IMG/VR virus record: IMGVR_UViG_3300028920_000072
Coordinates: 1,123 to 65,122 of that record
Reading direction: 5' to 3' (one strand)
DNA: 64,000 bases
Origin: a virus
Lineage: Duplodnaviria; Caudoviricetes
Both the position numbers and the translations under genes were made by a program. Below are positions 1 to 64,000 of this stretch, piece by piece. The notes beneath the pieces are model-generated. The model was given only the letters and a program-made list of their open reading frames with translations. It did not search any database and had not been told where the DNA came from. Within the stretch, counting starts at the first letter, position 1. Every line of letters starts with the position of its first letter.

Positions 1-5
1 GAAAT

Positions 6-347
6 GTGACTAATAAGAAAGAAAGATTAGCTGCTCAGAAAGAAATAACAGAAGTACTATTAGCATATCAAGTAGAAGTAGATAGTGAAGTTACAGAGCG
101 TCTAAAGATAGAGATGCAAAGCGATAATAAATTAACAAAGATGATAAGACCTCTTTCGTTGATATTTACTACAATAGTTGTATCGGCGTTAGCTATTACA
201 GATGGTAATTTTGGTAGTTTTGTTGTAGATGATTTGTATATAGAATTATTTAAAAGTTTGATGGGGCTTCAATATATGTTCTATTTTGGTTCTAGAGGAG
301 CAGAGAAAATTATGGAAAAGATATATACAAACAAGAAAGAGAAATAA
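6..347 (+). CDS. Putative holin (3TM holin-like); may be 5'-truncated by the window edge
   Basis: Hydrophobic segment IRPLSLIFTTIVVSALAI and C-terminal YMFYFGSRGAEK motif typical of small phage holins; basic tail. Confidence 0.65.
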   Translation: MTNKKERLAAQKEITEVLLAYQVEVDSEVTERLKIEMQSDNKLTKMIRPLSLIFTTIVVSALAITDGNFGSFVVDDLYIELFKSLMGLQYMFYFGSRGAEKIMEKIYTNKKEK

Positions 348-1042
348 TGGCAGTAACGTTTGTAACATTAAATACTATAACGACCGATTTACTTAATATA
401 ATTAGAGGATCTAATATATCTGGTAGTGAATCTATATCTAAGCGTCAGTTAGAAGCATGGGTTCATGAATATAGAGCCTTGTTGCTTAAACAAGATATAG
501 ACAAAGGCAAATATCCTAATCCTGATTATATTCAAGTCATTAGTCATATTAAATTAGAGAAAATAGATTTAGCTGGAGATGCTACAAGTACAGATAGTTT
601 ATTGACAGATGAATATATATATCGTACTTCTTTGACTATACCTAAAACTATTGATTTAAACTATAAATCAGGTTTTATGTTTATAGGTTCTCCTACAGGA
701 GATGAGATACAGTTGGTCCCAGAAGGTAGGCAGACATGGCAACAGTATAGGAAATATACATCTACTCAACCAATTTGTTTCTTAAAAGATAATAGGATAT
801 ATGTTAGGAATAACGAACCACTTGAATACCTTACTATTCGTGGTATATTTGAGGTACCGTCTGAAGTTGGTAGATTTGTTAATGCCAAGACAGATCAACC
901 TTACTTCAACGAAGACAGTAAATATCCTATTCCTATAAACATGATACCTGTATTGAAAGAAATGATATTAACAAATGAGTTAAAGATTGAATCAGTTACT
1001 CCCTCTGATACTACTAATGATAGTTCAGATAATCCAATATAA
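347..1042 (+). CDS. crAss-like virion ring/head-tail structural protein
   Basis: Motifs RQLEAWVHEYRALLLKQD, YLTIRGIFEVP, DSKYPIP resemble conserved crAss-like structural proteins; lies before the IHF-like and tail genes. Confidence 0.6.
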   Translation: MAVTFVTLNTITTDLLNIIRGSNISGSESISKRQLEAWVHEYRALLLKQDIDKGKYPNPDYIQVISHIKLEKIDLAGDATSTDSLLTDEYIYRTSLTIPKTIDLNYKSGFMFIGSPTGDEIQLVPEGRQTWQQYRKYTSTQPICFLKDNRIYVRNNEPLEYLTIRGIFEVPSEVGRFVNAKTDQPYFNEDSKYPIPINMIPVLKEMILTNELKIESVTPSDTTNDSSDNPI

Positions 1043-1044
1043 AT

Positions 1045-1509
1045 ATGGCGTTTTACGGCAGAGGAAAAAATAGAATACAGAAACCATATACAATGCCTGA
1101 TTTCTATAAGAGATATCAAGATACTCATGATGAATTGTATCAAATTGAATATTCATTATATAGAGATATTGTTTCTGAATTTTATAAAGAGATGATGAAT
1201 ATTATATTACTTGATGCTAAAACATTTAAAATGCCATTTAGATTAGGTGATATAAAGGTATTTAAGAAAAAAATGAGTCTAAAGCATTTGAGTGCTAGAC
1301 AAATGAATTGGAAAGAAACTTCTAAAATAGGAAAAAGAGTTTATCATTTAAATGAACATAGCAGAGGATATAAATACATGTTTAGATGGAAAAAAAAGTC
1401 ACATTGTTTAAAAAATGCATTCCTGTATAGATTCGTTCCTAGTCGTGCTAATAAACGTGAACTAGCTAGGTTAATTAAGACAGGAGAATATGATTATTTT
1501 GAAAAATAA
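1045..1509 (+). CDS. IHF/HU-like DNA-binding protein of crAss-like phages
   Basis: Basic 154 aa; FKMPFRLGDIKVFKKK...YMFRWKK...YRFVPSRANKRELARLIK; conserved position before the tail tubular gene. Confidence 0.65.
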   Translation: MAFYGRGKNRIQKPYTMPDFYKRYQDTHDELYQIEYSLYRDIVSEFYKEMMNIILLDAKTFKMPFRLGDIKVFKKKMSLKHLSARQMNWKETSKIGKRVYHLNEHSRGYKYMFRWKKKSHCLKNAFLYRFVPSRANKRELARLIKTGEYDYFEK

Positions 1510-1728
1510 ATGGTTAAGTATGCTAATATAGCCGGGGATACCTTAAGAGGTATAATTAATAGAATAAATATTTTGTGGAGAGCTATATTTACTACAGATG
1601 ATATTACTCCAATAATGAATACTGATACTAATGCTAGTGGGGTAGCAAGTACAACTTCTGCTGGTAGTACAGGAGAACAAGCAGAAGATACATTAAAGAA
1701 AGCTAAACTAGCTGCATTTAAATTATAA
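1510..1728 (+). CDS. Small hypothetical protein
   Basis: 72-aa ORF abutting both neighbours; GDTLR motif. Confidence 0.5.
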   Translation: MVKYANIAGDTLRGIINRINILWRAIFTTDDITPIMNTDTNASGVASTTSAGSTGEQAEDTLKKAKLAAFKL

Positions 1729-1731
1729 ACA

Positions 1732-2640
1732 ATGATATACAAAAACGTAAGTGTAAAACGTGTAATAGCAAAAGTGTTTGCCGATCTTGATCTTCAAGAA
1801 GGAGATCATAAAATTAATGATATGATAGAATGGGCAGGCGAAGCTTTGGAAAAAATCGGTGTGTTTTCATCATTTATAAACAAAGTCACCGGTAAAGATG
1901 GAGTTCCAATATTAGAAGTCTTTAACTATCAAACTAAACTACCTTGTGATTTTTATAGACTTATTCAGGTATCTTTTTCTGAAAATGAAGCTGGGCCTTA
2001 TTATCCTATGAGATATGCAACTGGTAGTTTTGATTATGGGTCTGTTATAAATGAAAGTACTAGTGATAGTATTGTTTATCCAGAAAGTTCTCTTATTAAT
2101 ATAACTATGAGTTTATATGATCTTACATACGAACAAGCATTAGAAAAACTAAATGACGAACCTGCTACTCGTAGTCTTATTAATTCTATGATCTCAGATA
2201 TGGACAATAGAAGTGTTAATAATATAGTAGATGATCAAACTTTAGATTACACATATTTAATAACACCGAGTTATATAAAAACAAATCAAGAAACCGGTTA
2301 TATAATGTTGGCTTATCAAGCAATACCAACAGATGATGAAGGATTTCCATTAATACCAGATCATGTTTCTTTTATGGAAGCTATATATTGGTATATAACT
2401 ATGAAAATTTTATATCCTCAATGGAAAAATGGCAGAATAAGGGACGCTGTATATTATGATGCAAGACGTTCTTGGAATTATTATTGTAAACAGGCATATG
2501 GTAATGCTCTCATGCCAAATAAAGATCAAATGGAAAGTATTAAAAACACATGGTTAAGAATAATACCAGAAATAAATGAACACGCCACTGCTTCTTCAAC
2601 ATTAGGGCAAAGGCAAATTATATATAATGCTAATAGATAA
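1732..2640 (+). CDS. Tail tubular/ring protein (P22 gp4-like, crAss Ttub)
   Basis: MIEWAGEALEKIG, KLPCDFY, LAYQAIPTDDEGFPLIPD, EAIYWYI motifs; directly upstream of the stabilisation protein. Confidence 0.75.
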   Translation: MIYKNVSVKRVIAKVFADLDLQEGDHKINDMIEWAGEALEKIGVFSSFINKVTGKDGVPILEVFNYQTKLPCDFYRLIQVSFSENEAGPYYPMRYATGSFDYGSVINESTSDSIVYPESSLINITMSLYDLTYEQALEKLNDEPATRSLINSMISDMDNRSVNNIVDDQTLDYTYLITPSYIKTNQETGYIMLAYQAIPTDDEGFPLIPDHVSFMEAIYWYITMKILYPQWKNGRIRDAVYYDARRSWNYYCKQAYGNALMPNKDQMESIKNTWLRIIPEINEHATASSTLGQRQIIYNANR

Positions 2641-5600
2641 TGAGGCAAACTTCAGTTAATACATATGTTGAAGGTATGAATAAAGATGTTGATCGTGGAT
2701 TAATATCAAACAAAGCATATCTAGAAGCTAATAACTTTAGGCTTGTTACTACTCAGGGTAGTACAACAGGTTCATTGGAAAATATTCGTGGTAATAAATC
2801 CATTATACCCTTTGCTGATATGATGGACGAAGGAGATACTTACAGCAATGGAGTTGATTATTTTGTGTTAGCTGGTGAAATTACAGATAATGGTGGTGCT
2901 GGTACGGATTATGTAGCTGGTGAACATTTTTCTATGGTTGGCACTGCTGTAGCAAAAACCACTGGGTATACTGGAGTAGTTAGAATTATACCATCTTCTT
3001 ATGTAATAGATGATGGTCAGATGATTGTAGGTGGGATTCAAATGAGAGATGAGATCATATTGTTTACTACGAATAATACTTCTAGTAGTCCTACTGCAGG
3101 TAAAAGCTGTATATATAAATTAATAGTAGATAATGAAGATGAAGAACAAGATTCTTTAACTAAGATATATGATGATAATTTAAACGCAGGTACTAATTCA
3201 ACTGATTTTCTTACTTTTAGTACATATTATCCAATCAAAACAATAAGTAGATATGAAACAGATAATATACAAAAAGTATATTGGGTCGATGGTTATAATG
3301 AAATAAGATATGCAATTATTAGTAATAATCTTACTATAGATGGTACCGCTTATTCTAGTAATGATTATATGCCAACTGATAAGTTTGCGTTGACACCAGA
3401 TTTTACATATACTAAACCTGCAATTACAGACATAGTTAGTGGTACATTACTTCCAGGAATGATACAATATACATATCAACTTTATACAGTGAATGGTTCT
3501 GAAACAGCTTATTCTCCACTGAGTGATATTATTCATATAACTAATTCTGATGATTATGCTCCAGATGATTCTGAATACAAGGGTGAATCAGATATAACGG
3601 TTTCTACTGGCAAAGGATTAAGAATTAATATTAATAATAATGAAAATCCTGGTTATGATAGATTAAGATTGGTAAGGATACAATATACGGCTATAAATGA
3701 AACGCCTAATGTTAATATTGTAACAGAGGAGTGTATAAATCCAGAAGGTGAATCTATAGATATAATAGATACTGGGGATTTCATTAGTGAACTTACAGTC
3801 GCAGAGGTCAGTTTATTAATATCTGATTTTGAAAAATTAATCGCCCAAGATCTTGCTACTAAAGATAACAGGTTGTTTGCTGCTAATATATCTACAGATG
3901 TTTTCGATATAGGTACATATGACTCTAGAGTTGTAAGATATCGAGATTACACAGAACCGGCATCTGGTGAAGATACTATATACAAAAACACTGTTGATAG
4001 TGATCCAAGTGTCAGTGCTGGATATATAGATGACAATAGTATACAAATCAGTATTAGTGGATGGCCCACTTGGGCAGCAGTTCCTACCTCTAGGACTGTT
4101 ACAGATGTTGATGACGTAGAGACTTCACATTTGGAGATATATTATACGATTGATAGTGTACAATACCATAAGTGGTTTACCTCTGGTATAACTACTGATA
4201 ATGAAAACTATGCATCCACTACTCTCACTTTTTATGTAAATACATCTGTAAGTATATTTGGTGGATCTGGAGTACCTGACTCAATCGACTCAGTAGACAT
4301 AGCATCAACAATGTATCATTATGACTATACTGCTCCAGGTACTACTACTTATGAGACAGCTTTGATATACGATACTGGTCTTGGTGGTGATTTAGAAATA
4401 GAGGTACCTAATGATACAAATAGTCTTTCATCTTGGAATAGTGCAGGTTGGACTAATTACACAGATGAACATGATGGTATAAATTATTATAATGATCCAG
4501 ATCAATTTAATAAAGATTCTAAATTGTGTGTGTTTCAATCTGATTTATCTACAGTCGGAGCAGAGGGTCCTAATATATTAATTGAAGTTGTTACAGATAC
4601 TTTTGTTATAGACGAAGCAGCTAGTGCTGATTATACATATTATTCTGATTTAGAAGGTACTGGGGAAAATCCATCATATCAAAATTATTCCAGTCCGTTT
4701 AAAACAGGTAAAAGATCACTTCAACGTGGTGAAGTTTATAGATTGTTTTCTACGTTTTATAACGAAGAAGGACAAGCTTCTTTTCCACAATGGATGTGTG
4801 ATCTTAAAATGCCAGAAATGAATGATACGTACGGTGATACCGTTACGTACGAATTAACTACAACTAGTACAGGTGAAACAGTTGCTAAGACATTAGCACT
4901 TGAAGTCACATATAGAAATTTTCCAACAGACGCAGTTGCTGCTCAAGTTTTTGCAGTACCGAGAGAATCTGGTGATAGATCTATTCTTACACAAGCCTTG
5001 GTTATTCCTATGACAGAAGTTACTAGTTATTTTGAACCTAGAACTTTAGGTGTAGCTTTACCAAATACAGAAACTATAATAAAATTAGTATCTCCTGAAA
5101 TTAATATAAATCAAAATCTTAAATTTGGTAGTAATGATTATCTTTATGATTTGGGTTATTTTGCAGAAGTTACAGATGGAGGGATAGGTGCCAATTCAAG
5201 GTGTATTCATAAATTTCAATCGCACACGGTAAGTACAAAGGGTGATAACAATGTAAGAGAAGTGAGTGCTATTCGTAAGGTCACTCCTACTGCAAAAGAT
5301 TATTATTATACAGTTGGTTCATACGATTGTAGGAATTATAGCGATACGGAAGAGGCATATGGATCAAGTGGATATATAGTAGAATATAACACTACTGCTT
5401 GGACAGCAGAAACAAACACTAGAAATTTAGCTAATTATTGTAGGAATGTGTTTGATTCTCAATACGGTGGAAATACTTATGAAGCTAGAACTAGAAATTA
5501 TTGTACTGCGATTTCTGGTTTGGTTACTGCTACAGGTACTCCTGTTACAGCATATGGTGATACATTTATAAACTTTTTTGATGTAAATACATTGTTATAT

Positions 5601-7097
5601 GATACAGCTCAAAGTGGTACTGATTCTTTATCAGAAGCTGTATATGTTCCTTGTGAAAGTAGTATTAATTGTGATTTAAGACATGATTCTCCGATGCATG
5701 TTATAAGAGGTACGGCTACATATTATTATTTGATACAGGAAGAATCTGGAGAATGGGAAGAAGCCAGTAGTGGAAACATATATACTCAAGATACGGATGC
5801 TTATCAGTATAATACTGTTTATTCTCAAATACCTAATTTAGATTATAAATATGCTGAACCTATGGATTGGTCAGAGAATATGGAATTTGACACTACTATT
5901 AGATCTTCTGATGTTAAAGTAAATGGAGAAACTAGTGATTCGTGGACTAATTTTCCTACAAATGAATCTATAGAAGTCGATTCTGAGTATGGTCCATTGA
6001 ATGCTATATATACATTTAATAATGATTTGTATTATTTTCAGGATCGTGGATTTGGTATTGTATCTGTGAATCCTAGATCGTTAATACAAGATAGTAACAC
6101 TACTCAATTAGTTTTAGGCACAGGTGGAGTATTGGACAGATATGATTATATATCACAACACATTGGTTGTAAAGATAAGTTTAGTATAGTAAAATCTAAG
6201 TCATCTTTATATTGGTTTGATAGAGAAGGTAAATCTTTATATAAATTAGGAGAAGGTTTAATTAGTTTAACTAGAGCTAAATATATGCAATCGCATATGG
6301 ATTATTTTTACGATTCTAGGTTAAGTATTATATCTGCTTATGATAAAAATAATGATGAAATTTTATTTACTTTCTTTTTAGATCCAATAAATTATGATGA
6401 TAGTAATTATGATAGAAGTTACACTTTAGCATTTAATGAACTCGTTGGTGTTTTTCCTTCTTTTTATTCTATTAAACCTACTTTGTATATTCCATATAAG
6501 AACAAATTGTTGGTAACAACAGATGACGATGGTCTTACTGAAAACACTGGAGATCATTTGAACGTCAGCAGAGAAACTTTATGGTTTTATGACAGTGAAA
6601 ATGTAGATCGTTGTTATTTTTGGTCACATGATGGTTCAGGTTTAGAAAGCGATTGGTTTGTAGATTCTAATGTCGAAATATTATTTAATCCAGAATACCA
6701 ATTTACAAAAGTATTTGATAATATTACTTTTATTGCTAATGCTTGGAATAGAACGTTAAGTGGTTTGACCATTCAAGATAACACCTCTTATGATGAATTT
6801 TTTGATACTATGCAATTTTATAATGATTATCAAAACACCGGAGAAGTAACTTTAACTTATGGTACAAATTTAAAACGTAGGGAACGTGGTTGGTCTACTT
6901 ATATACCTAGAAACATTGTAGATACTGCTGTTACTTCAAATCCGAATATATATACAGCAACGGATACAAGTAGAATATTCAAAGAACGTATGCGCGGTAA
7001 GTACTTAATAGGGAATTTTATATATAACAATGGTACTACTCATGATAAATTTGTAGTATCAGATATGATATTACATTATAGAAAATCTTTTAGATAA
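2640..7097 (+). CDS. Tail stabilisation/muzzle protein (P22 gp10-like, crAss Tstab)
   Basis: 1485 aa; N-terminal GMNKDVD...EANNFR...LENIRGN, KDNRLFAAN, LVLGTGGVLDRYDYIS, C-terminal RMRGKYL. Confidence 0.8.
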   Translation: MRQTSVNTYVEGMNKDVDRGLISNKAYLEANNFRLVTTQGSTTGSLENIRGNKSIIPFADMMDEGDTYSNGVDYFVLAGEITDNGGAGTDYVAGEHFSMVGTAVAKTTGYTGVVRIIPSSYVIDDGQMIVGGIQMRDEIILFTTNNTSSSPTAGKSCIYKLIVDNEDEEQDSLTKIYDDNLNAGTNSTDFLTFSTYYPIKTISRYETDNIQKVYWVDGYNEIRYAIISNNLTIDGTAYSSNDYMPTDKFALTPDFTYTKPAITDIVSGTLLPGMIQYTYQLYTVNGSETAYSPLSDIIHITNSDDYAPDDSEYKGESDITVSTGKGLRININNNENPGYDRLRLVRIQYTAINETPNVNIVTEECINPEGESIDIIDTGDFISELTVAEVSLLISDFEKLIAQDLATKDNRLFAANISTDVFDIGTYDSRVVRYRDYTEPASGEDTIYKNTVDSDPSVSAGYIDDNSIQISISGWPTWAAVPTSRTVTDVDDVETSHLEIYYTIDSVQYHKWFTSGITTDNENYASTTLTFYVNTSVSIFGGSGVPDSIDSVDIASTMYHYDYTAPGTTTYETALIYDTGLGGDLEIEVPNDTNSLSSWNSAGWTNYTDEHDGINYYNDPDQFNKDSKLCVFQSDLSTVGAEGPNILIEVVTDTFVIDEAASADYTYYSDLEGTGENPSYQNYSSPFKTGKRSLQRGEVYRLFSTFYNEEGQASFPQWMCDLKMPEMNDTYGDTVTYELTTTSTGETVAKTLALEVTYRNFPTDAVAAQVFAVPRESGDRSILTQALVIPMTEVTSYFEPRTLGVALPNTETIIKLVSPEININQNLKFGSNDYLYDLGYFAEVTDGGIGANSRCIHKFQSHTVSTKGDNNVREVSAIRKVTPTAKDYYYTVGSYDCRNYSDTEEAYGSSGYIVEYNTTAWTAETNTRNLANYCRNVFDSQYGGNTYEARTRNYCTAISGLVTATGTPVTAYGDTFINFFDVNTLLYDTAQSGTDSLSEAVYVPCESSINCDLRHDSPMHVIRGTATYYYLIQEESGEWEEASSGNIYTQDTDAYQYNTVYSQIPNLDYKYAEPMDWSENMEFDTTIRSSDVKVNGETSDSWTNFPTNESIEVDSEYGPLNAIYTFNNDLYYFQDRGFGIVSVNPRSLIQDSNTTQLVLGTGGVLDRYDYISQHIGCKDKFSIVKSKSSLYWFDREGKSLYKLGEGLISLTRAKYMQSHMDYFYDSRLSIISAYDKNNDEILFTFFLDPINYDDSNYDRSYTLAFNELVGVFPSFYSIKPTLYIPYKNKLLVTTDDDGLTENTGDHLNVSRETLWFYDSENVDRCYFWSHDGSGLESDWFVDSNVEILFNPEYQFTKVFDNITFIANAWNRTLSGLTIQDNTSYDEFFDTMQFYNDYQNTGEVTLTYGTNLKRRERGWSTYIPRNIVDTAVTSNPNIYTATDTSRIFKERMRGKYLIGNFIYNNGTTHDKFVVSDMILHYRKSFR

Positions 7098-8908
7098 TGA
7101 CTAAGAAAAAACCAAAAGATCCAAAAAAATATACAGATAGGAAGCAGCCAATACTTACAGAAACTGGAGCTCACCTTGATCCTACTATGTTAGAAAAGGA
7201 AGAACGTAGACAACGTGTAGCTAATTATTTTAAAGATGCTGGTACTACGTTATCTACTCTCGGTACTCAATTACGTATGCCCACAGAGGAAGAACTCGAA
7301 AGAGCACGATCTGGATTAATGGGTCAAGCTGAAATGCTTTCTAAGGGTATTACATGGAGTATGATCGATGCTCTGACTGGTAAAGCTCTTGGTCGATTAC
7401 CGGGAGCAATTAAATCATTAAGAAAACGTGGTTCTTCGAATGTATACAACTCTGGACCTATTATTAATGAATTAGAAAGTGGAGTTACAAAAAAATTATC
7501 TCAAAAACAATATATAACTACTGGTTATTTATATGATCCATATGAAGATATAGCTGTACAAGAGGGGGATAGATTTGTTAGAGAGTGGTTTAACCATCCA
7601 GCTAAAATAGAACAATTCGGTAAGGAACGTGGGTTGGATATTGCCAGAAGAGCATCAAGAGTAAATACTAAATATGTTAAGCCTGATTTGATAAATAATA
7701 GTTTAGGACAATCTGCATCTTTAGCATTTGATCCTGATGACTATTATTCTGTAGTTAGCGAGGAGATAAGAAAATATCCATCAAAATATAAAACTTCTAT
7801 ATCTGCTCATGAAGCTACTCACGCTAGTACATTAGGAGGCAGACTCTTGTCAAAAGAGGAAATAGACATGATTGAAAATAAATTACTAAATCGAGTCGAG
7901 TATGTGGAGAATATCTATCCTAATTCTCATAGTAGTCTATCAAACGATCAAATAAAAGGTATGTATAAAATGCATGATTATCTTTCTAAACCCACGGAAA
8001 TACATGCTCGTATTATGCAACTAAGACAATTAGCAGGAGTGGCACCAGGGGAAGAATTTACTGGTTTACATTTAAAAAAGGCTTTAAAAAAAGTAGAAGG
8101 TGCAAAAGCAATTGGTCACAAAGATTTTGGTCACTTCAAACGTCTATCGAGTATGCTTAAAGGTGGGAATAAAGATATTATAAAATTAGCTAATAGTTTA
8201 CGTGCAGTTCCTGGAGTTGCTATTGGTTTAAACAACAAAGAAGAAATGGCAAAAGGTGGTTGGGTACAGAAAGCAGCAGCTTCTGTGAAACGTAGAGGTA
8301 CCGAAGGCAAATGTGGTCCTAATTGTGATCGTCCTGGATGTACTGGTCGTGCATTGGCATTATGTCATGCTTTTCACACGATAGCTCGTAATCGCAAAAA
8401 GAAAGCAGATGGAGGCGAAGTTGAAAATATGTCTTTTGGTGGCATTGCTAAAGAGACAATTGGTGGCGGAGCCAAGGGAGGTCTTACTGGTATGGGGCTT
8501 CCTGGTGTAATAATGGGAGCAGGTTTAGGTCTTGTTCGGGGTCTGATAGATCATGTTCATGAGAAAAAAGAAGAAGATGAAGATCAAATTAGTCCAATGG
8601 CAGCTTCAGCCAGGGCTCGTCAAGCGTTTCAATCTTCTTATAATCCATATAATGTTACTTTTCCAGAAGGAGGAATGATCCCAGAAGCTAATGTTGAATT
8701 AGAAAGAGAGGAAGTATTTCAAACTCCAGAAGGTGAGATAGGACAAGTCAATGCTCCAGATCATTCTCAAGGTGGAATAGATATGTATTTGCAACCAGGA
8801 ACTAGAGTATTTAGTGATAGGTTGCAAACAACTACTGGTAAAACCTTTGCAGAAGAAGCAGAGAAGATAAAAAAACAAATAGCCAAATACGAAAAAATGT
8901 TAAATTAA
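7097..8908 (+). CDS. Virion cargo/ejection protein, N-terminal part, with zincin metallopeptidase-like domain
   Basis: HEATH...YLSKPTEIHARIMQLR (HExxH); Cys/His cluster; glycine-zipper segment; VELEREEV...HSQGGI...VFSDRL cargo motif. Confidence 0.65.
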   Translation: MTKKKPKDPKKYTDRKQPILTETGAHLDPTMLEKEERRQRVANYFKDAGTTLSTLGTQLRMPTEEELERARSGLMGQAEMLSKGITWSMIDALTGKALGRLPGAIKSLRKRGSSNVYNSGPIINELESGVTKKLSQKQYITTGYLYDPYEDIAVQEGDRFVREWFNHPAKIEQFGKERGLDIARRASRVNTKYVKPDLINNSLGQSASLAFDPDDYYSVVSEEIRKYPSKYKTSISAHEATHASTLGGRLLSKEEIDMIENKLLNRVEYVENIYPNSHSSLSNDQIKGMYKMHDYLSKPTEIHARIMQLRQLAGVAPGEEFTGLHLKKALKKVEGAKAIGHKDFGHFKRLSSMLKGGNKDIIKLANSLRAVPGVAIGLNNKEEMAKGGWVQKAAASVKRRGTEGKCGPNCDRPGCTGRALALCHAFHTIARNRKKKADGGEVENMSFGGIAKETIGGGAKGGLTGMGLPGVIMGAGLGLVRGLIDHVHEKKEEDEDQISPMAASARARQAFQSSYNPYNVTFPEGGMIPEANVELEREEVFQTPEGEIGQVNAPDHSQGGIDMYLQPGTRVFSDRLQTTTGKTFAEEAEKIKKQIAKYEKMLN

Positions 8909-8911
8909 ATT

Positions 8912-9871
8912 ATGGCAACAAAGATACAAAAGAATACAGCACAATTGATGATAAATAAACTTCAAGCTAAGTTAGATGCTTTATACAATGAGCAAGAAGG
9001 TATGAAAGTAGATAAAATGAAGTGTGGTGGTAGAGTTAGTTCTAGAAAACCTAAGAAAATGCTAAGTGGTGGTGAGAGTCCTTACTATTCGATGGATTGG
9101 CCACCTTGGAATACTCCAGCTGATTGGTTGAACGCAGGTCCTTTGGTTGGTGCTAATATAAAACCCATTAATGGGAATTATGATGTAAACATGGGAGCTA
9201 AACCTATAAATACAAATAAATTAGCTGGTACAAACGCAGGAGGTGTATTTGGAGATAGATACAGTGCATCTGATTTTGGTAATGGCGGATTTGATTGGGG
9301 AAATGCTGGTTATCAAGCTGGGGTTGCAGCTCCGTTTTTTTACAATTTATTCATGGGATTAAAAAAACCAGAGCAAGAAAGAGCGTCTGATTATTATAAT
9401 CCTTATGCTAATAGGGTTTTGGACAATCTTAGAAAGCGTAGATATGATATTGATCCAGTGTTACAAGCCAACCTAGGTGCACAGAATATTTATAATAGGA
9501 ATGTAACTAATGCTTCTGGTGGTAATAGAGGACAATTGTTAAACAATCTGGGGGCAGGTATGGTTAATAGACAGGTGGCTGATGCTAATGCATTGTCACA
9601 AGCTTCTAATGTGAATAATCAATATCTTGGTGAACTTGCTCAAGGAGAAATGGATATAGGTCAACAAATGGCTGATATTAATTTTCAGATTGCTCAGATT
9701 AATGCTGCTAATAGAGCAAAACAGAGACAACATCTTGCACAGTCTGCTTCTGATTTAGCCAATATGTTACAAATTAATAAGTTAATGGGTAATCAACAAC
9801 AAAGTGATACGCAAAAATCAGGTATGTTTAGAGACACGTTTAAAGAAATACTTCCTTTTTTAACAGGATAG
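8912..9871 (+). CDS. Virion cargo/ejection protein, C-terminal part
   Basis: In frame with 7097-8908; N/Q/A-rich helical C-terminus typical of ejected core proteins. Confidence 0.6.
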   Translation: MATKIQKNTAQLMINKLQAKLDALYNEQEGMKVDKMKCGGRVSSRKPKKMLSGGESPYYSMDWPPWNTPADWLNAGPLVGANIKPINGNYDVNMGAKPINTNKLAGTNAGGVFGDRYSASDFGNGGFDWGNAGYQAGVAAPFFYNLFMGLKKPEQERASDYYNPYANRVLDNLRKRRYDIDPVLQANLGAQNIYNRNVTNASGGNRGQLLNNLGAGMVNRQVADANALSQASNVNNQYLGELAQGEMDIGQQMADINFQIAQINAANRAKQRQHLAQSASDLANMLQINKLMGNQQQSDTQKSGMFRDTFKEILPFLTG

Positions 9872-9892
9872 GAGATTAAAAAATTATAAAAC

Positions 9893-11791
9893 ATGGGTGT
9901 AAATAGATTCGATACTCCAGCTCAAGCACAGTTTATAAACACATATGTGCCGATTCCATTTGAAGAAATGATGAAAGTTGGACAAATAAAACAAGAGAGA
10001 TATGATCGGGCTATGGCCGCTGCTGATGCTGCTGTAGCTCGAGCAGAACAACTGACCGCTATACCTAATAGTGAGGATCAATCTTATATAGAAGATGTAC
10101 AAAAAACTATGTATGAGATACGTGATAAATATGTTGTTAAAGATTTAACAGATACTATGGTTATTCGTCAAATGAATAATGAAATAAACTCTAGACTAGA
10201 TAAGAATTTAATAAATCATATACAACAATCTTATGGTGGTTGGCAAAAGTACATGCAACAAAAAGCATCCATGGAAGCTAAAGGACAAAAGGTGTATGAT
10301 GATTTTGATTTTACAGGATACAGTTCTAGAGGAAAAGAACATGGCGGAAAAGGAATATTTACTGGTTTACCTGTTATGGATTTAGGTGCTCAAGCAGAAG
10401 ATGCTATTGATAAATTCCTTAAGACAGCCGAAATGAAATGGCGTACTGCTGATGTAACTTCAGATCGTAAAGGAATAGAGCACTATAAAGATATCAATAC
10501 ACTTTATGCATTAATTGATTCTGAATCTGGTGAGCTGAGAGATAATCCAGCAATCCAGCAGTTCATGGAAAGAAATAATCTAGATGAAGAGGGATTTAAG
10601 GAAATACTTAAAAAAAGAGCTCCTAACTATATAGTGAGTCAAATATCTTCTACTTGGAATACTTCTGATGAAAAAACACCTCATCCTCCATATATGCCTG
10701 CCCCATTTGATGTTAGTGGTACTGAAACAGAGTCGATTGGAGATTTGAATTTACGTAAAATAGAAAAGAGAATTGGTTCTTTGTTAGCTAGTTCAAGTAA
10801 ATCTCAGAAAGAAAAAGGCAGGGAAATGGAGGCTGTATATGAGAAAATTAAAGAAGAATTTGGAGATAAAATTTCTCCAGATGTAGAAACTGCTAAAGAT
10901 GATCTTATAAAAGAATTAGAAGGTTTTGGTCCAGATGTTGTTTTGTCTTCTTTGTTAAACAGTATTATGGAACGACCTGGAGATTTTACAGAAGGTTTTT
11001 CAGCAGATCTTATTGCTAGTAGCAAATTTCATAAAGATATAAACAAAGAGCAAAAGAAAGCAATAGTAAATTATGCTAAAAAATTAAAAGAATTTCAATC
11101 AGAAACACTTAAGGGCATCGAAGGACTTACTCTTGACTTGTTAAATGAAACAGTTCAAGTTGATTATACTTTAGAACCACCAATTACATATAGTGCTGGA
11201 GTAGATTACATTGTAAACAGATTTACAGGTGAAAATGTGGGTCCTTCTGATTTTTCTCCTATTATGAAAGTGAATTTATTAAATCCTAAAGACATTAGTA
11301 TTATAGGAACTGAAGGCAAAGATGGTAAACCTATAAAGAATTTTGATAAAAACATATTAAAAGAATATATACCAATTAATATAAATACTCAAACGGAGTT
11401 ACGTTTTCAATATCAATATAAACCCGTAGTAGAAATTAATTTACAAAGAAGAGATGATGAAAACGATATCATAACCGTGAAGATGGCTGTAAACAATGAG
11501 AGACAACATCAAGCTCTTGTTAATGATCATATGAAAGCAGGTAATATAGAAACGGCCACTATATTAAGTTCTGGAAATGTAACTAAACAGGTAGATGAAA
11601 TGGAATATGATGAACCTACTTCTATTGATTTACCAACCGGCGATGCAGTAGATGTAAAACCAGGAGATTTTCCAGGCACATATGTAGTAAATTATCAAGG
11701 AATTGAGTACAAAGGTAGTAGAGAATATGTTAAAAAGCTTCTTTATCAATTTATGTACGAAATTAACAAACGTACAATGTTTTTACAATAA
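9893..11791 (+). CDS. Virion cargo protein preceding the RNAP
   Basis: N-terminal NRFD...FINTYVPIPFEEM resembles crAss-like internal virion proteins; synteny. Confidence 0.6.
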   Translation: MGVNRFDTPAQAQFINTYVPIPFEEMMKVGQIKQERYDRAMAAADAAVARAEQLTAIPNSEDQSYIEDVQKTMYEIRDKYVVKDLTDTMVIRQMNNEINSRLDKNLINHIQQSYGGWQKYMQQKASMEAKGQKVYDDFDFTGYSSRGKEHGGKGIFTGLPVMDLGAQAEDAIDKFLKTAEMKWRTADVTSDRKGIEHYKDINTLYALIDSESGELRDNPAIQQFMERNNLDEEGFKEILKKRAPNYIVSQISSTWNTSDEKTPHPPYMPAPFDVSGTETESIGDLNLRKIEKRIGSLLASSSKSQKEKGREMEAVYEKIKEEFGDKISPDVETAKDDLIKELEGFGPDVVLSSLLNSIMERPGDFTEGFSADLIASSKFHKDINKEQKKAIVNYAKKLKEFQSETLKGIEGLTLDLLNETVQVDYTLEPPITYSAGVDYIVNRFTGENVGPSDFSPIMKVNLLNPKDISIIGTEGKDGKPIKNFDKNILKEYIPININTQTELRFQYQYKPVVEINLQRRDDENDIITVKMAVNNERQHQALVNDHMKAGNIETATILSSGNVTKQVDEMEYDEPTSIDLPTGDAVDVKPGDFPGTYVVNYQGIEYKGSREYVKKLLYQFMYEINKRTMFLQ

Positions 11792-11809
11792 AAGATTAAT
11801 ATTTTAAAC

Positions 11810-14800
11810 ATGTTGGATAAAAAAGACATATTCGCTTCTTTAGGGAGCGATAAAAAAGATACACCATTAGGTCAAGAACCAGTTAATCCAAAAACAGGTC
11901 TTACAGAAGAAGATAAGAAAAAATTGTTTGAGGGATTAACTGGTTCAAGTCTTGGTGTTACAACTATCAGGGGGAGAGTTCCAAAATCTTACGAGCGTAT
12001 ACTCGGAGAGGAAGGCTATCACCCTGAATTTGGTTTTACAGCTACTCAGCAACAATTAGCAGAAGAACAATCTTGGGTTGGACAGTTTGGTAATATGTTA
12101 AATCAAATGATTGTTGGAGAAATTATAGGTGGCACCATTGAAGGTATTGGGTATTTATTAGATATACAACAATATGGGGATTTAGTAAATGGTACAGAAC
12201 AAGAGTGGGGTAATTGGTTAAGTGATGTAGGTAAAGATCTTAGAACTTGGACACAAGAAGTGAGTCCAATTTATGTTAGTCCCACTGCGCCTAAGTTTAA
12301 TCCAGGTAGTTGGTCGTGGTGGATGTCTAATATGCCATCTATTGGTTCTACGTTGTCGTTGTTGATACCTGCAACAGGTGCTGTTAAAGGGATATCGTTG
12401 TTAGGTAAAGCACTTAACATAGGTCAAAAAATTGGTAGGACTGCTGGTTGGATGGCCACTGGGATTGGTCGAGCGCTTGTATCTAGACATATGGAAAATC
12501 TCATGGAAGCTTCTGGTGTACATGAAGAGTCGTATCAAATAGCTAAACAGGAACTTATAAAACAATATGCTGATCAAATAAATCAAGAACTTAGTCAAAG
12601 TGCTTTAAAAAATCCATTTGCTACAGAAGAAGAAAAATTAGCAGCGGCTGAAGTCATAAATACCAAGTGGGAAAAAATAATAAACGAACAAGCTAAAATT
12701 CATGCTTCTAAAGCAGCAGCTAATACATATAAAAAACAATGGGTTACTGTTATGCAGGATATACCACAGTATTTGTTGTTTGGTATGCCACCTGGACTTG
12801 GTGGCGTTGTTGGAAAGGCGACAAAGGCCGCAAAGACAACTAATTTAAGTGGTAAAGTGGCTCGTGCTATGGGGATGGATGTTACTAAGTTATTTGCTAA
12901 TAAAGCTCGTTCTGTTGCTTTTGATATGTTGGGAGAAGGAGGAGAAGAAGCTTATCAATTTATTATTAATGAGCAATCAAAAGCTTTGATGCGTAAAGCG
13001 TTTGATCCTGATGTCAAACATAGTTTTTTAGATATTATAAAAGAAAACTATGACGATGGAGAATTATGGACATCTGCTGTTTTTGGTGCTTTAGGCGCTG
13101 GTGCAATGCAAGCAGTTGGTCGTGGTGCTAATAAACTTTTTATGGGAAAAGCTGATAAACGTAAAATAGAGAATATACGTAGCTGGAGCCCAGCTATGGC
13201 ACAGGCATATCAAGAATATTCTGCTGCTTTAGCGTCTGATGATCCTATTAAACAAAGACAAGCATACAATAGTTTTATTGCAATCAACGCCATCAAAGCA
13301 GATCTAAGTGGCAATGCTGACAATTTTGTTGAATTTATAGAACAAATGGCTGATAATCCGGATGATGCAACTTTGGCTAATTTTAATGTACAAAAAGAAC
13401 ATATTAGTTTTTTATCTGAAAATCCAGAACTCAAAGATACCATCAAATCTGATATGAACAGAATTGATAAACTTTTACGTACATATACTAAAGAAGTAGA
13501 TAAAAACGATAAAATATCAGCGGAAGACAAACTCAAAGCAGCAGCTGCTCTTACTCATAATAGGTTTTTGAAAGAAAAAACTTCTAAGGAGTTAAATTCA
13601 ATCAATGATGAAATATCCCAAATAGAGAGTGATCTTCCTGGTTTTGTCAATTCAACAGATGAAGTAAATGAACAAGGAGAGAATTTAATATATTCAGATA
13701 CTGGACGTGCTATAAAACAACTTGAGTATTATAAACAGTCATTGGAAGACACCATAGCTAAGCGACAAGCTTATATGGATGCCCATGATGATACTATGGG
13801 AGAAGTTGAAAAAGCTCAAAGTAAACTTGCAATATCAGTTGCGAAAAATAGATTACAACGAGCAAAAGGTGATCTCAAAGAACTTAGACAAAAATATACT
13901 AAAGAAGAAAGGAAAAACGATAAACAAATTCTTTTAGATGAACCTACTCTTAAGGAATATTTTTCTGCTAAGAAAAAGAAAGCATGGACAGAACTCGCAT
14001 TAGATCAATTGGATGCAGAAAAGAAGTATATAGAGTCCGGTAAACCCTTTGCTACTTCTAAAGATAAAGAAGATACAGCGGGAGAAGATGAAAAAACACG
14101 CAAAGAAGATAGTCCAAATATAGATGACACAGTTGAATATGTAAATAAAGATGGTCAAACAGTACGTGGTAAAATAGATGATATATTATTAGAGGATGAA
14201 TCTGCGACTAATCCCATGTATGTTGTTAGACTATTAGACGAAGAAGGTAAACTTACAGATCAAACTATTGTACTTGATCCGGAAGAAATACAAGATCACT
14301 TTAAAGATTCTACTGCATTAGAAGATAGTATAGATGATATTAGTTCTCCTTTAACTACAGAAGAGGAGAAGTGGTTTGAAATATTTAGTGAAGATGAAGA
14401 GATAGGCTCTGAAGGATCAGATGCTATTAATGGTTTGTCTTATACTCATTTCGATAAAGCCAAAAATTTGGAAATACGCAATGAAGCTTTAGATAAAGCT
14501 CTTAGAGACAAAAACAGAGATTGGTCTAAAGCTAAAGCATATTATTATATTGATGTCAATAGTGAGAGTTTTGATAAAATATATGATGAGTTAGAAGATA
14601 TACTTACTGATGCTCAGAAAGCAGTTATAAAAAAACTAAAGAAGATACAGCAGGAAAACTCTGATAAAAAACTTACCAAAAAAGAGATAGGTGCTTTGAC
14701 CATTGTTTCATATCCTTTAACAAAAGAAGAATATTCAGTTGAAAATAAAATCAAAAAAGGGGAAGATTTAACTAAAGAAGAAGAGGTTATATCAAACAGA

Positions 14801-17800
14801 ATACATAAAAAGAGACGTGCTTATAATTCTCTTTTAGATAGAATACCTATATTTGTAAAAATAGTACAGGGGGATGAGGTGTTCGATGGTGGTATGTATT
14901 TACATGCTACTGGTCATGATCGTATGCATGTGCCTAATAGTACAAAGAAAAAAGGACAAGCTGCTATTGATCAATATAAAGAAGAAAAGAAAAGTATAGC
15001 TAGGAGTAATCGTTCTGCTATTTTTTGGGCATATTTAAAAGGAGAAGAACCTTATACTACTGGATTGAAAATAGGTAGAGGATCTCTTAAAACTATTGAT
15101 AAGAGTTTGCCTAAAAGCAAAAGACAAAGAAATTTAGCAAAAGTTTTAAAGAAAAAATTCAATGATTGTAAACTTTTAATTGCTAATGGTACGTTAAGCA
15201 AAGGTACAACTGGTATAACTTTATATTCTGGACCTGTTACTTCAGGAGGCAAAGAGTCTAAATTTGGTCGTGGTTACAAATCTGCTGGTGGGGTATATAT
15301 ACGTGATGAAGAAGAAACACTTAACGGTGAACCATATGCTATTCATACAAACAAACGAAACATGTCTGAAGAACATGCTTTGATTGTACTTGAAGCATTT
15401 AGACAACAAGCATATGGAGTAAGAAAACCTAAAGGCAAGGATATATATGAAACTAGATTTCTTAAACCTTTTGTATTTAGTGAAAGTTCTTTAATAGATG
15501 AAGATGCTGTTGAAGGTTTAACTACTGGTCAAGTACTTGAATTATTAACTTATCACGGTCGTCATAGAACAGATCCAACTGATCCTAGATTTAATGCTAA
15601 AGGCAAAGATCCAAAATTATTAAAGGCACTTGAAAATAAAACTTTGTATCTTGATATAGGGGATCGTGCTTTGAAAGTATTTGGTGGTAAACCAACTGTT
15701 GCTTTGGTGTACGGTAAGGATAAAAAAATGATCAACTTACTTAACTATAGTGATGTTTTAGAAAAGAAAGATGATTTTATTAAGTGGGCTACTAAAAATT
15801 TAGTTTATCCTGTACATCTTGAAAACAGAGCGCTTCATTTAGAATTAAATAAGAATTTTTTAGACGGTCGTACTTTTAGAATAGGAAAGAAAGATCCAAT
15901 AGAACGCAAAAGGGGGGATAGATATAATGGTTTTGTTGTTAGAAATAATTTAATAACAGCTGATTTTGAACGTTTGGCCGATGGTAATCTGTATAGGGCG
16001 CCTTTTGTAGATCTTAATATAACCGATGGTAAAGGTAATCAAAGGATATTTACAAAAGACAATAAACCCGTACAACCTGTTGTGCCTGAACAAGAAAAGA
16101 TCAAATCTAAGGCAGAGGTTGAGTCTGAAAAAGCAAAGAAAGAAGCAGAGGTAGAGTACAAAAATCCATTTAATACACGTAGAGCACGTAGAGTCACTGT
16201 ATTTAGAGAAAATATACCAAGTAAATTAACTGATCAAGAAACCATAGTGCTTGTAGAAAATATTTCTAGGCACCTAGAAGAACTTATTACTACTGATAAG
16301 TCCACTCCTTATACTCCTTCAGAAATAGTAGATAAACTTTTAAAAGATACAGAAACATACGATGCAATCGTTTTTGGCGATAGACGAGGTGAACTTAATA
16401 AACCCATCAAGGAATATATCAAAATGCGTGTTGCTGGAGTTATTACTCGTACTTTAATAGATGAGTATAAATATGGGGAAACTTTAACTGATGGGGCCAA
16501 AGGTTCTCCAACTGAAGAGGCCGTTGCTCCTAAAGTTGTACCAAATGTAGTAGAAGAGTATAAAGACGAAGACGAAGTTGTAAAACCAGCTAAGGTTAAA
16601 AAAGAAGTTGAACAAGTTGCTGAAGAAGATATTGAAACAATAGAGGATGTATCTATAGATGATCTTAATAGTGTTTTTGAAGATCTTGATAACAACGATG
16701 ATTTGTTTAAACCCAGACAGGTCAGGAAAGAGTTAAAAAATTATACTGAACAAGATTTGGAAAAGGAACTCAAACGAGTTCTTAAGATGATAGGGCGTGA
16801 TGTAAACGATATCAAATTAATTAAACGTCTGGTTGATCTTACTGGAAATGGTAAACTTGATTGGGCAGCTTATTCGCACGATGCTATTGTATTATACGAA
16901 GCAGCAGAAGAGGGTACTATATATCATGAGACTTTTCATAGAGTTAGTTTAGGTTATTTAAAACCTATAGAACGTAAGCGGTTGTACAGTTTAGCTAAAG
17001 AATTTTATAAACTCAAAGAGGATGCCACTGATGACGAAATAGAAGAACGTTTGGCAGAAGAATTTAGGACTTACGTGTTGTTACAAGAGGAAAATGCTCC
17101 ACGTGGTATAATGAAAATTCTCAAAGACATATTAAATTTCATACGTGCGTTTTTTGTACGTCCAAATGGTATGACTAAGAATGAATTAGATGCTTTTTTT
17201 GAATCTATTTATAGAGGAGATTATAGATTTTCTAAAAAATTAGAAGAAAATAGAATAAAAAATGGCAAAAAATATGCTAGAGCTATAAAAGATAAAGAAT
17301 TTGACACTATAGTGTCTAGGGATTCTTTAAAAAACATAACTAAAACTCTAGCGGCTAAACTCTTAGCGGTAAATAATGTTACAGATCTTAATAATGTGGT
17401 TGCTATAGATCCAAACAAACTAATAAATTATTTAAGAAGACAAATAAAGATATTTAGTGTTCTTGAAACAAAAGAAGGTATACCAGAAATTCAAAAACAA
17501 AGAGCTACTAAAGTTAAAGCTCTGTTTGTTGAAATACTAGGCGATAATGAAGAAGGAGTTGCAGAAAATTTTCCTATATTTCATGAATATATAAACGCCT
17601 ATTTAAAAGATTTAGGAGTAAGAAAAACTAAAGAAGTAGACACATTTGATGAAAACGAAGAAGTTGTAGGTAAAGTTAGAATGGACAACACTCTTAAATC
17701 GTATGAGGTTTCGGTTTTAGATAGATCAATGGCTAGTGTTAAGTTTTTAGTTGGAACATTATATGAAGTGGCAGACATTGAAAGAGAAGTTCAAGAAGAT

Positions 17801-20800
17801 GGTACTGTTAAGATTATTCCTATTAAAGCAATAGATGAAACAACAGGATTGACAAAATTTGTGGATTTACATGAAGTATGGAGCAGAGCATTAAATGATT
17901 TACATATTTATTCTACTATAGAAGAGATGATAGATGAAATGCGTGCTTTTGCTGAAAAAGAAAACAGGTATTATTACTATGATTTAGCAAATAAATTAGA
18001 AAAACGAAAAGATGGGAAAAATGAACAGATAAGAAATCAATTTTTATCTACTTTTAGAAAACATAAGAGTTTGTTTATAGAAATGGGTTTTAAAAAACCC
18101 AGAGGTGGTTTTAGTTATAACTTTGTTATTAGAGAATCTAGCAGTAAACAGTTGGCTCGTGAAGTAGTGCTTATGTGGAATGAATGTTTTTATTTAGATC
18201 CTAGTATAGTTAGTACGGGTATGGATGGTAATAAATATTTAAACAGAGAATTCTTTCATAAATTGAATGCTGATTTTACAAATTTGTCCTCTGATTATGA
18301 AGAGAAATTAGATACAAATAAAGTAGATGCTAAAGTTATATCAGATACATATGATAAATTATCTGAATTATTTGATAGAATTCATGTAGGCGTTGATGTT
18401 GCTACTTTACAAACACTTGCTGATACTTTTGATAAAAAAACAGAAGAAGAAAGAGTTGGTTCTCTTATATCTTTTGTTGAAAAAGTATTTGTTGGAGAAT
18501 TTGCACGTAAAGCGGAAGAAGAGGAAGCAGTGGAAAAGATACCACGATCCTTTATTAACGACAGAGTATTTTATAGTGGCAGAGAAAATACGGAGCAATC
18601 TTTGAGCGAAGCTTATGCAAAAGCACATCCTGAAAAGTTTAGTGACATGGTATTAGGGGCTGAGAATTCAAGGTATTATACTTTTTCTCAACATAATTTA
18701 ATAACTGAAAATGTACTTAAGTATAAAACAGATCCTGATTTTATAAGAGGAAAAAAGAGCAGATTTTATAATCATCATAGTATTGGTTTACAACATTTAT
18801 TGGAATCTGAAGAAAATAGAAGAAATTTTGATATTGTTACTTTTAATTTAATGCGTAATGAAAGAATTAGAGATAAAGGTAGTTCTTTTAATAAATTATC
18901 TGTAATAGAAACTTATTTAATTAAATTTGCTGCTTTAGAGAATGGTTTTATGCCAATGCCAGTTCAAGCTAATCGTAGTAAGTATTATTTTATGAAAGGT
19001 TTGCCTGTTCTTAATTTTAATGAAGTTGTAACTAATATAACAGAAGATGGTTATGTGACTTTTAGTGATACTACTTTAGAAAGATTTTATGGTTATTTCT
19101 TAGATGAAAAAGAACGCATAGAAGAAATTAAAAAATTAGAGAAGGAGTATAAAGCAGCCGACGAAGATGGTAAAGCAGAAATACGTTCTAGAATGATATT
19201 AAATTATCATCACGATGGTTCGTTTGATTTTAAAACAGGAAACGCCAGAAATTTTATACACTTTAAAGTTTTTAATGGTAAAAATTTAAGTAAACTTTCT
19301 AAAAAGGAGATAAAAAATTTAATTAATGATGATCTAAACGCTAGATTAAAAGACGAAATAGATTATCTTGTTGGTATAGATGTTATATTAAACGAAGGAG
19401 AGGGTAATATATCCAATTTATTATTACAAGAGAATAAACTCATGGATATAGAAGATTATCTATCAGAAACAAGTAAAGAATTAGGTAGTGATTTAGAGAG
19501 TCCTGCTCTTAAAGTTAGAATAGCTGAATATTTAGTTAATCACATGTCTTCTATACTGGAATCGGAAAAGATGTTTTTTGCTGATCCGGCTATGTTTAAA
19601 AAAGACAAAGGATCTAAATTTGATGTTGCAGATGATGTTTATAAACGTTGGTTTGGCCCAGGTTCGACAGGTGAGAAATTTGCTGAACAAACGGATAGTA
19701 TGATGGATACTACTTATAATGTTGTTACTCTTAACACACAAACGTTTAAAAGTAAATATTATGATCGTTTGTTTGCTAAGCACGTAGAGTTAAACAAACA
19801 AATATTCGGTGAAGATAAACAAGATCATGCTGAAAAAGCTGCACAAATAGCATTAAAAGCATATGAAAAAGTAGATGCTACAGATGGTGCCATGTTAATA
19901 TCTCCTGAGTTTTATCGTTCTCTTATGATGAGGTTAGGAGCATGGTCTAATGAAAATCAAAAAGCATTTGAACTTTTGCAATCAAATAAAAAACTTACTC
20001 CTGAGGAAGAAGTTATTGCCAGAAACATTGTATTGCAACCAATCAAAACAGTATATGTAGGTAGTCAAAATAACAATGGAGTTGATCATTTTATTTATGA
20101 TAAAATGGCTATGTTTCCTATATTTAGACAAGTGGTTACAAACAAACACATGAAGATGTTACTTGATAGAATGGAAGCAGTTGGAGAATTTAAAGGGTTG
20201 GATAAAATACATGCTTTCAAATTTGATTCTGCTACCAAAGTAGGTAACGTGAGAGGTATTGATTTTTATTTAGATCCTGAGAATAGAAAACAGGTTAACG
20301 TAGATGGTCTTAAAAATGCTGTAATTACTCCACAAATGTATGAAAATTTGAGATATCAACTTGTAACTGATGTTCATGATGTCGTTGAACAAAATGTAGC
20401 TAGTCAAGTTGCAAAAGTTGCTATGGGTAATATACAAAAAGATGCAACGTATGGTGATAAAACAGGTAGGGAATTAATTCAGGATTTTGTTAAGACAATA
20501 TCAGAATTAAGTAATATAGGGACAGAGAAAGTAAAGGCGGATTTTAATATAGAAAATGGTCGTATATCAGATAAAAGATTAGTTGCTACTTTATTAAGAG
20601 CAGCTACGTCTGCTAATAAATCAGAAGATTTAATAAATGCCTTGAGATACGATGAAGAAAGAAATGAAATATATCTTAGCATTGATGCTATGACTAATAG
20701 AGCTTGGGTATATTCTAGACTTATGCCCATGATAAGTGAAAAAACGATTGATTTGACTTTTCCTGGTAATCAATTGATACAAGTCCCAGATTATGGCCAA

Positions 20801-23800
20801 GGGGTAGGTGTGGATGAAGAACTTGGTTTTTCTTATATGGACGAAAAAAACGAATTTATTAGAATGGAATCTAAAGTCTCTGAAAGATTACTTAGAGATA
20901 TAATACCTAATTATGCAAAACTAACTCATGAACAAAGAAAAGCTTTTATAAAGAAAAATGATATAACTTTAATAGCTTATCGTGTACCTGTACAAGGGCA
21001 AAACTCCATAGTTGTGATGAAAATAGCTGATTTATTACCAGAACAATCTGGAGATGTAATACATGTACCACTGGAATTTACTGCACTTACTGGTTCTGAT
21101 TTTGATATTGATAAGCTGTTTGTTATGCGTAAGTATTATAAAGTTAACAAGAAAGGCGAAGCCGTTCCTGTTAAATTTAGTACATCTGATTCATCAGAAG
21201 CAGTAAAAAGCAGGTATATAGCTAAAATAAATGAATTATATAATATACATAAATTTAACGAAGTTGTTATACCTAAGAGTATTCGTGAAAAAGTTGAAAC
21301 ATTTAAGAAAGTTGAACATTCGGCCAGATTAGAAAAAAGTAAAATATATAATGACGGTAGTTATAACGAACTTAAACCTTTGTACGATGAATTAAAAATA
21401 CTTAAAAGTAAGTACCAATTAGCTCCTGAACAAGACAAAGAGTCAATAATGGATGTAATATATGACATTCAAGAAAGGATAGCAATAGTTGAAGAAAAAA
21501 GAACAGATGTAGAAACTGGTGGAATAAACGATATTATATTAGCTGTTGAAGATGTTAAATTCCAAACTATAAAAGATCTTTTGGTTAAAGCTGGTTTAAT
21601 TTCTGGTGATATAGAAGTGTTTGCTAAATTACCAATAGAACAACAGAATACTGAAAAAGCTTTAAAAAATAGACTTTTTGATATATATACAACTATACTT
21701 ACTGATGAAAAACAATATCTTAATATTTCTACTCCATTGGGCAATTTGGTTAAATTGCTCGAAGAAACAGCAGATAAGTATGAAACTTTGGCCAAAAAGG
21801 ATAAAAACAAAGGGTTGGAATCATTGGAAACACTTACTCCTAAATATCAATCGGAAACAAGGTTTAAATTCATATCTTCTGATATGGGTATTGGTCCTGC
21901 TGCTTTAACTAACGTACATCATGTATTAACTCAATTGACTGAAATACAACTAAAAACTAGAAATAACTATGGTTGGAATGAAAAAGGCAGGCTTGATTTA
22001 AGTAGGGAAGTTGGAGAAGATGGTAGAAAGATACTTGATTGGACTTCTACTCAAATTGATGCGTTTGTAGATGCTGTTAAAAATCCTTTCATAATGAAAC
22101 TTAACGTTAATGATGCTACACAAAGTGTTGTCAACTTATTGTTAAGAGCAGGATTAGGTCTTACTACTTTTTCTTTTGTGTCTCAACCAATTCTAAAACA
22201 CTATGCTTTTGAATATTTTAATGCATCTGGTAGTATTAATCGATATTCTTCAGGTAATATAGAAAAACTAGTGGCAGATAACATCATGGCTATTTGGGCA
22301 GAAAAAGTTAATCCAGATGTAAGTGCTGAAGATTTGTTTAATGAAGATGAAAATAGGATAGACTTGCCTGCTATTTTAAATCAGACACAATTAGAAGAAG
22401 ATATAGATGCAAATAAACAAAACAATTCAGCTTTTTATATAAGACAGTTAAATGTATTACGACATTTTATATCTATAAATCAAGATGCTAAAGCGTTAAA
22501 TGCATTGGTCCTGGCCACGAGGGTTGATACAAAGGATTATGGTAGTAATCCAATAGAACTTAGACAATTTTTATATAATATACAAACACTAGAAAATAAA
22601 AACAAATTTGTTAATTTAGAAAAACTGATTAGTTCAGACGGTGAGGTTGTAGATGGAGGAATACATTTATCTGCTTTACTTAAAAACAGTGTCTTATTAG
22701 GCTTAGAACTAATGGGAGACAAAAGTATGTTTGCTACTACAGGTTTTGCTAAAACTATTCGTGATATATATGATTCTATACCTGGGGGTAAATCTTCTAG
22801 GATACTTAAAGAATTAAGCGAAGAATTATATACTTATTTCATTAGTGGTTTTTTCATAGATGCAGAAGACGGATTGAAGATGACACAAAAACAATTGTAT
22901 AGATTGTTCTTTGGTTTACATCCAACGGATGAAGGTAAAGATTTAAGTAATGATTTAATACCTGATTCTGTCTTTAATATGCTCAATAAAGCGCGTAGTA
23001 AAAATAGTAAATATTACGCAGAGTTGTCTAATAATAAATTTATACAATTTTTAACAATAGATGTAGATCCAGAGGGAGTTGTCAAAACTTTTATACGTAC
23101 TCCGTTTCATTCGTTTAATGAAAAGTGGAGCACGGACGATCTTATAGAAGATTTTAATAAGTTATTTACTCATGAAGCTAAAGAGATACGTGATTTAGCT
23201 AGAGTGTTATATATTTATTCTTTTTATTCTACTGGTTTTAGGCGTACGATGTTTGGTTATAATACGTTTATACCTAATGAAATCAATAAAGCAATTAGAT
23301 TACAAAATGGTAAAATTGTTAGTTTTGACAGACATGTAAAAAAGATTGTTGAATTTCTTAATAGCGAAGAGGGAAATACGTCTATGCTTTCGTCTGCTAA
23401 AAGAGAAGTATTTAAAAACAACTGGCAAAACGATGAGATTGTTAAAGTAGTGCCTATCACTGCTATAGAAGATAGTTTCACATATGGGGATAAAGGCGCT
23501 CAATATGCATTTGAATTAAGTTCTAAAAAGTTAACAAGATTCAAAGTTGGTTTAAATGCAGATGGTCAATCCTTATTTGCTCCTTATATCAAAATGGAAC
23601 TTTTTGGTGAAAAAAATGTATTATTAGAATACGTTGGATATAATCAAGAAACTAAAAATCCTATCTATGTTATTGTACCTAGAAAAGGTTATAGGTTTAG
23701 GGGTAAAGTATTAAACGAATATAACATAGGTAAAAAGATGGGCAACAGTATTCTTTTATCTAACGATCCGTTTTATTTACAACGTAATTTCTTAGCTGAA

Positions 23801-25261
23801 AAAGATGAGGAATTAGAAAAAGGAAAATTACAATATTTAACTGTAGAACAAGCGGTTGAAAAATTACGTAATGTTGATAATTTTGTGCATGTTCCTATGG
23901 AAGCACAACTTATAGTACGTAAAAAAGAAGAAAATCCATATCTAATAGATTATAGAGGCGGTATTGATGTACAAACTGAAGGGGATGAAACTATGGAAGA
24001 TCCTAACGCTATTCCGACTAAAAAAATAATATCTGGTTTTCAATCAGGCATGGATGAAGAATTGCTATCTTTGGCTAAAGAATTCAATTATGAAACAGGT
24101 GGCACTACTACTAGAGATTATGGTCAAGAAGGAAATAATAAAGTTAAGAGTAAAGCACAACAATTTGGTGTAGAAGCAGTAACAGAAAAGCAAGAAGAAG
24201 CATTTAAAGAAGCGTATCCATACAGAAACGATCCTAAATCGTTGTATTATTTGCCACGTACCGAATTGAATGTTATAAATTCTGATGCCACGGTGTATTT
24301 TTCGGCAGATATAAATGCAACTGACGGCGGTTTACCAGCTACTCTAGGTGCTGCTCAAAGACATTCCAAGCCTTTCTTTATGTATACCCCCGAAGGACAA
24401 ACATGGGAGCGTAAAGAGTGGGGAATTGGTTTCTCTAGTTCAAATGAGTTACAAAGATTACTTAGGAAATATAAAGTTAGAACTTTAAATGTTGCTGGTT
24501 CCAGACTTTCTAAGTTATCTCCTGAGCAATTACGTGAATTTAAGAGAGTGTTTAAAGAGACCATTGGGGCAGAACCTGATACAACTACGGATACAACTCA
24601 ATTATCCATATCATTTACTACAACATCTGACATTCCAGAATTTAGAACGGAAAGTTTATCCACTCGTAATCATCCAATAACAATATATGTAGATGGGTCT
24701 GATATCAAAGGTACTGGTCAAATAGGCTATGGGGCGTATGCTAATTTTATTGGTGTTGATTATACTATGAGTGGCATATCTGATAAAAAAGCTTTTGCTG
24801 ATTTTTATAACATATCTGAAACAGATATAACTAATGCAATATCTAATCCAACTATGGAATTATTAGGCACAGTTAAAGTATTAGAACAATTTTCTAAAAC
24901 AGGTGAACATTTATTAATTAGACAAGATTATGATGGAGTACAGAAGTGGATAAAAGGTGAATGGAAGCAGAAGAAACTTTGGATAAAAGATCTTGTACAA
25001 AAAGCTAGGGAACATATTGCTGCGATTGAATCTCATGGTGGTTCTGTTAGATTTGAGTGGATTCCTGGGCATGTTGGTATACCTGGTAACGAAAAAGCAG
25101 ACACATTAGCTAAAAGTAGAAAAGAACATAATAACATATCTAAGTTGGTTAAAATGTCTCCAACTATTCGTGCTACCACAGGATCTATACAAACATCATT
25201 TGAATTTTCGGAAAAAGACATAGAAAAAGGTAAAGAAACTAAAGAGAAGTGTAATGAGTAA
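11810..25261 (+). CDS. Giant virion-packaged DNA-dependent RNA polymerase polyprotein (zincin + RNAP + SLOG/cpYpsA + RNase H)
   Basis: Catalytic motif GSDFDIDK (DFDIDK at 21098-21115) preceded by YRVPVQGQNS; DATDGAMLISP; DAFVDAVKNP; HETFH zincin motif (16925); C-terminal SLOG and RNase H motifs. Confidence 0.9.
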   Translation: MLDKKDIFASLGSDKKDTPLGQEPVNPKTGLTEEDKKKLFEGLTGSSLGVTTIRGRVPKSYERILGEEGYHPEFGFTATQQQLAEEQSWVGQFGNMLNQMIVGEIIGGTIEGIGYLLDIQQYGDLVNGTEQEWGNWLSDVGKDLRTWTQEVSPIYVSPTAPKFNPGSWSWWMSNMPSIGSTLSLLIPATGAVKGISLLGKALNIGQKIGRTAGWMATGIGRALVSRHMENLMEASGVHEESYQIAKQELIKQYADQINQELSQSALKNPFATEEEKLAAAEVINTKWEKIINEQAKIHASKAAANTYKKQWVTVMQDIPQYLLFGMPPGLGGVVGKATKAAKTTNLSGKVARAMGMDVTKLFANKARSVAFDMLGEGGEEAYQFIINEQSKALMRKAFDPDVKHSFLDIIKENYDDGELWTSAVFGALGAGAMQAVGRGANKLFMGKADKRKIENIRSWSPAMAQAYQEYSAALASDDPIKQRQAYNSFIAINAIKADLSGNADNFVEFIEQMADNPDDATLANFNVQKEHISFLSENPELKDTIKSDMNRIDKLLRTYTKEVDKNDKISAEDKLKAAAALTHNRFLKEKTSKELNSINDEISQIESDLPGFVNSTDEVNEQGENLIYSDTGRAIKQLEYYKQSLEDTIAKRQAYMDAHDDTMGEVEKAQSKLAISVAKNRLQRAKGDLKELRQKYTKEERKNDKQILLDEPTLKEYFSAKKKKAWTELALDQLDAEKKYIESGKPFATSKDKEDTAGEDEKTRKEDSPNIDDTVEYVNKDGQTVRGKIDDILLEDESATNPMYVVRLLDEEGKLTDQTIVLDPEEIQDHFKDSTALEDSIDDISSPLTTEEEKWFEIFSEDEEIGSEGSDAINGLSYTHFDKAKNLEIRNEALDKALRDKNRDWSKAKAYYYIDVNSESFDKIYDELEDILTDAQKAVIKKLKKIQQENSDKKLTKKEIGALTIVSYPLTKEEYSVENKIKKGEDLTKEEEVISNRIHKKRRAYNSLLDRIPIFVKIVQGDEVFDGGMYLHATGHDRMHVPNSTKKKGQAAIDQYKEEKKSIARSNRSAIFWAYLKGEEPYTTGLKIGRGSLKTIDKSLPKSKRQRNLAKVLKKKFNDCKLLIANGTLSKGTTGITLYSGPVTSGGKESKFGRGYKSAGGVYIRDEEETLNGEPYAIHTNKRNMSEEHALIVLEAFRQQAYGVRKPKGKDIYETRFLKPFVFSESSLIDEDAVEGLTTGQVLELLTYHGRHRTDPTDPRFNAKGKDPKLLKALENKTLYLDIGDRALKVFGGKPTVALVYGKDKKMINLLNYSDVLEKKDDFIKWATKNLVYPVHLENRALHLELNKNFLDGRTFRIGKKDPIERKRGDRYNGFVVRNNLITADFERLADGNLYRAPFVDLNITDGKGNQRIFTKDNKPVQPVVPEQEKIKSKAEVESEKAKKEAEVEYKNPFNTRRARRVTVFRENIPSKLTDQETIVLVENISRHLEELITTDKSTPYTPSEIVDKLLKDTETYDAIVFGDRRGELNKPIKEYIKMRVAGVITRTLIDEYKYGETLTDGAKGSPTEEAVAPKVVPNVVEEYKDEDEVVKPAKVKKEVEQVAEEDIETIEDVSIDDLNSVFEDLDNNDDLFKPRQVRKELKNYTEQDLEKELKRVLKMIGRDVNDIKLIKRLVDLTGNGKLDWAAYSHDAIVLYEAAEEGTIYHETFHRVSLGYLKPIERKRLYSLAKEFYKLKEDATDDEIEERLAEEFRTYVLLQEENAPRGIMKILKDILNFIRAFFVRPNGMTKNELDAFFESIYRGDYRFSKKLEENRIKNGKKYARAIKDKEFDTIVSRDSLKNITKTLAAKLLAVNNVTDLNNVVAIDPNKLINYLRRQIKIFSVLETKEGIPEIQKQRATKVKALFVEILGDNEEGVAENFPIFHEYINAYLKDLGVRKTKEVDTFDENEEVVGKVRMDNTLKSYEVSVLDRSMASVKFLVGTLYEVADIEREVQEDGTVKIIPIKAIDETTGLTKFVDLHEVWSRALNDLHIYSTIEEMIDEMRAFAEKENRYYYYDLANKLEKRKDGKNEQIRNQFLSTFRKHKSLFIEMGFKKPRGGFSYNFVIRESSSKQLAREVVLMWNECFYLDPSIVSTGMDGNKYLNREFFHKLNADFTNLSSDYEEKLDTNKVDAKVISDTYDKLSELFDRIHVGVDVATLQTLADTFDKKTEEERVGSLISFVEKVFVGEFARKAEEEEAVEKIPRSFINDRVFYSGRENTEQSLSEAYAKAHPEKFSDMVLGAENSRYYTFSQHNLITENVLKYKTDPDFIRGKKSRFYNHHSIGLQHLLESEENRRNFDIVTFNLMRNERIRDKGSSFNKLSVIETYLIKFAALENGFMPMPVQANRSKYYFMKGLPVLNFNEVVTNITEDGYVTFSDTTLERFYGYFLDEKERIEEIKKLEKEYKAADEDGKAEIRSRMILNYHHDGSFDFKTGNARNFIHFKVFNGKNLSKLSKKEIKNLINDDLNARLKDEIDYLVGIDVILNEGEGNISNLLLQENKLMDIEDYLSETSKELGSDLESPALKVRIAEYLVNHMSSILESEKMFFADPAMFKKDKGSKFDVADDVYKRWFGPGSTGEKFAEQTDSMMDTTYNVVTLNTQTFKSKYYDRLFAKHVELNKQIFGEDKQDHAEKAAQIALKAYEKVDATDGAMLISPEFYRSLMMRLGAWSNENQKAFELLQSNKKLTPEEEVIARNIVLQPIKTVYVGSQNNNGVDHFIYDKMAMFPIFRQVVTNKHMKMLLDRMEAVGEFKGLDKIHAFKFDSATKVGNVRGIDFYLDPENRKQVNVDGLKNAVITPQMYENLRYQLVTDVHDVVEQNVASQVAKVAMGNIQKDATYGDKTGRELIQDFVKTISELSNIGTEKVKADFNIENGRISDKRLVATLLRAATSANKSEDLINALRYDEERNEIYLSIDAMTNRAWVYSRLMPMISEKTIDLTFPGNQLIQVPDYGQGVGVDEELGFSYMDEKNEFIRMESKVSERLLRDIIPNYAKLTHEQRKAFIKKNDITLIAYRVPVQGQNSIVVMKIADLLPEQSGDVIHVPLEFTALTGSDFDIDKLFVMRKYYKVNKKGEAVPVKFSTSDSSEAVKSRYIAKINELYNIHKFNEVVIPKSIREKVETFKKVEHSARLEKSKIYNDGSYNELKPLYDELKILKSKYQLAPEQDKESIMDVIYDIQERIAIVEEKRTDVETGGINDIILAVEDVKFQTIKDLLVKAGLISGDIEVFAKLPIEQQNTEKALKNRLFDIYTTILTDEKQYLNISTPLGNLVKLLEETADKYETLAKKDKNKGLESLETLTPKYQSETRFKFISSDMGIGPAALTNVHHVLTQLTEIQLKTRNNYGWNEKGRLDLSREVGEDGRKILDWTSTQIDAFVDAVKNPFIMKLNVNDATQSVVNLLLRAGLGLTTFSFVSQPILKHYAFEYFNASGSINRYSSGNIEKLVADNIMAIWAEKVNPDVSAEDLFNEDENRIDLPAILNQTQLEEDIDANKQNNSAFYIRQLNVLRHFISINQDAKALNALVLATRVDTKDYGSNPIELRQFLYNIQTLENKNKFVNLEKLISSDGEVVDGGIHLSALLKNSVLLGLELMGDKSMFATTGFAKTIRDIYDSIPGGKSSRILKELSEELYTYFISGFFIDAEDGLKMTQKQLYRLFFGLHPTDEGKDLSNDLIPDSVFNMLNKARSKNSKYYAELSNNKFIQFLTIDVDPEGVVKTFIRTPFHSFNEKWSTDDLIEDFNKLFTHEAKEIRDLARVLYIYSFYSTGFRRTMFGYNTFIPNEINKAIRLQNGKIVSFDRHVKKIVEFLNSEEGNTSMLSSAKREVFKNNWQNDEIVKVVPITAIEDSFTYGDKGAQYAFELSSKKLTRFKVGLNADGQSLFAPYIKMELFGEKNVLLEYVGYNQETKNPIYVIVPRKGYRFRGKVLNEYNIGKKMGNSILLSNDPFYLQRNFLAEKDEELEKGKLQYLTVEQAVEKLRNVDNFVHVPMEAQLIVRKKEENPYLIDYRGGIDVQTEGDETMEDPNAIPTKKIISGFQSGMDEELLSLAKEFNYETGGTTTRDYGQEGNNKVKSKAQQFGVEAVTEKQEEAFKEAYPYRNDPKSLYYLPRTELNVINSDATVYFSADINATDGGLPATLGAAQRHSKPFFMYTPEGQTWERKEWGIGFSSSNELQRLLRKYKVRTLNVAGSRLSKLSPEQLREFKRVFKETIGAEPDTTTDTTQLSISFTTTSDIPEFRTESLSTRNHPITIYVDGSDIKGTGQIGYGAYANFIGVDYTMSGISDKKAFADFYNISETDITNAISNPTMELLGTVKVLEQFSKTGEHLLIRQDYDGVQKWIKGEWKQKKLWIKDLVQKAREHIAAIESHGGSVRFEWIPGHVGIPGNEKADTLAKSRKEHNNISKLVKMSPTIRATTGSIQTSFEFSEKDIEKGKETKEKCNE

Positions 25262-28200
25262 TCCATTTTGCATAAATCCAAATAATGAAGAATATAGAGA
25301 AATGGTCTCTATATTTGGTGAAGATTTAACATATTATCTGTGGAACGAAAACGGCGGGCAACCATTAGATCATGCTCCAAACGGAGAGTATAGTAATTTA
25401 TTTAATGATTTGTTTGCTTTATCTGGTAATAGGGAAGATGCGTTAGAATTAAAAGCTCAGATATATACTGAAGATTTTAAAACGATGTTCGATGGTGAAA
25501 GAGATGAAAACGGAGAACCTGTTGCAAGTAGTTTGTTTGTTACTGAAGAAGACGAAGATGAAATAACTAAAAACAGAAAACATCCTAAAGTAAAAGAAGC
25601 ATTAGAAAATCCTAAATACAAACCAGGTGAAATAAATGATTTTAATAATCCATTGTCTTGGGATATAGAGAAGGAGTTTGATTTGCTTGAAAAAGAGAAG
25701 AATGACAAAGGGGAGTTGGTAGATAAATGGACTACTCTATTAGGCAGAAGAATAAAACATTATCGTAAATATAGGAGAGACAGAGCTGAGAGAATAGCAA
25801 GTGAAATAAGGGCAAAGGGACATTTAGCAGATATACGTAAAACATATAGAGGTAACACAGTTAAATATTATGTAGTTCCAGGAGTTCCTATTGGCATTAA
25901 GGGAGATAGGTATAAATACATGACTGTTGCTGGTAGGGAAATACAAACCAAAGAAGAAGATGCTCCTCATATAAGGAGACTGTTGGGGTTTGTAAATAGA
26001 CCTAAAACTAATGTTATATCTTTACTTAAAACTTTTCGTTCAGAGTATGGAGAAGTACTTGAGAATAATCCTCTCTTAAAAGCTAAATTTGATTTCATAA
26101 TTAGACAAGAGGAGAAGTTAAAAACTTTACGTGTCTATAATCTACCAGAACATGATAGTCCTAATGCATATGCTGTGTATGATCCTACTTTTCATCTCAT
26201 AGGTTTTAATGTTGAAAATTTAATAGAAGAGCCTAGTTTAGAGGCTTTTGCAGAGATATTAGTTCATGAGGCATATCATGGTATGACAGCTAAAGCAATT
26301 GATGATCCAACTTCTGAAGCAGAACGCAAGTTTAAAGCAGAAATCGAAAAGATATTTGAAACCTTTTTAGAGACAAATAAAGACAATACTGATTACATAG
26401 AGATGTATCAAAGTGCTTGGACTAAAGAAAATAAAAAGACTGGGGAAGTTGTAAATGATGTTCATGAGTTTATAAGTGCTTTTAATTCTAATAGCGACTT
26501 TGCTGCTTCTTTAAAACCAACTATTATAAAACGCATAAGGCATGCAGTTTACAACTTTTTTGTTGATTTATTAAATGCAGTTGGTGTAGATATTTCTAAA
26601 AAAGGGGATTTTACTTATGATAAAGTCGATAGGGTAGTTAACAGCTTTATAGAAAATCAAACTAAGTTTATGCCTGTTAGTCCAACTACTTATTCTAAGC
26701 GAGACGATAATGCTAAGAAGTATGTTGCAGCAAGAGACAGCATTAAAGAAAAAATAAGGCACATTCTTGAAGGCAGACCGAAAGAGATAGCAAAAGCTTT
26801 GCGTTCTATTGCTAATGACTTTATATTTGACAAAAAAGAGCATACATATTATCATAAGCCTACTGGTACTTGGTTCACATCTACGACTGAATTTTTAGCT
26901 TCTGTGGGCATAGGTGGAGTTAGAGTGTTTGAAATAAAAGAAGGTAAAGAATATGTAATAGCAAAAGGTGAAATTACATACAATAAAGTTTTATATAAGA
27001 AAGGGCAAACTTTTGTTGGCATTAAAAATAAATCTTCTTTTAAAGGTGAAGGGGAAGTAATTAGTGTTGCCGTAGAGAGAGGTGGAAATTTGGGGAATGC
27101 CATGCATAGAAGTGTTGAAAGTATAGTAGAAGACGTAGCGTATGATATAGAAGAGGAAACTGGATTTAAAGTTGGAGAACAAGCTATTAAAAGTCTTATA
27201 AAAATAATAGAAGACCTTAAGGGAGAATCTGGTATTGCTTTATCAGAAGTGCTAGTTGCACATCCTGAAAAAAGCAGAGCCGGTACAATCGATTTAATAA
27301 TAATTGACAAAACTGGTAGAGTACATTTATTTGATTTTAAGACTAAAGAAAAGGGGTTTAGATGGTACAATAGTACTAAATATGGAGTGTCTGATAAAAA
27401 GAAGTACCATATGCAATTAAACTTCTATAAGCACATGCTTGATAAAATGTTTCCATTTAAGCTGGTCGCTAGTATGAACGTTGTTATGTTACAACCTGAT
27501 GTTGTTGGTGATGAAATAGTTGATGTAGAATTAGACAATACTATTTTTGATAGTGGTATAGATAGATTTGAAACCATGGAATCGGATTTTGCTGGAACGT
27601 ATGGAGATAAGCCTGTAAGATATTCTGCTAGTGCTTTAATAGATAGAGTAAAAGAAGATATACGTGCTGACAGTTATATGGATTTGCCTGAATTTTTATT
27701 GTTAGCATCAGAAAAATCAAAATTAACAGAAGCTGAAACTTTATTGAAAGAAACTTTAAATAAATTCAATAAGAGGCTTGATATAATGCAAGCAAGATAT
27801 TCTTTTAGTAAAAGAGAAGGTTTTGAAAAATTCATGGATGAATTAGTTACATCTCAAAATGCTACTTCTGCTTTTTTACAAATAGTAACTTATGCATATA
27901 AGCAAACCAATATAGTTAAAAAACAGTATGATGATTTAATTAAAAAAGGGGAAAGACCTACTGCAGAAACATTATATCAGTGGAAAGATTACTTAGTTGT
28001 ATTTGAAGTATTAGATGATATCAAAAACTTAGTAATGGATGATCCTAGTATGTTTAGTGATCCTAAAACAATGGATATGTTAAATTCTGCAATCGATGTT
28101 AAGAATTTTATAAAACATAAATTTTTAACTATTGGTAAGGAAATTATAGCAGAGTGGTTGGCTCCATATTATAATGGAATTAGAGCAGAAATTAGGGAGA

Positions 28201-31004
28201 AAATACTGAGGAAGTATAGAGTAGATTTGACTAATAAAACGAGAAAATTTAGAAAAGAAGGCAATTCTAAGAAAGAAGCTAGAATAAAAGCACGTGAAGA
28301 ATTAGGCACAGAGGAAGAATATGTACAAGAACAATTAACTTTAAAAGGTACAGATATAGCTAAAAAAACTTATGAATTATTATACAAAGAATTAACATTA
28401 GCATCTAGAGATGTAAGTGAATTAACCAGATGGTTAGATAATATGTTAGATGCTAGTGATCCAGTGGTTTCTGCTGCAGTCAATGCGTTTATGGAAAAAG
28501 ATGATCTTCATGAAGTCGAAGCTTTAAACAAAAGAGCAGAGCTCATAGACGATTTAACAGAATTTGAAAAAACCAATCCAAAAGGCTTACTTACCTCAGA
28601 AGAAGAATTGTATTCATTTATATTAGAACGTGATGAAGATGGTGAATTAACTCAATATTTACTTAAACCTTGGACAAGTGCTTTTGAACAGATAGAAAAA
28701 AAGCATGCGGCAGAATTATTTAAAGATTATGATTCAGCACAAGCTAAGAAGAATTTAGCAGAATGGCGTAAAGAATTCATGCCTACTGATAAAGAAGCAT
28801 ATTATGATGGTTTAGAGGCACATTTAAATTTATTTGTTGTAGGTGAAGAGAAGCTTATACGAAACAATGAAGTAGATATTATTATAACAAATTTAGTACA
28901 AGAAGAATATCGAGATTTACATGAAATGGCCGAAGAAGGAGAAATAAGTGAATTTGCTGCAGATCAAGCATTAGAATGGATGAAACTTAATAGATGGAAA
29001 TATAGTCAATTTAAAGATTATACAGATCCTAAAACTAAAAAAGTCACTAAAGCAATTAATCCTAAATGGTCTGAGTTTGTTAAAGAATTAGGTATATCAA
29101 CAGAATTACCTATATATGAACAGATGGCAGAAGTTGAAAAATCAACCCATCCAAAAGCTAAATTATATAATGTTTTAATGAAATTAGCCAAAGAAGCTGA
29201 TAGTATGGTACCTTATAGTTATAGATTAGGGTATCGTTTGCCTGGAGTAGCCAAAACTTCTCATGAACGAGTTAGATCAGGTCAATCCCCTGCTACTTTT
29301 TTTAAAGAAGAATTTAAAAGTAGTTTGTTTTTACGTCCAGAAGATATAGAACGTGGGGAATCGATGCAATTCAAAGATGAATTAGGCAGAGCAAAATATT
29401 TTATTCCTATTCATTACACTGCTCAGATAGAACCAAAAAATCAATCGTATGATCTTCCTGGTATATTTTATAAGCGTTGGAGTTCTGCTAATGAATACAG
29501 CCACAAACGTCAGATATTATCTGAAATGGAAATGACTAAATTTTTTGTTGAAACAAGGGATGTGAAAAAAAGAAGCGTGTTAAATAAAATTATACCAAGG
29601 AAGATAAACAAAGGGGAAGATGATGACGATCAACCAGAAAGAATGAGTGGTAGTAATCTAGCTGCTATGTTTAGTGATTGGTTTGAGTTGGCAGTATATG
29701 GTCGTAAGACTAAAGATACTAACAAGGGAACACCTAGTGGATTAATAAAGATAAATGAAAATTGGGTATTAGATACCAGTAAAGCAGTAGATGCATTGAA
29801 TAGATATACCTCATTAAATTTACTCGGGGGCAATCTAGTGCAAGGTGTAGCTAATGTGCTAATAGGAGAAACAATGCAAGCGATAGATACTTTTGCTGGA
29901 GAACATGTTAATATGAAGAGTTTTACCAAAGCTAATCTTATATATCATTCGTGGTTGCCTAAAATGATGTTAGATTCTGGTCTGAAACAACCTCAACACA
30001 AAGGGTCTTTGATTATAGAACGATTCGGTATATTACACGGAGATCCTAGATATACTAATTTTGCTATGCGTACTCGTGTAGGTCAACAATTAAACTACGG
30101 TTCTTTGTATTTTATACAACAAGCGGGGGAACATTGGATGCAAGCTAGATTTTTATTTGCGTTGTTGTTAGACAAAAAGGCTTATGATAAGGAAGGCAAT
30201 GAAATAGGTAGTATGCTTGAACAGTATCAAGTTAAAAATGGTAAATTAATTATTAATCCAAAAGTTGATTTGATTAAATCAAAGTGGACAGCAAAAGATC
30301 AGGCAGCTTTTAAACAAAGAGCCAAGGGGTTACTTTCCAGAATGCACGGTGAATATAGTGAATTAGGTCGTGTAGCTATACAAAGATTAGCATTAGGTCG
30401 TATGGCGTATATGTTTCGTAAATTTGTAATACCTGGTATTAAACGTAGATATGGTAGGAGAAAATATATACAAAGATTAGATCAATTTGTAGAGGGTAAT
30501 TATATTACTACTGCTAAATTTGTGGCCAATTTATTTCAAGATTTAAAAATATTTAAACTTGCTTTAATGTCAGAAGAATGGGCTAAATTAAATGATCACG
30601 AAAGAGCTAATATATATCGTACAATAGCAGAAGTAGCATTTGTTATAGGTACTACTATATTAGCTAATGTATTCTTCAGGCTAAAAGAGGACGACGATGA
30701 CGATGATCGTTTCAATGCTTTTCTTGCATATCAGTTTTTTAGGTTACAAACTGAATTGTTGTTTTTCTCACCTAAATTAGACGAGGCGATAACTATATTA
30801 CGTTCTCCTATGGCGAGCATGTCAGTTGTAGAAAATATAATTAAAATGTTAGGTCAAATATTTCATCCGTTTGATGAATATGAACGTGGACCATGGAAAG
30901 GAGAATATAAGATTAAAAAGACTATGATTAATTTTGTTCCATTATATAAACAATATTATAAAGCACGAGATGTTGAAGAACAAATACCATGGTTTAAGAA
31001 CTAG
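25254..31004 (+). CDS. Large virion/ejection protein with zincin peptidase and PD-(D/E)xK nuclease domains
   Basis: LVHEAYH...VHEFIS; AGTIDLIIIDKTGRVHLFDFKT...YHMQLNFY; C-terminal LGRMAYMFRKF helical region as in crAss-like large virion proteins. Confidence 0.75.
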   Translation: MSNPFCINPNNEEYREMVSIFGEDLTYYLWNENGGQPLDHAPNGEYSNLFNDLFALSGNREDALELKAQIYTEDFKTMFDGERDENGEPVASSLFVTEEDEDEITKNRKHPKVKEALENPKYKPGEINDFNNPLSWDIEKEFDLLEKEKNDKGELVDKWTTLLGRRIKHYRKYRRDRAERIASEIRAKGHLADIRKTYRGNTVKYYVVPGVPIGIKGDRYKYMTVAGREIQTKEEDAPHIRRLLGFVNRPKTNVISLLKTFRSEYGEVLENNPLLKAKFDFIIRQEEKLKTLRVYNLPEHDSPNAYAVYDPTFHLIGFNVENLIEEPSLEAFAEILVHEAYHGMTAKAIDDPTSEAERKFKAEIEKIFETFLETNKDNTDYIEMYQSAWTKENKKTGEVVNDVHEFISAFNSNSDFAASLKPTIIKRIRHAVYNFFVDLLNAVGVDISKKGDFTYDKVDRVVNSFIENQTKFMPVSPTTYSKRDDNAKKYVAARDSIKEKIRHILEGRPKEIAKALRSIANDFIFDKKEHTYYHKPTGTWFTSTTEFLASVGIGGVRVFEIKEGKEYVIAKGEITYNKVLYKKGQTFVGIKNKSSFKGEGEVISVAVERGGNLGNAMHRSVESIVEDVAYDIEEETGFKVGEQAIKSLIKIIEDLKGESGIALSEVLVAHPEKSRAGTIDLIIIDKTGRVHLFDFKTKEKGFRWYNSTKYGVSDKKKYHMQLNFYKHMLDKMFPFKLVASMNVVMLQPDVVGDEIVDVELDNTIFDSGIDRFETMESDFAGTYGDKPVRYSASALIDRVKEDIRADSYMDLPEFLLLASEKSKLTEAETLLKETLNKFNKRLDIMQARYSFSKREGFEKFMDELVTSQNATSAFLQIVTYAYKQTNIVKKQYDDLIKKGERPTAETLYQWKDYLVVFEVLDDIKNLVMDDPSMFSDPKTMDMLNSAIDVKNFIKHKFLTIGKEIIAEWLAPYYNGIRAEIREKILRKYRVDLTNKTRKFRKEGNSKKEARIKAREELGTEEEYVQEQLTLKGTDIAKKTYELLYKELTLASRDVSELTRWLDNMLDASDPVVSAAVNAFMEKDDLHEVEALNKRAELIDDLTEFEKTNPKGLLTSEEELYSFILERDEDGELTQYLLKPWTSAFEQIEKKHAAELFKDYDSAQAKKNLAEWRKEFMPTDKEAYYDGLEAHLNLFVVGEEKLIRNNEVDIIITNLVQEEYRDLHEMAEEGEISEFAADQALEWMKLNRWKYSQFKDYTDPKTKKVTKAINPKWSEFVKELGISTELPIYEQMAEVEKSTHPKAKLYNVLMKLAKEADSMVPYSYRLGYRLPGVAKTSHERVRSGQSPATFFKEEFKSSLFLRPEDIERGESMQFKDELGRAKYFIPIHYTAQIEPKNQSYDLPGIFYKRWSSANEYSHKRQILSEMEMTKFFVETRDVKKRSVLNKIIPRKINKGEDDDDQPERMSGSNLAAMFSDWFELAVYGRKTKDTNKGTPSGLIKINENWVLDTSKAVDALNRYTSLNLLGGNLVQGVANVLIGETMQAIDTFAGEHVNMKSFTKANLIYHSWLPKMMLDSGLKQPQHKGSLIIERFGILHGDPRYTNFAMRTRVGQQLNYGSLYFIQQAGEHWMQARFLFALLLDKKAYDKEGNEIGSMLEQYQVKNGKLIINPKVDLIKSKWTAKDQAAFKQRAKGLLSRMHGEYSELGRVAIQRLALGRMAYMFRKFVIPGIKRRYGRRKYIQRLDQFVEGNYITTAKFVANLFQDLKIFKLALMSEEWAKLNDHERANIYRTIAEVAFVIGTTILANVFFRLKEDDDDDDRFNAFLAYQFFRLQTELLFFSPKLDEAITILRSPMASMSVVENIIKMLGQIFHPFDEYERGPWKGEYKIKKTMINFVPLYKQYYKARDVEEQIPWFKN

Positions 31005-31036
31005 GTAGCTAGTTTTAGAACAGCGATAACAAATTT

Positions 31037-31066
31037 AAAAAGGTTACTTTAATTAGTAGCCTTTTT
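31037..31066. terminator. Bidirectional intrinsic terminator-like hairpin
   Basis: AAAAAGGTTACT-ttaatt-AGTAGCCTTTTT; A-tract on the left and T-tract on the right, at the convergence of the two modules. Confidence 0.7.
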
Positions 31067-31071
31067 TAATT

Positions 31072-31098
31072 AAAAAGGGGTTAGCCCTCACTAACCCC
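31072..31098 (-). terminator. Intrinsic terminator hairpin
   Basis: AAAAA-GGGGTTAG-ccctca-CTAACCCC. Confidence 0.6.
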
Positions 31099-31189
31099 TC
31101 ATAATTAAACATCAGTTTAACCATAACACAAAAACAAAAAATGTATTTTAATATTGTTTTAAGTTCTTCTAATCAATTTTTTAATTAAA

Positions 31190-31217
31190 TAAGGGTATCA
31201 TATTACTGATACCCTTA
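31190..31217. terminator. Hairpin, terminator-like
   Basis: TAAGGGTATCA-tattac-TGATACCCTTA perfect 11-bp stem. Confidence 0.55.
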
Positions 31218-31257
31218 AATGTCTTTAAATCGCTTTAAAATAGTTATTAGAGCCAAT

Positions 31258-31473
31258 TTAACTTTTATATTTATCTATGTCTATTTCCGACATTATTCTT
31301 TTTTCAATTTCTTCGTATCTTTCTATAGGCACTAATGATAGTTTTGCTAATATTTCCATTAGCAAGTTTTTTTCATCTATAGTTTCATCTTCTTTCAAAG
31401 TAGCTTTAAAGATATTCATTATATGATATGCTATAAATTGTACTTGAAATTGTTCTAACATGTTTTCTCTCAT
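31258..31473 (-). CDS. Hypothetical protein
   Basis: 71-aa ORF with A-rich upstream region, co-oriented with the module. Confidence 0.55.
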   Translation of the reverse strand: MRENMLEQFQVQFIAYHIMNIFKATLKEDETIDEKNLLMEILAKLSLVPIERYEEIEKRIMSEIDIDKYKS

Positions 31474-31525
31474 TGTTTTTTTATCGTTTTTTTAAAACGA
31501 CATACCTTTATTTATATTTGGAATT

Positions 31526-31554
31526 AAAAAGGGGGCTAATCAACTCTAGCCCCC
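31526..31554 (-). terminator. Intrinsic terminator overlapping the stop of 31536-32039
   Basis: GGGGGCTA/TAGCCCCC stem followed by a U-tract on the - strand. Confidence 0.6.
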
Positions 31555-32039
31555 ATATCATAAATTTCATAATTTAAATCAAACCTGTCAAATAATTCAT
31601 CAATTCTGCTCCAATTGATATCATATTCTAACTTGACTTGTTTATCATTTTTCTTTTTGTTTATTTTATATAATATGCAATGCATGTCTGAGCCTTCTTC
31701 TTGTTCCCAAAATTGTAACAATCGTTTCTTATATTCATCAGTTAAAGTTGAATATAAGCCTGCCATTGAACTAAAAAAATCTTCTTCTTGTTCTTTTGGG
31801 GTTTCAAAAACATATATAACATGATTATTGTGAATGTATACTTCTTTCCATCCACCTATTTCCTCTTCTTCATAAAAAACAACTAGTATCATGTTATCAT
31901 ATTCTGGCTTATTAAAATCTGCAATATAAGCATTTATAAAATTATCTGTTAAAATGTCTTTATATGTTTTGTCATCACTTAATACCATAGGCAAAATAAA
32001 CTTTGTTGTATTGTTTTTATTTAGCAATATTGGATTCAT
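31536..32039 (-). CDS. Conserved crAss-like hypothetical protein
   Basis: 167-aa ORF; FILPM...FINAYI...GLYSTL..EYKKRLLQFW. Confidence 0.6.
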   Translation of the reverse strand: MNPILLNKNNTTKFILPMVLSDDKTYKDILTDNFINAYIADFNKPEYDNMILVVFYEEEEIGGWKEVYIHNNHVIYVFETPKEQEEDFFSSMAGLYSTLTDEYKKRLLQFWEQEEGSDMHCILYKINKKKNDKQVKLEYDINWSRIDELFDRFDLNYEIYDMGARVD

Positions 32040-32044
32040 GTGAT

Positions 32045-33022
32045 TTATATTAATTCTATTCCTTCACCTTCATAATATAAACGAGAATGTTCCCATTCAT
32101 TATTATCAAAATGCCATTTTAATTCATTCATTAACTTCTCTATTTCCTCTAGTCCTTCAAGTAATCGTCTTTCCGACATTTTAAATACTTTTGTTTCTGG
32201 AATTTCTTTTGTACTTGTTGCTACTATGAATGTCTCTTTTTCATATTCGTCAATATCGAGGTTTAGTTCATTTTTAAAATACCAACCTACAGCTATCCAA
32301 TAAAAAGCTAGTTGACGATTATACTTATATTCTATGGCTTTGTCTGCGAACTCTGATAAGTGACTAGATGTTTTCAAATCTACTAGAATTACTTTTTTTT
32401 CTTCATGGTTAATTATAATCCTATCAACCATTGATTTACATGGTATACCATTTTTATAAACCCAATAAATAGGCAATTCGTTTTTAATGTATAATTTATC
32501 TGAGTTTCCAAATGTTGCATTTGTTTCATTATACATTAATTCTCTTGCTTTTTTGTGGGTTAATAAACTATGTTTGATGTTATTGTAATCATTTAATACT
32601 TTTGTTGGTAGTATTTTAGTATACTTATGTGAAAGTTTTAAATATTTTATATAATCTTCGAAATCTTTTACTAATTTTTTAGCTTTTTCTAGTATAATTT
32701 CATCATTTTCTTTAGTAGAGTATGCAGATTTATACGCTTTTATAAGTTTTTCATCTTTTTTTCCTTTCCTTAATCTAGAAAAAGTCTCACAAAATGCTTT
32801 TTGTTGACTACTTTTAGGTTGTGGATAATCCATAAAGATGTATTGTTTATCAAATTCTTCAGGTTCAAGTATATACATATGTATTTCTTGACCTTTTTCA
32901 AAATAAGAAGGTATAATTTCTTCAATTTCTTTGTCTAACATTAGTTTAAAGTATTTGGGAGATACTTGAAACCACGACAAAGAGGAATTACTTACCTTTT
33001 TTTCTTTGTAGTAATCCTTCAT
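32045..33022 (-). CDS. PD-(D/E)xK exonuclease (RecE/ExoVIII/Cas4-like)
   Basis: VSNSSL...GQEIHMYILEP...CKSMVDRIII...LVDLKTS...YNRQLAFY. Confidence 0.8.
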   Translation of the reverse strand: MKDYYKEKKVSNSSLSWFQVSPKYFKLMLDKEIEEIIPSYFEKGQEIHMYILEPEEFDKQYIFMDYPQPKSSQQKAFCETFSRLRKGKKDEKLIKAYKSAYSTKENDEIILEKAKKLVKDFEDYIKYLKLSHKYTKILPTKVLNDYNNIKHSLLTHKKARELMYNETNATFGNSDKLYIKNELPIYWVYKNGIPCKSMVDRIIINHEEKKVILVDLKTSSHLSEFADKAIEYKYNRQLAFYWIAVGWYFKNELNLDIDEYEKETFIVATSTKEIPETKVFKMSERRLLEGLEEIEKLMNELKWHFDNNEWEHSRLYYEGEGIELI

Positions 33023-33494
33023 TTTTACTTTTTATTATTTCAATTACTTCATCTACTTGTTTCTGATTTCTAGGCATGTATAAATCTAACAATAGATCAT
33101 TTCTATATATATAATATTTAAATAATTTCCATCTTAAAGGAAAAGCATCGTTGGGATTTCCTTTAGTTTCTATTATCCATCCTATTATTTCAGGATTAAA
33201 TGCATATGTACCTACAAAATCAGGAGTGTAATTTATGCTTCTTATTAAGGGACGTTGTAAACCAAACGTTCTTACTCCTTTTCTTTTAAATAATTCATAA
33301 CTATCGTTTTCAAATGTAAACGACGGCATTAGTTCAAATTTATTTTCTTCATATTGGAATAAAAGTTTAGCTTCTTTTAATTTTTTATAACAATATAGTT
33401 CAAGTTTACTTTTAAATTGTATTCCATTATATTTAAGAGGAGTAGCGTTACGAACTTTCTTGTTTTTCTTCTTTATTTTCCTCTTGTATTGCAT
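32988..33494 (-). CDS. Endonuclease (T7 endonuclease I/DUF1064-like)
   Basis: YNGIQFKSKLELYCY...YTPDFV...IIETKG...FPLRWKLFK. Confidence 0.75.
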   Translation of the reverse strand: MQYKRKIKKKNKKVRNATPLKYNGIQFKSKLELYCYKKLKEAKLLFQYEENKFELMPSFTFENDSYELFKRKGVRTFGLQRPLIRSINYTPDFVGTYAFNPEIIGWIIETKGNPNDAFPLRWKLFKYYIYRNDLLLDLYMPRNQKQVDEVIEIIKSKNEGLLQRKKGK

Positions 33495-33780
33495 AATATA
33501 ATATTGCTAGATAGTTTATAGCATCCGATATAGTATCATAGATGCTTTCATCTTTCACATTAGCATCTTGTTCTATAAGATTACTAATCCTAGTTATCTT
33601 ATCCATAATTCTAACTAAGATACCTTGTGACATTTTTATTTTAGCTAAGTTGGCTGATAATTCAAAATTTCTAAGACCAAACTTATGATCTTTACCTGAA
33701 TAATCAGCATTTTTAACTTTCATTGTTTCAATCGAATTTCTATATAGTTCAATTGTATTTTCAATCAAATTCATTTTCAT
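33448..33780 (-). CDS. Nucleotide-modification-associated domain protein (Nmad1/DUF1599-like)
   Basis: KNADYS...GILVRIMDKITRISNL...VKDESIYDTISDAINY. Confidence 0.7.
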   Translation of the reverse strand: MKMNLIENTIELYRNSIETMKVKNADYSGKDHKFGLRNFELSANLAKIKMSQGILVRIMDKITRISNLIEQDANVKDESIYDTISDAINYLAILYYAIQEENKEEKQESS

Positions 33781-33781
33781 T

Positions 33782-34783
33782 TTATTTTAAAACCTCTTCT
33801 TTGAACAATTCTTTTAATAATTCAATTGTCTTCTCTTTACTCATCTCTTTACGAAAGTCACTTATATCTTTTACTTTGTATATTTCAAGATAATGTTTTG
33901 GTATAAATACTGATTTAAGATTATATCGTTTAGATAGTTTTTTTGCACCTTCAACGCCACCATCATCGTAGTCAAAGAATATTACGATTTTTTTGAATCT
34001 TTGTTTCAAATTATCCATTATTTTTTTAGGTATGGTAGATTGTTCACTTTGTGGTGCTACTGAAGTATAACCTAATGAATGTAGGGTCATTACATCTTTT
34101 AGAGATTTAGTTATTATAAGTAAATCACCAGAGTCTGGTAATTGTTCTAATCCTTGTAAATCATAAGAACTACAATTGTTTCTCCATTTGTTTTTTCTTA
34201 CTTTAGCATATGGTCTATAGATTTTAAACTTATCATATATTTTATATGCATATATAGGATTATCTTTATTATAAGTAAATCCAGATGGTTCTCCATTTAC
34301 CCAAAAGGTTTGTATTGGAAAGACGTTAAAATACTTTAGTATTTCCCTATCTATTCCATATTGTTCCCAATACTCATCATCAGCTTTAGTGAAGTATTTA
34401 CGAGTTATTCCTATTATAGTGCTTGGTATAGATACTCTTTCTGCTGGTTTAATAGATTTAATTTTAGGCTTTAGTTCTTTACCTGCTATAATATCTTCCC
34501 ATACTTTCTCTAATGCTTTATTAAACTTTAGATCAAATAATTTTTGTACAAAGGTTATTACATTGCCTGCTTCACCTGTTGCAAAATCTTTCCATAATAA
34601 GTTGCCTACTTTATTTCTGAATATACTCCAAGATGGATGTTTATCAGTTCTAAATGGAGATGACATTGGTTTGTTAACTTTTAAATTGTAACCTAAGTAA
34701 TGACTATATATTTGATATTCATCAACATATTTTAAAATTTTCTCATAAGTTACTTCGTCTGTTACTTTGGTTGTATCGTACAT
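33782..34783 (-). CDS. DNA primase (DnaG-type, crAss-like); true start probably the ATG at 34783
   Basis: SPFRTDKHPS...WKDFATG; Toprim motifs LIITKSLKDVM, FFDYDDGG, KDISD. Confidence 0.85.
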   Translation of the reverse strand: MYDTTKVTDEVTYEKILKYVDEYQIYSHYLGYNLKVNKPMSSPFRTDKHPSWSIFRNKVGNLLWKDFATGEAGNVITFVQKLFDLKFNKALEKVWEDIIAGKELKPKIKSIKPAERVSIPSTIIGITRKYFTKADDEYWEQYGIDREILKYFNVFPIQTFWVNGEPSGFTYNKDNPIYAYKIYDKFKIYRPYAKVRKNKWRNNCSSYDLQGLEQLPDSGDLLIITKSLKDVMTLHSLGYTSVAPQSEQSTIPKKIMDNLKQRFKKIVIFFDYDDGGVEGAKKLSKRYNLKSVFIPKHYLEIYKVKDISDFRKEMSKEKTIELLKELFKEEVLK

Positions 34784-34796
34784 AATTATAAATATA

Positions 34797-34860
34797 AAAG
34801 GGCTCGGTGTCGCATTGCGTGTCATTTCACGAACTTACGTTCCCTGTCTACCAAGCCCTT
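34797..34860 (-). ncRNA. Structured intergenic RNA element (multi-branch stem-loop, possibly terminator-like)
   Basis: - strand: GGGCTTGGT...GAAC-GTAA-GTTC...GAAATG..CGC-AAT-GCG..ACCGAGCCC-TTTT. Confidence 0.5.
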
Positions 34861-34869
34861 GATTATATA

Positions 34870-35466
34870 TTAGAATGGCAGTCCTTCAGTACCGCCTGTT
34901 GTTTCTGATTGTGTATCATTACTTTCTGTCCCTGCAAAAGGATTGGACTCAACCTTAGGTTCGTTATCTACCCTATCTCTTTTCATCTTATCTATGGATA
35001 TGATTTCAAGTTTGGACTTTTCCTTAGGTACATCCATGCTTTCTATAAAAGGAACATAATTTGGTAATGATGTATAATTGTTGTTCGAATAAACAACTTT
35101 AATTCTGACTAACTTGTTGTTAAATTTATCATCTAAAAGCTTTATAGTATTTTCACAAAATGATTTAAAATCTTCTGCTTTAAATACATATGCTTCTTCT
35201 GGTATAAATTTTGTTACTATATGTTTTACCCTTTTCATCTGATTTGCTTTCTTATTTTTAAGTTTAACAGGATCAGGATCTTTGGGTTCCCATTCTGTAT
35301 GTGGAAGAGTTTTACCCTCTTTCTCAAAAGTAAACACCATAAATTTATTACCTTCGGTGCTTTCTTTATATTCCACATTTGTAAGTTTTACATTTTCATG
35401 AATACCTACATCTATGAAATTTACTCCAGTTGTTTCAGAATTTATTTCTAAAGTTACATCGTACAT
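34870..35466 (-). CDS. Putative single-stranded DNA-binding protein
   Basis: Located between primase and AAA ATPase; flexible acidic tail ending GLPF. Confidence 0.6.
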   Translation of the reverse strand: MYDVTLEINSETTGVNFIDVGIHENVKLTNVEYKESTEGNKFMVFTFEKEGKTLPHTEWEPKDPDPVKLKNKKANQMKRVKHIVTKFIPEEAYVFKAEDFKSFCENTIKLLDDKFNNKLVRIKVVYSNNNYTSLPNYVPFIESMDVPKEKSKLEIISIDKMKRDRVDNEPKVESNPFAGTESNDTQSETTGGTEGLPF

Positions 35467-35484
35467 GTTTATAATACTCCTATA

Positions 35485-36150
35485 TTATTTATTACTTAAT
35501 TTCTCGTTTACTTTTTTAACGAATTCTGCATAATCATTAGGTATAGTATCCATACTCATAGATTCAGGATCATCTAAAAACACTGGTGGAGTTTTCGCAG
35601 AATTATATCCATCTGAGTTTAATATTATATAATAATTACGTTTGTCATCTACAATATTCATTTCGGTGAAATGTACAATAGTAAATTCTTTTTCCACTTT
35701 ACCTTTCCATTTACCACCTGGTACATACATTCTTTTTTCCTCTGCACCACGTTCTGTTTCTACCCAATCATAATGTGCTGTTACAACAATATGTTTTGGA
35801 TATTTTTTTATCATGAATAATAGTTTTCCAACTTCTTCGTTAAAATAATTCCAAATATCAAAACCTTTCTTTGTTTCATGAGCAGTTTTGTGTAAACTAT
35901 CAAAGTATGCCGATAAACTGTCTAATACAACTAACTCTATAGTATCGTCTTTTGCGTATTCGATAAGTTTCTGATAACATTCTTGCCAATTATTCGGAGT
36001 ACTATAATGTTTAAAATTGTTAATGAAAGGCAATGGTTTATTCTCCATATTTACAAATCCAGTAGTTTCTGGATCTAAATTTCGAAGTGCCATTGTCTTT
36101 CCTTTACCTGGCATACCAACTAATGCGAATTGGTATGGCGTTACTTTCAT
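35485..36150 (-). CDS. AAA_24/Sak4-like ATPase (recombination-associated)
   Basis: Walker A GMPGKGKT, Walker B VVLDSLS, GFDIW, VEKEFTIV, SAKTP. Confidence 0.75.
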   Translation of the reverse strand: MKVTPYQFALVGMPGKGKTMALRNLDPETTGFVNMENKPLPFINNFKHYSTPNNWQECYQKLIEYAKDDTIELVVLDSLSAYFDSLHKTAHETKKGFDIWNYFNEEVGKLLFMIKKYPKHIVVTAHYDWVETERGAEEKRMYVPGGKWKGKVEKEFTIVHFTEMNIVDDKRNYYIILNSDGYNSAKTPPVFLDDPESMSMDTIPNDYAEFVKKVNEKLSNK

Positions 36151-36169
36151 TATAGTTTGTTTTTTTAAA

Positions 36170-36288
36170 ATAGTACCTGGGGCAAGTAACCGCTATTGCG
36201 TTCGGGTACATTTCTGTCCACGGTGGCATTGCATATTGTCTATGGACGACGTTACAATCTTGCCCCATAGCCTCAATTTTGGTACTAT
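36170..36288 (-). ncRNA. Structured intergenic RNA element
   Basis: Nested stems ATAGTACC/GGTACTAT, TGGGGCAAG/CTTGCCCCA, GTAAC/GTTAC, GTCCA/TGGAC, CGC/GCG; GC-rich relative to flanks. Confidence 0.6.
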
Positions 36289-36307
36289 ATATAGTTAATT
36301 AATAAAA

Positions 36308-37027
36308 TTAACGAATTTCGAAATCGAGATATTTTCTACCTCTATAATCTTCGTTAATGAAAAGTTTAGTACCGTCAACGATAATAAACTCATTTCCAAA
36401 AAGGTCTACGTAGATGTCATATTGATCATAACCGATTTTTACCCAGTTACGAAATATATGTACACTATCTACATTTTTCTCTTCAAGCAAAACTACTACA
36501 CCTTCGGCTACGATACCACCAAGAACATGTATTAGAATTGGTTTTTCTTTCTTACTCTTTTTAGGTTTCCTTTTTGGTTTTCTTCTTTTTATTGGTTCTT
36601 CGATGCAGATACAATCAAATCTTATATCATCATCTTCATAAGATACAGTAGCAGTATTTGCTTTTGAATACTTATGTACAAAACCTATTAGTTTCTCAAA
36701 TTCCATTATACTAAATATGTTTTTAGTATGACAATATTTTCTCTCGTCAAGAGAAAAAACTTCTTTTGGATCTTTGAGTATGCGGTAATCATAATTACGT
36801 CCATCTCCGAACACAATTACATCACCTTCTTTAGCTTGGCTAATATGAGGAGTTCCTCTTTTATTAACAAGTTCATTTTCAATTACTTCAACTTGAAAAA
36901 GTCCAAATAGAAGTTTGGCATACCCATTAGTAGCATCATTAAGTACCACAAATGGGTATTTTTTGCCAGATTTGTTATTATTTGTTACTTTTTCTGTAAA
37001 GGCGCTTACGCCAAATATATTTGTCAT
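36308..37027 (-). CDS. Hypothetical protein
   Basis: 239-aa ORF with an internal Lys-rich linker. Confidence 0.6.
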   Translation of the reverse strand: MTNIFGVSAFTEKVTNNNKSGKKYPFVVLNDATNGYAKLLFGLFQVEVIENELVNKRGTPHISQAKEGDVIVFGDGRNYDYRILKDPKEVFSLDERKYCHTKNIFSIMEFEKLIGFVHKYSKANTATVSYEDDDIRFDCICIEEPIKRRKPKRKPKKSKKEKPILIHVLGGIVAEGVVVLLEEKNVDSVHIFRNWVKIGYDQYDIYVDLFGNEFIIVDGTKLFINEDYRGRKYLDFEIR

Positions 37028-37037
37028 ATATGTTTAT

Positions 37038-37997
37038 TTATTTTACTTCATTAATGTTTATTTCTTCTATAGAATTATATTTCAAATTATTATAGAAGGT
37101 GAAAATTTTAGGCTCTCCTTCCCGAACTTTTAAAAAATGCATATAAATTATATTCTCGACAGGTTTTTTGCTTGGTCCATATCTTGATATTTGTAAAAGT
37201 TCAGGACGATGTAATACTATAACATAATCCGAAATTTGAAATATAGAATCAGAACCAAATAAATCTCTTCGCATTGGAAAATGTAACGAAGGATTATTGA
37301 TTCTTTCAGAGCTTTCTATTTCTCTGTTCATTTGACTTAACTGAATAATAGTAGTTTTACCTACTTTCTTAGCTTCCATAAATACTCTTTGTAACTCGTA
37401 CAATGTTTCTCTTTCTTTTTGTCCTTGTTTGTTTTTAGTTAATAAGGTATGATCAAGGATAATAACTATCCATGTACCTTTGGGGACAAACTTTTTATGA
37501 AAATAGTCAATAGTATTTTTTATTTCATCTACTGTACCAGGGCGATCTACATAGTAGATAGGATACTTTTCGATTAGTTTCGCATGATGTTTTATTTGTT
37601 CAAATTCAGAATCCTGCATTGTTTTTATTCGATCATCACCACTGTAAAGTTCACTAGTTGTCTTTTTTAATTTGTAACTTAATTTTCTTCCAATTTGTCT
37701 GCTACTAAGCATTTCAAAATTGAAAGATAAGACTATAAAATTTTCAGTTGGATTTAAATCAAACAAATCCGTTTCTAAACTATTAACAAATGAAGATTTA
37801 CCACTACCAGATATACCAGCAATGCTGTATATCGTACTTGGTTCTATACCACCCATACACTGACGATTAAATTTAGACCATCTAGTTTTTAGAGATTTGA
37901 CAACTCCTTTACGTCTGTTGTCAATATAATGGACTATCTCGTTAGTTGGCTCTTTTATATGTCTAAAAGGCAGTATATTATTCGATGTCTGTTCCAT
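37038..37997 (-). CDS. dnaB: Replicative DNA helicase (DnaB-like C-terminal domain)
   Basis: AGISGSGKS, FNFEM, IILDHTLL, LSQMNR, DLFGSDSIFQISDYVIVLHRP, KVREG. Confidence 0.85.
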   Translation of the reverse strand: MEQTSNNILPFRHIKEPTNEIVHYIDNRRKGVVKSLKTRWSKFNRQCMGGIEPSTIYSIAGISGSGKSSFVNSLETDLFDLNPTENFIVLSFNFEMLSSRQIGRKLSYKLKKTTSELYSGDDRIKTMQDSEFEQIKHHAKLIEKYPIYYVDRPGTVDEIKNTIDYFHKKFVPKGTWIVIILDHTLLTKNKQGQKERETLYELQRVFMEAKKVGKTTIIQLSQMNREIESSERINNPSLHFPMRRDLFGSDSIFQISDYVIVLHRPELLQISRYGPSKKPVENIIYMHFLKVREGEPKIFTFYNNLKYNSIEEININEVK

Positions 37998-38565
37998 AGC
38001 CTATAGTTTTGTCATCTGGAATGGTTACATGGTCGTCTTCGGCCATATCTGTAAATGTCGTCCAGGCTTCAGATGAGAGCCATGTAGGCATACGTTTCAT
38101 AAAACGCATCGAACCATGAGATTCTCTGTATTCTATTTCTTTTTCTAGACATTTTATTATAAACCTATGTTTACTAGGATTACCTGAGATAATGTTATTG
38201 TAAATCTTTTTGCACCTCTTACGATCCATTCTTAAATAATCATAACCACCATCTGGTCTTAAAACTTTTACAGGATAAGTTTTATAGAATTCTTCAAAAG
38301 GATCTTCTGAGAAAGATAATTCTTTTAAAAAATCCGAAGATGGTTGTATTTTGTTGACACTTACATATTCGTCTGGAGGTTCGCTTAATAGACCTATACT
38401 ATACAGATATTTCCAATCTTGAAATAAAGTGAGATGTGTTTCTGTAGTTCTCAAATAATTGTTTAATTGAGAGTGTTTATTGTCTAAAGCTAATTTTAGT
38501 ATTAGATATTGGTGAGCTGTTATTCTCTTTCTTTTTAAGTATTGTAAATCAATCTCTATTATCAT
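37978..38565 (-). CDS. Putative replication initiator/helicase loader
   Basis: FEEFYKTYP...KRCKKIY...FMKRMPTWL..EAW motif of phage replication proteins; adjacent to the helicase. Confidence 0.5.
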   Translation of the reverse strand: MIIEIDLQYLKRKRITAHQYLILKLALDNKHSQLNNYLRTTETHLTLFQDWKYLYSIGLLSEPPDEYVSVNKIQPSSDFLKELSFSEDPFEEFYKTYPVKVLRPDGGYDYLRMDRKRCKKIYNNIISGNPSKHRFIIKCLEKEIEYRESHGSMRFMKRMPTWLSSEAWTTFTDMAEDDHVTIPDDKTIGYGTDIE

Positions 38566-38612
38566 GTTGTGTTAAATTATAGAGAGTGATTACATTTGGT
38601 AAATTTGTAGAA

Positions 38613-39017
38613 TTATTTAATTCTCACTCTTTTAATTATTGTTTTATATTTACCTTCTTTTATTTTTTTTACTTCAACTATTTTTTTTCTAAATAGTATT
38701 TTTTTAAATGGTTGTATTTTCATAATATGATCTATTTCAACATCATATTTAAATACATCTTTAACAAATTCAGCTTTTGTTCTTTTATCTGCTTTTTTAT
38801 ATAATGGATACATAACATCAATTAATTCAAGAGCTAATCGTAATTCTTTGACATTTGGTCTATAACCACCTATATCAACTTTACCATTAATTATGTGTAA
38901 TTCATTATCAAAAGTTATGCATGTTATGCTTCCAAATTTATCACTTAAATTATTTATATTATTTAGAATTTCTTCTTCTAATCTTTTGCGAAGTTTTTTT
39001 GGTACTTTTTGTGACAT
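38613..39017 (-). CDS. Hypothetical protein
   Basis: 134-aa basic ORF. Confidence 0.55.
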   Translation of the reverse strand: MSQKVPKKLRKRLEEEILNNINNLSDKFGSITCITFDNELHIINGKVDIGGYRPNVKELRLALELIDVMYPLYKKADKRTKAEFVKDVFKYDVEIDHIMKIQPFKKILFRKKIVEVKKIKEGKYKTIIKRVRIK

Positions 39018-39022
39018 TTAAT

Positions 39023-40885
39023 TTAATTGAATAAAGATAATTGTCTATCTATAATAGCATCAATTATCTTTTGAGTTGTATTAATGTAATAATTGTAATC
39101 TATATTGTATTCATTAATTTCTTTTTCTTCAAAGGTGTTAAATATAGTAACTCTTTTGTTTGCCTCATAATTAGTTATTATATCTTCTTCTCTATTTGTT
39201 TTTAATAATGTTCCACCATCAGTTGAAACATAATATCGCACTGATCTTTGAAGTAAGGTTTTATGAACTTTTCCATTCTTTACATAATGAAATTCATTTT
39301 GAAATCTTTCATCTATTTTTTTAGCAATGCAAAAATTATATATATCCTTATTGTTATATATTGTATCTTTTATTGGTATGTTTTTTACAAAGTAATTGTA
39401 TAATGCAATAGAAACAATTGGTTTATCCCAACCTTTATTTAAAGGATCTGTCATATTTGAAAACTTTTTAGGAAAATCTTTTATAAATATTCCTTTAGTC
39501 TTTACTTCACCTCCTCGTTTTATTGCTATATAATTATTTACATCTCTTCTAATATACTTAGTATAATATGCATATTCTAATTCATATTTAGTATATTGTT
39601 CCCATCTTTTGCATATTTCAAAATATTTGTCTTTCTTATTCTTAGGTACTAAAACTGTGATACCATCTGTATTAGCAGATATAGTTTTAAATCCATTTAA
39701 TGATAATTGTTCTATTAACATTAATAAAAATAATTGTCCATTTATACTTACCTTAACGCTAACTAATGGATCATAAAGCCAATGATTAGGATTTAAAGTT
39801 TTTCCTACTGTAGCATTTAATACTATTTTTAATCCTTCACTGGTAGTCATATCTCCCTCTTTCTTAGCTTTTATTCTAGTGTTTCTTAAATCTATAAAGT
39901 TTTTAAGAAATTTATTACCTAAATGAGCAGGAGTTAATTCATAGTTAATAAAGGTTGCTGGATACATTGAAGCTATATCTGCATCAATTATATATGTATC
40001 ATCTGTTTCTTCAAACATTGCACCTTTATCTACTGAATGGAGACCTCCTACCCCCATTTTATATTTAGTGCCATCAAATACGAAAACTTTATTAAAGAAC
40101 GGCATGTCTTTATAATAGACATGGTTTTTAACATTTTCTAAAACTTCATCTAAAGTATTTGTATTGAATCGTACATTATCTAATACAACCCAATCAAATC
40201 GTATGAAAGGTCTTTTAGTTCTTAACCCTTTAAAATATTTGAACTGAAGTCCTGATGTTTCAGAATAAAATTTTTCAAGTAATCTATTAGCTATTCCACT
40301 ATCAGATTCTGAAAAAACATTTACTTTATATTTTTTAGCCAGTTCAAATCTTAGTTTAATATTATCTTCTAGATGGTAAAATAATTTTTCAGTTATTAAA
40401 ACATCATTTAAATTATATTCACGAATTATATCTACTTCATTAGCTTTAATCACATTATTCATAGGTATTGGTAAATCTTGTAATTTAGGCCATTTTAATG
40501 AGACTCCTATTAGTTTTAATGATTTACGATAAAATCCTATTTTCATTAAATCTAAAAATTTAAATGGTAAATTATATCTATAATCAGTAAAATCACTATC
40601 TATTAATATTTTAGCAAATTTAAATAATTCATTAGCTTGCTCTTCTGGTGGTCTCATAGTTAAAGAAAAATGATTCTTATATATATAATTTAATATTTGG
40701 TTATCAAAAGTATAATTATTATAACCTACTAACCACTTTTCAGAATCATTTATAAACTGATATAATTCATCCATATCGCTTTTATCATCAAATATGATAA
40801 ATTCTTTTAGTTCTTTGGTATTTGGATTTTTAAATATAACAGAAAAATAATTAATGTATGTTTCTATATCGTATATCCAAATCAT
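39023..40885 (-). CDS. DNA polymerase, family B
   Basis: Exonuclease YDIET, GYNNYTFD, YNLNDV; polymerase DIASMYP, KIVLNATVGK, NTDGI, DVNNY, KTKG. Confidence 0.9.
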   Translation of the reverse strand: MIWIYDIETYINYFSVIFKNPNTKELKEFIIFDDKSDMDELYQFINDSEKWLVGYNNYTFDNQILNYIYKNHFSLTMRPPEEQANELFKFAKILIDSDFTDYRYNLPFKFLDLMKIGFYRKSLKLIGVSLKWPKLQDLPIPMNNVIKANEVDIIREYNLNDVLITEKLFYHLEDNIKLRFELAKKYKVNVFSESDSGIANRLLEKFYSETSGLQFKYFKGLRTKRPFIRFDWVVLDNVRFNTNTLDEVLENVKNHVYYKDMPFFNKVFVFDGTKYKMGVGGLHSVDKGAMFEETDDTYIIDADIASMYPATFINYELTPAHLGNKFLKNFIDLRNTRIKAKKEGDMTTSEGLKIVLNATVGKTLNPNHWLYDPLVSVKVSINGQLFLLMLIEQLSLNGFKTISANTDGITVLVPKNKKDKYFEICKRWEQYTKYELEYAYYTKYIRRDVNNYIAIKRGGEVKTKGIFIKDFPKKFSNMTDPLNKGWDKPIVSIALYNYFVKNIPIKDTIYNNKDIYNFCIAKKIDERFQNEFHYVKNGKVHKTLLQRSVRYYVSTDGGTLLKTNREEDIITNYEANKRVTIFNTFEEKEINEYNIDYNYYINTTQKIIDAIIDRQLSLFN

Positions 40886-40900
40886 TTTTAAATGTATTTA

Positions 40901-40976
40901 AAGACAGCATAAGGCATTTTATCTAACTTGTTGGTACTCTTATATACCTGAGTCTTAAAATGCCTTAAATCGTCTT
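40901..40976 (-). promoter_or_regulatory. Stem-loop in the 5' leader of the DNA polymerase gene
   Basis: TAAGGCATTTTA (40910-40921)/TAAAATGCCTTA (40956-40967) perfect 12-bp inverted repeat, flanked by AAGAC/GTCTT. Confidence 0.5.
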
Positions 40977-41538
40977 ATTTTGTTTTCTCTTTTTGTTTTT
41001 TCACTTGTTCATGAATAGTATGCCATGGATCTGTACAAAGTTTATCTTCTATTTTACCACGTTCTCTTTTTTTACAAGTTGGACATACTTTATTCTTTTT
41101 ATAGTGTTCTTCAAGTTTTTTCTGTTCCTCTTCTCTTTTACGTTTTTCCTCTTCAATTTGTTTCCTATATTCGAAGATTTTTTTAGATATTTCTGGAGGA
41201 TAGTTATATTGTATTATTGTTTTATATTTAGGTTTAGCAATACGTTTTACTATAACTATTTTTTCTTCATATCCTGCCAATATCTTTTTATATAAGTATT
41301 CACCTTTACTATTTATACGTATTCTTTCTGTACCATCTGAAAATCTATCGGTCCAAAGAGTATAATAAAAAATGGGTCGATTAACTTTAATTCGTTTTTC
41401 AATCCATTTGTCTTTTGGTTCTATTTTTATTGTTTGTAGTTTAGCAAATCTTGAATTTAATCTTCGTTTTTGATTGCCTCTACGTATTCGTCTATCTCCT
41501 TTACCAATAGGCGAAGGAGTATTGTTTTCTTTAGTCAT
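40975..41538 (-). CDS. Hypothetical basic protein with C-terminal CxxC...C...H
   Basis: 187 aa; CPTC...CTDPWH. Confidence 0.55.
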   Translation of the reverse strand: MTKENNTPSPIGKGDRRIRRGNQKRRLNSRFAKLQTIKIEPKDKWIEKRIKVNRPIFYYTLWTDRFSDGTERIRINSKGEYLYKKILAGYEEKIVIVKRIAKPKYKTIIQYNYPPEISKKIFEYRKQIEEEKRKREEEQKKLEEHYKKNKVCPTCKKRERGKIEDKLCTDPWHTIHEQVKKQKEKTK

Positions 41539-41539
41539 A

Positions 41540-42262
41540 TTATACTGCTATTTTAGTACCATTGGTAAGTAATACATACAACTTAGTTTCATGTATTACT
41601 TTAGTATTTTTGGCTGGTATATTACCGTGCCTATTGCGTATTTTCTTTTGTTTTTCTTCTTTGTCTTTTAATGAATTAGCATATATACCTAAGAAACATT
41701 TGCCAATATTATCATTTGGAACATCTGCAATTGGATTTCTACTATCTAATCTTAAAAGATATCGCCAATCTTGATTTATAGGATCATTTATTTTATTTTT
41801 AGTAAACCATTTATCATATATCGGTTTTTGAATCATATCAAATTGGCTAAGAAGTCTTTGATGTATACCTTCTACATATACATCATGTTCATAACATTGA
41901 TTATCTTTTTTAGGATATACTACTACTTTTAATCCTCTTATTTTGAACATTAATGGTAAATTATCATAATGTAATAACCTATAAAGATAATCAGTTTTGA
42001 AATATTTTTTCACTTTTATATAGTTTTTTTGTAAAGCTTTCTTCAATTCTTCTTTTCTATTTGCATAATAATGATCTTCTCCGTTTTTACCTACAGTTTC
42101 TTCTACATAAAATATTGTGATTTCTCCATTCGGTTTACGAAAAATAACATTTGGTCTTTCATAAAGGAAACCTTCCTTAGAAAATTCTCCTAAAGAAGGT
42201 GTCCTATATAAATTATAATAAGTAAGTCTGAAAGCTCTACTAAGAGCTTTGTTTTTAGTCAT
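41540..42262 (-). CDS. Hypothetical protein
   Basis: 240-aa ORF coupled to its neighbours. Confidence 0.55.
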   Translation of the reverse strand: MTKNKALSRAFRLTYYNLYRTPSLGEFSKEGFLYERPNVIFRKPNGEITIFYVEETVGKNGEDHYYANRKEELKKALQKNYIKVKKYFKTDYLYRLLHYDNLPLMFKIRGLKVVVYPKKDNQCYEHDVYVEGIHQRLLSQFDMIQKPIYDKWFTKNKINDPINQDWRYLLRLDSRNPIADVPNDNIGKCFLGIYANSLKDKEEKQKKIRNRHGNIPAKNTKVIHETKLYVLLTNGTKIAV

Positions 42263-42482
42263 TCTTCTCGTAGATGTTATTTTCTCTTAGAATTTTTGAT
42301 CGTTCTTTTTTAAGTTGTTTTTTTCTAACATCATAATAATCTTTTTCTATGAAAGGAAGAGCTCTATCTAGCTCTGCTTCAGCATAGTGTATTCCTACAA
42401 GATTTGTTATTGTTTCTGTGTTTTTTTCATCAAGAATTTTTATTTGATGCATAAGAGCATCTTTTTTTTCATCTGTGTTCAT
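42255..42482 (-). CDS. Hypothetical protein
   Basis: 75-aa ORF overlapping both neighbours. Confidence 0.5.
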   Translation of the reverse strand: MNTDEKKDALMHQIKILDEKNTETITNLVGIHYAEAELDRALPFIEKDYYDVRKKQLKKERSKILRENNIYEKND

Positions 42483-43734
42483 TTGATTTATTTTTTTTAT
42501 TGACTAATTTATTTCTATTTGCTTCATATTGACCAGTCCAAATCGTAAAGTTGGCAAATATTCCCATTTCTTTTGACCATAAGAATGATTCTCCACCTGG
42601 TATAGCATCAGTAAATACATTATCTGCATGCCATTTGTCAACTGGTGATAAAGCGGTTATTTGACGACATAAAACTCCACCACTAGTAAATATTGGTGCA
42701 ACTTTTATATCTTGTTTTTTGTGTAAATGACCATGATGCCATTCTCTAAATTTACTTTTACCCCACATTTCTGGGAATTTCTGGGCAAGTTCATTACTCC
42801 AAGTGTTTTGTTTGCCTGTAATTCTATGAGTCCATCCTACTAATAAGGTGCCCCATAGTCTGGCTTTGCTTGGATCTTCGCTTGTATCAAAAGTAACTCG
42901 TTTATAATTACGGAAATATTGTTCTAATGCATGACATAGCATGAATGATGCTAAGAAGTCATGATTACCAGGTATCCATATAACTTCAACAGGGGCAATC
43001 TTACTTGCTTTAATAATGTTATCTTTGCTTATAATAAAAGCTTTCTTATGTACTTTTGTTATTCTACCATCAACATCTAAAGTATGTTGACCACCCGTTG
43101 TATTTCCCGCCATGTTATCCATATGATACATGTCTTGTCCTATGATATAAAATATCTTTTCAGGTTTATGTGGAGCTATCAATGCAAGATTTTCATCTGT
43201 TGCATATTGATAATCTTTTAATGCAATATTGAGATCATAATTCCTATAACCTGTTTCTTGCAACCATGCTAATTTTGCTAAATGAGCATCAAAAGTTGTT
43301 AATTCTGCAGCTATACCATTTTCATAGTGTTTACTAAGAGTAAGAACTTCTGGTGGTTTATAAGCTGGCATATCTTTTACTATTTCTTCAAAAGATTTAA
43401 GAATATCAGCTTCAATAGGTTTACGCATGAATGTTACCTCAACTGAATTGGTTTCATTTTTAGCTACCATAAATTCTGGAAAATGTTGACTATGACCATC
43501 CATAAGTTGTTGTTTGATCATGTTTCCTTTTTCATCTGGTTGAGTCTCAATAGTCCATGTTAATTCTTGTTCTCGTTTTTTAGCTGATGTATTCCACCAA
43601 CCTTCTTTTACTTTAAAGGAATGTACATAAAATAAGTTCATGTCTATTTCTAATTTCTTAGCTATTTCTTTTATAACTTTAGAACCTATTCCACTATAAT
43701 TTCCTTTACCTGTTACTTTTTTTGATGTATTCAT
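42469..43734 (-). CDS. Calcineurin-like metallophosphoesterase
   Basis: DAHLAK, GQDMYHMD, PGNHD, WTH, HHGHLH motifs. Confidence 0.8.
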   Translation of the reverse strand: MNTSKKVTGKGNYSGIGSKVIKEIAKKLEIDMNLFYVHSFKVKEGWWNTSAKKREQELTWTIETQPDEKGNMIKQQLMDGHSQHFPEFMVAKNETNSVEVTFMRKPIEADILKSFEEIVKDMPAYKPPEVLTLSKHYENGIAAELTTFDAHLAKLAWLQETGYRNYDLNIALKDYQYATDENLALIAPHKPEKIFYIIGQDMYHMDNMAGNTTGGQHTLDVDGRITKVHKKAFIISKDNIIKASKIAPVEVIWIPGNHDFLASFMLCHALEQYFRNYKRVTFDTSEDPSKARLWGTLLVGWTHRITGKQNTWSNELAQKFPEMWGKSKFREWHHGHLHKKQDIKVAPIFTSGGVLCRQITALSPVDKWHADNVFTDAIPGGESFLWSKEMGIFANFTIWTGQYEANRNKLVNKKNKSNEHR

Positions 43735-43759
43735 ATTTTGATGTTTTAATATTTAAAAA

Positions 43760-43844
43760 GGGTGGCCCTACTTGGGTTCGCACCAAGGACTCATACTAAA
43801 TTTATAGTAAGCTACTACCTTAATTCTGTGATAATAATAGGGCC
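43760..43844 (-). ncRNA. tRNA-like cloverleaf / pseudo-tRNA
   Basis: Acceptor stem GGCCCTA/TAGGGCC-A-CCC; T-arm CTTGG-TGCGAAC-CCAAG; non-canonical D and anticodon arms. Confidence 0.55.
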
Positions 43845-43855
43845 TTCCCGTTAAT

Positions 43856-44737
43856 TTACTCTTCTCCAAATAATTTTTGGATTTCTTCTAGTTTTTCAGC
43901 AACTTTTTCTTCTGATAAACAATCTCCTTTATCAATAACTACGAATTCTCTACTTTCAGAAACATCTATTTCTATACCTGGTTCTGGTTCTGAGTTATCC
44001 CAGGACCATTCGTCAACAGTGTTACTAAGTATAGAAACTGCTTGTCCTAATCCATAGTTTCCAGCTATTTTTCCTATCATGATTTGAAATAGCCAATATC
44101 TCAAAAACCATGGAGAAAATATATTTAATAATAAAGATTTGTTTATTGGTTCAGTGTAATCTTTTACAAGTATTTCTATACTTAGATAATCAATTGGTTT
44201 GTCATGATAATATCCAGTATTTTTACCGCTTTCTACTGCATATATTCTTACTTTATAACTTAAATTTTCTAAATAATCTGCAATAGTAACTGCTGCAAAT
44301 GCTTTATATAACATTTCTTCTGGTGATACAAAAGCATTTTCACCTACCATAACGTACATATCAACAAATTTACCATTTTGGTTACCTTTGTCTCTTACAC
44401 GTTCTTTTAAAAATTGTTTTCCTTCATACAATCTTTCAATATCCATAGTGTCTCCGTCTATATCATTCCATTTATATTTAAATTTAGATGATCCTAATTC
44501 AGGAAACATATCTTCAATTTCTTGTAATTTTTCTATTCCTGGAGTATAACCATATTTATATTTTTCAATATCTATATTTGTTAATCCTCTAAAACCTGGA
44601 TTATCGTTAAATATTTCATCTTTTATTCTCTCTTCACATCCTCCTGCTTCATGATCTATTATTCCACATTCAGTATAAAAATCATCTAGAGAGTCAAATT
44701 TGAAATATAAATTTACTCCATCACTTTCATTTTTCAT
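43856..44737 (-). CDS. vWA-like partner of the MoxR/CobS AAA ATPase
   Basis: Directly downstream of the AAA gene; DIERLYEG...ADYLENLSYKVRIYA...VKDYTEP...SPWFLR. Confidence 0.55.
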   Translation of the reverse strand: MKNESDGVNLYFKFDSLDDFYTECGIIDHEAGGCEERIKDEIFNDNPGFRGLTNIDIEKYKYGYTPGIEKLQEIEDMFPELGSSKFKYKWNDIDGDTMDIERLYEGKQFLKERVRDKGNQNGKFVDMYVMVGENAFVSPEEMLYKAFAAVTIADYLENLSYKVRIYAVESGKNTGYYHDKPIDYLSIEILVKDYTEPINKSLLLNIFSPWFLRYWLFQIMIGKIAGNYGLGQAVSILSNTVDEWSWDNSEPEPGIEIDVSESREFVVIDKGDCLSEEKVAEKLEEIQKLFGEE

Positions 44738-45855
44738 GTATCTTTTCTAATTTCGCGTAATCCTACTGTATCGGTAATTTCTTCAAAATCAATATTTACT
44801 TCATTGGTATCTGGTTCAATATATCTTTGTAACATATTTAGTTCATTAGGAGACCAGTTTAATATTAATCTTTCTCTCCAATCGGTTGGAAAATGTTTTT
44901 TTATATTACAACCATTTATTATCATTCTCGTAGATGCAATTCTACGAAGAGCATTCTTTTTAATGACATCTCTTAACAACCATATGTAGTTTACAACGTC
45001 ATTATCAAATTGAGATTCATATTCTATAGAATAATCTACTTCAAGTATGCCGCCAACAAATCTATCGATAGTTGATGCATCTAATTGATTATTAGATACA
45101 TATTGTCTATTAGCACCTTGTCCGAATGTATTAGAAGTAGCAATGATTATACAATCTTCGTGTCGTCGTTTAATACCTGTTGTAGTATTAACAAATCCGT
45201 TTGCTAAAGCTGAGTTAGCAACTTGAGCTACTGATGGATCAAGAGCTGTAAACTCATCTAATATTATTACAGATGCTTTTTCATAAAAATCTGCAAATTT
45301 AGTAGATTCTCGACTTGGATATTTATATCCTAAAAACTCTGTTGCACTTGTTCCTAAACCACAAGAAATTACGAAACTTTCTCTTTTTAAACGTTTGGCT
45401 ACATTTTCTGACATTACTGTTTTGCCACAGCCAGCTGGTCCTACAAGCCATAGATTTTTTATACCTGCTTGTATAGTATTAAGAATAGTTTCTTCGTCTA
45501 CAAAAATATTATTTAAAGTTTCTATTTTAAAATCAACTTTTACTTTTTTATTTGCACCTTCGCCTTGTCCTGATTCTGTCTTCTTAGCTTCTTTTTTTTC
45601 ATTTTCACCATCTTCGCCTTTACCTTTGCCTTCTTCTCCGTCTTTTTCTTTTGATTTTTTCGGTGGAAATTTTTCAAAAGTAACTTTATTATGAGGAACT
45701 TTTACTATTACTCCAGTAGGGGTTTTTATTTTAATGTACTTTTCTGTATTTTCAATTACTTTGAATTCTCCAGTTGTTACATTAGAATTATCATTATTTA
45801 ATTTAACTTTACCAATAAATTTATCAGAGGTTTTTAATCCCTTTAATACTTCCAT
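44734..45855 (-). CDS. MoxR/CobS-like AAA+ ATPase
   Basis: GPAGCGKT, IILDEF, IATSNTFGQGANRQYV, QLDASTIDRF. Confidence 0.85.
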   Translation of the reverse strand: MEVLKGLKTSDKFIGKVKLNNDNSNVTTGEFKVIENTEKYIKIKTPTGVIVKVPHNKVTFEKFPPKKSKEKDGEEGKGKGEDGENEKKEAKKTESGQGEGANKKVKVDFKIETLNNIFVDEETILNTIQAGIKNLWLVGPAGCGKTVMSENVAKRLKRESFVISCGLGTSATEFLGYKYPSRESTKFADFYEKASVIILDEFTALDPSVAQVANSALANGFVNTTTGIKRRHEDCIIIATSNTFGQGANRQYVSNNQLDASTIDRFVGGILEVDYSIEYESQFDNDVVNYIWLLRDVIKKNALRRIASTRMIINGCNIKKHFPTDWRERLILNWSPNELNMLQRYIEPDTNEVNIDFEEITDTVGLREIRKDT

Positions 45856-45878
45856 ATTTGTTATGTTTGTTATATTTT

Positions 45879-45910
45879 AAAAATAAAGGGCTACTTTTCA
45901 CAGTAGCCCT
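45879..45910 (-). terminator. Intrinsic terminator after the RNR gene
   Basis: AGGGCTAC/GTAGCCCT stem followed by TTATTTTT on the - strand. Confidence 0.65.
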
Positions 45911-45937
45911 GGTCTTTGAATTGCATATTATGCAAAT

Positions 45938-47920
45938 CTAGACTATTTCGCAAGTATCATTATTACAAAATAGTTCTGGTTTAGATTCTTCACTTACACC
46001 ATTTAATTCAAATGGTTTTAATTTGCGAATCATTTTTTTGTATTCATCTTCAGATATTTCTTCATATGGCATTTGTGGATATGAAGTTTTCTCTAATTTT
46101 GGTAAAAAGCTAACTCCTTTCAATTTATATTGAAAATAATTAAGAGCAGATGCTATTTGATCTTTTTCTTCTTTTTTAAATGTTATTGTACACGATACTT
46201 GGTTATCTGCCCAGTACTCTTGTAAAAATGCGGCTAAAGATAATTGTTCCCACATACTTACTTCAGATAGTGTACGAGTTCCTGTAATTGCCACAGGAAT
46301 CTCAATAACAGAAGTATTTTCTGGATCATTTACATCTAATTCTACTTTATAGTTAGCTTTTTTAATATATTCAAGTAAATTAGAATTATTAGATATTCTA
46401 ATTCTTCTTTTATAATAGTTTCCCTCAGGAAAATGCATTCCTGGTGTTACTCCAGGTAATAAAGACACTGTACCTGAAGGTTTAATGCTGGTTGTTTTTA
46501 TACTTCTAGGTATAGCAAACCAGTCACTATATATTTTATCATAGTATTGTATTATATTGTATCCATCGTCCAACCATTCATATAATTGGTGAATACCATT
46601 ACTGTCAAGGAATTGAGCTATTCCACTAACAGAAGTTCCAATGCGTCTATTACGTAATTGTACTCTATTTGTTTCTGACCAATGAGTTGTACCTAAAGTT
46701 ACAGTTTTTGCATATAGGTATGCGAATTTTAATGTGCGTTTAAAGTCCTCTAAGGACTCATGCATTGTTGGAAATGTTTCTACCAAGCAACACATTTCAT
46801 ATGATTCTAAGGTTTGTTCCATGCATGGATTAGCTCCGACACTACGTAAGTCTCTTCTGTTACTATTATCTCCGAGTCTTCCGAAGTTACGCATGTTATC
46901 AAGCCAGGCAAATCCAGGTTCACCGTTCTTACCTGCTTGCTTTGCAACAGCTTTGTAATCTTGTCCCAGTTCACAAAATACTGAGTTATTACTTGCCCAT
47001 CCCCATTGAGCACGATGCACGTTTCTTCCAACATAGGTTTCAGTTTTATTATCCCAAATGTAGTCTTTAAGTTTAAGATAGTCTTCGTCATTTGGGTCAC
47101 CAAATACTATTTGAGCAGTTCTTCTAACATTACCTGCAACTACACAAACACCAATCATATTCATAATATCTACAATATCTTGAATAGTAATTTTTTCACC
47201 TATTCTTTTACTTAATAGATGTTTTATTTGTTCATGTAATTTACGTAATGGTTCGGCTCCTGCCGATTTACCACCAAAAGTTTTTATAGTTTCACCTTTT
47301 TTTCTTATTTTATTATATTTAAACACAGGGAGTGATTCTCCTTTAAAATAAGCATTTAAAACTAATTTGAGTGATTCTACCCAACCTTCTCTGGTATCAG
47401 GTATTGTAAATTCATATGAATCTTTAGATGGTTTTAAAATAGTTAATTTTTTAGCTCCTTTAACATCAAATCCTACGCCTACTCCAAGCATAGAAAAATC
47501 CATCATAAATTCAAATGGTTTACTTAAGTCTTTATCTAAATTTTCAGTAGATACAAAAGCACAATTATTTAAAGCAACAAATAAACCTCTATTTTCGATT
47601 ATATCTGTTCCCATGGCCCATAAACCACGACCTGGTGGTAAAAATTTCATATTAAACATTCGATCATACATTTCTTCTGCAGATCTATGTGCTTTTTCTT
47701 CATCCCAACCTAAGTTGTTTTCTGTAATATAACGCTTTTGAATAGAATATGTGCCTTCTACAACTCTTCGAATTGTTTCATACCATTTTTCATTTAAGCC
47801 ATTCTCTTTTATTCTAGAGTATGTTCTTAAATAAGTTATCTCTCCTAATCCATTAAATCCAAACTCTGGTTTAATACTTTTATATTTATTTATAAAACTA
47901 TCTTTTAATTCAAAATTCAT
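45938..47920 (-). CDS. nrdJ: Class II (adenosylcobalamin-dependent) ribonucleotide reductase, monomeric RTPR type
   Basis: LPPGRGLWAMG, LNNCAF, GVGVGFD, VVAGNVRR, GANPCMEQ.L..E.CCLVE, TSIKPSGTVS, C-terminal CNNDTC. Confidence 0.92.
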   Translation of the reverse strand: MNFELKDSFINKYKSIKPEFGFNGLGEITYLRTYSRIKENGLNEKWYETIRRVVEGTYSIQKRYITENNLGWDEEKAHRSAEEMYDRMFNMKFLPPGRGLWAMGTDIIENRGLFVALNNCAFVSTENLDKDLSKPFEFMMDFSMLGVGVGFDVKGAKKLTILKPSKDSYEFTIPDTREGWVESLKLVLNAYFKGESLPVFKYNKIRKKGETIKTFGGKSAGAEPLRKLHEQIKHLLSKRIGEKITIQDIVDIMNMIGVCVVAGNVRRTAQIVFGDPNDEDYLKLKDYIWDNKTETYVGRNVHRAQWGWASNNSVFCELGQDYKAVAKQAGKNGEPGFAWLDNMRNFGRLGDNSNRRDLRSVGANPCMEQTLESYEMCCLVETFPTMHESLEDFKRTLKFAYLYAKTVTLGTTHWSETNRVQLRNRRIGTSVSGIAQFLDSNGIHQLYEWLDDGYNIIQYYDKIYSDWFAIPRSIKTTSIKPSGTVSLLPGVTPGMHFPEGNYYKRRIRISNNSNLLEYIKKANYKVELDVNDPENTSVIEIPVAITGTRTLSEVSMWEQLSLAAFLQEYWADNQVSCTITFKKEEKDQIASALNYFQYKLKGVSFLPKLEKTSYPQMPYEEISEDEYKKMIRKLKPFELNGVSEESKPELFCNNDTCEIV

Positions 47921-47937
47921 TCGATTCTAACTTGTTA

Positions 47938-47964
47938 TAAAAGGCTGTGTATTGAACACAGCCC
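47938..47964 (-). terminator. Intrinsic terminator
   Basis: GGCTGTGT/ACACAGCC stem with TTTT on the - strand. Confidence 0.6.
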
Positions 47965-47970
47965 TTATTT

Positions 47971-48438
47971 TTATTTATCTTCTGTATATAATTTTTTTGA
48001 AGCAAGTTTTAAATCGTCATCGATTTCAACTTTAATTTTGGTATCTCTGTTGAAATTTGTTAGTTTAGTTTTAATTTTAGACTTTTCTTCTTCCAATGAT
48101 TTAATAATGTCATTAATTTCAGTATCTATAAAGTAAGCATTATCATTATTATCGATATTTAAATTTTGAAAAAATCTTATTCGATTATTGATATTAAATA
48201 ATTTATATATATAATAATTATTTGTATTTTTATCAGCATGTTTTTGTTTATTTGCATCCTGAATGGCTTCTTTAAGTACTATAAATTGATCTTCTAACAT
48301 TTCTAATCTTATTAAAATTGAATCTAGATCAATTCCTGCTTCATTATAATCTTGGATATATTGGAGAGCTTTTGCTATTTCTTCTTCTACTTCATCCCTC
48401 ATTTTTCTTACTATTGTGAGGGGCAGTTTTATTTTCAT
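47971..48438 (-). CDS. Hypothetical coiled-coil protein
   Basis: 155-aa helical ORF. Confidence 0.6.
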   Translation of the reverse strand: MKIKLPLTIVRKMRDEVEEEIAKALQYIQDYNEAGIDLDSILIRLEMLEDQFIVLKEAIQDANKQKHADKNTNNYYIYKLFNINNRIRFFQNLNIDNNDNAYFIDTEINDIIKSLEEEKSKIKTKLTNFNRDTKIKVEIDDDLKLASKKLYTEDK

Positions 48439-48511
48439 ATTCTATTTGATTTTTTGGAACTATTAGAAAACCTGTCAATTCTAACAGTAATTAATACATA
48501 CCAAGCATTTT

Positions 48512-49159
48512 CTAATATCTTTCCAAAGCAATCATAGTATATAAATATTTACCTATACTTCTTTCCTTTTTGTTTTTATAAGTAAATATCATGGGATCTA
48601 TTGTTTTCCCATTTTTAATTATTTCATAATGTAAATGCGATCCTGTTGTTAAACCTGTAATACCCACAGTACCTAATACTGTTTTTACATTGATAATATC
48701 ACCTTTATTTACATTGATTTTTTTCAAATGTGCATACCTTGTTCTATAACCATTTGCATGTTTAATTATTACTTGGTTTCCATAGCCATATTTGGAATAT
48801 TTAATAAGTTCTACAATTCCATTAGCTGTAGCTCGAACATTAGTATTTAATTCTGATTTAATATCTATACCAACATGTTTGTGCCAATGTTTATATATTG
48901 GATGTAATCTATAACCATAGTCACTACTTATTCCTTGTATTAAAGTTGGTTTAATTGGAGAGTATATTGGAATACTATCCAAGTAAAGATATATTGCAGT
49001 GCTTTCATCTTCTATTCTGCTTTTTATTTTTTCTACTTCTTCACTATATATAATGTAATCATTTTTACTTTTTTCATTGATGATTTCACCTCCACCAACG
49101 AAAGCAGTTGAAGCATTAAGAGCAAAAAGAAGAAAAAGCAATTTTAGCAATTTCTTCAT
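48512..49159 (-). CDS. M23 family peptidase with signal peptide
   Basis: ISSDYGYRLHPI..HVGIDI...GYGNQVIIKH...TRYAHL...TGSHLHYEI. Confidence 0.9.
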   Translation of the reverse strand: MKKLLKLLFLLFALNASTAFVGGGEIINEKSKNDYIIYSEEVEKIKSRIEDESTAIYLYLDSIPIYSPIKPTLIQGISSDYGYRLHPIYKHWHKHVGIDIKSELNTNVRATANGIVELIKYSKYGYGNQVIIKHANGYRTRYAHLKKINVNKGDIINVKTVLGTVGITGLTTGSHLHYEIIKNGKTIDPMIFTYKNKKERSIGKYLYTMIALERY

Positions 49160-49246
49160 AATATAAAATTTAGTTTGACATGTACGTTTATTGTACGTAT
49201 GTGTTTTTAAAAGGTTGCATTTTTAATTAACATAATTTTGATTGCT

Positions 49247-49341
49247 TTGTGGTGTAACTTTTAGTTTCTACCACAATGTATACTCACACCCCTACCACGT
49301 GAAGGTAGTTACTTAAGGGGCAGGCACCCATAATAGGTGCC
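49247..49341 (-). other. Cluster of intergenic hairpins upstream of the M23 gene
   Basis: TTGTGGT/ACCACAA, CTACC/GGTAG within CCCC/GGGG, GGCACC/GGTGCC. Confidence 0.4.
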
Positions 49342-49374
49342 AATGTGATTGTTAAATGTTGTTAACTTAGAATG

Positions 49375-49959
49375 TTACGCAATTTGCTTTATGGGAAAAA
49401 TGCGATTAATTCTTATTGGTAAATTAGTTAAATGACTTTTCATATCATCTAACCAAGTTGATGTGTTTTCTTTTTTCGTTTTCATTTTTTGTCTGAATAG
49501 AGTAGTTATTCCATATATTGATCTTTTTGATATAAACGATAATGTTATATTCGAATTATAGGAATATTCAAGAGAGCTTTGTTCAGAAATTGATATATCT
49601 TGTATATTGTTACAATATAAATTAAATTGTTCCCAAACATAATCAAGTATGTCCCAATGTCTACGCATGTTCATTAATTGAAACATTGCTGAAATTGTAT
49701 CATTAAACACGACTCGATAACCAATTCCTTTGCCTTTTTTTTCTGCTTCATCTGCTATTTTCTCAGGAATGGTTTTTATAATTAGATCCGTAATTAGTAT
49801 TTTTTCTTTTTTGAAAGAATACCAATGTTTTTTTAATGTTATTATACCTGAGTGAGCTACTCTTACATAGCTCACGTCAGGAAATAATGTTGTTAGCATT
49901 TTTTTTACTCTAACTCTTGTTGATTGAGTTATATTTATTATTCTATCAATTGTTTTCAT
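49375..49959 (-). CDS. Hypothetical protein
   Basis: 194-aa ORF. Confidence 0.55.
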   Translation of the reverse strand: MKTIDRIINITQSTRVRVKKMLTTLFPDVSYVRVAHSGIITLKKHWYSFKKEKILITDLIIKTIPEKIADEAEKKGKGIGYRVVFNDTISAMFQLMNMRRHWDILDYVWEQFNLYCNNIQDISISEQSSLEYSYNSNITLSFISKRSIYGITTLFRQKMKTKKENTSTWLDDMKSHLTNLPIRINRIFPIKQIA

Positions 49960-49964
49960 AAATA

Positions 49965-50639
49965 TTATCCTGATAACATCAATCTTATATGTTCTACAAT
50001 TGTGTTATAGTCATACATTGTCATGTCATCAATTTTAACTATATTAATATGATAGAGAAATTGTTTACCAATAAACAACATACTGCCTAATATAAAAGCA
50101 ACGATTCCCATTTTTCTTAATATATATTTCCAATCAAAATATCCATGTTTATAATCATTTCTATAAAATATGAAAATACTAAATAATAAGAAAAGAGATA
50201 CAATTGTAATTAACCAAATTGTATATATTGCATCTACTTTAGCTTTTAAATTTATTAAAGATAGTATGTCTTCTTCAGTATAATTTGTAGCTCTACCTAA
50301 ACGATCAATGATCGTTTCCCACCTCCCTTCTTGTTGAAATTGTAGATAGGTAAATAGATTGCTATTTAAATCATCTAGAGCTGAAACCAGTTTATTTGTT
50401 GCAATTGAATGCAATTCTGTTATTAATCCCATTTGACTAAGATATTCAGTGGTCCTTATATCGTCAATAATAATCTGAGCTGGTTCAAATTGTACATTAA
50501 CTTTTGATTCCTCTTCGTACATGTATGAAGTTGAATCTTCCTGTATTACATATGGAACATCATTGTCCTGATAATATGTAAATGAGGAAAATGTATTGAA
50601 TAGAAAAGGAAGCAAAATAAGTAATAAAAACTTTTTCAT
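49965..50639 (-). CDS. Membrane protein with signal peptide and two TM helices (likely start 50639)
   Basis: MKKFLLLILLPFLF signal-like start; hydrophobic IWLITIVSLFLLFSIFIF and MGIVAFILGSMLFIG. Confidence 0.6.
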   Translation of the reverse strand: MKKFLLLILLPFLFNTFSSFTYYQDNDVPYVIQEDSTSYMYEEESKVNVQFEPAQIIIDDIRTTEYLSQMGLITELHSIATNKLVSALDDLNSNLFTYLQFQQEGRWETIIDRLGRATNYTEEDILSLINLKAKVDAIYTIWLITIVSLFLLFSIFIFYRNDYKHGYFDWKYILRKMGIVAFILGSMLFIGKQFLYHINIVKIDDMTMYDYNTIVEHIRLMLSG

Positions 50640-50734
50640 AATTGTTTGATGTTTAGCTTTAATTATTGATATGTCATAGATAATAGTGGATGCTACTAAA
50701 AGTAGCACCCAAGCTATTATTAAATAAATTTTCC

Positions 50735-51193
50735 TTAAAACCGATTTTCCTTTAGTTGTGTAGTAAGAAAATCAATTTCTTTTTCAAGTTCTTCTGCTTG
50801 TTTTTCAGCAAGTTCAAGTTCATAAGCAACTAATTCTTTGGCAACTGCTTTTGCAACTTCAAGATCAGAAAAGAAAGCTTTTTCAATAGGTACTAAAGTA
50901 CCTCCTTGTTTTGGCATTTCAATGTCACCATTGATTATATAATTATCTGCGTTCTTTTTTCTACCATCAATGAGTTCAACGGTTCTTTCAACAATGCCTA
51001 CTGTTTTACGAACCGAATTATCATCAAGGTTTTTACCATCTGTTACAGGAGTTAATACTATTCCATAAATAACGTCATCTATACGTAAATCCTTAGGATT
51101 TGTTATAGGTTGACGAATAACAGTTGCTTCAAGTATTTTAGCGTTTTCTCTTGCGCCTTTTATGGCACTAATGATGTCATTTGTCTTATTCAT
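50735..51193 (-). CDS. Hypothetical protein with C-terminal coiled coil
   Basis: 152-aa ORF. Confidence 0.6.
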   Translation of the reverse strand: MNKTNDIISAIKGARENAKILEATVIRQPITNPKDLRIDDVIYGIVLTPVTDGKNLDDNSVRKTVGIVERTVELIDGRKKNADNYIINGDIEMPKQGGTLVPIEKAFFSDLEVAKAVAKELVAYELELAEKQAEELEKEIDFLTTQLKENRF

Positions 51194-51204
51194 TTTGTTT
51201 GATG

Positions 51205-51636
51205 TTAATAATTAGTGAATATTGTGAATTTTGATTTTTTACGGTTAAGAAATTTAATTAGAATATGATCCTTACTATTTCTTAATTCGTCTTTTATTAG
51301 GACTATTTTTTTGGATTCATCGTTAAAATAAATATTTTTAAAATCAACAATAGTCCAAAGGTTTGTATATTCATCCTTTTCTTTTCCCCAAAAATTCTTT
51401 GGGAGTCTATTTCTTTTTGTATCCCATGCTGATTTTAATGGTCTCCAAAAAGTTATATTTTCTTTTTTGAACATTAATGTTTTTGGAATATACAAAGATA
51501 ACGAAATATTATTAACTAATAAAGGAATTTTAATTTCATTAGTTAATCTTGTTTTCACTTGATACACTAATCTCAAACCACCTATCTGTTTATTTTCTTC
51601 TATTTTTAAAAGAGTAAATTTTATTTCTTTTTTCAT
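51205..51636 (-). CDS. Hypothetical protein
   Basis: 143-aa ORF. Confidence 0.55.
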   Translation of the reverse strand: MKKEIKFTLLKIEENKQIGGLRLVYQVKTRLTNEIKIPLLVNNISLSLYIPKTLMFKKENITFWRPLKSAWDTKRNRLPKNFWGKEKDEYTNLWTIVDFKNIYFNDESKKIVLIKDELRNSKDHILIKFLNRKKSKFTIFTNY

Positions 51637-51649
51637 TTTAATGATATTT

Positions 51650-53215
51650 GTGGTTTAGCAATTAATGTGTTGAAGCAATAACGATATTGCTATGAGTACA
51701 TGGCCAATACAATTGACAGTAAACCTCTAACTAGAATAACGGGAAAAATTCTAAGTATCTTTGTCTCTACTGTTTTTAGACATCACAACTACTTTTTTTC
51801 ACGAAAATAGATGATATATCTTTACTTATATTCCTATAATTACAATATATCCAATTAAGTTAGTCAAGGGATTACAATATCGCTACACTTCATAGAAATG
51901 TAATTCACTACCAGAGTGATTATGTGGAGTTCAATCCACTTGTACTATATATTTACTTATTTACGTTATATTGATAAAACTTAACATATTTCGCAATATG
52001 TTTTAGTGATAATCGTTATAAGTAATAATTGAAAGAGCTATTTACTCCTATTTTTCACGATAGGCTTTACTCCACCCAATATTTGATAAATTTGCTAGTT
52101 TATATAATATGGTTGGTAGGTTTCGAGACTAATGGAATCTCTAAGACCCATTTTCAATCTTCACTCATGTTTCAATTCTATTTATAACTGTGTTATCATA
52201 GCATACTCATAAAGCTTAATGCTACCTAAGCTTGCAATATACCCTATACACTATCATATTTGACCGTTACTGGATTATATAATAGTTATTAAGTAATTGA
52301 ATATATTACCCCGACTTGTTATTTTATTTATGAGTGACATCACGGTCACTTAGTTAAGAGATTTTAATTTTATTATTATCCAATTCCTATTTATTAATAT
52401 TCATATTTTATTGCGGTAGGATTCTAACCTACGAAGCCATATGTTTTGTTCACATTATATTATTGTAATTTTGGATAAATATTGATAATATAAATGTGAG
52501 AAAACTTTTTAGGCATTCTAATTACGATAGAATTCCTTTGCACTTCAAGAATTATGATGTTGGTGCATAATTCTTTCCTCTTGGATACGACTCAATCATA
52601 TTTCAATTAATAACCAACAAAAATAATAATAAATACCTACATTAACAGTTTCACTTATTTTGTATTATTATTTAATAATATCTGATACAGAGCAACCGCA
52701 AAATAAGCTGTTTCCTGCTTTTACCCCCATACTCTTATAAATGGTTGTAGCTGACATTTATGCTCCCGTATGTCCTACGTTACTGCCTTCTTTTCAACCT
52801 CACATTGTCTGTCAATTTTGATGCCTTTCAAAAGAGTGTAGCAGAATGCAACCTTAGGAGTAATTATTTTTTCAGGGAATTCCACCCTGTCCGTTGCAAT
52901 ACATAAAAGATCATTGTCTAGCCCTTCGGTTCAACACGATGTACCCAGTGTGTCTGTAGTAAATACGCTAGCATGCTTTAACTATATTTCTACGTTATGA
53001 CATCTGACTGCAATTTATGCCCTCCTGACCTCATTGATCCTATTCAACATCTTTCCAACCCACTGTTGGCGATTATTTCATATTCAGCGTGTAGCTTAGA
53101 CTGAGGAAATATAACTTATGGTGTTTTCTATTTGGAAGTAATTGATTGTACAAATAGTTCATATCACGTCCCTTAATTTAAAAATTAAAGGAGTGCACCA
53201 TCACAGGTGCACCCT
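51650..53215 (-). ncRNA. Candidate large structured non-coding RNA(s)
   Basis: No ORF of 60 aa or more in ~1.58 kb; more than 12 hairpins, GNRA and T-loop motifs on the - strand, long-range complementarity. Confidence 0.6.
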
Positions 53216-53218
53216 AAG

Positions 53219-54907
53219 TTATTGATATAATCTTAATCTTCTTGTTAATGGTTGATATGGTAAACCATCGATAGTTTTAGTAAAAGGTCTACCTAAAATT
53301 GCCACTTCTATTATAGAATCTGATGTATATTCTGATAATTCTTTCATCAATTCTGTAATTTGAATTTTCAAAAGTGTTTGTAATTTAAATAAACCTATAT
53401 TTAGACTTGATATAAATTTAACATTTGGTTCTATTACAAATGAAAAAACTTGTCTATAATTAAAAGATTTAGTATTGCGTTCTTCCAAATATATTTGACA
53501 TTCAGATACATATGGAAAACTTTTAACAAATCTTTCTATTACATCTAATTGTATAGGTATCTTAAATATAGATTTTACTCTATTGATGTTTCTACCATAT
53601 ACAAATAATAAATTATCTGTTATTTTAATAAAATCCTTTGATAGAAACATAGTATCTAAACCATCTCCATTGTGTAATTCTACAAGTCTATCAATATAGT
53701 TAATATATATATTTGGTAGAATTTCTCCTGCACACATAAATTGGTTTAATGCTTTATTAGAAAAATCATTGAATGCTATTAATTGCATTGCTTCTTGAGT
53801 ACCATATGTTGTAATTAATGGAAGAACATCCTTAGCAAGATAGAGAGCTTTCATATGTATTTGTGAATTATATACTATTATTGCTTCTTTCTTTGTTTGT
53901 TTGTTGTAGTATCTTTTAAGATTTCTTGATGCTAATTTCTTAAATAACCACTGAAGTTCCTTATGTTTAAAAATATTATGTTTAAATCTTCCTTCCATTA
54001 TAGAATCAACTTTTTCTTTCCATACGTTTTCAAAAGAAACAGTATCTTCTATTACAACTTCTGCCTTTTTCATATTATCAACAAAAATACAATTTTTCAT
54101 AAAAGGTATTAATACTGTTAATATGTGACTATATTCATATGGTATTGCTGAAAACACTGTAGTTTGAGCTTCCATGTGATCTTTCCAAAATCTACTTTGC
54201 ATAATTCTTTTCAAATGATGTGCTAATTCTCTTTCATCGACTATTACAAGTTTTTCTTGAAAATTGTGTGTGCCTTTAGTATAATAACCTAACATTCCTA
54301 ATTTTTGATTATTACAGAATTTGTCAAACATTTCATCTACCTCTTGTATAGTTAAAGGTGGATTATTCATATCTCTTACAGCATAATATTCTAATAAAGC
54401 TTTTGGTTCATCAAAATATATAGGTTTTAAAGTCAAGAGATTAAATATTCCTTTTATTAAATGTCTAGTAAATATTGAAGAATAATTTAGTCTTATGTCA
54501 TTCAAGCCTAATTTATTTTCCATATATCCATCTGTAAATATATATCTCATATTATTATTGATAATAATATTTTTCAGTTTTATTTTATCAATGTTGCTAG
54601 GAATGATTATTAACTTATTTCCTGTAAGCAATGAAGCAAAATATAATAATATCCAATTCATATTTATTACAGAATCTGAAAATTTAGTTATTACACCAAG
54701 AGAATAATATTCTTTATTATCAAATATTAAGGTATTCTCAACTGATGTTCTGAATAATATAGTTAATAATCTCATATAATATACTAATACACTGAAAAAG
54801 TCTGACATTTTGTGATTTGAAGTCACATTTGTGTAGAAATGCTTTTTTATATGATCAAAGATCATATTTTTTAAAGGACTTATTCGTTTATCTAATATAT
54901 TTTTCAT
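53219..54907 (-). CDS. Divergent AMP-binding (ANL) long-chain acyl-CoA synthetase homolog, probably catalytically altered
   Basis: Collinear degenerate ANL motifs: NWILLYFASLLTG, YYTKGTHNFQEKLV (A3), YGTQE (A5), CAGEILP, SKD..LFVYGR..IQLDVIERFVKSFPYVSEC (A7/A8), PFTKT. Confidence 0.65.
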   Translation of the reverse strand: MKNILDKRISPLKNMIFDHIKKHFYTNVTSNHKMSDFFSVLVYYMRLLTILFRTSVENTLIFDNKEYYSLGVITKFSDSVINMNWILLYFASLLTGNKLIIIPSNIDKIKLKNIIINNNMRYIFTDGYMENKLGLNDIRLNYSSIFTRHLIKGIFNLLTLKPIYFDEPKALLEYYAVRDMNNPPLTIQEVDEMFDKFCNNQKLGMLGYYTKGTHNFQEKLVIVDERELAHHLKRIMQSRFWKDHMEAQTTVFSAIPYEYSHILTVLIPFMKNCIFVDNMKKAEVVIEDTVSFENVWKEKVDSIMEGRFKHNIFKHKELQWLFKKLASRNLKRYYNKQTKKEAIIVYNSQIHMKALYLAKDVLPLITTYGTQEAMQLIAFNDFSNKALNQFMCAGEILPNIYINYIDRLVELHNGDGLDTMFLSKDFIKITDNLLFVYGRNINRVKSIFKIPIQLDVIERFVKSFPYVSECQIYLEERNTKSFNYRQVFSFVIEPNVKFISSLNIGLFKLQTLLKIQITELMKELSEYTSDSIIEVAILGRPFTKTIDGLPYQPLTRRLRLYQ

Positions 54908-55295
54908 AATTTTCCTTTAGATATTTAGCATTATTTAATGCTTGATATATATTAATAGTATCCCAAGCTTTATTTATAATAATTACAAATTCTCTTGGTT
55001 TATGATCTTTTAATTCAAAAGCATAATTCTTAAGAATTAACTTATAATCAGGAATTACACTTGCTGGATGTAAATTGTCATCTGATTCAATATGAGGAAT
55101 AACGATAGTAAAATTGGAATATCTTTCGTTTTCTATTATCCTTGTTAGGTTCAATGCCATGTTTTTTAGTAATTGTTGTTTAGAAAACATGCCCGTTTCT
55201 TCTTCAATATCTAATATTTTATCATAAAAGATACTGTTTAAAATTCTTTTACTACTCCTACTTAATTTAGGAGAATCGATTTCTAATATTGTCAT
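54888..55295 (-). CDS. Hypothetical protein
   Basis: 135-aa ORF overlapping the start of the ANL gene. Confidence 0.55.
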   Translation of the reverse strand: MTILEIDSPKLSRSSKRILNSIFYDKILDIEEETGMFSKQQLLKNMALNLTRIIENERYSNFTIVIPHIESDDNLHPASVIPDYKLILKNYAFELKDHKPREFVIIINKAWDTINIYQALNNAKYLKENYEKYIR

Positions 55296-55297
55296 AA

Positions 55298-55582
55298 CTA
55301 TTTATTTTGATTTGGTAATTCAATTTCATCTAAAAATACTATTACACATCGTTGATTATTATATGTCATAGCATAATTAATAGTATTTTTTTCTTCATCT
55401 TCAGTAAGACTACATAATACTATTCTCTCATAATATTTATTTGTCTTTTTACCACCTAGTTTAACTAAATAATCTGGTAGTTCTCCTGAAAATGGTTTTG
55501 ATAATATTTTTCTTTTTACATTAAATGAAGAAGTATCAAGTATTATCATTCCTTTTCTTAATTTGCCTTTTATATTTGTCAT
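55298..55582 (-). CDS. Hypothetical protein
   Basis: 94-aa ORF. Confidence 0.5.
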   Translation of the reverse strand: MTNIKGKLRKGMIILDTSSFNVKRKILSKPFSGELPDYLVKLGGKKTNKYYERIVLCSLTEDEEKNTINYAMTYNNQRCVIVFLDEIELPNQNK

Positions 55583-56072
55583 ATTTTCTTAATTTTGATA
55601 TTGCATATTTTAATTTATCACTATCATACCCTGATATAGGTTTTATACTAGATAAAGCAATTGATATATTATTATCTATAGTATGTATTTCTCCCATTTC
55701 TATTTTAAATGGTCCATCGTATCCTGTACCTAAAAATAATATTTTATCACCTAGTAGTAAATATCCTTTTTGCATTTCATCATTGGTAAACCAAAATCCT
55801 TCTTCTTCTTTTATGTTTATACCATGATGTTGCAAAATAGGTTTTAATGATCTAGCTATTGATAATTTATGATCTTCGATTAAGACATCAATGCTTTGTA
55901 ACAAATCTTTTAGTGAATCTGAATCTGGAAACACTTTGTTTACTCCATTTAACAAGAGTTGAGCCTCTCTAAGTGAAAGCTTTGCTGCTTTCAAATAAAT
56001 TATTTCTCTAGATCTTTTTACGCAATTTTCTACGAGGGAGGACTCTAGGATTTGCTTTTTTATGTTTGACAT
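55536..56072 (-). CDS. Hypothetical protein
   Basis: 178-aa ORF. Confidence 0.55.
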   Translation of the reverse strand: MSNIKKQILESSLVENCVKRSREIIYLKAAKLSLREAQLLLNGVNKVFPDSDSLKDLLQSIDVLIEDHKLSIARSLKPILQHHGINIKEEEGFWFTNDEMQKGYLLLGDKILFLGTGYDGPFKIEMGEIHTIDNNISIALSSIKPISGYDSDKLKYAISKLRKYDKYKRQIKKRNDNT

Positions 56073-56163
56073 GTTGTTCTGTTTTTGATTTTCGTTTGGT
56101 GTTTTTCATTGGTGTTTTTAATGGCCAATCTTTTTCTATTTGTTTACTTGTTATTTTAGGCAT
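56008..56163 (-). CDS. Small basic protein (51 aa, not in the ORF track)
   Basis: Manually translated MPKITSKQIEKDWPLKTPMKNTKRKSKTEQHVKHKKANPRVLPRRKLRKKI*; AT-rich sequence before the ATG. Confidence 0.35.
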   Translation of the reverse strand: MPKITSKQIEKDWPLKTPMKNTKRKSKTEQHVKHKKANPRVLPRRKLRKKI

Positions 56164-56302
56164 GATATTTAAATAAAAATGCCTTGATGCCTACCTGTTA
56201 AGATATTAATACAGATTTATTATTATATATTCCAAGGATAAAGAATATAAAAACAAATTTGTAATACATAAACATCAAGGCTTAAAATGTTATTTATTAA
56301 TG

Positions 56303-59300
56303 TTATTTATTACCGTCTATAAACTTAGCTTGTTTATCTACTGCTTTATAAAGATCGTAAACATTATTTTTTGAAATTTGTCTTGCATATTTGCCGACAG
56401 CATGTTTTCTTATAGCATCAACAATAGCGGTTCTTACACTTTTGTTTGTGCCATATTTTTTCAAAATTTCAAGAACTGCATCTTTATATTGTGTTTTATT
56501 AACAGCATTAATAGCTTTAGTTACATCATAATCTAATGGGACATTCTTTGATTTGTCTTCTTTCTTCCCAGATTCTAAAGGAACAGTCTTCACAGTCTCT
56601 TGATCTTCTCCCGTTTTTGTATCTGAAACTGTATTGACGTCCTCTGGGACAAATTCTTCCCCCGATTCATTCTTCGATGAAAAGGTTTTATTAAACCAAT
56701 GTGTTACTTGATCAACATTCCAACCTTCAGCATCTTCGATTTGCTTGTTTTCTACTATTAATTTTATACACATTTCTATAGCAGTTTTAATGTCTAAAGC
56801 TTCTTCTCTTTCTATTGTGAAATTATATACTTGGTCAAGTTTATTAAACTTTTTTACTTTTTCCCAAATATCAGGATATTCTTTTTCAAATTCTGTTAAA
56901 TTTGAATAAATTATTTCTTGATCATCTTCCACAATTTCTGCTTCTGGTATATCATCAATTGGTTCATCAACTGATTCAATTTCATTAACTGTTTCTTTAA
57001 TAGCTTTTTCATTTTCTTCTATAGCACGTGGTCTAACTTTGTTTATAATTTCTCCAAAATTATCTCTAATTTCACTTAAATTCATAGTTATACCATTTTT
57101 TGAAAGATATTCTCTAACGTTTTTTATGATAGATACAAATCCACTGCCTGTTTTAGCAATTTCTTTTATCTTATCTTTATCAATTGGTTTAACATTAGGA
57201 ATAATTGTTTCAGAAGCTATTTCTTCGCTAAAGAACCTACCATAAATTTGATTGATAAATAATTTGATTTTTTCTTCATTTTTGAATAAACTTTTATCAG
57301 ATTTTTCTTTATCAAACTTTTCATTTTCAAGTATTTGTTCTTTAGCCCAGTCGACTAACATTTCCTCACTATAACCATAGTTATCAACTAAGTTTTTAGC
57401 TTTAGGAAATATTTCTGAAGCACGAGTGAGAGTCAAATCATCCTTAGATGGTTTTTTATTTAGATCATCTAAAATAGATTGAACATGTTTACTTAAATTT
57501 TTAAGATGTTTAAATTGAGCTATTTTGTAAGTAAGTTTTATATTATCGGTATTAGATCTTATTAATCCATTGTTGTCAAATATTCTTTCAACAATTTCTG
57601 AATCAATTATATCTTCAACTGATTTTGATTTATTTTCTAAAATAAAGTCATAAAACTCTTTTTTAGTTACAGCTTTTTCAATACCATCTGGTCTCATATT
57701 TTTAATGATTTCATCATATACTTCAGTAGTATATTCCTTTAGTTTATTGAGATCTCTAAAGTCTATGACTTTACCATCTTTTTGTTTATAAAGACCATCT
57801 TGTACAAGTTTCATAAATGTAGAATCAAGAATGAGATTTAAAGGAATGTGGTTTCTTATTGATTCAAGAATAGAATCTCGAAATTCACTTTCTTCTGTTA
57901 TTTTAAATTCATTCATTAACTGATTCATAGTTCTGCGTATAAAATCTATAACATGTATAGGAGTATACATATTATATCTTATATTTTCAGCATTTAAAAT
58001 ATAGGTATTGGACAATTTAGGTTCATATTCATCTATTGTTTGTTTAATAGATGTTTCAGGATCTCCATTATTATTTTTAAGACCCTGTACTAGTTCGTGA
58101 CCAAGTTTGGCACGTAGATTTTCAAAAGAATCTTCATATTGTACTAATTCTTTACGACCGCCTGATATTATAGATGGGATACCAAGTGTTTCAAAATGAT
58201 CAAGATCTGAAATTTCTTTTTCGACAATTGTTTGCTTCCATTTGTCTATTTGATTTGTACTATATCCTCTAAATCTGAAGAAAATCTCTATTAAATCATC
58301 AGCTTTTTGTTTAAGTTCTTCTTCTTCTTTAGATTTTTCATATAATTCAATATATGTACCAGATATTCGATCAAAAGCTTCTAATTCTTCTCTTAATCTT
58401 AATTTTGGTGTACCAAATTCAATTATAGCATCAAGTTTGTTTAAATCACTAGTACTATGACGTATAACATTATTAGTATCGATGTTTAACAATAAATCAA
58501 ATGCTTTTTTATCATCTTCTGTAAAAATAACTTTACTTGAATCTCTAAAATCATAAATGCGTAAAGTTTCTCTAATTTTTAAATGATTCTTGTATGATTG
58601 TAAATCTACTATTTTTTCTGCTTTATAAGCATTAGCAATTTGATCAATTTTGTTTACACCAATATTAGCATCATCGAGTATATCAAGAGCTTTTCTCTTG
58701 AGTACTTCATTGTGCTGTTTGGTTTTTTGTTCTTTTTGAGAAACTTCAGTAGGTTTGACTTCTTCAGATATTTTCTCATAAAGATCTTTTAACCAGCTTT
58801 GAATTTCCTTATCAGTCCACTTATGTGGTTTTTTTGTTTTGTCTTTAGGAATATATTTAGCTTCAGCTAAATGTTTAGTTGCTAAATCAATAGCAACTTC
58901 TTTCCTATTCTTTTTGATTAAATTAATGCAAGCCCGTGTTAAATCTTTGAACTCAGGAATTTCAATTATTTTTTCACCATTAAGTAAACTAACAGTTTTT
59001 GAGTCTTTAGTTTTTTCAAATGGCATTGATTGATCTGTTCCTATTGCATCGATTCTAGATGCCATAGCTTCTGAATTAATACTCATAACATCAGCGTTAA
59101 CATCAGTTAGGCGTAATAATATAGCTTCAAGTCGTGATATTTCTATATCACAAACTGCTTTAGCATCATCACATACATGCATTTTCCTTTTTTGCCAATA
59201 TTCAATAACTTCGATTACTTCGTTTGGCTTAAATAACAATTCATTAATTGTAGAGACATTAAAGTTTTCTTTAATGCCATCGAACAACCAACGATTGTCA

Positions 59301-59338
59301 AGTTCATAGAGATTATGAGCTGTATTTTTATTGTTCAT
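56303..59338 (-). CDS. Large alpha-helical hypothetical protein (1011 aa)
   Basis: Long uninterrupted ORF; no recognisable catalytic motif. Confidence 0.7.
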   Translation of the reverse strand: MNNKNTAHNLYELDNRWLFDGIKENFNVSTINELLFKPNEVIEVIEYWQKRKMHVCDDAKAVCDIEISRLEAILLRLTDVNADVMSINSEAMASRIDAIGTDQSMPFEKTKDSKTVSLLNGEKIIEIPEFKDLTRACINLIKKNRKEVAIDLATKHLAEAKYIPKDKTKKPHKWTDKEIQSWLKDLYEKISEEVKPTEVSQKEQKTKQHNEVLKRKALDILDDANIGVNKIDQIANAYKAEKIVDLQSYKNHLKIRETLRIYDFRDSSKVIFTEDDKKAFDLLLNIDTNNVIRHSTSDLNKLDAIIEFGTPKLRLREELEAFDRISGTYIELYEKSKEEEELKQKADDLIEIFFRFRGYSTNQIDKWKQTIVEKEISDLDHFETLGIPSIISGGRKELVQYEDSFENLRAKLGHELVQGLKNNNGDPETSIKQTIDEYEPKLSNTYILNAENIRYNMYTPIHVIDFIRRTMNQLMNEFKITEESEFRDSILESIRNHIPLNLILDSTFMKLVQDGLYKQKDGKVIDFRDLNKLKEYTTEVYDEIIKNMRPDGIEKAVTKKEFYDFILENKSKSVEDIIDSEIVERIFDNNGLIRSNTDNIKLTYKIAQFKHLKNLSKHVQSILDDLNKKPSKDDLTLTRASEIFPKAKNLVDNYGYSEEMLVDWAKEQILENEKFDKEKSDKSLFKNEEKIKLFINQIYGRFFSEEIASETIIPNVKPIDKDKIKEIAKTGSGFVSIIKNVREYLSKNGITMNLSEIRDNFGEIINKVRPRAIEENEKAIKETVNEIESVDEPIDDIPEAEIVEDDQEIIYSNLTEFEKEYPDIWEKVKKFNKLDQVYNFTIEREEALDIKTAIEMCIKLIVENKQIEDAEGWNVDQVTHWFNKTFSSKNESGEEFVPEDVNTVSDTKTGEDQETVKTVPLESGKKEDKSKNVPLDYDVTKAINAVNKTQYKDAVLEILKKYGTNKSVRTAIVDAIRKHAVGKYARQISKNNVYDLYKAVDKQAKFIDGNK

Positions 59339-59405
59339 ATTGATTTTTGTTTAATGAATATATACAGCTAACAACATTTCACAATCGATTTAATATTAAA
59401 ATAAT

Positions 59406-59705
59406 TCAATCTTTTTCTTCGAAAAATGATTCAATTAGTTCGATTTCTTCAACAGTAGCTTCAAATAATTTATCTTGATTATGTTCAATATAAACATTTG
59501 CAACTCCTGTTAGCATTTTTTTTCTTGCTTCTAAAACTTTGGCTAACGCTAAAATGCTTCCTGTATCCTCATATTGGTTACAGAATTTTTTTAGATTTTC
59601 AACAGCTTGCTGATTAGCAATATCTGCTTTTTTAATGTAAATATTTGATTTCAAATCTTCTAAGGATTTGATATCTCCTCGGAGAACGATGGTTTTTTGT
59701 GACAT
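59406..59705 (-). CDS. Hypothetical protein
   Basis: 99-aa ORF. Confidence 0.55.
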   Translation of the reverse strand: MSQKTIVLRGDIKSLEDLKSNIYIKKADIANQQAVENLKKFCNQYEDTGSILALAKVLEARKKMLTGVANVYIEHNQDKLFEATVEEIELIESFFEEKD

Positions 59706-60180
59706 TTTTTTTGATTTTATATCCTCTTTTTTCTAAGGAATCAAGTACAGATCTACCATACCTGATTTTGGTTAATATTTTAACAAATTCATATTTTTCC
59801 ATAGAATAATCAGTTAACATGGCTTTACCACGCGTTGTTATTCTATATTCAATTGGTTGTTTATCTCTGTAAATATATGGATAAGAATGAGCAGATATTT
59901 CTATTGTTTGATTAAAAAATGGATTATAAACTACGAATTGTTTTAATTCTCTTATATCAAACAATTTAGTATATCTCCTATATTTTGTTTCTAAATATAT
60001 TTCAGCTTTATTATCACCCCATGTTTCTTTGACAAAACCAGCTCCTTGTGGAGTTATTACTTTGGAACCTTTACGTAAATTGATTGGTGTTATTGTTCTT
60101 ACTCTTCCAAAATAATACTTATCATTTCTTTTTTTGTAGTTTTTGATTTTTCTTTTTATTAATTGTATTAATTTTTCCAT
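59632..60180 (-). CDS. Hypothetical protein
   Basis: 182-aa ORF with A-rich leader. Confidence 0.55.
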   Translation of the reverse strand: MEKLIQLIKRKIKNYKKRNDKYYFGRVRTITPINLRKGSKVITPQGAGFVKETWGDNKAEIYLETKYRRYTKLFDIRELKQFVVYNPFFNQTIEISAHSYPYIYRDKQPIEYRITTRGKAMLTDYSMEKYEFVKILTKIRYGRSVLDSLEKRGYKIKKNVTKNHRSPRRYQILRRFEIKYLH

Positions 60181-60280
60181 TTTTTCTTTTTTTTATATGG
60201 GTATGTGAAAAATGTTAACAATGCTGGACCCAATTTAGTAACCAAAATTAATACTATTATGGATGCTATTATTATTTCCA

Positions 60281-60478
60281 TTATATTCTTTTGAATGTAT
60301 GATGTTCTAATTCAGTTACTGTTCCACAACAACTACATGCTGCTAAACGAGTATCTGGATTATTTTTATTTGGCATTAGTTCTGATTGTACTGTTGCGTT
60401 TTTATTAGAACAATGAGTACAAGCCCATCTGTAAACTATTGCATTTACAGTGTAAGCTTTAGCTTTATGAGTATTCAT
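60281..60478 (-). CDS. Small zinc-ribbon protein
   Basis: CTHC...CSCC. Confidence 0.55.
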   Translation of the reverse strand: MNTHKAKAYTVNAIVYRWACTHCSNKNATVQSELMPNKNNPDTRLAACSCCGTVTELEHHTFKRI

Positions 60479-60666
60479 TTTAGTTGATTTTTATGTTTAA
60501 TCTTACGAGTATAAATCTTTTTACTAGTATGAATTTTAGTTATCCTTGTAAATCCATTATCTAAGGTAGCTTCACGACTACCTCGTCTATTTGCTTTAAT
60601 GTAATCGTTTAACATTTCCGTTTTCGATATTTTGCTAATATTTTTGCGGTTTCTTTTACTGCACAC
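60475..60666 (-). CDS. Small basic hypothetical protein
   Basis: YIKANRRGSREA...KIHTSKKIYTRKIKHK. Confidence 0.55.
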   Translation of the reverse strand: MCSKRNRKNISKISKTEMLNDYIKANRRGSREATLDNGFTRITKIHTSKKIYTRKIKHKNQLK

Positions 60667-60838
60667 GGGTCTATTGATTTAAGTTTTCTTAAATTATAAA
60701 GCCAATATAAATATTTTATTATTTTAAACATCTTTGTAATTTTATTATAATGGGGAAAAGTTGTTTTAGATGTTTCCTCCCCCAGCTCACCCTGACTCAT
60801 CTTTCGTTTCGCAACTATTTGATGGACTTTCCTTTTTT

Positions 60839-61027
60839 TTAAAAAATTTGTTTTTCATTTGCTTTATCATGTTCTCTTAAATCATATACTATACCATTTT
60901 CTTTACATAACTTTTTACAATCAACATTAAATGCTACTGATAAAAGAATAATATGTCTTTCATTTAATAAGTTAAAAGCATGAAGATTATCCATATAGTC
61001 AATTAACTTTTTGTCTATTTCATTCAT
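60839..61027 (-). CDS. Hypothetical protein
   Basis: 62-aa ORF in a tightly packed run of small genes. Confidence 0.45.
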   Translation of the reverse strand: MNEIDKKLIDYMDNLHAFNLLNERHIILLSVAFNVDCKKLCKENGIVYDLREHDKANEKQIF

Positions 61028-61030
61028 TAT

Positions 61031-61237
61031 TTATTGGTTAGGTTTATAAAATTCCACTTCTGTGTATGCTGCAATATATATTCTATCTCCATCCGCATTA
61101 TATCCATTGCAATATATCCCGTCAAGTCTACATATAGTAATAATATCACCCTTATTAACAGGTATTGCACCAGGTGGTATCTTTGCATCTTCAAGCAGCT
61201 TTACTTTTATGCCGTATTCTATATCGTATGCTTTCAT
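61031..61237 (-). CDS. Small beta-rich (SH3-like) hypothetical protein
   Basis: VNKGDIITICRLDGIYCNGYNADGDRIYI pattern. Confidence 0.5.
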   Translation of the reverse strand: MKAYDIEYGIKVKLLEDAKIPPGAIPVNKGDIITICRLDGIYCNGYNADGDRIYIAAYTEVEFYKPNQ

Positions 61238-61246
61238 CTCTATTGT

Positions 61247-61738
61247 TTATAGATTAATCAAATAGTCCAAAAACCTTTTTGCTCCTTTGTTACAAAGTTC
61301 ATGTAATTGCGGATGAGAAATACCAGCTTCTTTAAATTCGTCATACATTGCCATAGCTATATTAGCAAGCCATCCATGATAATAGTCAGAGTCCTCAGCT
61401 AAACTGTCTGTCAAAACATTAATGGCATTTTCTAAGTCTGTTTTCATGATATTATTGTTTATTGGTTTGTTTAAAACTATTTTACCTCCACAAAAAGGGC
61501 AGTAATTATGTTTGTTTTCATCCAAATCACCTACTTCTAACTGATAAGCCTCATCACATTCTGTATCGTAAAAACAAAATTCTTCATCATATTTCCACTC
61601 GCAGGTCTTCTCCTCACAGTATTGCTCTGTAAACTTTATTGCATCAATAGCCCTTATTTTCATAAAGACCAAGTTTAAAATATTCTTTAAAAAATTCTTT
61701 TTATCAGTATATTCTTCTTTGTCATATACTGTTTTCAT
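61247..61738 (-). CDS. Two-domain hypothetical protein (Zn-ribbon + helical domain)
   Basis: CEWKY...TEC...NYCPFCGGKI followed by MKTDLENA...GWLANIAMAMYDEF. Confidence 0.55.
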   Translation of the reverse strand: MKTVYDKEEYTDKKNFLKNILNLVFMKIRAIDAIKFTEQYCEEKTCEWKYDEEFCFYDTECDEAYQLEVGDLDENKHNYCPFCGGKIVLNKPINNNIMKTDLENAINVLTDSLAEDSDYYHGWLANIAMAMYDEFKEAGISHPQLHELCNKGAKRFLDYLINL

Positions 61739-61740
61739 CT

Positions 61741-62091
61741 CTATTGTTTATTGGTTAAAAATTCTTTTATTTTCAGACCTAATACATAACAAGCATCATT
61801 CCACCCTTCGTTGTATCTATTATTAGTTTTACTATAATCATCTTGTTTATATGTTTGTTCAATAATTTTATTAATGTCGTCTGTTGATATTTGATCTTTA
61901 CTGGACATTAATATTTCAATTATTTTAGTTGGTAACTGAAATTTTTTCCCTTTACCATGTTGTAAAGGATAATCATTTGAATAACCAAATGTCCAATCTC
62001 CCTTTTTTGTTTGTAATACGAAATAATTATCTCCTTGAGAATAATATTCTCTTATTAACTTATTTAAAAAATTTCTGATTTTTTCCTTCAT
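61741..62091 (-). CDS. Hypothetical protein
   Basis: 116-aa ORF; YNEGWNDAC motif common in small phage proteins. Confidence 0.55.
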   Translation of the reverse strand: MKEKIRNFLNKLIREYYSQGDNYFVLQTKKGDWTFGYSNDYPLQHGKGKKFQLPTKIIEILMSSKDQISTDDINKIIEQTYKQDDYSKTNNRYNEGWNDACYVLGLKIKEFLTNKQ

Positions 62092-62135
62092 TGATTCTTT
62101 ATATTTTTGTAGCTAGTTTTATAACCGAATATAGT

Positions 62136-62170
62136 AAAAAAAAGAGCTACACTTTTCATGTAGCCCTTTT
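62136..62170. terminator. Intrinsic terminator-like hairpin
   Basis: AAAAAAAAGAGCTAC-acttttcat-GTAGCCCTTTT. Confidence 0.6.
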
Positions 62171-62220
62171 CATCAATAAATTAGTGGAAATATAAGCTAG
62201 GAAATCACGAAGCTTTTGAT

Positions 62221-63114
62221 TTATTCTTCATTATCACTTTCAACAGTGTCAACATTAGTTTCATCTTCAACATCATTGTCTACTGCTGGTGCTTCATCCA
62301 GTTTTGGTGAAATGATTTCTTTTTCTTCTTTGTGAGTTGTCTTTTTAGTCACTACAGTTTCGGCGACTTCAAAGTCTTTTACATTATTTTCATAATGTCT
62401 TGTGCATGTTTCAGCAAGTTCTTCGATATCGTCTTCATCTGCCCAAAATCTGTATATCGATAAGTGTACTGGTTGGTCTTTATGGTAATTACCTTTGCTG
62501 TCACGCCTGGTTGATGTTAGAGGTACAATTTCACCTTTTGCGTTTATTCTATGTACTGCATATTTGGGCACGTTCATGGCAATCAGTAGACCAAGGATTG
62601 CTAATCCATTAATTTTGTACTTTTTTTGCTTATTTTCTCCTGTTTCAAAATCACCACGGGTTGTACCTTGAGCTATGAAAAGACCGTTATTTTTCAGGAA
62701 ATTTGCTCTTTCAGAAATTGGGGTGTCTTCTTCATATTCTCTGAGTACTTTTTCGATTTCATCGTACAATAAGGTTTGTGTATTTTTAAAAATGTTATGT
62801 GGTGGTGCTTTTTTCTTTGACCTTATTGTGACGGTTGTTTCGTTTGTTGTTTCGTTGGTAACGACTTTTGTTAATCCTGCAGGTACCATGAAGGCTCTGA
62901 AGTAATTGTCTTTTTTTATGCCTGCATCTATAGCTTCTTGGCTTGGATTAGTAGTATGTTTAAAGGTTTCAAAAGTGAGTTTATTACCTTTTTCATCTAC
63001 TTTTGTTATTTTTCGTGATACAAGTATTACTTCATAAGGGATAACTCCTGGTAATTCTCCTGATTTTGGGAATAAATTAGGATTTAAGTCTTTAATTGTT
63101 TTTTTTGAACTCAT
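62221..63114 (-). CDS. Hypothetical protein with acidic C-terminal tail
   Basis: 297-aa ORF ending VDNDVEDETNVDTVESDNEE. Confidence 0.65.
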   Translation of the reverse strand: MSSKKTIKDLNPNLFPKSGELPGVIPYEVILVSRKITKVDEKGNKLTFETFKHTTNPSQEAIDAGIKKDNYFRAFMVPAGLTKVVTNETTNETTVTIRSKKKAPPHNIFKNTQTLLYDEIEKVLREYEEDTPISERANFLKNNGLFIAQGTTRGDFETGENKQKKYKINGLAILGLLIAMNVPKYAVHRINAKGEIVPLTSTRRDSKGNYHKDQPVHLSIYRFWADEDDIEELAETCTRHYENNVKDFEVAETVVTKKTTHKEEKEIISPKLDEAPAVDNDVEDETNVDTVESDNEE

Positions 63115-63159
63115 TTTGTTTTATTTTTGTTATGTGTTAAAATGTTAATTTGCTGATGA

Positions 63160-63399
63160 TTATTTTATTAGTTTTAAGGCATCTCTTTCAGTTAGATTGT
63201 TTAGTTGGTTGGAAGATATGTGAATGTTCTTTTCTTTTAATATGTTTTGAACATTTATTCTTTGGTCTTTATTTAGTTTGCTACTTTTATTAAACCAAGA
63301 GGGATTTACAGTTGGTTTGAATAGTAGCCTACCAGATCTGCATATGTTTCTTTTTATTTCTCTTCTTGTGAGAAAAGAATGTTTCATTGGTATATTCAT
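63160..63399 (-). CDS. Hypothetical protein
   Basis: 79-aa ORF. Confidence 0.45.
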   Translation of the reverse strand: MNIPMKHSFLTRREIKRNICRSGRLLFKPTVNPSWFNKSSKLNKDQRINVQNILKEKNIHISSNQLNNLTERDALKLIK

Positions 63400-63611
63400 G
63401 GTATATTTAATAATATTAAGATTATTATAAAGAATATTCCAGTTATTGTTATGAATATATTTCCTATTCTATCTAATTTCTTGGCTTTGAGCCAATTTCC
63501 TTTTGACCTTACTATTTCTGCTTTTAATCCTGTTGCAATGAATAGTATTGCAGTTATTGCTGCTATTAAACCAAAGGTTTCTGTTAGTGTTTGTAGTATT
63601 GTTTTTTCCAT
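63396..63611 (-). CDS. Small two-TM membrane protein (likely start 63611)
   Basis: FGLIAAITAILFIATGL and IFITITGIFFIIILILL hydrophobic segments. Confidence 0.5.
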   Translation of the reverse strand: MEKTILQTLTETFGLIAAITAILFIATGLKAEIVRSKGNWLKAKKLDRIGNIFITITGIFFIIILILLNIP

Positions 63612-64000
63612 TTGATGTTTTTTAAAAATATACAAAATACATGTGAAGTCAGCATCACATGTATTTGCCACTATTGCCTTTTTTCCTGGTTATTGTTTTA
63701 TTTATATTTCTTACCATTGTAGCTGACTAATTATTGTTTCTAATTGATTTTAAATTAAAAAGAAATAACTTACAATGCTTACATGATTATAATCTTTATA
63801 ATTCTCTACTAAATTATAAACACTATTTATAAACACCATATTCAATATGGTAACTTTGACTGGTAGATTAATATAGTGTTTTTCGGCTTTTATGATAGAC
63901 AACATGTAAGGATCGCTACTTAGCTTATCTATCATCACAGTGTAAATCTCTTTGGTGCTATCAATACACCCAGTTTAACTTTCTTATCACGTTAATTAGG

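Follow-up and report, generated by a model that had tools for sequence, protein, structure and literature searches.

We consider it likely that positions 51637-53218 of the minus strand of this 64-kb window (the whole stretch of viral DNA analysed, 64,000 nucleotides) give rise to a very large structured RNA, whether as a gene in its own right or as a transcribed segment, and that this RNA represents an uncatalogued family, seen here in a single lineage of crAss-like phages from environmental metagenomes. The RNA is predicted to be about 1.5-1.6 kb long in the window and 1.6-2.0 kb in its relatives, with a covariation-backed structure that includes a long-range pseudoknot and T-loop-like hairpins. 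According to the scenario that we favor, it would be transcribed together with the minus-strand, replication-side genes, would take up a multi-domain tertiary architecture, and would act as an RNA rather than as a DNA site, either as a scaffold or ribonucleoprotein core, or in an assembly made of RNA alone, as with other large phage RNAs. The features discussed here are collected in Table 1.

Table 1. Features of the window in and around the RNA element.
Feature	Positions	Strand	Remarks
Large conserved structured RNA element	51637..53218	-	1582 nt, from the ANL stop to the next start codon; homology, covariation, ORF-free
Terminator-like hairpin with tail CTTTAATTTT	53191..53214	-	Directly after the ANL stop codon
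5′ domain core with pseudoknot	52848..53026	-	Predicted helix 53026-53020/52862-52856 crosses helix 52897-52893/52852-52848
Module of hairpin 52531-52517 (loop AUCGUAAUU region), helix 52514-52512/52438-52436 and T-loop-like hairpin	52411..52544	-	Covariance model R1
ANL-superfamily (AMP-binding fold) protein, family F1	53219..54907	-	562 aa; divergent and motif-degenerate
Protein of family F6	54888..55295	-	135 aa; overlaps the ANL start (4 nt in relatives)
Basic protein of family F2	51205..51636	-	143 aa, pI 10.0; first gene past the RNA in 9/9 loci
Proteins F3 (152 aa, acidic), F4 (247 aa, 5 TM-like segments) and F5 (194 aa, basic)	49375..51193	-	Conserved downstream genes
Proteins F12 (94 aa), F8 (178 aa) and F7 (1011 aa)	55298..59338	-	Conserved upstream genes without known family

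The window appears to be part of a crAss-like phage contig. For its DNA polymerase, the top tblastn matches listed come from crAss-like phages (30-32% identity); for a 1485-aa virion protein, those listed come from crAss-like phages together with Cellulophaga phage phi14:2 (27-31% identity). By tblastn, these hallmark proteins are thus nearest to crAss-like phages. The window also resembles the Crassvirales in carrying giant ORFs (4483 aa and 1916 aa), although its kinship to known members is only distant. The block formed by the ANL gene and the RNA was not found in 50,697 GenBank phage records, which were searched by blastn with the RNA of the window and by tblastn with two ANL proteins. A single weak tblastn match to the ANL protein of one relative (L006), at 19.7% identity, lies in a record of 50% GC; because the next ORF directly follows the ANL gene there and no RNA match accompanies it, we regard that protein as a generic ANL outside the phage family. 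The sequencing runs listed as containing the phage include no RNA run; the two DNA runs among them have the same phage at near identity, and they therefore contribute no diverged sequence.

Homologs of the element were found in eight other distinct phage or metagenome loci, as similarly ORF-poor, GC-enriched stretches of 1.6-2.0 kb. Indeed, all five viral and four metagenome loci with the ANL gene have such an ORF-poor gap of 1.6-2.0 kb, with a GC content of 0.35-0.43 compared to 0.31-0.36 for the locus as a whole. A profile that includes the window sequence matches the region with nhmmer at E 1e-230. When the window sequence is left out of the profile, the region is still recognized, at E 2.4e-51 (52798-52034) and 2.8e-14 (53117-52852), these being the sole matches in the 64-kb window and stopping short of the last ~400 nt of the element; the window copy is thus identified as a family member by profile and covariance models built from the other members alone. 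Mean pairwise nucleotide identity is 0.545 for the RNA, against 0.523 for the ANL coding sequence, 0.486 for F4 and 0.542 for F3, and the nucleotide conservation of the RNA is comparable to that of the flanking coding genes. At about columns 629-780 of alignment A6, where helix 17 is located and helix 15 has its 5′ strand, the window copy consists of gaps only. It lacks a subdomain of roughly 150 nt that is present in the other eight members, and is the most reduced member of the family.

The family as sampled comprises nine distinct sequences, all from one collinear phage lineage. The genome collection yielded no ANL relative among 45 candidates, and among the matches listed from a DNA-pattern scan of that collection, none of 120 loci fit the RNA profile. 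Scans of viral contigs with the ANL protein and with the 1011-aa protein, each used singly, returned no relatives; when viral contigs were scanned with the ANL subgroup that is most distant, no match was obtained, and another ANL subgroup gave only a contig that was already known.

The preliminary description of this DNA had postulated a large structured RNA from the sequence of the window by itself. The claim gains support from covariation among the relatives, whereas folding of the single sequence adds nothing to it. In the nine-sequence alignment, 212 predicted pairs in 41 helices are 84.9% standard, compared to 72.5 ± 0.6 in shuffled alignments, and two-sided pair changes number 130 compared to 71.5 ± 5.5, with none of 500 shuffles equalling either value; since one alignment served both to derive the structure and to count the pairs, this agreement is inflated. 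Controls in which the structure was slid along the alignment gave 38-41% paired and 37-60 pairs with two-sided changes. Compensatory changes were likewise found in sub-alignments without the window (25 of 35 pairs and 13 of 18 pairs), with structures again derived from those same alignments. By contrast, single-sequence folding of 52640-53225 is not better than that of shuffled sequences (z -1.39), and z-scores range from +0.4 to -1.0 for 150-nt windows slid along the GC-rich block, so that the structural evidence comes entirely from the comparison with relatives. With regard to strand, G-U cells number 199 on the gene strand and 74 with the structure mirrored, and the predicted G-U pairs thus appear to favor the strand of the surrounding genes; the total energies from RNAalifold are similar (-186 on the opposite strand compared to -196).

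A different possibility is that the region acts at the level of DNA, for example as an origin or packaging site, or that it is a gene, either decayed or read in another genetic code. Phages do have large noncoding DNA elements, and the unremarkable single-sequence folding would be in keeping with this possibility. However, neither the compensatory changes nor the G-U strand asymmetry would be expected from it. With regard to coding potential, under table 11 no sense-strand ORF in 51637-53218 exceeds 36 aa when counted from a start codon or 51 aa when counted from stop to stop, and the stretch has no ORF of at least 60 aa when TAG is read as Gln or when table 4 is used. Conservation along the RNA region shows no autocorrelation peaks at lags of 3, 6 or 9, whereas the coding sequences of the ANL protein and F4 do show such peaks. 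Repeats in the region are short and at chance level, and the cumulative GC skew has no inflection across it. The RNA is moreover conserved across loci whose proteins are just 21-36% identical, which argues against decay. We therefore consider an explanation at the level of DNA, decay or genetic code to be highly improbable. GC content, for its part, is 0.38-0.41 at about 52650-53100 and 0.21-0.28 in the flanking genes.

Returning to the structured RNA as the preferred reading, the model contains both local modules and longer-range pairings. In the pseudoknot of the 5′ domain, which spans ~170 nt in the window, the helix 52897-52893/52852-52848 would enclose a hairpin at 52888-52874 (GGGUGGAAUUCCC, loop UGGAAUU). 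The 18 pairs of the pseudoknot are 96.8% standard, against 84.7% in shuffles (0/500 reaching the value) and 30-49% in slid controls, and each long helix has two-sided changes in five of seven pairs. The second module was captured by R1, a 65-position covariance model built from eight relatives with the window excluded. Searched by cmsearch with default filters, R1 has a single match in the window (69.3 bits, E 3.1e-18), in which 12 of 12 pairs are standard; its T-loop-like hairpin, at 52432-52416, reads GUAGG-UUAGAAU-CCUAC. For this module, helices 28-30 of the nine-sequence alignment are 96-100% paired. A long-range helix pairs columns 1129-1137 of A6 with columns 1613-1621 (nine pairs, four of them with two-sided changes). 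The RNA has two T-loop-like hairpins.

It may also be asked whether the region is a single RNA at all. Expression of a flanking operon (F2-F5, or else the ANL gene) could be controlled by a long structured leader or 3′ UTR formed by the region, or the region could consist of several smaller RNAs in a row. Columns identical in at least eight of the nine sequences run from 53126 to 51721, and the 3′-most modelled helix, helix 39, which is without two-sided changes, reaches 51672 with its 3′ strand (GCTTC, 51676-51672), ~35 nt before the F2 start codon. There is no clear sense-strand terminator at the 3′ end of the RNA in the window or in three relatives. In addition, inserts of 70-250 nt that vary between members divide the element into blocks, and the leave-one-out profile matches the window in two separate pieces. 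On the other hand, the long-range A6 helix and the ~170-nt pseudoknot would join distant blocks, and an element of 1.5-2 kb with at least 40 helices far exceeds the bacterial and phage leaders known to us. A leader, UTR or cluster of small RNAs is, on balance, unlikely. The 3′ boundary of the element is soft, since the F2 ORFs of some relatives may begin further downstream than listed.

The element does not correspond to a catalogued RNA. With Rfam 15, a set that includes GOLLD, ROOL, OLE, HEARO, group I and group II introns, tRNA, tmRNA, RNase P and the rRNAs, no match at the gathering score was obtained in the whole 64-kb window. At E ≤ 10, the interval 51400-53400 gave only two chance-level matches (21 bits with a cut-off of 52.7, and 12.9 bits with a cut-off of 87), and at E ≤ 1 no match fell inside the gaps at the loci of five relatives. 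ARAGORN detected no tRNA or tmRNA in the window; a very lax run produced only intron-bearing calls, which we rejected as implausible. No description of this RNA element was found in the titles and opening lines of abstracts of the openly accessible literature.

GOLLD and ROOL are often borne by phages or prophages and are associated with tRNAs, and the new RNA is about two to three times longer than either. Like these two, which are introduced as large ornate noncoding RNAs (PMC12286853), the new RNA is large, apparently multi-domain, supported by covariation, carried by phages and without known function, and three relatives have tRNA genes ~2 kb downstream. It differs in having no Rfam 15 match and in being seen only in crAss-like phages of environmental metagenomes. 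Outside the ribosome, bacteria and phages rarely have large noncoding RNAs of intricate fold, and new structural biology has come from each class found to date. At 1.5-2 kb, the element would, to our knowledge, rank among the largest non-ribosomal structured RNAs of bacteria and phages. Our analysis further suggests that a search for other RNA classes in AT-rich phage genomes could usefully target long gaps that are free of ORFs and enriched in GC.

The gene directly upstream of the RNA had been described as a degenerate ANL-like gene, and this identification is borne out: the ORF encodes a protein with an ANL fold in which motifs have been lost. The ESM Atlas model of the exact sequence aligns with three AMP-binding clusters at TM 0.74-0.75 over 482-494 residues, including a match of TM 0.75 over 488 residues with a feature score of 0.98, and the profile of the family matches 132 ANL chains of the PDB at E ≤ 0.001, with solved ANL enzymes down to E 3.7e-23; both point to the two-domain ANL fold. 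Among the proteins matched by the family profile are MenE, fatty acyl-CoA synthetases and luciferases. PF00501, the Pfam family of acyl-CoA synthetases, NRPS adenylation domains and luciferases, matches 21 of 26 aligned family members (best E 1.4e-32). The family is thus similar to the ANL superfamily in fold, in PF00501 matches and in its A5, A8 and A10 motifs, whereas the window protein lies below Pfam detection. For the latter, no Pfam family was found at E ≤ 0.01, PF00501 included, there was no PHROG match, and a word-based protein search returned only the protein itself.

ANL enzymes are characterized by the motifs A3, A5, A8 and A10, with a Thr usual in A5 where the whole F1 family has Gln. 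Within the family, A5 is invariant (an A5-like YGxQE), the GR of A8 is present, the A10 Lys is found in 8/9 and the P-loop core in 5/9. The window protein lacks both the A10 catalytic lysine and a Ser/Thr/Gly-rich A3 P-loop: it has DGL in place of the K held by eight of the nine RNA-linked homologs, with Leu at the Lys position, and YTKGTHNFQEK where five of the nine have a TSGT..G.PK-like motif. It is the most degenerate F1 member, being for example the only one of the nine without the A10 lysine. Because the adenylation motifs are retained by most F1 members, the family as a whole seems to be a functioning enzyme with its own chemistry, and not a mere RNA-binding shell.

This brings us to the hypothesis of the preliminary description, namely that the ANL protein and the large RNA belong, along with the basic and membrane proteins encoded nearby, to a single ribonucleoprotein module. 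In such a module, the enzyme-like protein would either bind the RNA or act on it chemically. An ANL homolog followed directly by the RNA was found at 9/9 distinct loci, a count that covers loci with visible surroundings and leaves out ~29 further HMMER representatives. In three DNA-pattern scans that were independent of the protein, every contig recovered with the RNA also had an ANL gene upstream, no F1 member without the RNA was found in the collections scanned, and the basic F2 and F5 and the membrane protein F4 are conserved just downstream. The neighborhood check that had been proposed therefore gives the expected arrangement, but it does not discriminate: ~13 gene families lie in the same order at all nine loci, so that the RNA is equally "linked" to every gene of the block, and adjacency is no sign of partnership. 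The retained adenylation motifs also fit an ordinary adenylate-forming enzyme, and we know of no ANL enzyme that uses an RNA as partner or substrate.

At the junction between the gene and the RNA, a hairpin had been noted within ~7 nt of the ANL stop codon, and we find its onset at 4 nt (53214-53191; nine pairs, six of them G-C). Contrary to the earlier statement that no U-tract follows, it has a T-rich tail, CTTTAATTTT, and corresponds to an intrinsic terminator as a consensus match only. Three terminator-like sites occur in 51000-55600, compared to 0.9 ± 0.8 in shuffles. The site in the window speaks against a module of gene and RNA, whereas all three relatives scanned (L003, L006 and L005) have no such site downstream of the ANL stop on the sense strand, which speaks for one. 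Taken together, a ribonucleoprotein module of this composition seems rather doubtful to us, and a partnership of the RNA with the ANL protein is possible without being indicated. There is little chance, in our estimation, of a functional pairing between the giant RNA and the ANL enzyme, with the enzyme loading or modifying the RNA (e.g. acylating or adenylating it at one defined site) or with the RNA serving as a scaffold for the enzyme and the basic and membrane proteins. For this improbable reading, the two T-loop-like hairpins and the pseudoknot hint at a tertiary fold able to dock another RNA, for example a tRNA. If such a pairing were true, it would amount to an RNA-protein machine of a new kind and would put the ANL fold to a new use.

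The precedent cited for a ribonucleoprotein was OLE RNA, whose Oap protein partners include a membrane protein and are encoded nearby. The resemblance lies in the F4 membrane and F2/F5 basic proteins, whose genes are conserved beside the RNA; basic and membrane-protein genes do follow it, as the preliminary description had observed, with a basic protein first and the membrane protein two genes later. In contrast to OLE, the new RNA has no Rfam match, the neighbor proteins scanned have no Pfam family at cut-off, and it is found in a phage and not in a Firmicute chromosome.

The ANL gene is the sole gene of the ~13-gene block with a recognizable family. Among 32 neighbor proteins of four relatives, none reached the curated Pfam cut-off, the only sub-threshold matches being KH_SLS1_2 and MobC_2. 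For the AF2 model of F2 (pLDDT 61), Foldseek gave nothing at E ≤ 0.001, the lowest E being 0.5, and a search of the ESM Atlas with the 1011-aa protein gave no match. F6 is modelled by AF2 at pLDDT 82.5, and its best Foldseek E of 0.35 and best VIA Z of 4.4 leave it without an assignable fold. CrAss-like phages are widely important in ecology, and the RNA offers a concrete handle on this dark block. Finally, the ANL gene overlaps its upstream neighbor, as had been noted, and the overlap in the window amounts to 20 nt.

The ANL gene is followed in the window by 1582 nt in which sense-strand ORFs reach at most 36 aa from a start codon and 51 aa from stop to stop, and in which no ORF of at least 60 aa is found when TAG is read as Gln or table 4 is used. 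GC content is 0.38-0.41 across about 52650-53100, as against 0.21-0.28 in the adjacent genes. Single-sequence folding gives no structure signal for this GC-rich block: z is -1.39 for the block and +0.4 to -1.0 in 150-nt sliding windows across it, the lone outlier (z -3.6) lying over a hairpin that begins 4 nt past the ANL stop (9 pairs, 6 of them G-C). The preliminary description had rightly placed a hairpin directly after the stop but was wrong in reporting no U-tract; the tail is CTTTAATTTT, and our scan classed the hairpin as terminator-like. Unlike the window, the three relatives scanned have no terminator-like site after the ANL stop on the sense strand. A second long region also lacks ORFs of at least 80 aa; in contrast to the RNA region it is crowded with smaller ones (55-68 aa), several of which are basic.

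Features of the window and of the RNA element (window positions, or columns of A6, the MAFFT alignment of the window element and eight relatives)
Feature	Position	Strand	Remarks
Giant ORFs, 4483 aa and 1916 aa	11810-31004	+	mutual overlap 8 nt
M23 peptidase gene (215 aa, E 5e-29); B12-dependent-type ribonucleotide reductase gene	47971-49159 and 45938-47920	-	after conserved block
RNA element	51637-53218	-	
Covariance-model match	52411-52544	-	69.3 bits, E 3.1e-18
Hairpin after ANL stop	53214-53191		terminator-like
ANL gene	53219-54907	-	562 aa
F6 gene	54888-55295	-	135 aa
Second ORF-poor stretch	60181-61246	-	
Pseudoknot helices	columns 313-319/612-618 and 481-488/622-628		crossing
Clean helix	columns 1283-1286/1294-1297		100% paired, 4/4 pairs compensatory
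Clean helix	columns 1139-1144/1199-1204		98% paired
T-loop-like hairpin	columns 1382-1386/1394-1398		96% paired

Relatives of the element were found by two routes. A scan with an alignment of close ANL homologs gave five loci from 26 pattern candidates in viral contigs and four from 90 candidates in metagenome contigs, one of the latter duplicating a viral contig and two being near-identical to each other. At all of them the ANL gene precedes an ORF-poor stretch of 1.6-2.0 kb (GC 0.35-0.43, versus 0.31-0.36 for the locus), and these stretches can be aligned over their full length. Independently of the protein, exact DNA patterns were sought in viral contigs in three scans, yielding 73, 24 and 42 loci, among which an nhmmer profile recognised only known contigs and a single new one, L017; it likewise has an ANL gene upstream of the RNA, an arrangement now seen in nine of nine distinct loci. 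The protein scan of 185,579 species genomes found no family members, among the 120 loci listed from a DNA-pattern scan of the same genomes there was no match to the RNA profile, and neither the RNA nor the ANL family was found in GenBank phages.

The evidence for structure comes from A6, for which RNAalifold predicts 212 pairs in 41 helices. For these pairs, in only nine sequences of one lineage and with the structure derived from the same alignment that was used for counting, standard pairs make up 84.9%, compared with 72.5 +/- 0.6% in column shuffles, and two-sided changes occur in 130 pairs, compared with 71.5 +/- 5.5; none of 500 shuffles was as high on either measure. When partners are slid by 1-3 columns, pairing falls to 38-41%, with 37-60 two-sided-change pairs. 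Two further helices cross to form a pseudoknot, each with two-sided changes in five of seven pairs and 95-98% pairing. Sub-alignments without the window recover the helices seen in A6. A covariance model built from the eight relatives has a single match in the window, in which 12 of 12 pairs are standard. T-loop-like hairpins, which are typically tertiary-contact modules, are present with loops UUNRAAU and UGGAAUU. A leave-one-out nhmmer profile matches the window at 53117-52852 and 52798-52034 only, the final ~400 nt of the window element being beyond its reach. That the region is a giant leader, or several RNAs, is to our minds unlikely.

The RNAalifold energy is similar on the two strands; the gene strand has 199 G-U cells as against 74 with the mirrored structure, an excess that points to the minus strand. 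Conservation in the element has no 3-nt periodicity, whereas the coding alignments of ANL and F4 peak at lags 3, 6 and 9, and its nucleotide identity (0.545) is at the level of the flanking genes (0.49-0.54). A DNA element or a decayed gene is on this record highly improbable. The sequence comparisons show a conserved, pseudoknotted, multi-domain element of RNA type on the minus strand.

The window copy is itself an outlier. It lacks a subdomain of ~150 nt present in all eight others (columns ~629-780), and so has neither helix 17 nor the 5' strand of helix 15; its GC content (0.31) is the lowest of the nine, the others having 0.35-0.40; and its ANL neighbour is also the most degenerate. A long branch or relaxed constraint may lie behind both the outlying RNA copy and the degenerate protein. 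Inserts of 70-250 nt that are lineage-specific occur at fixed points of the RNA (columns 1303-1375 and 1400-1600; regions L002:6008-7951, L004:7402-9056 and L080:1913-3960). The window, L002 and L004 have them between the strands of a GCC/GGC helix, and in L002, L003, L006 and L080 they come after the T-loop-like hairpin; they look like expansion segments. At window position 52901 one of two DNA sequencing runs, X2, has A>G on the plus strand (U>C on the RNA strand), the sole reported difference in the GC-rich RNA domain, located in a weakly supported helix (53019-53014/52905-52900).

The ANL protein of the window has no Pfam or PHROG match and is a singleton in a word-based protein search. 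The ESM Atlas model of its exact sequence matches AMP-binding clusters (TM 0.75 across 488 residues), and the feature score against a viral cluster, 96% of whose members carry PF00501, is 0.98. There are 38 homologs at E<=0.001 in a full HMMER scan (best 38% identity, E 7e-79); PF00501 was matched by 21 of the 26 aligned, the omitted rows being mostly fragments and weak matches, and the family profile matches 132 solved ANL chains, MenE being the best (E 3.7e-23). With motifs A3, A5 and A10 in their usual definitions, the nine RNA-linked homologs have an invariant A5-like TTYGxQE, the P-loop core TSG in five and the A10 lysine in eight, the exception being the window protein, which has Leu at A10 and the P-loop YTKGTHNFQEK. 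The earlier reading of this protein as ANL-like and degenerate is thus right, and its overlap with the upstream ORF, 20 nt long, is borne out; the family overall, judged by its motifs, looks like working adenylate-forming enzymes.

The prediction that ANL homologs precede a long structured region holds at nine of nine loci, though the adjacency is uninformative because all loci share one gene order, written by protein family as F10-F11-F7(~1000 aa)-F8-F12-F6-ANL-RNA-F2-F3-F4-F5-(F13/F14)-F9. The basic neighbours (F2, F5) and the membrane-protein neighbour (F4, 3-5 TM-like segments) are present as described; F3 is acidic. None of 32 neighbour proteins matches Pfam at or above the curated cut-off, and neither F2 nor F6 has a model that matches a solved fold. 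An RNP of the ANL protein and the RNA, as first proposed, appears distinctly doubtful. F6 has a confident AF2 model (pLDDT 82.5) with two long helices and a five-stranded sheet, for which no convincing solved relative was found (best Foldseek E 0.35, best VIA Z 4.4); in four relatives its stop and the ANL start share 4 nt.

In our preferred scenario, the element would be transcribed together with the replication-side genes, adopt a large tertiary structure and work as RNA in infection, whether by itself, as may be so for other large phage RNAs, or at the core of an RNP whose partners would be products of the same block. No Rfam family matches the window or its relatives, and literature listings and the opening parts of abstracts contained no description of the element; on these grounds it is treated as a new family of a known kind, the large structured phage or bacterial noncoding RNAs, of unusual size.

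The window (overall GC 0.30) takes up 64,000 nt of a viral contig that is 65,122 bases long and, by CheckV's estimate, 55% complete; a near-identical copy occurs in two DNA runs labelled marine sediment metagenome, either of which might be where the contig came from. The top tblastn matches listed are crAss-like phages for the DNA polymerase (30-32% identity), and crAss-like phages and Cellulophaga phage phi14:2 for a 1485-aa virion protein (27-31%). In PHROG the giant ORFs match only in an RNase H-like segment (residues 4276-4441) and an exonuclease-like one (517-749); these are presumably crAss-type giant virion/transcription proteins, though far above the usual length. The M23 family, F13, is found in only three of the nine loci. 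There is no tRNA gene anywhere in the window; one lies ~2 kb downstream of the RNA, beyond F2-F5, at L002:10208-10278, L003:11615-11686 and L006:11370-11439.

What the first reader, a model, noticed from the sequence alone, without database searches (positions are those of the whole stretch)
51637..53218. ~1.58-kb ORF-free region that looks like a giant structured ncRNA
Seen: in an otherwise wall-to-wall coding genome this block has no ORF of 60 aa or more in any frame, yet is packed with stems. Examples: AGCAATA/TATTGCT (51674-91); AACATATT-GCGA-AATATGTT on the - strand (51983-52002, GNRA tetraloop); AGTGAC/GTCACT (52333-50); ATTCTA/TAGAAT (52515-33); AAGAATTATG/CATAATTCTT (52547-75); CTTATTTTG/CAAAATAAG (52654-707); CCAAC/GTTGG (53055-69); GTGCACC/GGTGCAC (53193-212). 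There is also a ~400-nt long-range pairing (ATATATCCA..GTCAA 51845-66 with TTGAC..TGGATTATAT 52260-80). Loops read as GNRA on the - strand, the coding strand of the flanking genes. Established: phages encode large ornate ncRNAs (GOLLD, ROOL). Inference: one very large RNA or several tandem RNAs of that kind, possibly a new class. I cannot assign a family.
Basis: partly seen in the sequence, partly recalled or inferred. Interest (0 to 1): 0.85.

Follow-up and report, generated by a model that had tools for sequence, protein, structure and literature searches.

The report
Giant structured RNA locus, crAss-like phage
The 1.58-kb gene-free stretch of this marine-sediment crAss-like phage is a conserved, intricately base-paired non-coding RNA locus, about twice the size of the largest known ornate phage RNAs, that matches no catalogued RNA family and has no known job.

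Summary
The ORF-free block 51637-53218 is real; it is the only stretch of 500 nt or more without a 60-aa ORF in the window. No stop-codon recoding opens it. It has no tRNA, tmRNA or Rfam match.

Ten related phage contigs carry a like element. In all 8 loci with both flanks it lies between the same two genes. Those proteins are only 22-38% identical, yet the gap stays 1.56-1.94 kb.

Helices along almost the whole length keep pairing through compensatory changes. They include a pseudoknot-forming helix spanning about 165 nt, an H-type pseudoknot, T-loop-like hairpins and a tRNA-like arm set. Wobble pairs point to the minus strand as the RNA.

Whether it is one transcript, and what it does, remain open; no RNA data exist.

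The closest published analogue is the pair of abundant early long ncRNAs of phage phi14:2, which show no detectable homology. This scan has noted similar giant RNA loci in other crAss-like genomes. The upstream gene, always adjacent, is a divergent ANL (AMP-binding) enzyme homologue.

The parts
51637..53218 (-). Whole ORF-free locus (RNA sense = minus strand). Conserved, structured non-coding region of about 1.55 kb.
   Evidence: no ORF; no recoding; synteny in 8 of 8 loci with both flanks; gap 1561-1944 nt.
53191..53214 (-). 5' hairpin directly after the stop codon of the upstream gene. It looks like an intrinsic terminator. Relatives have a hairpin at the same place.
   Evidence: 9-bp stem with 6 G-C pairs, followed by a T-rich tail; alignment.
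53055..53069 (-). Hairpin hpA (5-bp stem, 5-nt loop) in the 5' domain.
   Evidence: Alignment: six sequences show different, complementary stems at this place (read by eye; no formal count made).
53022..53026 (-). 5' strand of long-range helix LR1. It pairs with 52856-52860, inside the internal loop of module 1, which makes a pseudoknot spanning about 165 nt.
   Evidence: found blind; 5 pairs, 8 of 8 sequences fully paired, 3 pairs with changes on both sides, 4 G-U cells.
52848..52897 (-). Module 1. Outer 5-bp stem (52893-97 with 52848-52). Inner 4-bp stem (52885-88 with 52874-77) capped by a 7-nt T-loop-like loop. Also holds the LR1 3' strand (52856-60).
   Evidence: 9 pairs, 90 of 90 cells paired, 6 pairs and 13 cells changed on both sides, 0 of 500 shuffles reach this. 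RNAalifold predicts the same structure. Model R1 scores 48 bits here.
52753..52774 (-). Hairpin hpL: 4-bp stem around a conserved 14-nt loop.
   Evidence: Alignment: eight sequences have different complementary stems around the same loop motif (read by eye).
52645..52718 (-).
   Evidence: 4 pairs, all with changes on both sides, 8-11 cells.
52547..52575 (-). Hairpin H_a with a conserved 9-nt loop.
   Evidence: 7 sequences, 5 pairs, 77% of 35 cells paired, 4 pairs and 12 cells changed on both sides.
52416..52533 (-). tRNA-like arm set. An anticodon-arm-like hairpin with a 7-nt loop (52515-33). A 3-bp 'variable-arm' stem (52512-14 with 52436-38) that in the window encloses a ~70-nt insertion hairpin. 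A T-arm-like hairpin (52428-32 with 52416-20).
   Evidence: 12 pairs, 110 of 120 cells paired (91.7%), 8 pairs and 19 cells changed on both sides, 0 of 500 shuffles for cells. Curated counts.
52333..52350 (-). Hairpin Mod3 (6-bp stem, 6-nt loop).
   Evidence: present in 5 of 10 sequences, 24 of 25 cells paired, 3 pairs changed on both sides.
52199..52232 (-). H-type pseudoknot. S1 is 52227-32 with 52213-18. S2 is 52219-24 with 52199-204.
   Evidence: (MAFFT alignment, 10 sequences): 12 pairs, 88.2% of 119 cells paired against 64.8% in shuffles, 11 pairs and 32 cells changed on both sides, 0 of 500 shuffles, slid controls 30-44%. Curated counts.
52047..52064 (-). Hairpin D (5-bp stem, conserved purine-rich loop), followed by a conserved single-stranded motif.
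   Evidence: RNAalifold: 6 pairs, 94.7% of 57 cells paired, 5 pairs and 21 cells changed on both sides. (47 of 50 cells).
51674..51717 (-). 3' domain hairpins: 3p-a (51703-17) and 3p-b (51674-91). They end about 40 nt before the start codon of the next gene.
   Evidence: 3p-a: (5 pairs, 4 with changes on both sides, 10 cells). 3p-b: read by eye from the alignment; no count made.
53219..54907 (-). Upstream neighbour: 562-aa divergent ANL (AMP-binding) fold protein, adjacent to the RNA in all 8 loci with this flank.
   Evidence: synteny; fold; profile reaches PF00501 proteins.
51205..51636 (-). Downstream neighbour: 143-aa protein of unknown family, directly after the RNA in all 10 loci that reach this flank.
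   Evidence: No Pfam or PHROG hit. Structure model too poor to use.

Best explanation
The gap is a gene locus for a very large (about 1.5 kb), multi-domain, structured non-coding RNA read from the minus strand, the same direction as the flanking genes.

Shown:
- A small clade of environmental crAss-like phages keeps it at one fixed position, between an ANL-fold gene and a 143-aa gene.
- Selection acts on base pairing, not on protein coding.
- The fold contains a 5' domain tied together by a pseudoknot-forming helix spanning about 165 nt, T-loop-like hairpins, a tRNA-like set of arms (anticodon-like arm, variable-arm stem, T arm), an H-type pseudoknot, and conserved 3' hairpins.

Inferred:
- It is made as one primary transcript. 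It either starts after the terminator-like hairpin at 53214-53191 or is read through from the upstream gene.
- It accumulates in infected cells, like the long ncRNAs of phage phi14:2.
- It acts in trans as a scaffold or decoy. Its tRNA-like and T-loop modules would engage a tRNA-binding partner, either a host factor or the neighbouring ANL-fold protein, or it would self-assemble like GOLLD and ROOL.

The function itself is not shown.
For: No coding reading.
- No ORF of 60 aa or more, and no rescue by recoding a stop codon.

Conservation far above the neighbourhood.
- The flanking proteins are 22-38% identical among relatives.
- blastn matches of 70-83% identity to the related loci L002 and L054 fall only inside the gap. 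The only flank match is a 33-nt hit (E 0.004) to four loci that lack the element.

Synteny and length.
- 8 of 8 loci with both flanks have the gap between the same two genes: 1582, 1655, 1685, 1561, 1589, 1646, 1603 and about 1944 nt.
- Three further partial contigs fit.

Covariation on machine alignments.
- Module 1: 90 of 90 cells paired, 13 compensatory cells, 0 of 500 shuffles.
- Module 1 plus the long-range helix: 112 of 112 cells paired, 18 compensatory cells, 0 of 500.
- Pseudoknot: 88.2% paired against 64.8% in shuffles, 32 compensatory cells, 0 of 500.
- tRNA-like arms: 91.7% against 79.0%, 19 compensatory cells, 0 of 500.
- Slid controls give 24-53% paired in all four.

Blind search.
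- A search for stacked covarying column pairs found 3-5 antiparallel helices of 5 bp or more, against 0 in the parallel-register control.

Strand.
- Curated helices hold 13 G-U and 0 A-C cells.
- The long-range helix holds 4 G-U cells and none unpaired.

Not a known family.
- No Rfam match and no tRNA or tmRNA.

Precedent.
- In crAss-like phage phi14:2, long intergenic regions are transcribed early, persistently, and above most genes (passages read).
Against: - No expression data. No listed sequencing run on record as RNA holds the stretch, and no isolate of this clade exists.
- Folding energy is only modestly better than shuffles and similar on both strands.
- Only 11 related sequences are known. 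They share ancestry, so the shuffle controls are not probabilities.
- Several counts (hpA and hpL) rest on strands I picked by eye, and rows were dropped (listed in the report).
- The uncurated alignment A6 holds 4 A-C or C-A cells beside 6 G-U or U-G cells. These sit where the alignment or the module itself diverges.
- The tRNA-like arms are not universal. L107 and L096 have a different hairpin in place of the anticodon-like arm, and L004 fits the T arm poorly.
- The middle part varies a lot in length.
- No helix ties the 5' half to the 3' half with real covariation. The two candidates are invariant or ambiguous.
- The link to the ANL protein is adjacency only.
Confidence: 0.8

Rival explanations
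1. The locus is not one giant RNA. It is a tandem set of two to four separate structured RNAs, for example a 5' RNA of about 370 nt or more, a tRNA-like RNA ending at the T arm, a pseudoknot RNA and a 3' RNA. These would be made from their own promoters or cut out of a precursor.
For: The only long-range helix with covariation stays inside the 5' domain. No covarying helix joins the halves. The T-arm-like hairpin lies in the middle, at a place where a tRNA-like RNA would end. In phi14:2 the comparable 1.7-kb gap holds at least two units, one of them a tmRNA. An earlier follow-up of this scan reached this view for another crAss-like locus (e1-6058844).
Against: The consensus scan finds no internal minus-strand terminator-like site. 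The total length is held within 1.56-1.69 kb in 7 of 8 complete loci. All modules keep one order in every member.
Confidence: 0.35
2. The structures are cis-acting parts of messenger RNAs: a long structured 3' UTR of the ANL-fold gene and/or a 5' leader controlling the 143-aa gene and the replication genes behind it.
For: Same strand as both neighbours. Conserved structure runs from just after the upstream stop codon to about 40 nt before the next start codon.
Against: 1.5 kb is far beyond known bacterial or phage leaders. The content (pseudoknots, T-loop hairpins, tRNA-like arms, a pseudoknot-forming long-range helix) is that of a folded RNA body rather than a switch. No riboswitch or leader family matches.
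Confidence: 0.1
3. It is a DNA-level element such as a replication origin or packaging site in the replication module. The hairpins would form in single-stranded DNA.
For: The position is among replication genes (RNR, PolB). It is a long non-coding stretch in a compact genome.
Against: There are no iterons or other repeats and no AT-rich dip; G+C is in fact higher in part of it. Pairing is kept through G-U but not A-C in curated helices, which is a strand-specific RNA signature. An H-type pseudoknot and T-loop-like hairpins are RNA motifs.
Confidence: 0.03
4. It is a very divergent member of a known large RNA family (GOLLD, ROOL, tmRNA, RNase P, group I or II intron) that the models miss.
For: T-arm-like hairpins and pseudoknots also occur in tmRNA. 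phi14:2 has a tmRNA in its gap. This scan reported a divergent GOLLD in another crAss-like phage (e1-6016069).
Against: No hit to any of 4227 Rfam models at E<=10 in the window, or at E<=1 in 8 relatives' loci, apart from two chance-level hits to unrelated small RNAs. ARAGORN finds nothing. No conserved tag-peptide frame. The element is twice the size of GOLLD. It is not inside a gene, as an intron would be.
Confidence: 0.03
5. It is a decayed or recoded protein gene.
For: The length of about 1.6 kb would suit a gene of about 500 aa.
Against: No frame opens under any single stop reassignment. The gap is kept ORF-free in 8 of 8 complete relatives that are otherwise saturated with change. Conservation comes in short blocks with compensatory pairing.
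Confidence: 0.01

Closest known systems
Long non-coding RNAs of crAss-like Cellulophaga phage phi14:2 (g004-g005 and g005-g006 intergenic regions; Drobysheva et al., bioRxiv 10.1101/2020.03.07.982082; passages read)
   Same: Both are crAss-like phages from the sea. Both have a gene-free gap of about 1.6-1.7 kb (phi14:2: 2905-4601, 1697 nt). In both, the gap lies on the same strand as its neighbours and upstream of replication genes. Function is unknown in both. In phi14:2 the region is transcribed early, persistently, and more strongly than most genes.
   Different: No detectable homology. The module-1 model R1 finds nothing in the phi14:2 gap, my motif patterns are absent there, and the flanking proteins are unrelated. 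Part of the phi14:2 gap is a tmRNA by ARAGORN and Rfam; the window has none. Expression is shown for phi14:2 only.
GOLLD RNA (Rfam family; giant ornate phage and prophage RNA; cryo-EM nanocage: Kretsch et al., bioRxiv 10.1101/2024.12.08.627333, abstract and introduction read)
   Same: A large, elaborately paired, phage-borne RNA of unknown function, recognised by covariation.
   Different: No match to the Rfam model. About twice the length (the ~800-nt size of GOLLD is recalled). No tRNA gene anywhere in the window. Multimer formation is untested.
ROOL RNA (Rfam family; same cryo-EM paper)
   Same: A large ornate RNA found in phages. Function unknown.
   Different: No match to the Rfam model. 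About 2.5 times the length (the ~580-nt size of ROOL is recalled). A different host range.
tRNA and tmRNA (tRNA-like domain)
   Same: A hairpin with a 7-nt loop, then a short variable-arm stem, then a 5-bp stem with a 7-nt T-loop-like loop. This is the order of the 3' two-thirds of a class II tRNA. One member (L004) has a loop that reads like a tRNA-Tyr anticodon loop (recalled consensus).
   Different: ARAGORN and the Rfam tRNA and tmRNA models do not match. No acceptor stem or D arm was found. No conserved tag frame. The arm set sits in the middle of a 1.5-kb element.

Membership tests
Conserved structured ncRNA (generic criteria) | Base pairs kept through compensatory changes across homologues | tested here: met
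   0 of 500 shuffles reach the observed compensatory cells; slid registers give 24-53% paired. Blind stack search: 3-5 helices against 0 in the control.
Conserved structured ncRNA (generic criteria) | Transcribed as RNA, with defined ends | not testable with these tools
   No listed run on record as RNA holds the stretch. No isolate exists.
GOLLD | Match to the Rfam covariance model | tested here: not met
   No hit at gathering score, at E<=10 in the gap, or at E<=1 in 8 relatives' loci.
GOLLD | Frequent adjacency to tRNA genes (recalled feature) | tested here: not met
   0 tRNA genes in the 64-kb window. tRNAs in relatives lie kilobases away from the gap.
GOLLD / ROOL | RNA-only homo-oligomeric nanocage | not testable with these tools
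   Needs in vitro transcription, mass photometry or cryo-EM (feature from the abstract read).
ROOL | Match to the Rfam covariance model | tested here: not met
tmRNA | tRNA-like domain detected by ARAGORN or the Rfam tmRNA models | tested here: not met
   The same tools do find the phi14:2 tmRNA, so they work on a crAss-like phage.
tmRNA | Conserved tag-peptide reading frame ending in a hydrophobic or Ala-rich tail | tested here: not met
   no candidate in 4 of 10 members (W, L002, L107, L098), and no shared position or sequence among the others.
tRNA | Cloverleaf recognised by ARAGORN or the Rfam tRNA model | tested here: not met
phi14:2 long ncRNAs | Long gene-free gap on the strand of its neighbours in the early/replication part of a crAss-like genome | tested here: met
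   PolB's nearest phage relatives are crAss-like at 30-32% identity.
phi14:2 long ncRNAs | Sequence or structure homology | tested here: not met
Group I / II introns | Match to Rfam intron models; insertion in a host gene | tested here: not met
   The element lies between two complete ORFs.

The most novel reading that the evidence does not exclude
The locus encodes a single RNA of about 1.5 kb, the largest non-ribosomal structured RNA known in a phage, that works as a ribonucleoprotein with the ANL-fold adenylate-forming enzyme always encoded just upstream. The enzyme would recognise the tRNA-like arm set and adenylate or acylate the RNA, or a ligand held by it. That would be a phage-borne RNA-charging system outside the aminoacyl-tRNA synthetase families. 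Alternatively the RNA builds an RNA-only cage larger than those of GOLLD and ROOL.
Probability: 0.08. Interest if true: 0.95.

Novelty: new variant of a known kind. Interest (0 to 1): 0.72.

Why it matters
Very large structured RNAs outside the ribosome are rare. Each one found so far (GOLLD, ROOL, OLE) has turned out to have an unexpected architecture. This family is about twice their size and sits in a compact phage genome, where 1.5 kb of non-coding DNA must pay its way. It is held at one place while the neighbouring proteins have diverged to 22-38% identity.

It combines tRNA-like arms, T-loop-like hairpins and pseudoknots, and it is always next to an adenylate-forming enzyme homologue. 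That pairing gives a concrete, testable lead to function.

Together with the abundant but unexplained long ncRNAs of phi14:2, and with the similar loci this scan has noted in other crAss-like lineages, it suggests that giant RNAs are a general, undescribed feature of crAss-like phage biology. My literature searches found no description of such a family. They cover only the held library, and supplements were closed.

Tried and rejected
Recoded gene. TAG=Q, table 4 and TAA=Q give no spanning frame. I did not test combined reassignments.

tRNA array. ARAGORN finds 0 genes.

Known RNA family. No real Rfam hit. The only hits are TarA (22.4 bits against a gathering score of 80) and snoJ33 (27.7 against 45). 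I read both as chance.

Repeats, CRISPR, DGR or iterons. Nothing in or involving the gap beyond AT-rich chance matches.

Phage database. No DNA match to the gap. No tblastn match to the 562-aa protein. The best RNR match is 48% identical.

Tag peptide for a tmRNA reading. None conserved.

Homology to the phi14:2 gap. None by motif patterns, model R1 or flanking proteins.

Closing helix for the whole RNA. There are two candidates. One joins an invariant purine-rich motif 3' of module 1 to the 3' end. The other joins the H_a loop to a conserved 3'-domain motif. Both have little or no true covariation and ambiguous registers. I do not claim either.

Expression. No RNA holder is listed. Two DNA runs from marine sediment metagenomes hold the stretch, and one may be the source.

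Widening the family.
- A scan with the single 562-aa protein found nothing.
- The search for homologous proteins returned only the window's own protein.
- Viral scans with two representatives, P0010 and P0022, found nothing.
- So I could not test whether the RNA follows the ANL gene in those further lineages.

143-aa protein. The AlphaFold model is too poor (pLDDT 52.6, pTM 0.38), so I did not search with it.

Recalled claim dropped. I recalled that Yutin et al. 2021 describe long non-coding regions. The paper has 0 occurrences of the terms searched.

Supplements. Supplementary Tables 2 and 3 of the phi14:2 preprint (transcript levels of the intergenic regions) could not be seen.

Rows dropped.
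- L123 is in none of the sets.
- PK_S1 is without L004 (register shifted by 2).
- PK_S2 is without L054 (no partner strand found).
- The T arm and the V stem are without L004.
- M2 is without L107 and L096 (a different hairpin there).
- Mod3 uses only the 5 of 10 sequences that have the hairpin.
Full report
**What is there**

The window is 64 kb of a 65-kb IMG/VR virus record, estimated 55% complete. It holds giant ORFs of 4483 and 1916 aa. It also holds a PolB, an RNR and an exonuclease with phage family matches. PolB's nearest phage relatives are crAss-like phages at 30-32% identity. The only public runs that hold the stretch are two marine-sediment metagenomes.

Genes are packed end to end, with one exception. 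Window 51637-53218 (1582 nt) is the only stretch of 500 nt or more without an ORF of 60 aa or more. It lies between two minus-strand ORFs, 53219-54907 (562 aa) and 51205-51636 (143 aa).

**Trivial explanations checked first**

- Recoding. Reading TAG, TGA or TAA as sense gives at most 81, 85 and 138 aa inside the gap, and no frame crosses it.
- Known RNAs. ARAGORN finds no tRNA or tmRNA in the whole window. Rfam 15 gives nothing at gathering scores. At E<=10 there is only a chance-level TarA hit, 22.4 bits against a cut-off of 80.
- Repeats. There are no direct, inverted or tandem repeats of note.
- Composition. G+C rises to 0.38-0.40 in 52650-53100, against about 0.25 around it.
- Folding energy. 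It beats dinucleotide shuffles only modestly, and on both strands. Minus strand: z = -3.16 and -2.18. Plus strand: z = -2.46 and -1.86, with 20 shuffles each. Energy alone decides nothing.
- Terminator. A terminator-like hairpin lies on the minus strand at 53214-53191, just after the upstream stop codon.

**Relatives**

The gap has no DNA match among 50,697 phage records. The 562-aa protein found no relatives in IMG/VR by itself. I therefore fetched loci around relatives of the nearby RNR gene; 87 were confirmed and 80 kept.

The four closest relatives (RNR 68-72% identical: L002, L003, L004, L054) have a large ORF-free gap at the same distance upstream of RNR. In three of them BLAST shows homologues of the window's 562-aa and 143-aa proteins on either side. 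In L004 the upstream ORF (521 aa) gave no BLAST hit but aligns with the family at 22% identity. These flanking proteins are 22-38% identical. Neutral DNA at that divergence is randomised. Yet blastn finds collinear blocks of 30-130 nt at 70-83% identity inside the gaps.

I turned two conserved blocks into patterns.
- A metagenome scan returned 33 stretches. Eight are real: 3 are the contigs already known and 5 are new (L096, L098, L105, L107, L108). The other 25 are unrelated.
- A looser pattern in IMG/VR returned 8 stretches. Four are the known contigs. One is a new member, L123, on a 101-kb contig, which scores 67 bits with my model. One (L124) is a weak, uncertain match at 20.1 bits (E 0.015), which I did not count. 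Two match only the 16-nt inner hairpin of the model (13.3 bits).

That makes 11 members.

All 8 loci with both flanks show the same order, ANL-like gene, then gap, then 143-aa gene. The gaps are 1582, 1655, 1685, 1561, 1589, 1646, 1603 and about 1944 nt. The last is uncertain because the start of the downstream ORF is unclear. The three partial contigs fit. L096 and L105 keep the downstream genes, and L098 (1773 nt) lies wholly inside the element. None of the relatives' gaps holds a tRNA or an Rfam family.

**Structure**

RNA sense is taken as the window's minus strand. Coordinates come from alignment columns.

1. *Module 1 (52897-52848).* A 5-bp outer stem and a 4-bp inner stem capped by a 7-nt loop.
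   - On a MAFFT alignment of 10 sequences, all 90 cells pair.
   - 6 of 9 pairs and 13 cells change on both sides.
   - 0 of 500 shuffles reach this, and slid registers pair 28-51%.
   - RNAalifold predicts the same structure unaided.

2. *Long-range helix LR1 (53026-53022 with 52860-52856).* I found it by a blind search for stacked covarying columns.
   - Its 3' strand lies inside module 1's internal loop, so it forms a pseudoknot spanning about 165 nt.
   - With module 1, 112 of 112 cells pair in 8 sequences. 9 of 14 pairs and 18 cells change on both sides, and 0 of 500 shuffles reach this.

3. *tRNA-like arm set (52533-52416).* It has three parts:
   - a hairpin with a 7-nt loop;
   - a 3-bp stem that closes a 4-5-nt loop in four relatives (L003, L054, L098, L107) and longer insertions (about 20 to 70 nt) in the window and four others;
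   - a 5-bp stem with a 7-nt T-loop-like loop.

   On the MAFFT alignment, 110 of 120 cells pair (91.7% against 79.0% in shuffles). 8 of 12 pairs and 19 cells change on both sides. 0 of 500 shuffles reach the cells and 3 of 500 reach the pairs.

4. *H-type pseudoknot (52232-52199).* 12 pairs, with 88.2% of 119 cells paired against 64.8% in shuffles. 11 pairs and 32 cells change on both sides, 0 of 500 shuffles reach this, and slid registers pair 30-44%. The count includes three imperfectly aligned rows.

5. *Further hairpins with differing complementary stems.*
   - hpA, 53069-53055 (read by eye).
   - hpL, 52774-52753 (read by eye).
   - A 4-bp helix, 52718-15 with 52648-45.
   - H_a, 52575-52547 (only 77% of 35 cells paired on that alignment).
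   - Mod3, 52350-52333 (5 of 10 sequences).
   - D, 52064-52047.
   - 3p-a, 51717-51703.
   - 3p-b, 51691-51674 (read by eye from the alignment; no count made).

The blind stack search gives 3-5 antiparallel helices of 5 bp or more with at least 3 covarying pairs, against 0 in a parallel-register control. At 4 bp the control is not clean: 4-13 against 0-5. I therefore claim only the longer helices, or those confirmed separately.

Conserved structure thus runs from near the upstream stop codon to about 40 nt before the next start codon.

**Strand**

In my curated helix set there are 13 G-U cells and 0 A-C cells among 303 cells. LR1 adds 4 G-U cells and none unpaired. On the other strand every G-U would be an A-C mismatch.

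Two caveats apply. I chose the strands in this orientation and let stems extend through G-U. The uncurated alignment A6 holds 4 A-C or C-A cells beside 6 G-U or U-G cells. Those sit in rows where the module is divergent or misaligned (L107, L096, L004). I rate the minus strand as likely, not proven.

**One RNA or several**

LR1 shows that the 5' domain is one folded unit, from about 53026 to 52848. Beyond that, I found no helix with real covariation joining the halves. Two candidates are invariant or ambiguous.

For a single unit:
- the fixed order of all modules;
- a total length held within 1.56-1.69 kb in 7 of 8 complete loci;
- no internal minus-strand terminator-like site.

For several units:
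- the mid-element T arm;
- the precedent of phi14:2.

I put one primary transcript at about even odds.

**Comparison with what is known**

The closest published case is phi14:2, a marine crAss-like phage. Two long intergenic regions there are transcribed in the direction of their neighbours. They appear at the earliest time point, do not decline, and exceed most genes. [quoted passage not shown]

In the GenBank record this is a 1697-nt gap, 2905-4601. ARAGORN and Rfam call a tmRNA at 4031-4500, scoring 46 bits against a gathering score of 47, with E = 1.6e-16. I find no homology between that gap and this family. The relation is one of kind and position, not of family.

GOLLD and ROOL are the known giant ornate phage RNAs, and they form RNA-only cages (abstract read). 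Their Rfam models do not match here or in 8 relatives' loci. No tRNA gene is near, and this element is about twice as long.

tRNA and tmRNA membership fails as well. Still, the arm set copies the order of the 3' two-thirds of a class II tRNA. The reading of the 7-nt loops as T-loops, and of the L004 loop as like a tRNA-Tyr anticodon loop, is from memory and comes from no tool.

My literature searches found no description of such an RNA family in crAss-like phages. Yutin et al. 2021 do not mention non-coding regions.

This scan, however, has noted comparable 1.2-2.1-kb structured loci in at least eight other crAss-like genomes (AI notes that I did not test). The kind has therefore been seen before on other DNA. 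Whether those loci are homologous to this family is unknown.

**The neighbour**

The 562-aa protein has no Pfam or PHROG hit of its own. An AlphaFold model from five family members is poor (pLDDT 51, pTM 0.49). Even so, Foldseek places it on ANL adenylate-forming enzymes: MatB, FadD10, luciferases and acyl-CoA/ACP synthetases. The matches are full length, with E about 1e-11 and TM 0.36-0.47, and 560 hits reach E<=0.001.

Independently, a profile of the family reaches 2147 cluster representatives at E<=0.001. All nine that I sampled match PF00501, and eight of them score above Pfam's cut-off, including a close phage relative at 47.8 bits.

The family consensus keeps a Gly-Lys near the C-terminus, where ANL enzymes carry their catalytic lysine. 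The window's own copy does not appear to (consensus and translation, read by eye). The gene is adjacent to the RNA in 8 of 8 loci. That is adjacency only; I tested no binding.

**Most likely mechanism**

Shown: a conserved, strand-specific, multi-domain RNA fold at a fixed genomic position.

Inferred, in falling order of confidence:
1. It is transcribed with or just after the ANL gene and accumulates as a stable RNA, as in phi14:2.
2. It acts in trans rather than as an mRNA leader.
3. Its tRNA-like and T-loop modules are the working surfaces. They would bind a tRNA-recognising partner (a host factor or the ANL-fold protein), or mediate self-assembly.

I cannot choose among these partners with the data in hand.

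**Verdict**

This is a new RNA family of the known kind 'giant structured phage ncRNA', with distinctive size, architecture and gene association. Expression, unity and function are open.

Noticed in passing
window 53219-54907 (-): The 562-aa protein upstream of the RNA is a divergent ANL (AMP-binding) fold protein. Foldseek's top hits are all ANL enzymes, and the family profile reaches PF00501 proteins. It has no Pfam or PHROG hit of its own. The window's copy seems to lack the C-terminal Gly-Lys that the family consensus keeps.
   Followed up: partly
L122 (NC_021806, phage phi14:2) 4031-4500: The g005-g006 intergenic region of phi14:2 was described in the preprint as a long ncRNA of unknown function. 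ARAGORN calls it a tmRNA with an 11-residue tag peptide. Rfam's tmRNA model matches at 46 bits, 1 bit under the gathering score, with E = 1.6e-16. The rest of the gap (2905-4030) remains unassigned.
   Followed up: partly
L050 and L060, 4632-5670: Two identical, more distant RNR-bearing phage loci have a 1039-nt ORF-free gap at a similar distance upstream of RNR, with an internal 51-nt direct repeat at 82% identity. None of this family's motifs occur there and the flanking genes differ. It may be another non-coding element.
   Followed up: no
L022, L059, L063-L068, L070, L072, L079, L080: In a dozen RNR loci, the table-11 ORF scan reports stretches of 0.8-1.5 kb without any ORF of 60 aa or more that overlap the RNR match itself. 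This suggests stop-codon recoding, introns or masked sequence in those phages.
   Followed up: no
L095, L097, L102, L110, L121: Five metagenome contigs, two of them over 100 kb, share a nearly identical stretch of about 80 nt that happened to fit my search pattern. They are unrelated to this RNA family. I did not examine what the stretch is.
   Followed up: no
window 53219-54907 (protein P0001): The protein collection records the window's own 562-aa protein on a contig of 97,125 bases. A longer assembly of this phage than the 65-kb record may therefore exist.
   Followed up: no
L124 324-388: An IMG/VR contig of 19.5 kb has a weak match to the module-1 model (20.1 bits, E 0.015). It has the same inner stem and loop but a broken outer stem. 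It may be a distant relative or chance.
   Followed up: no
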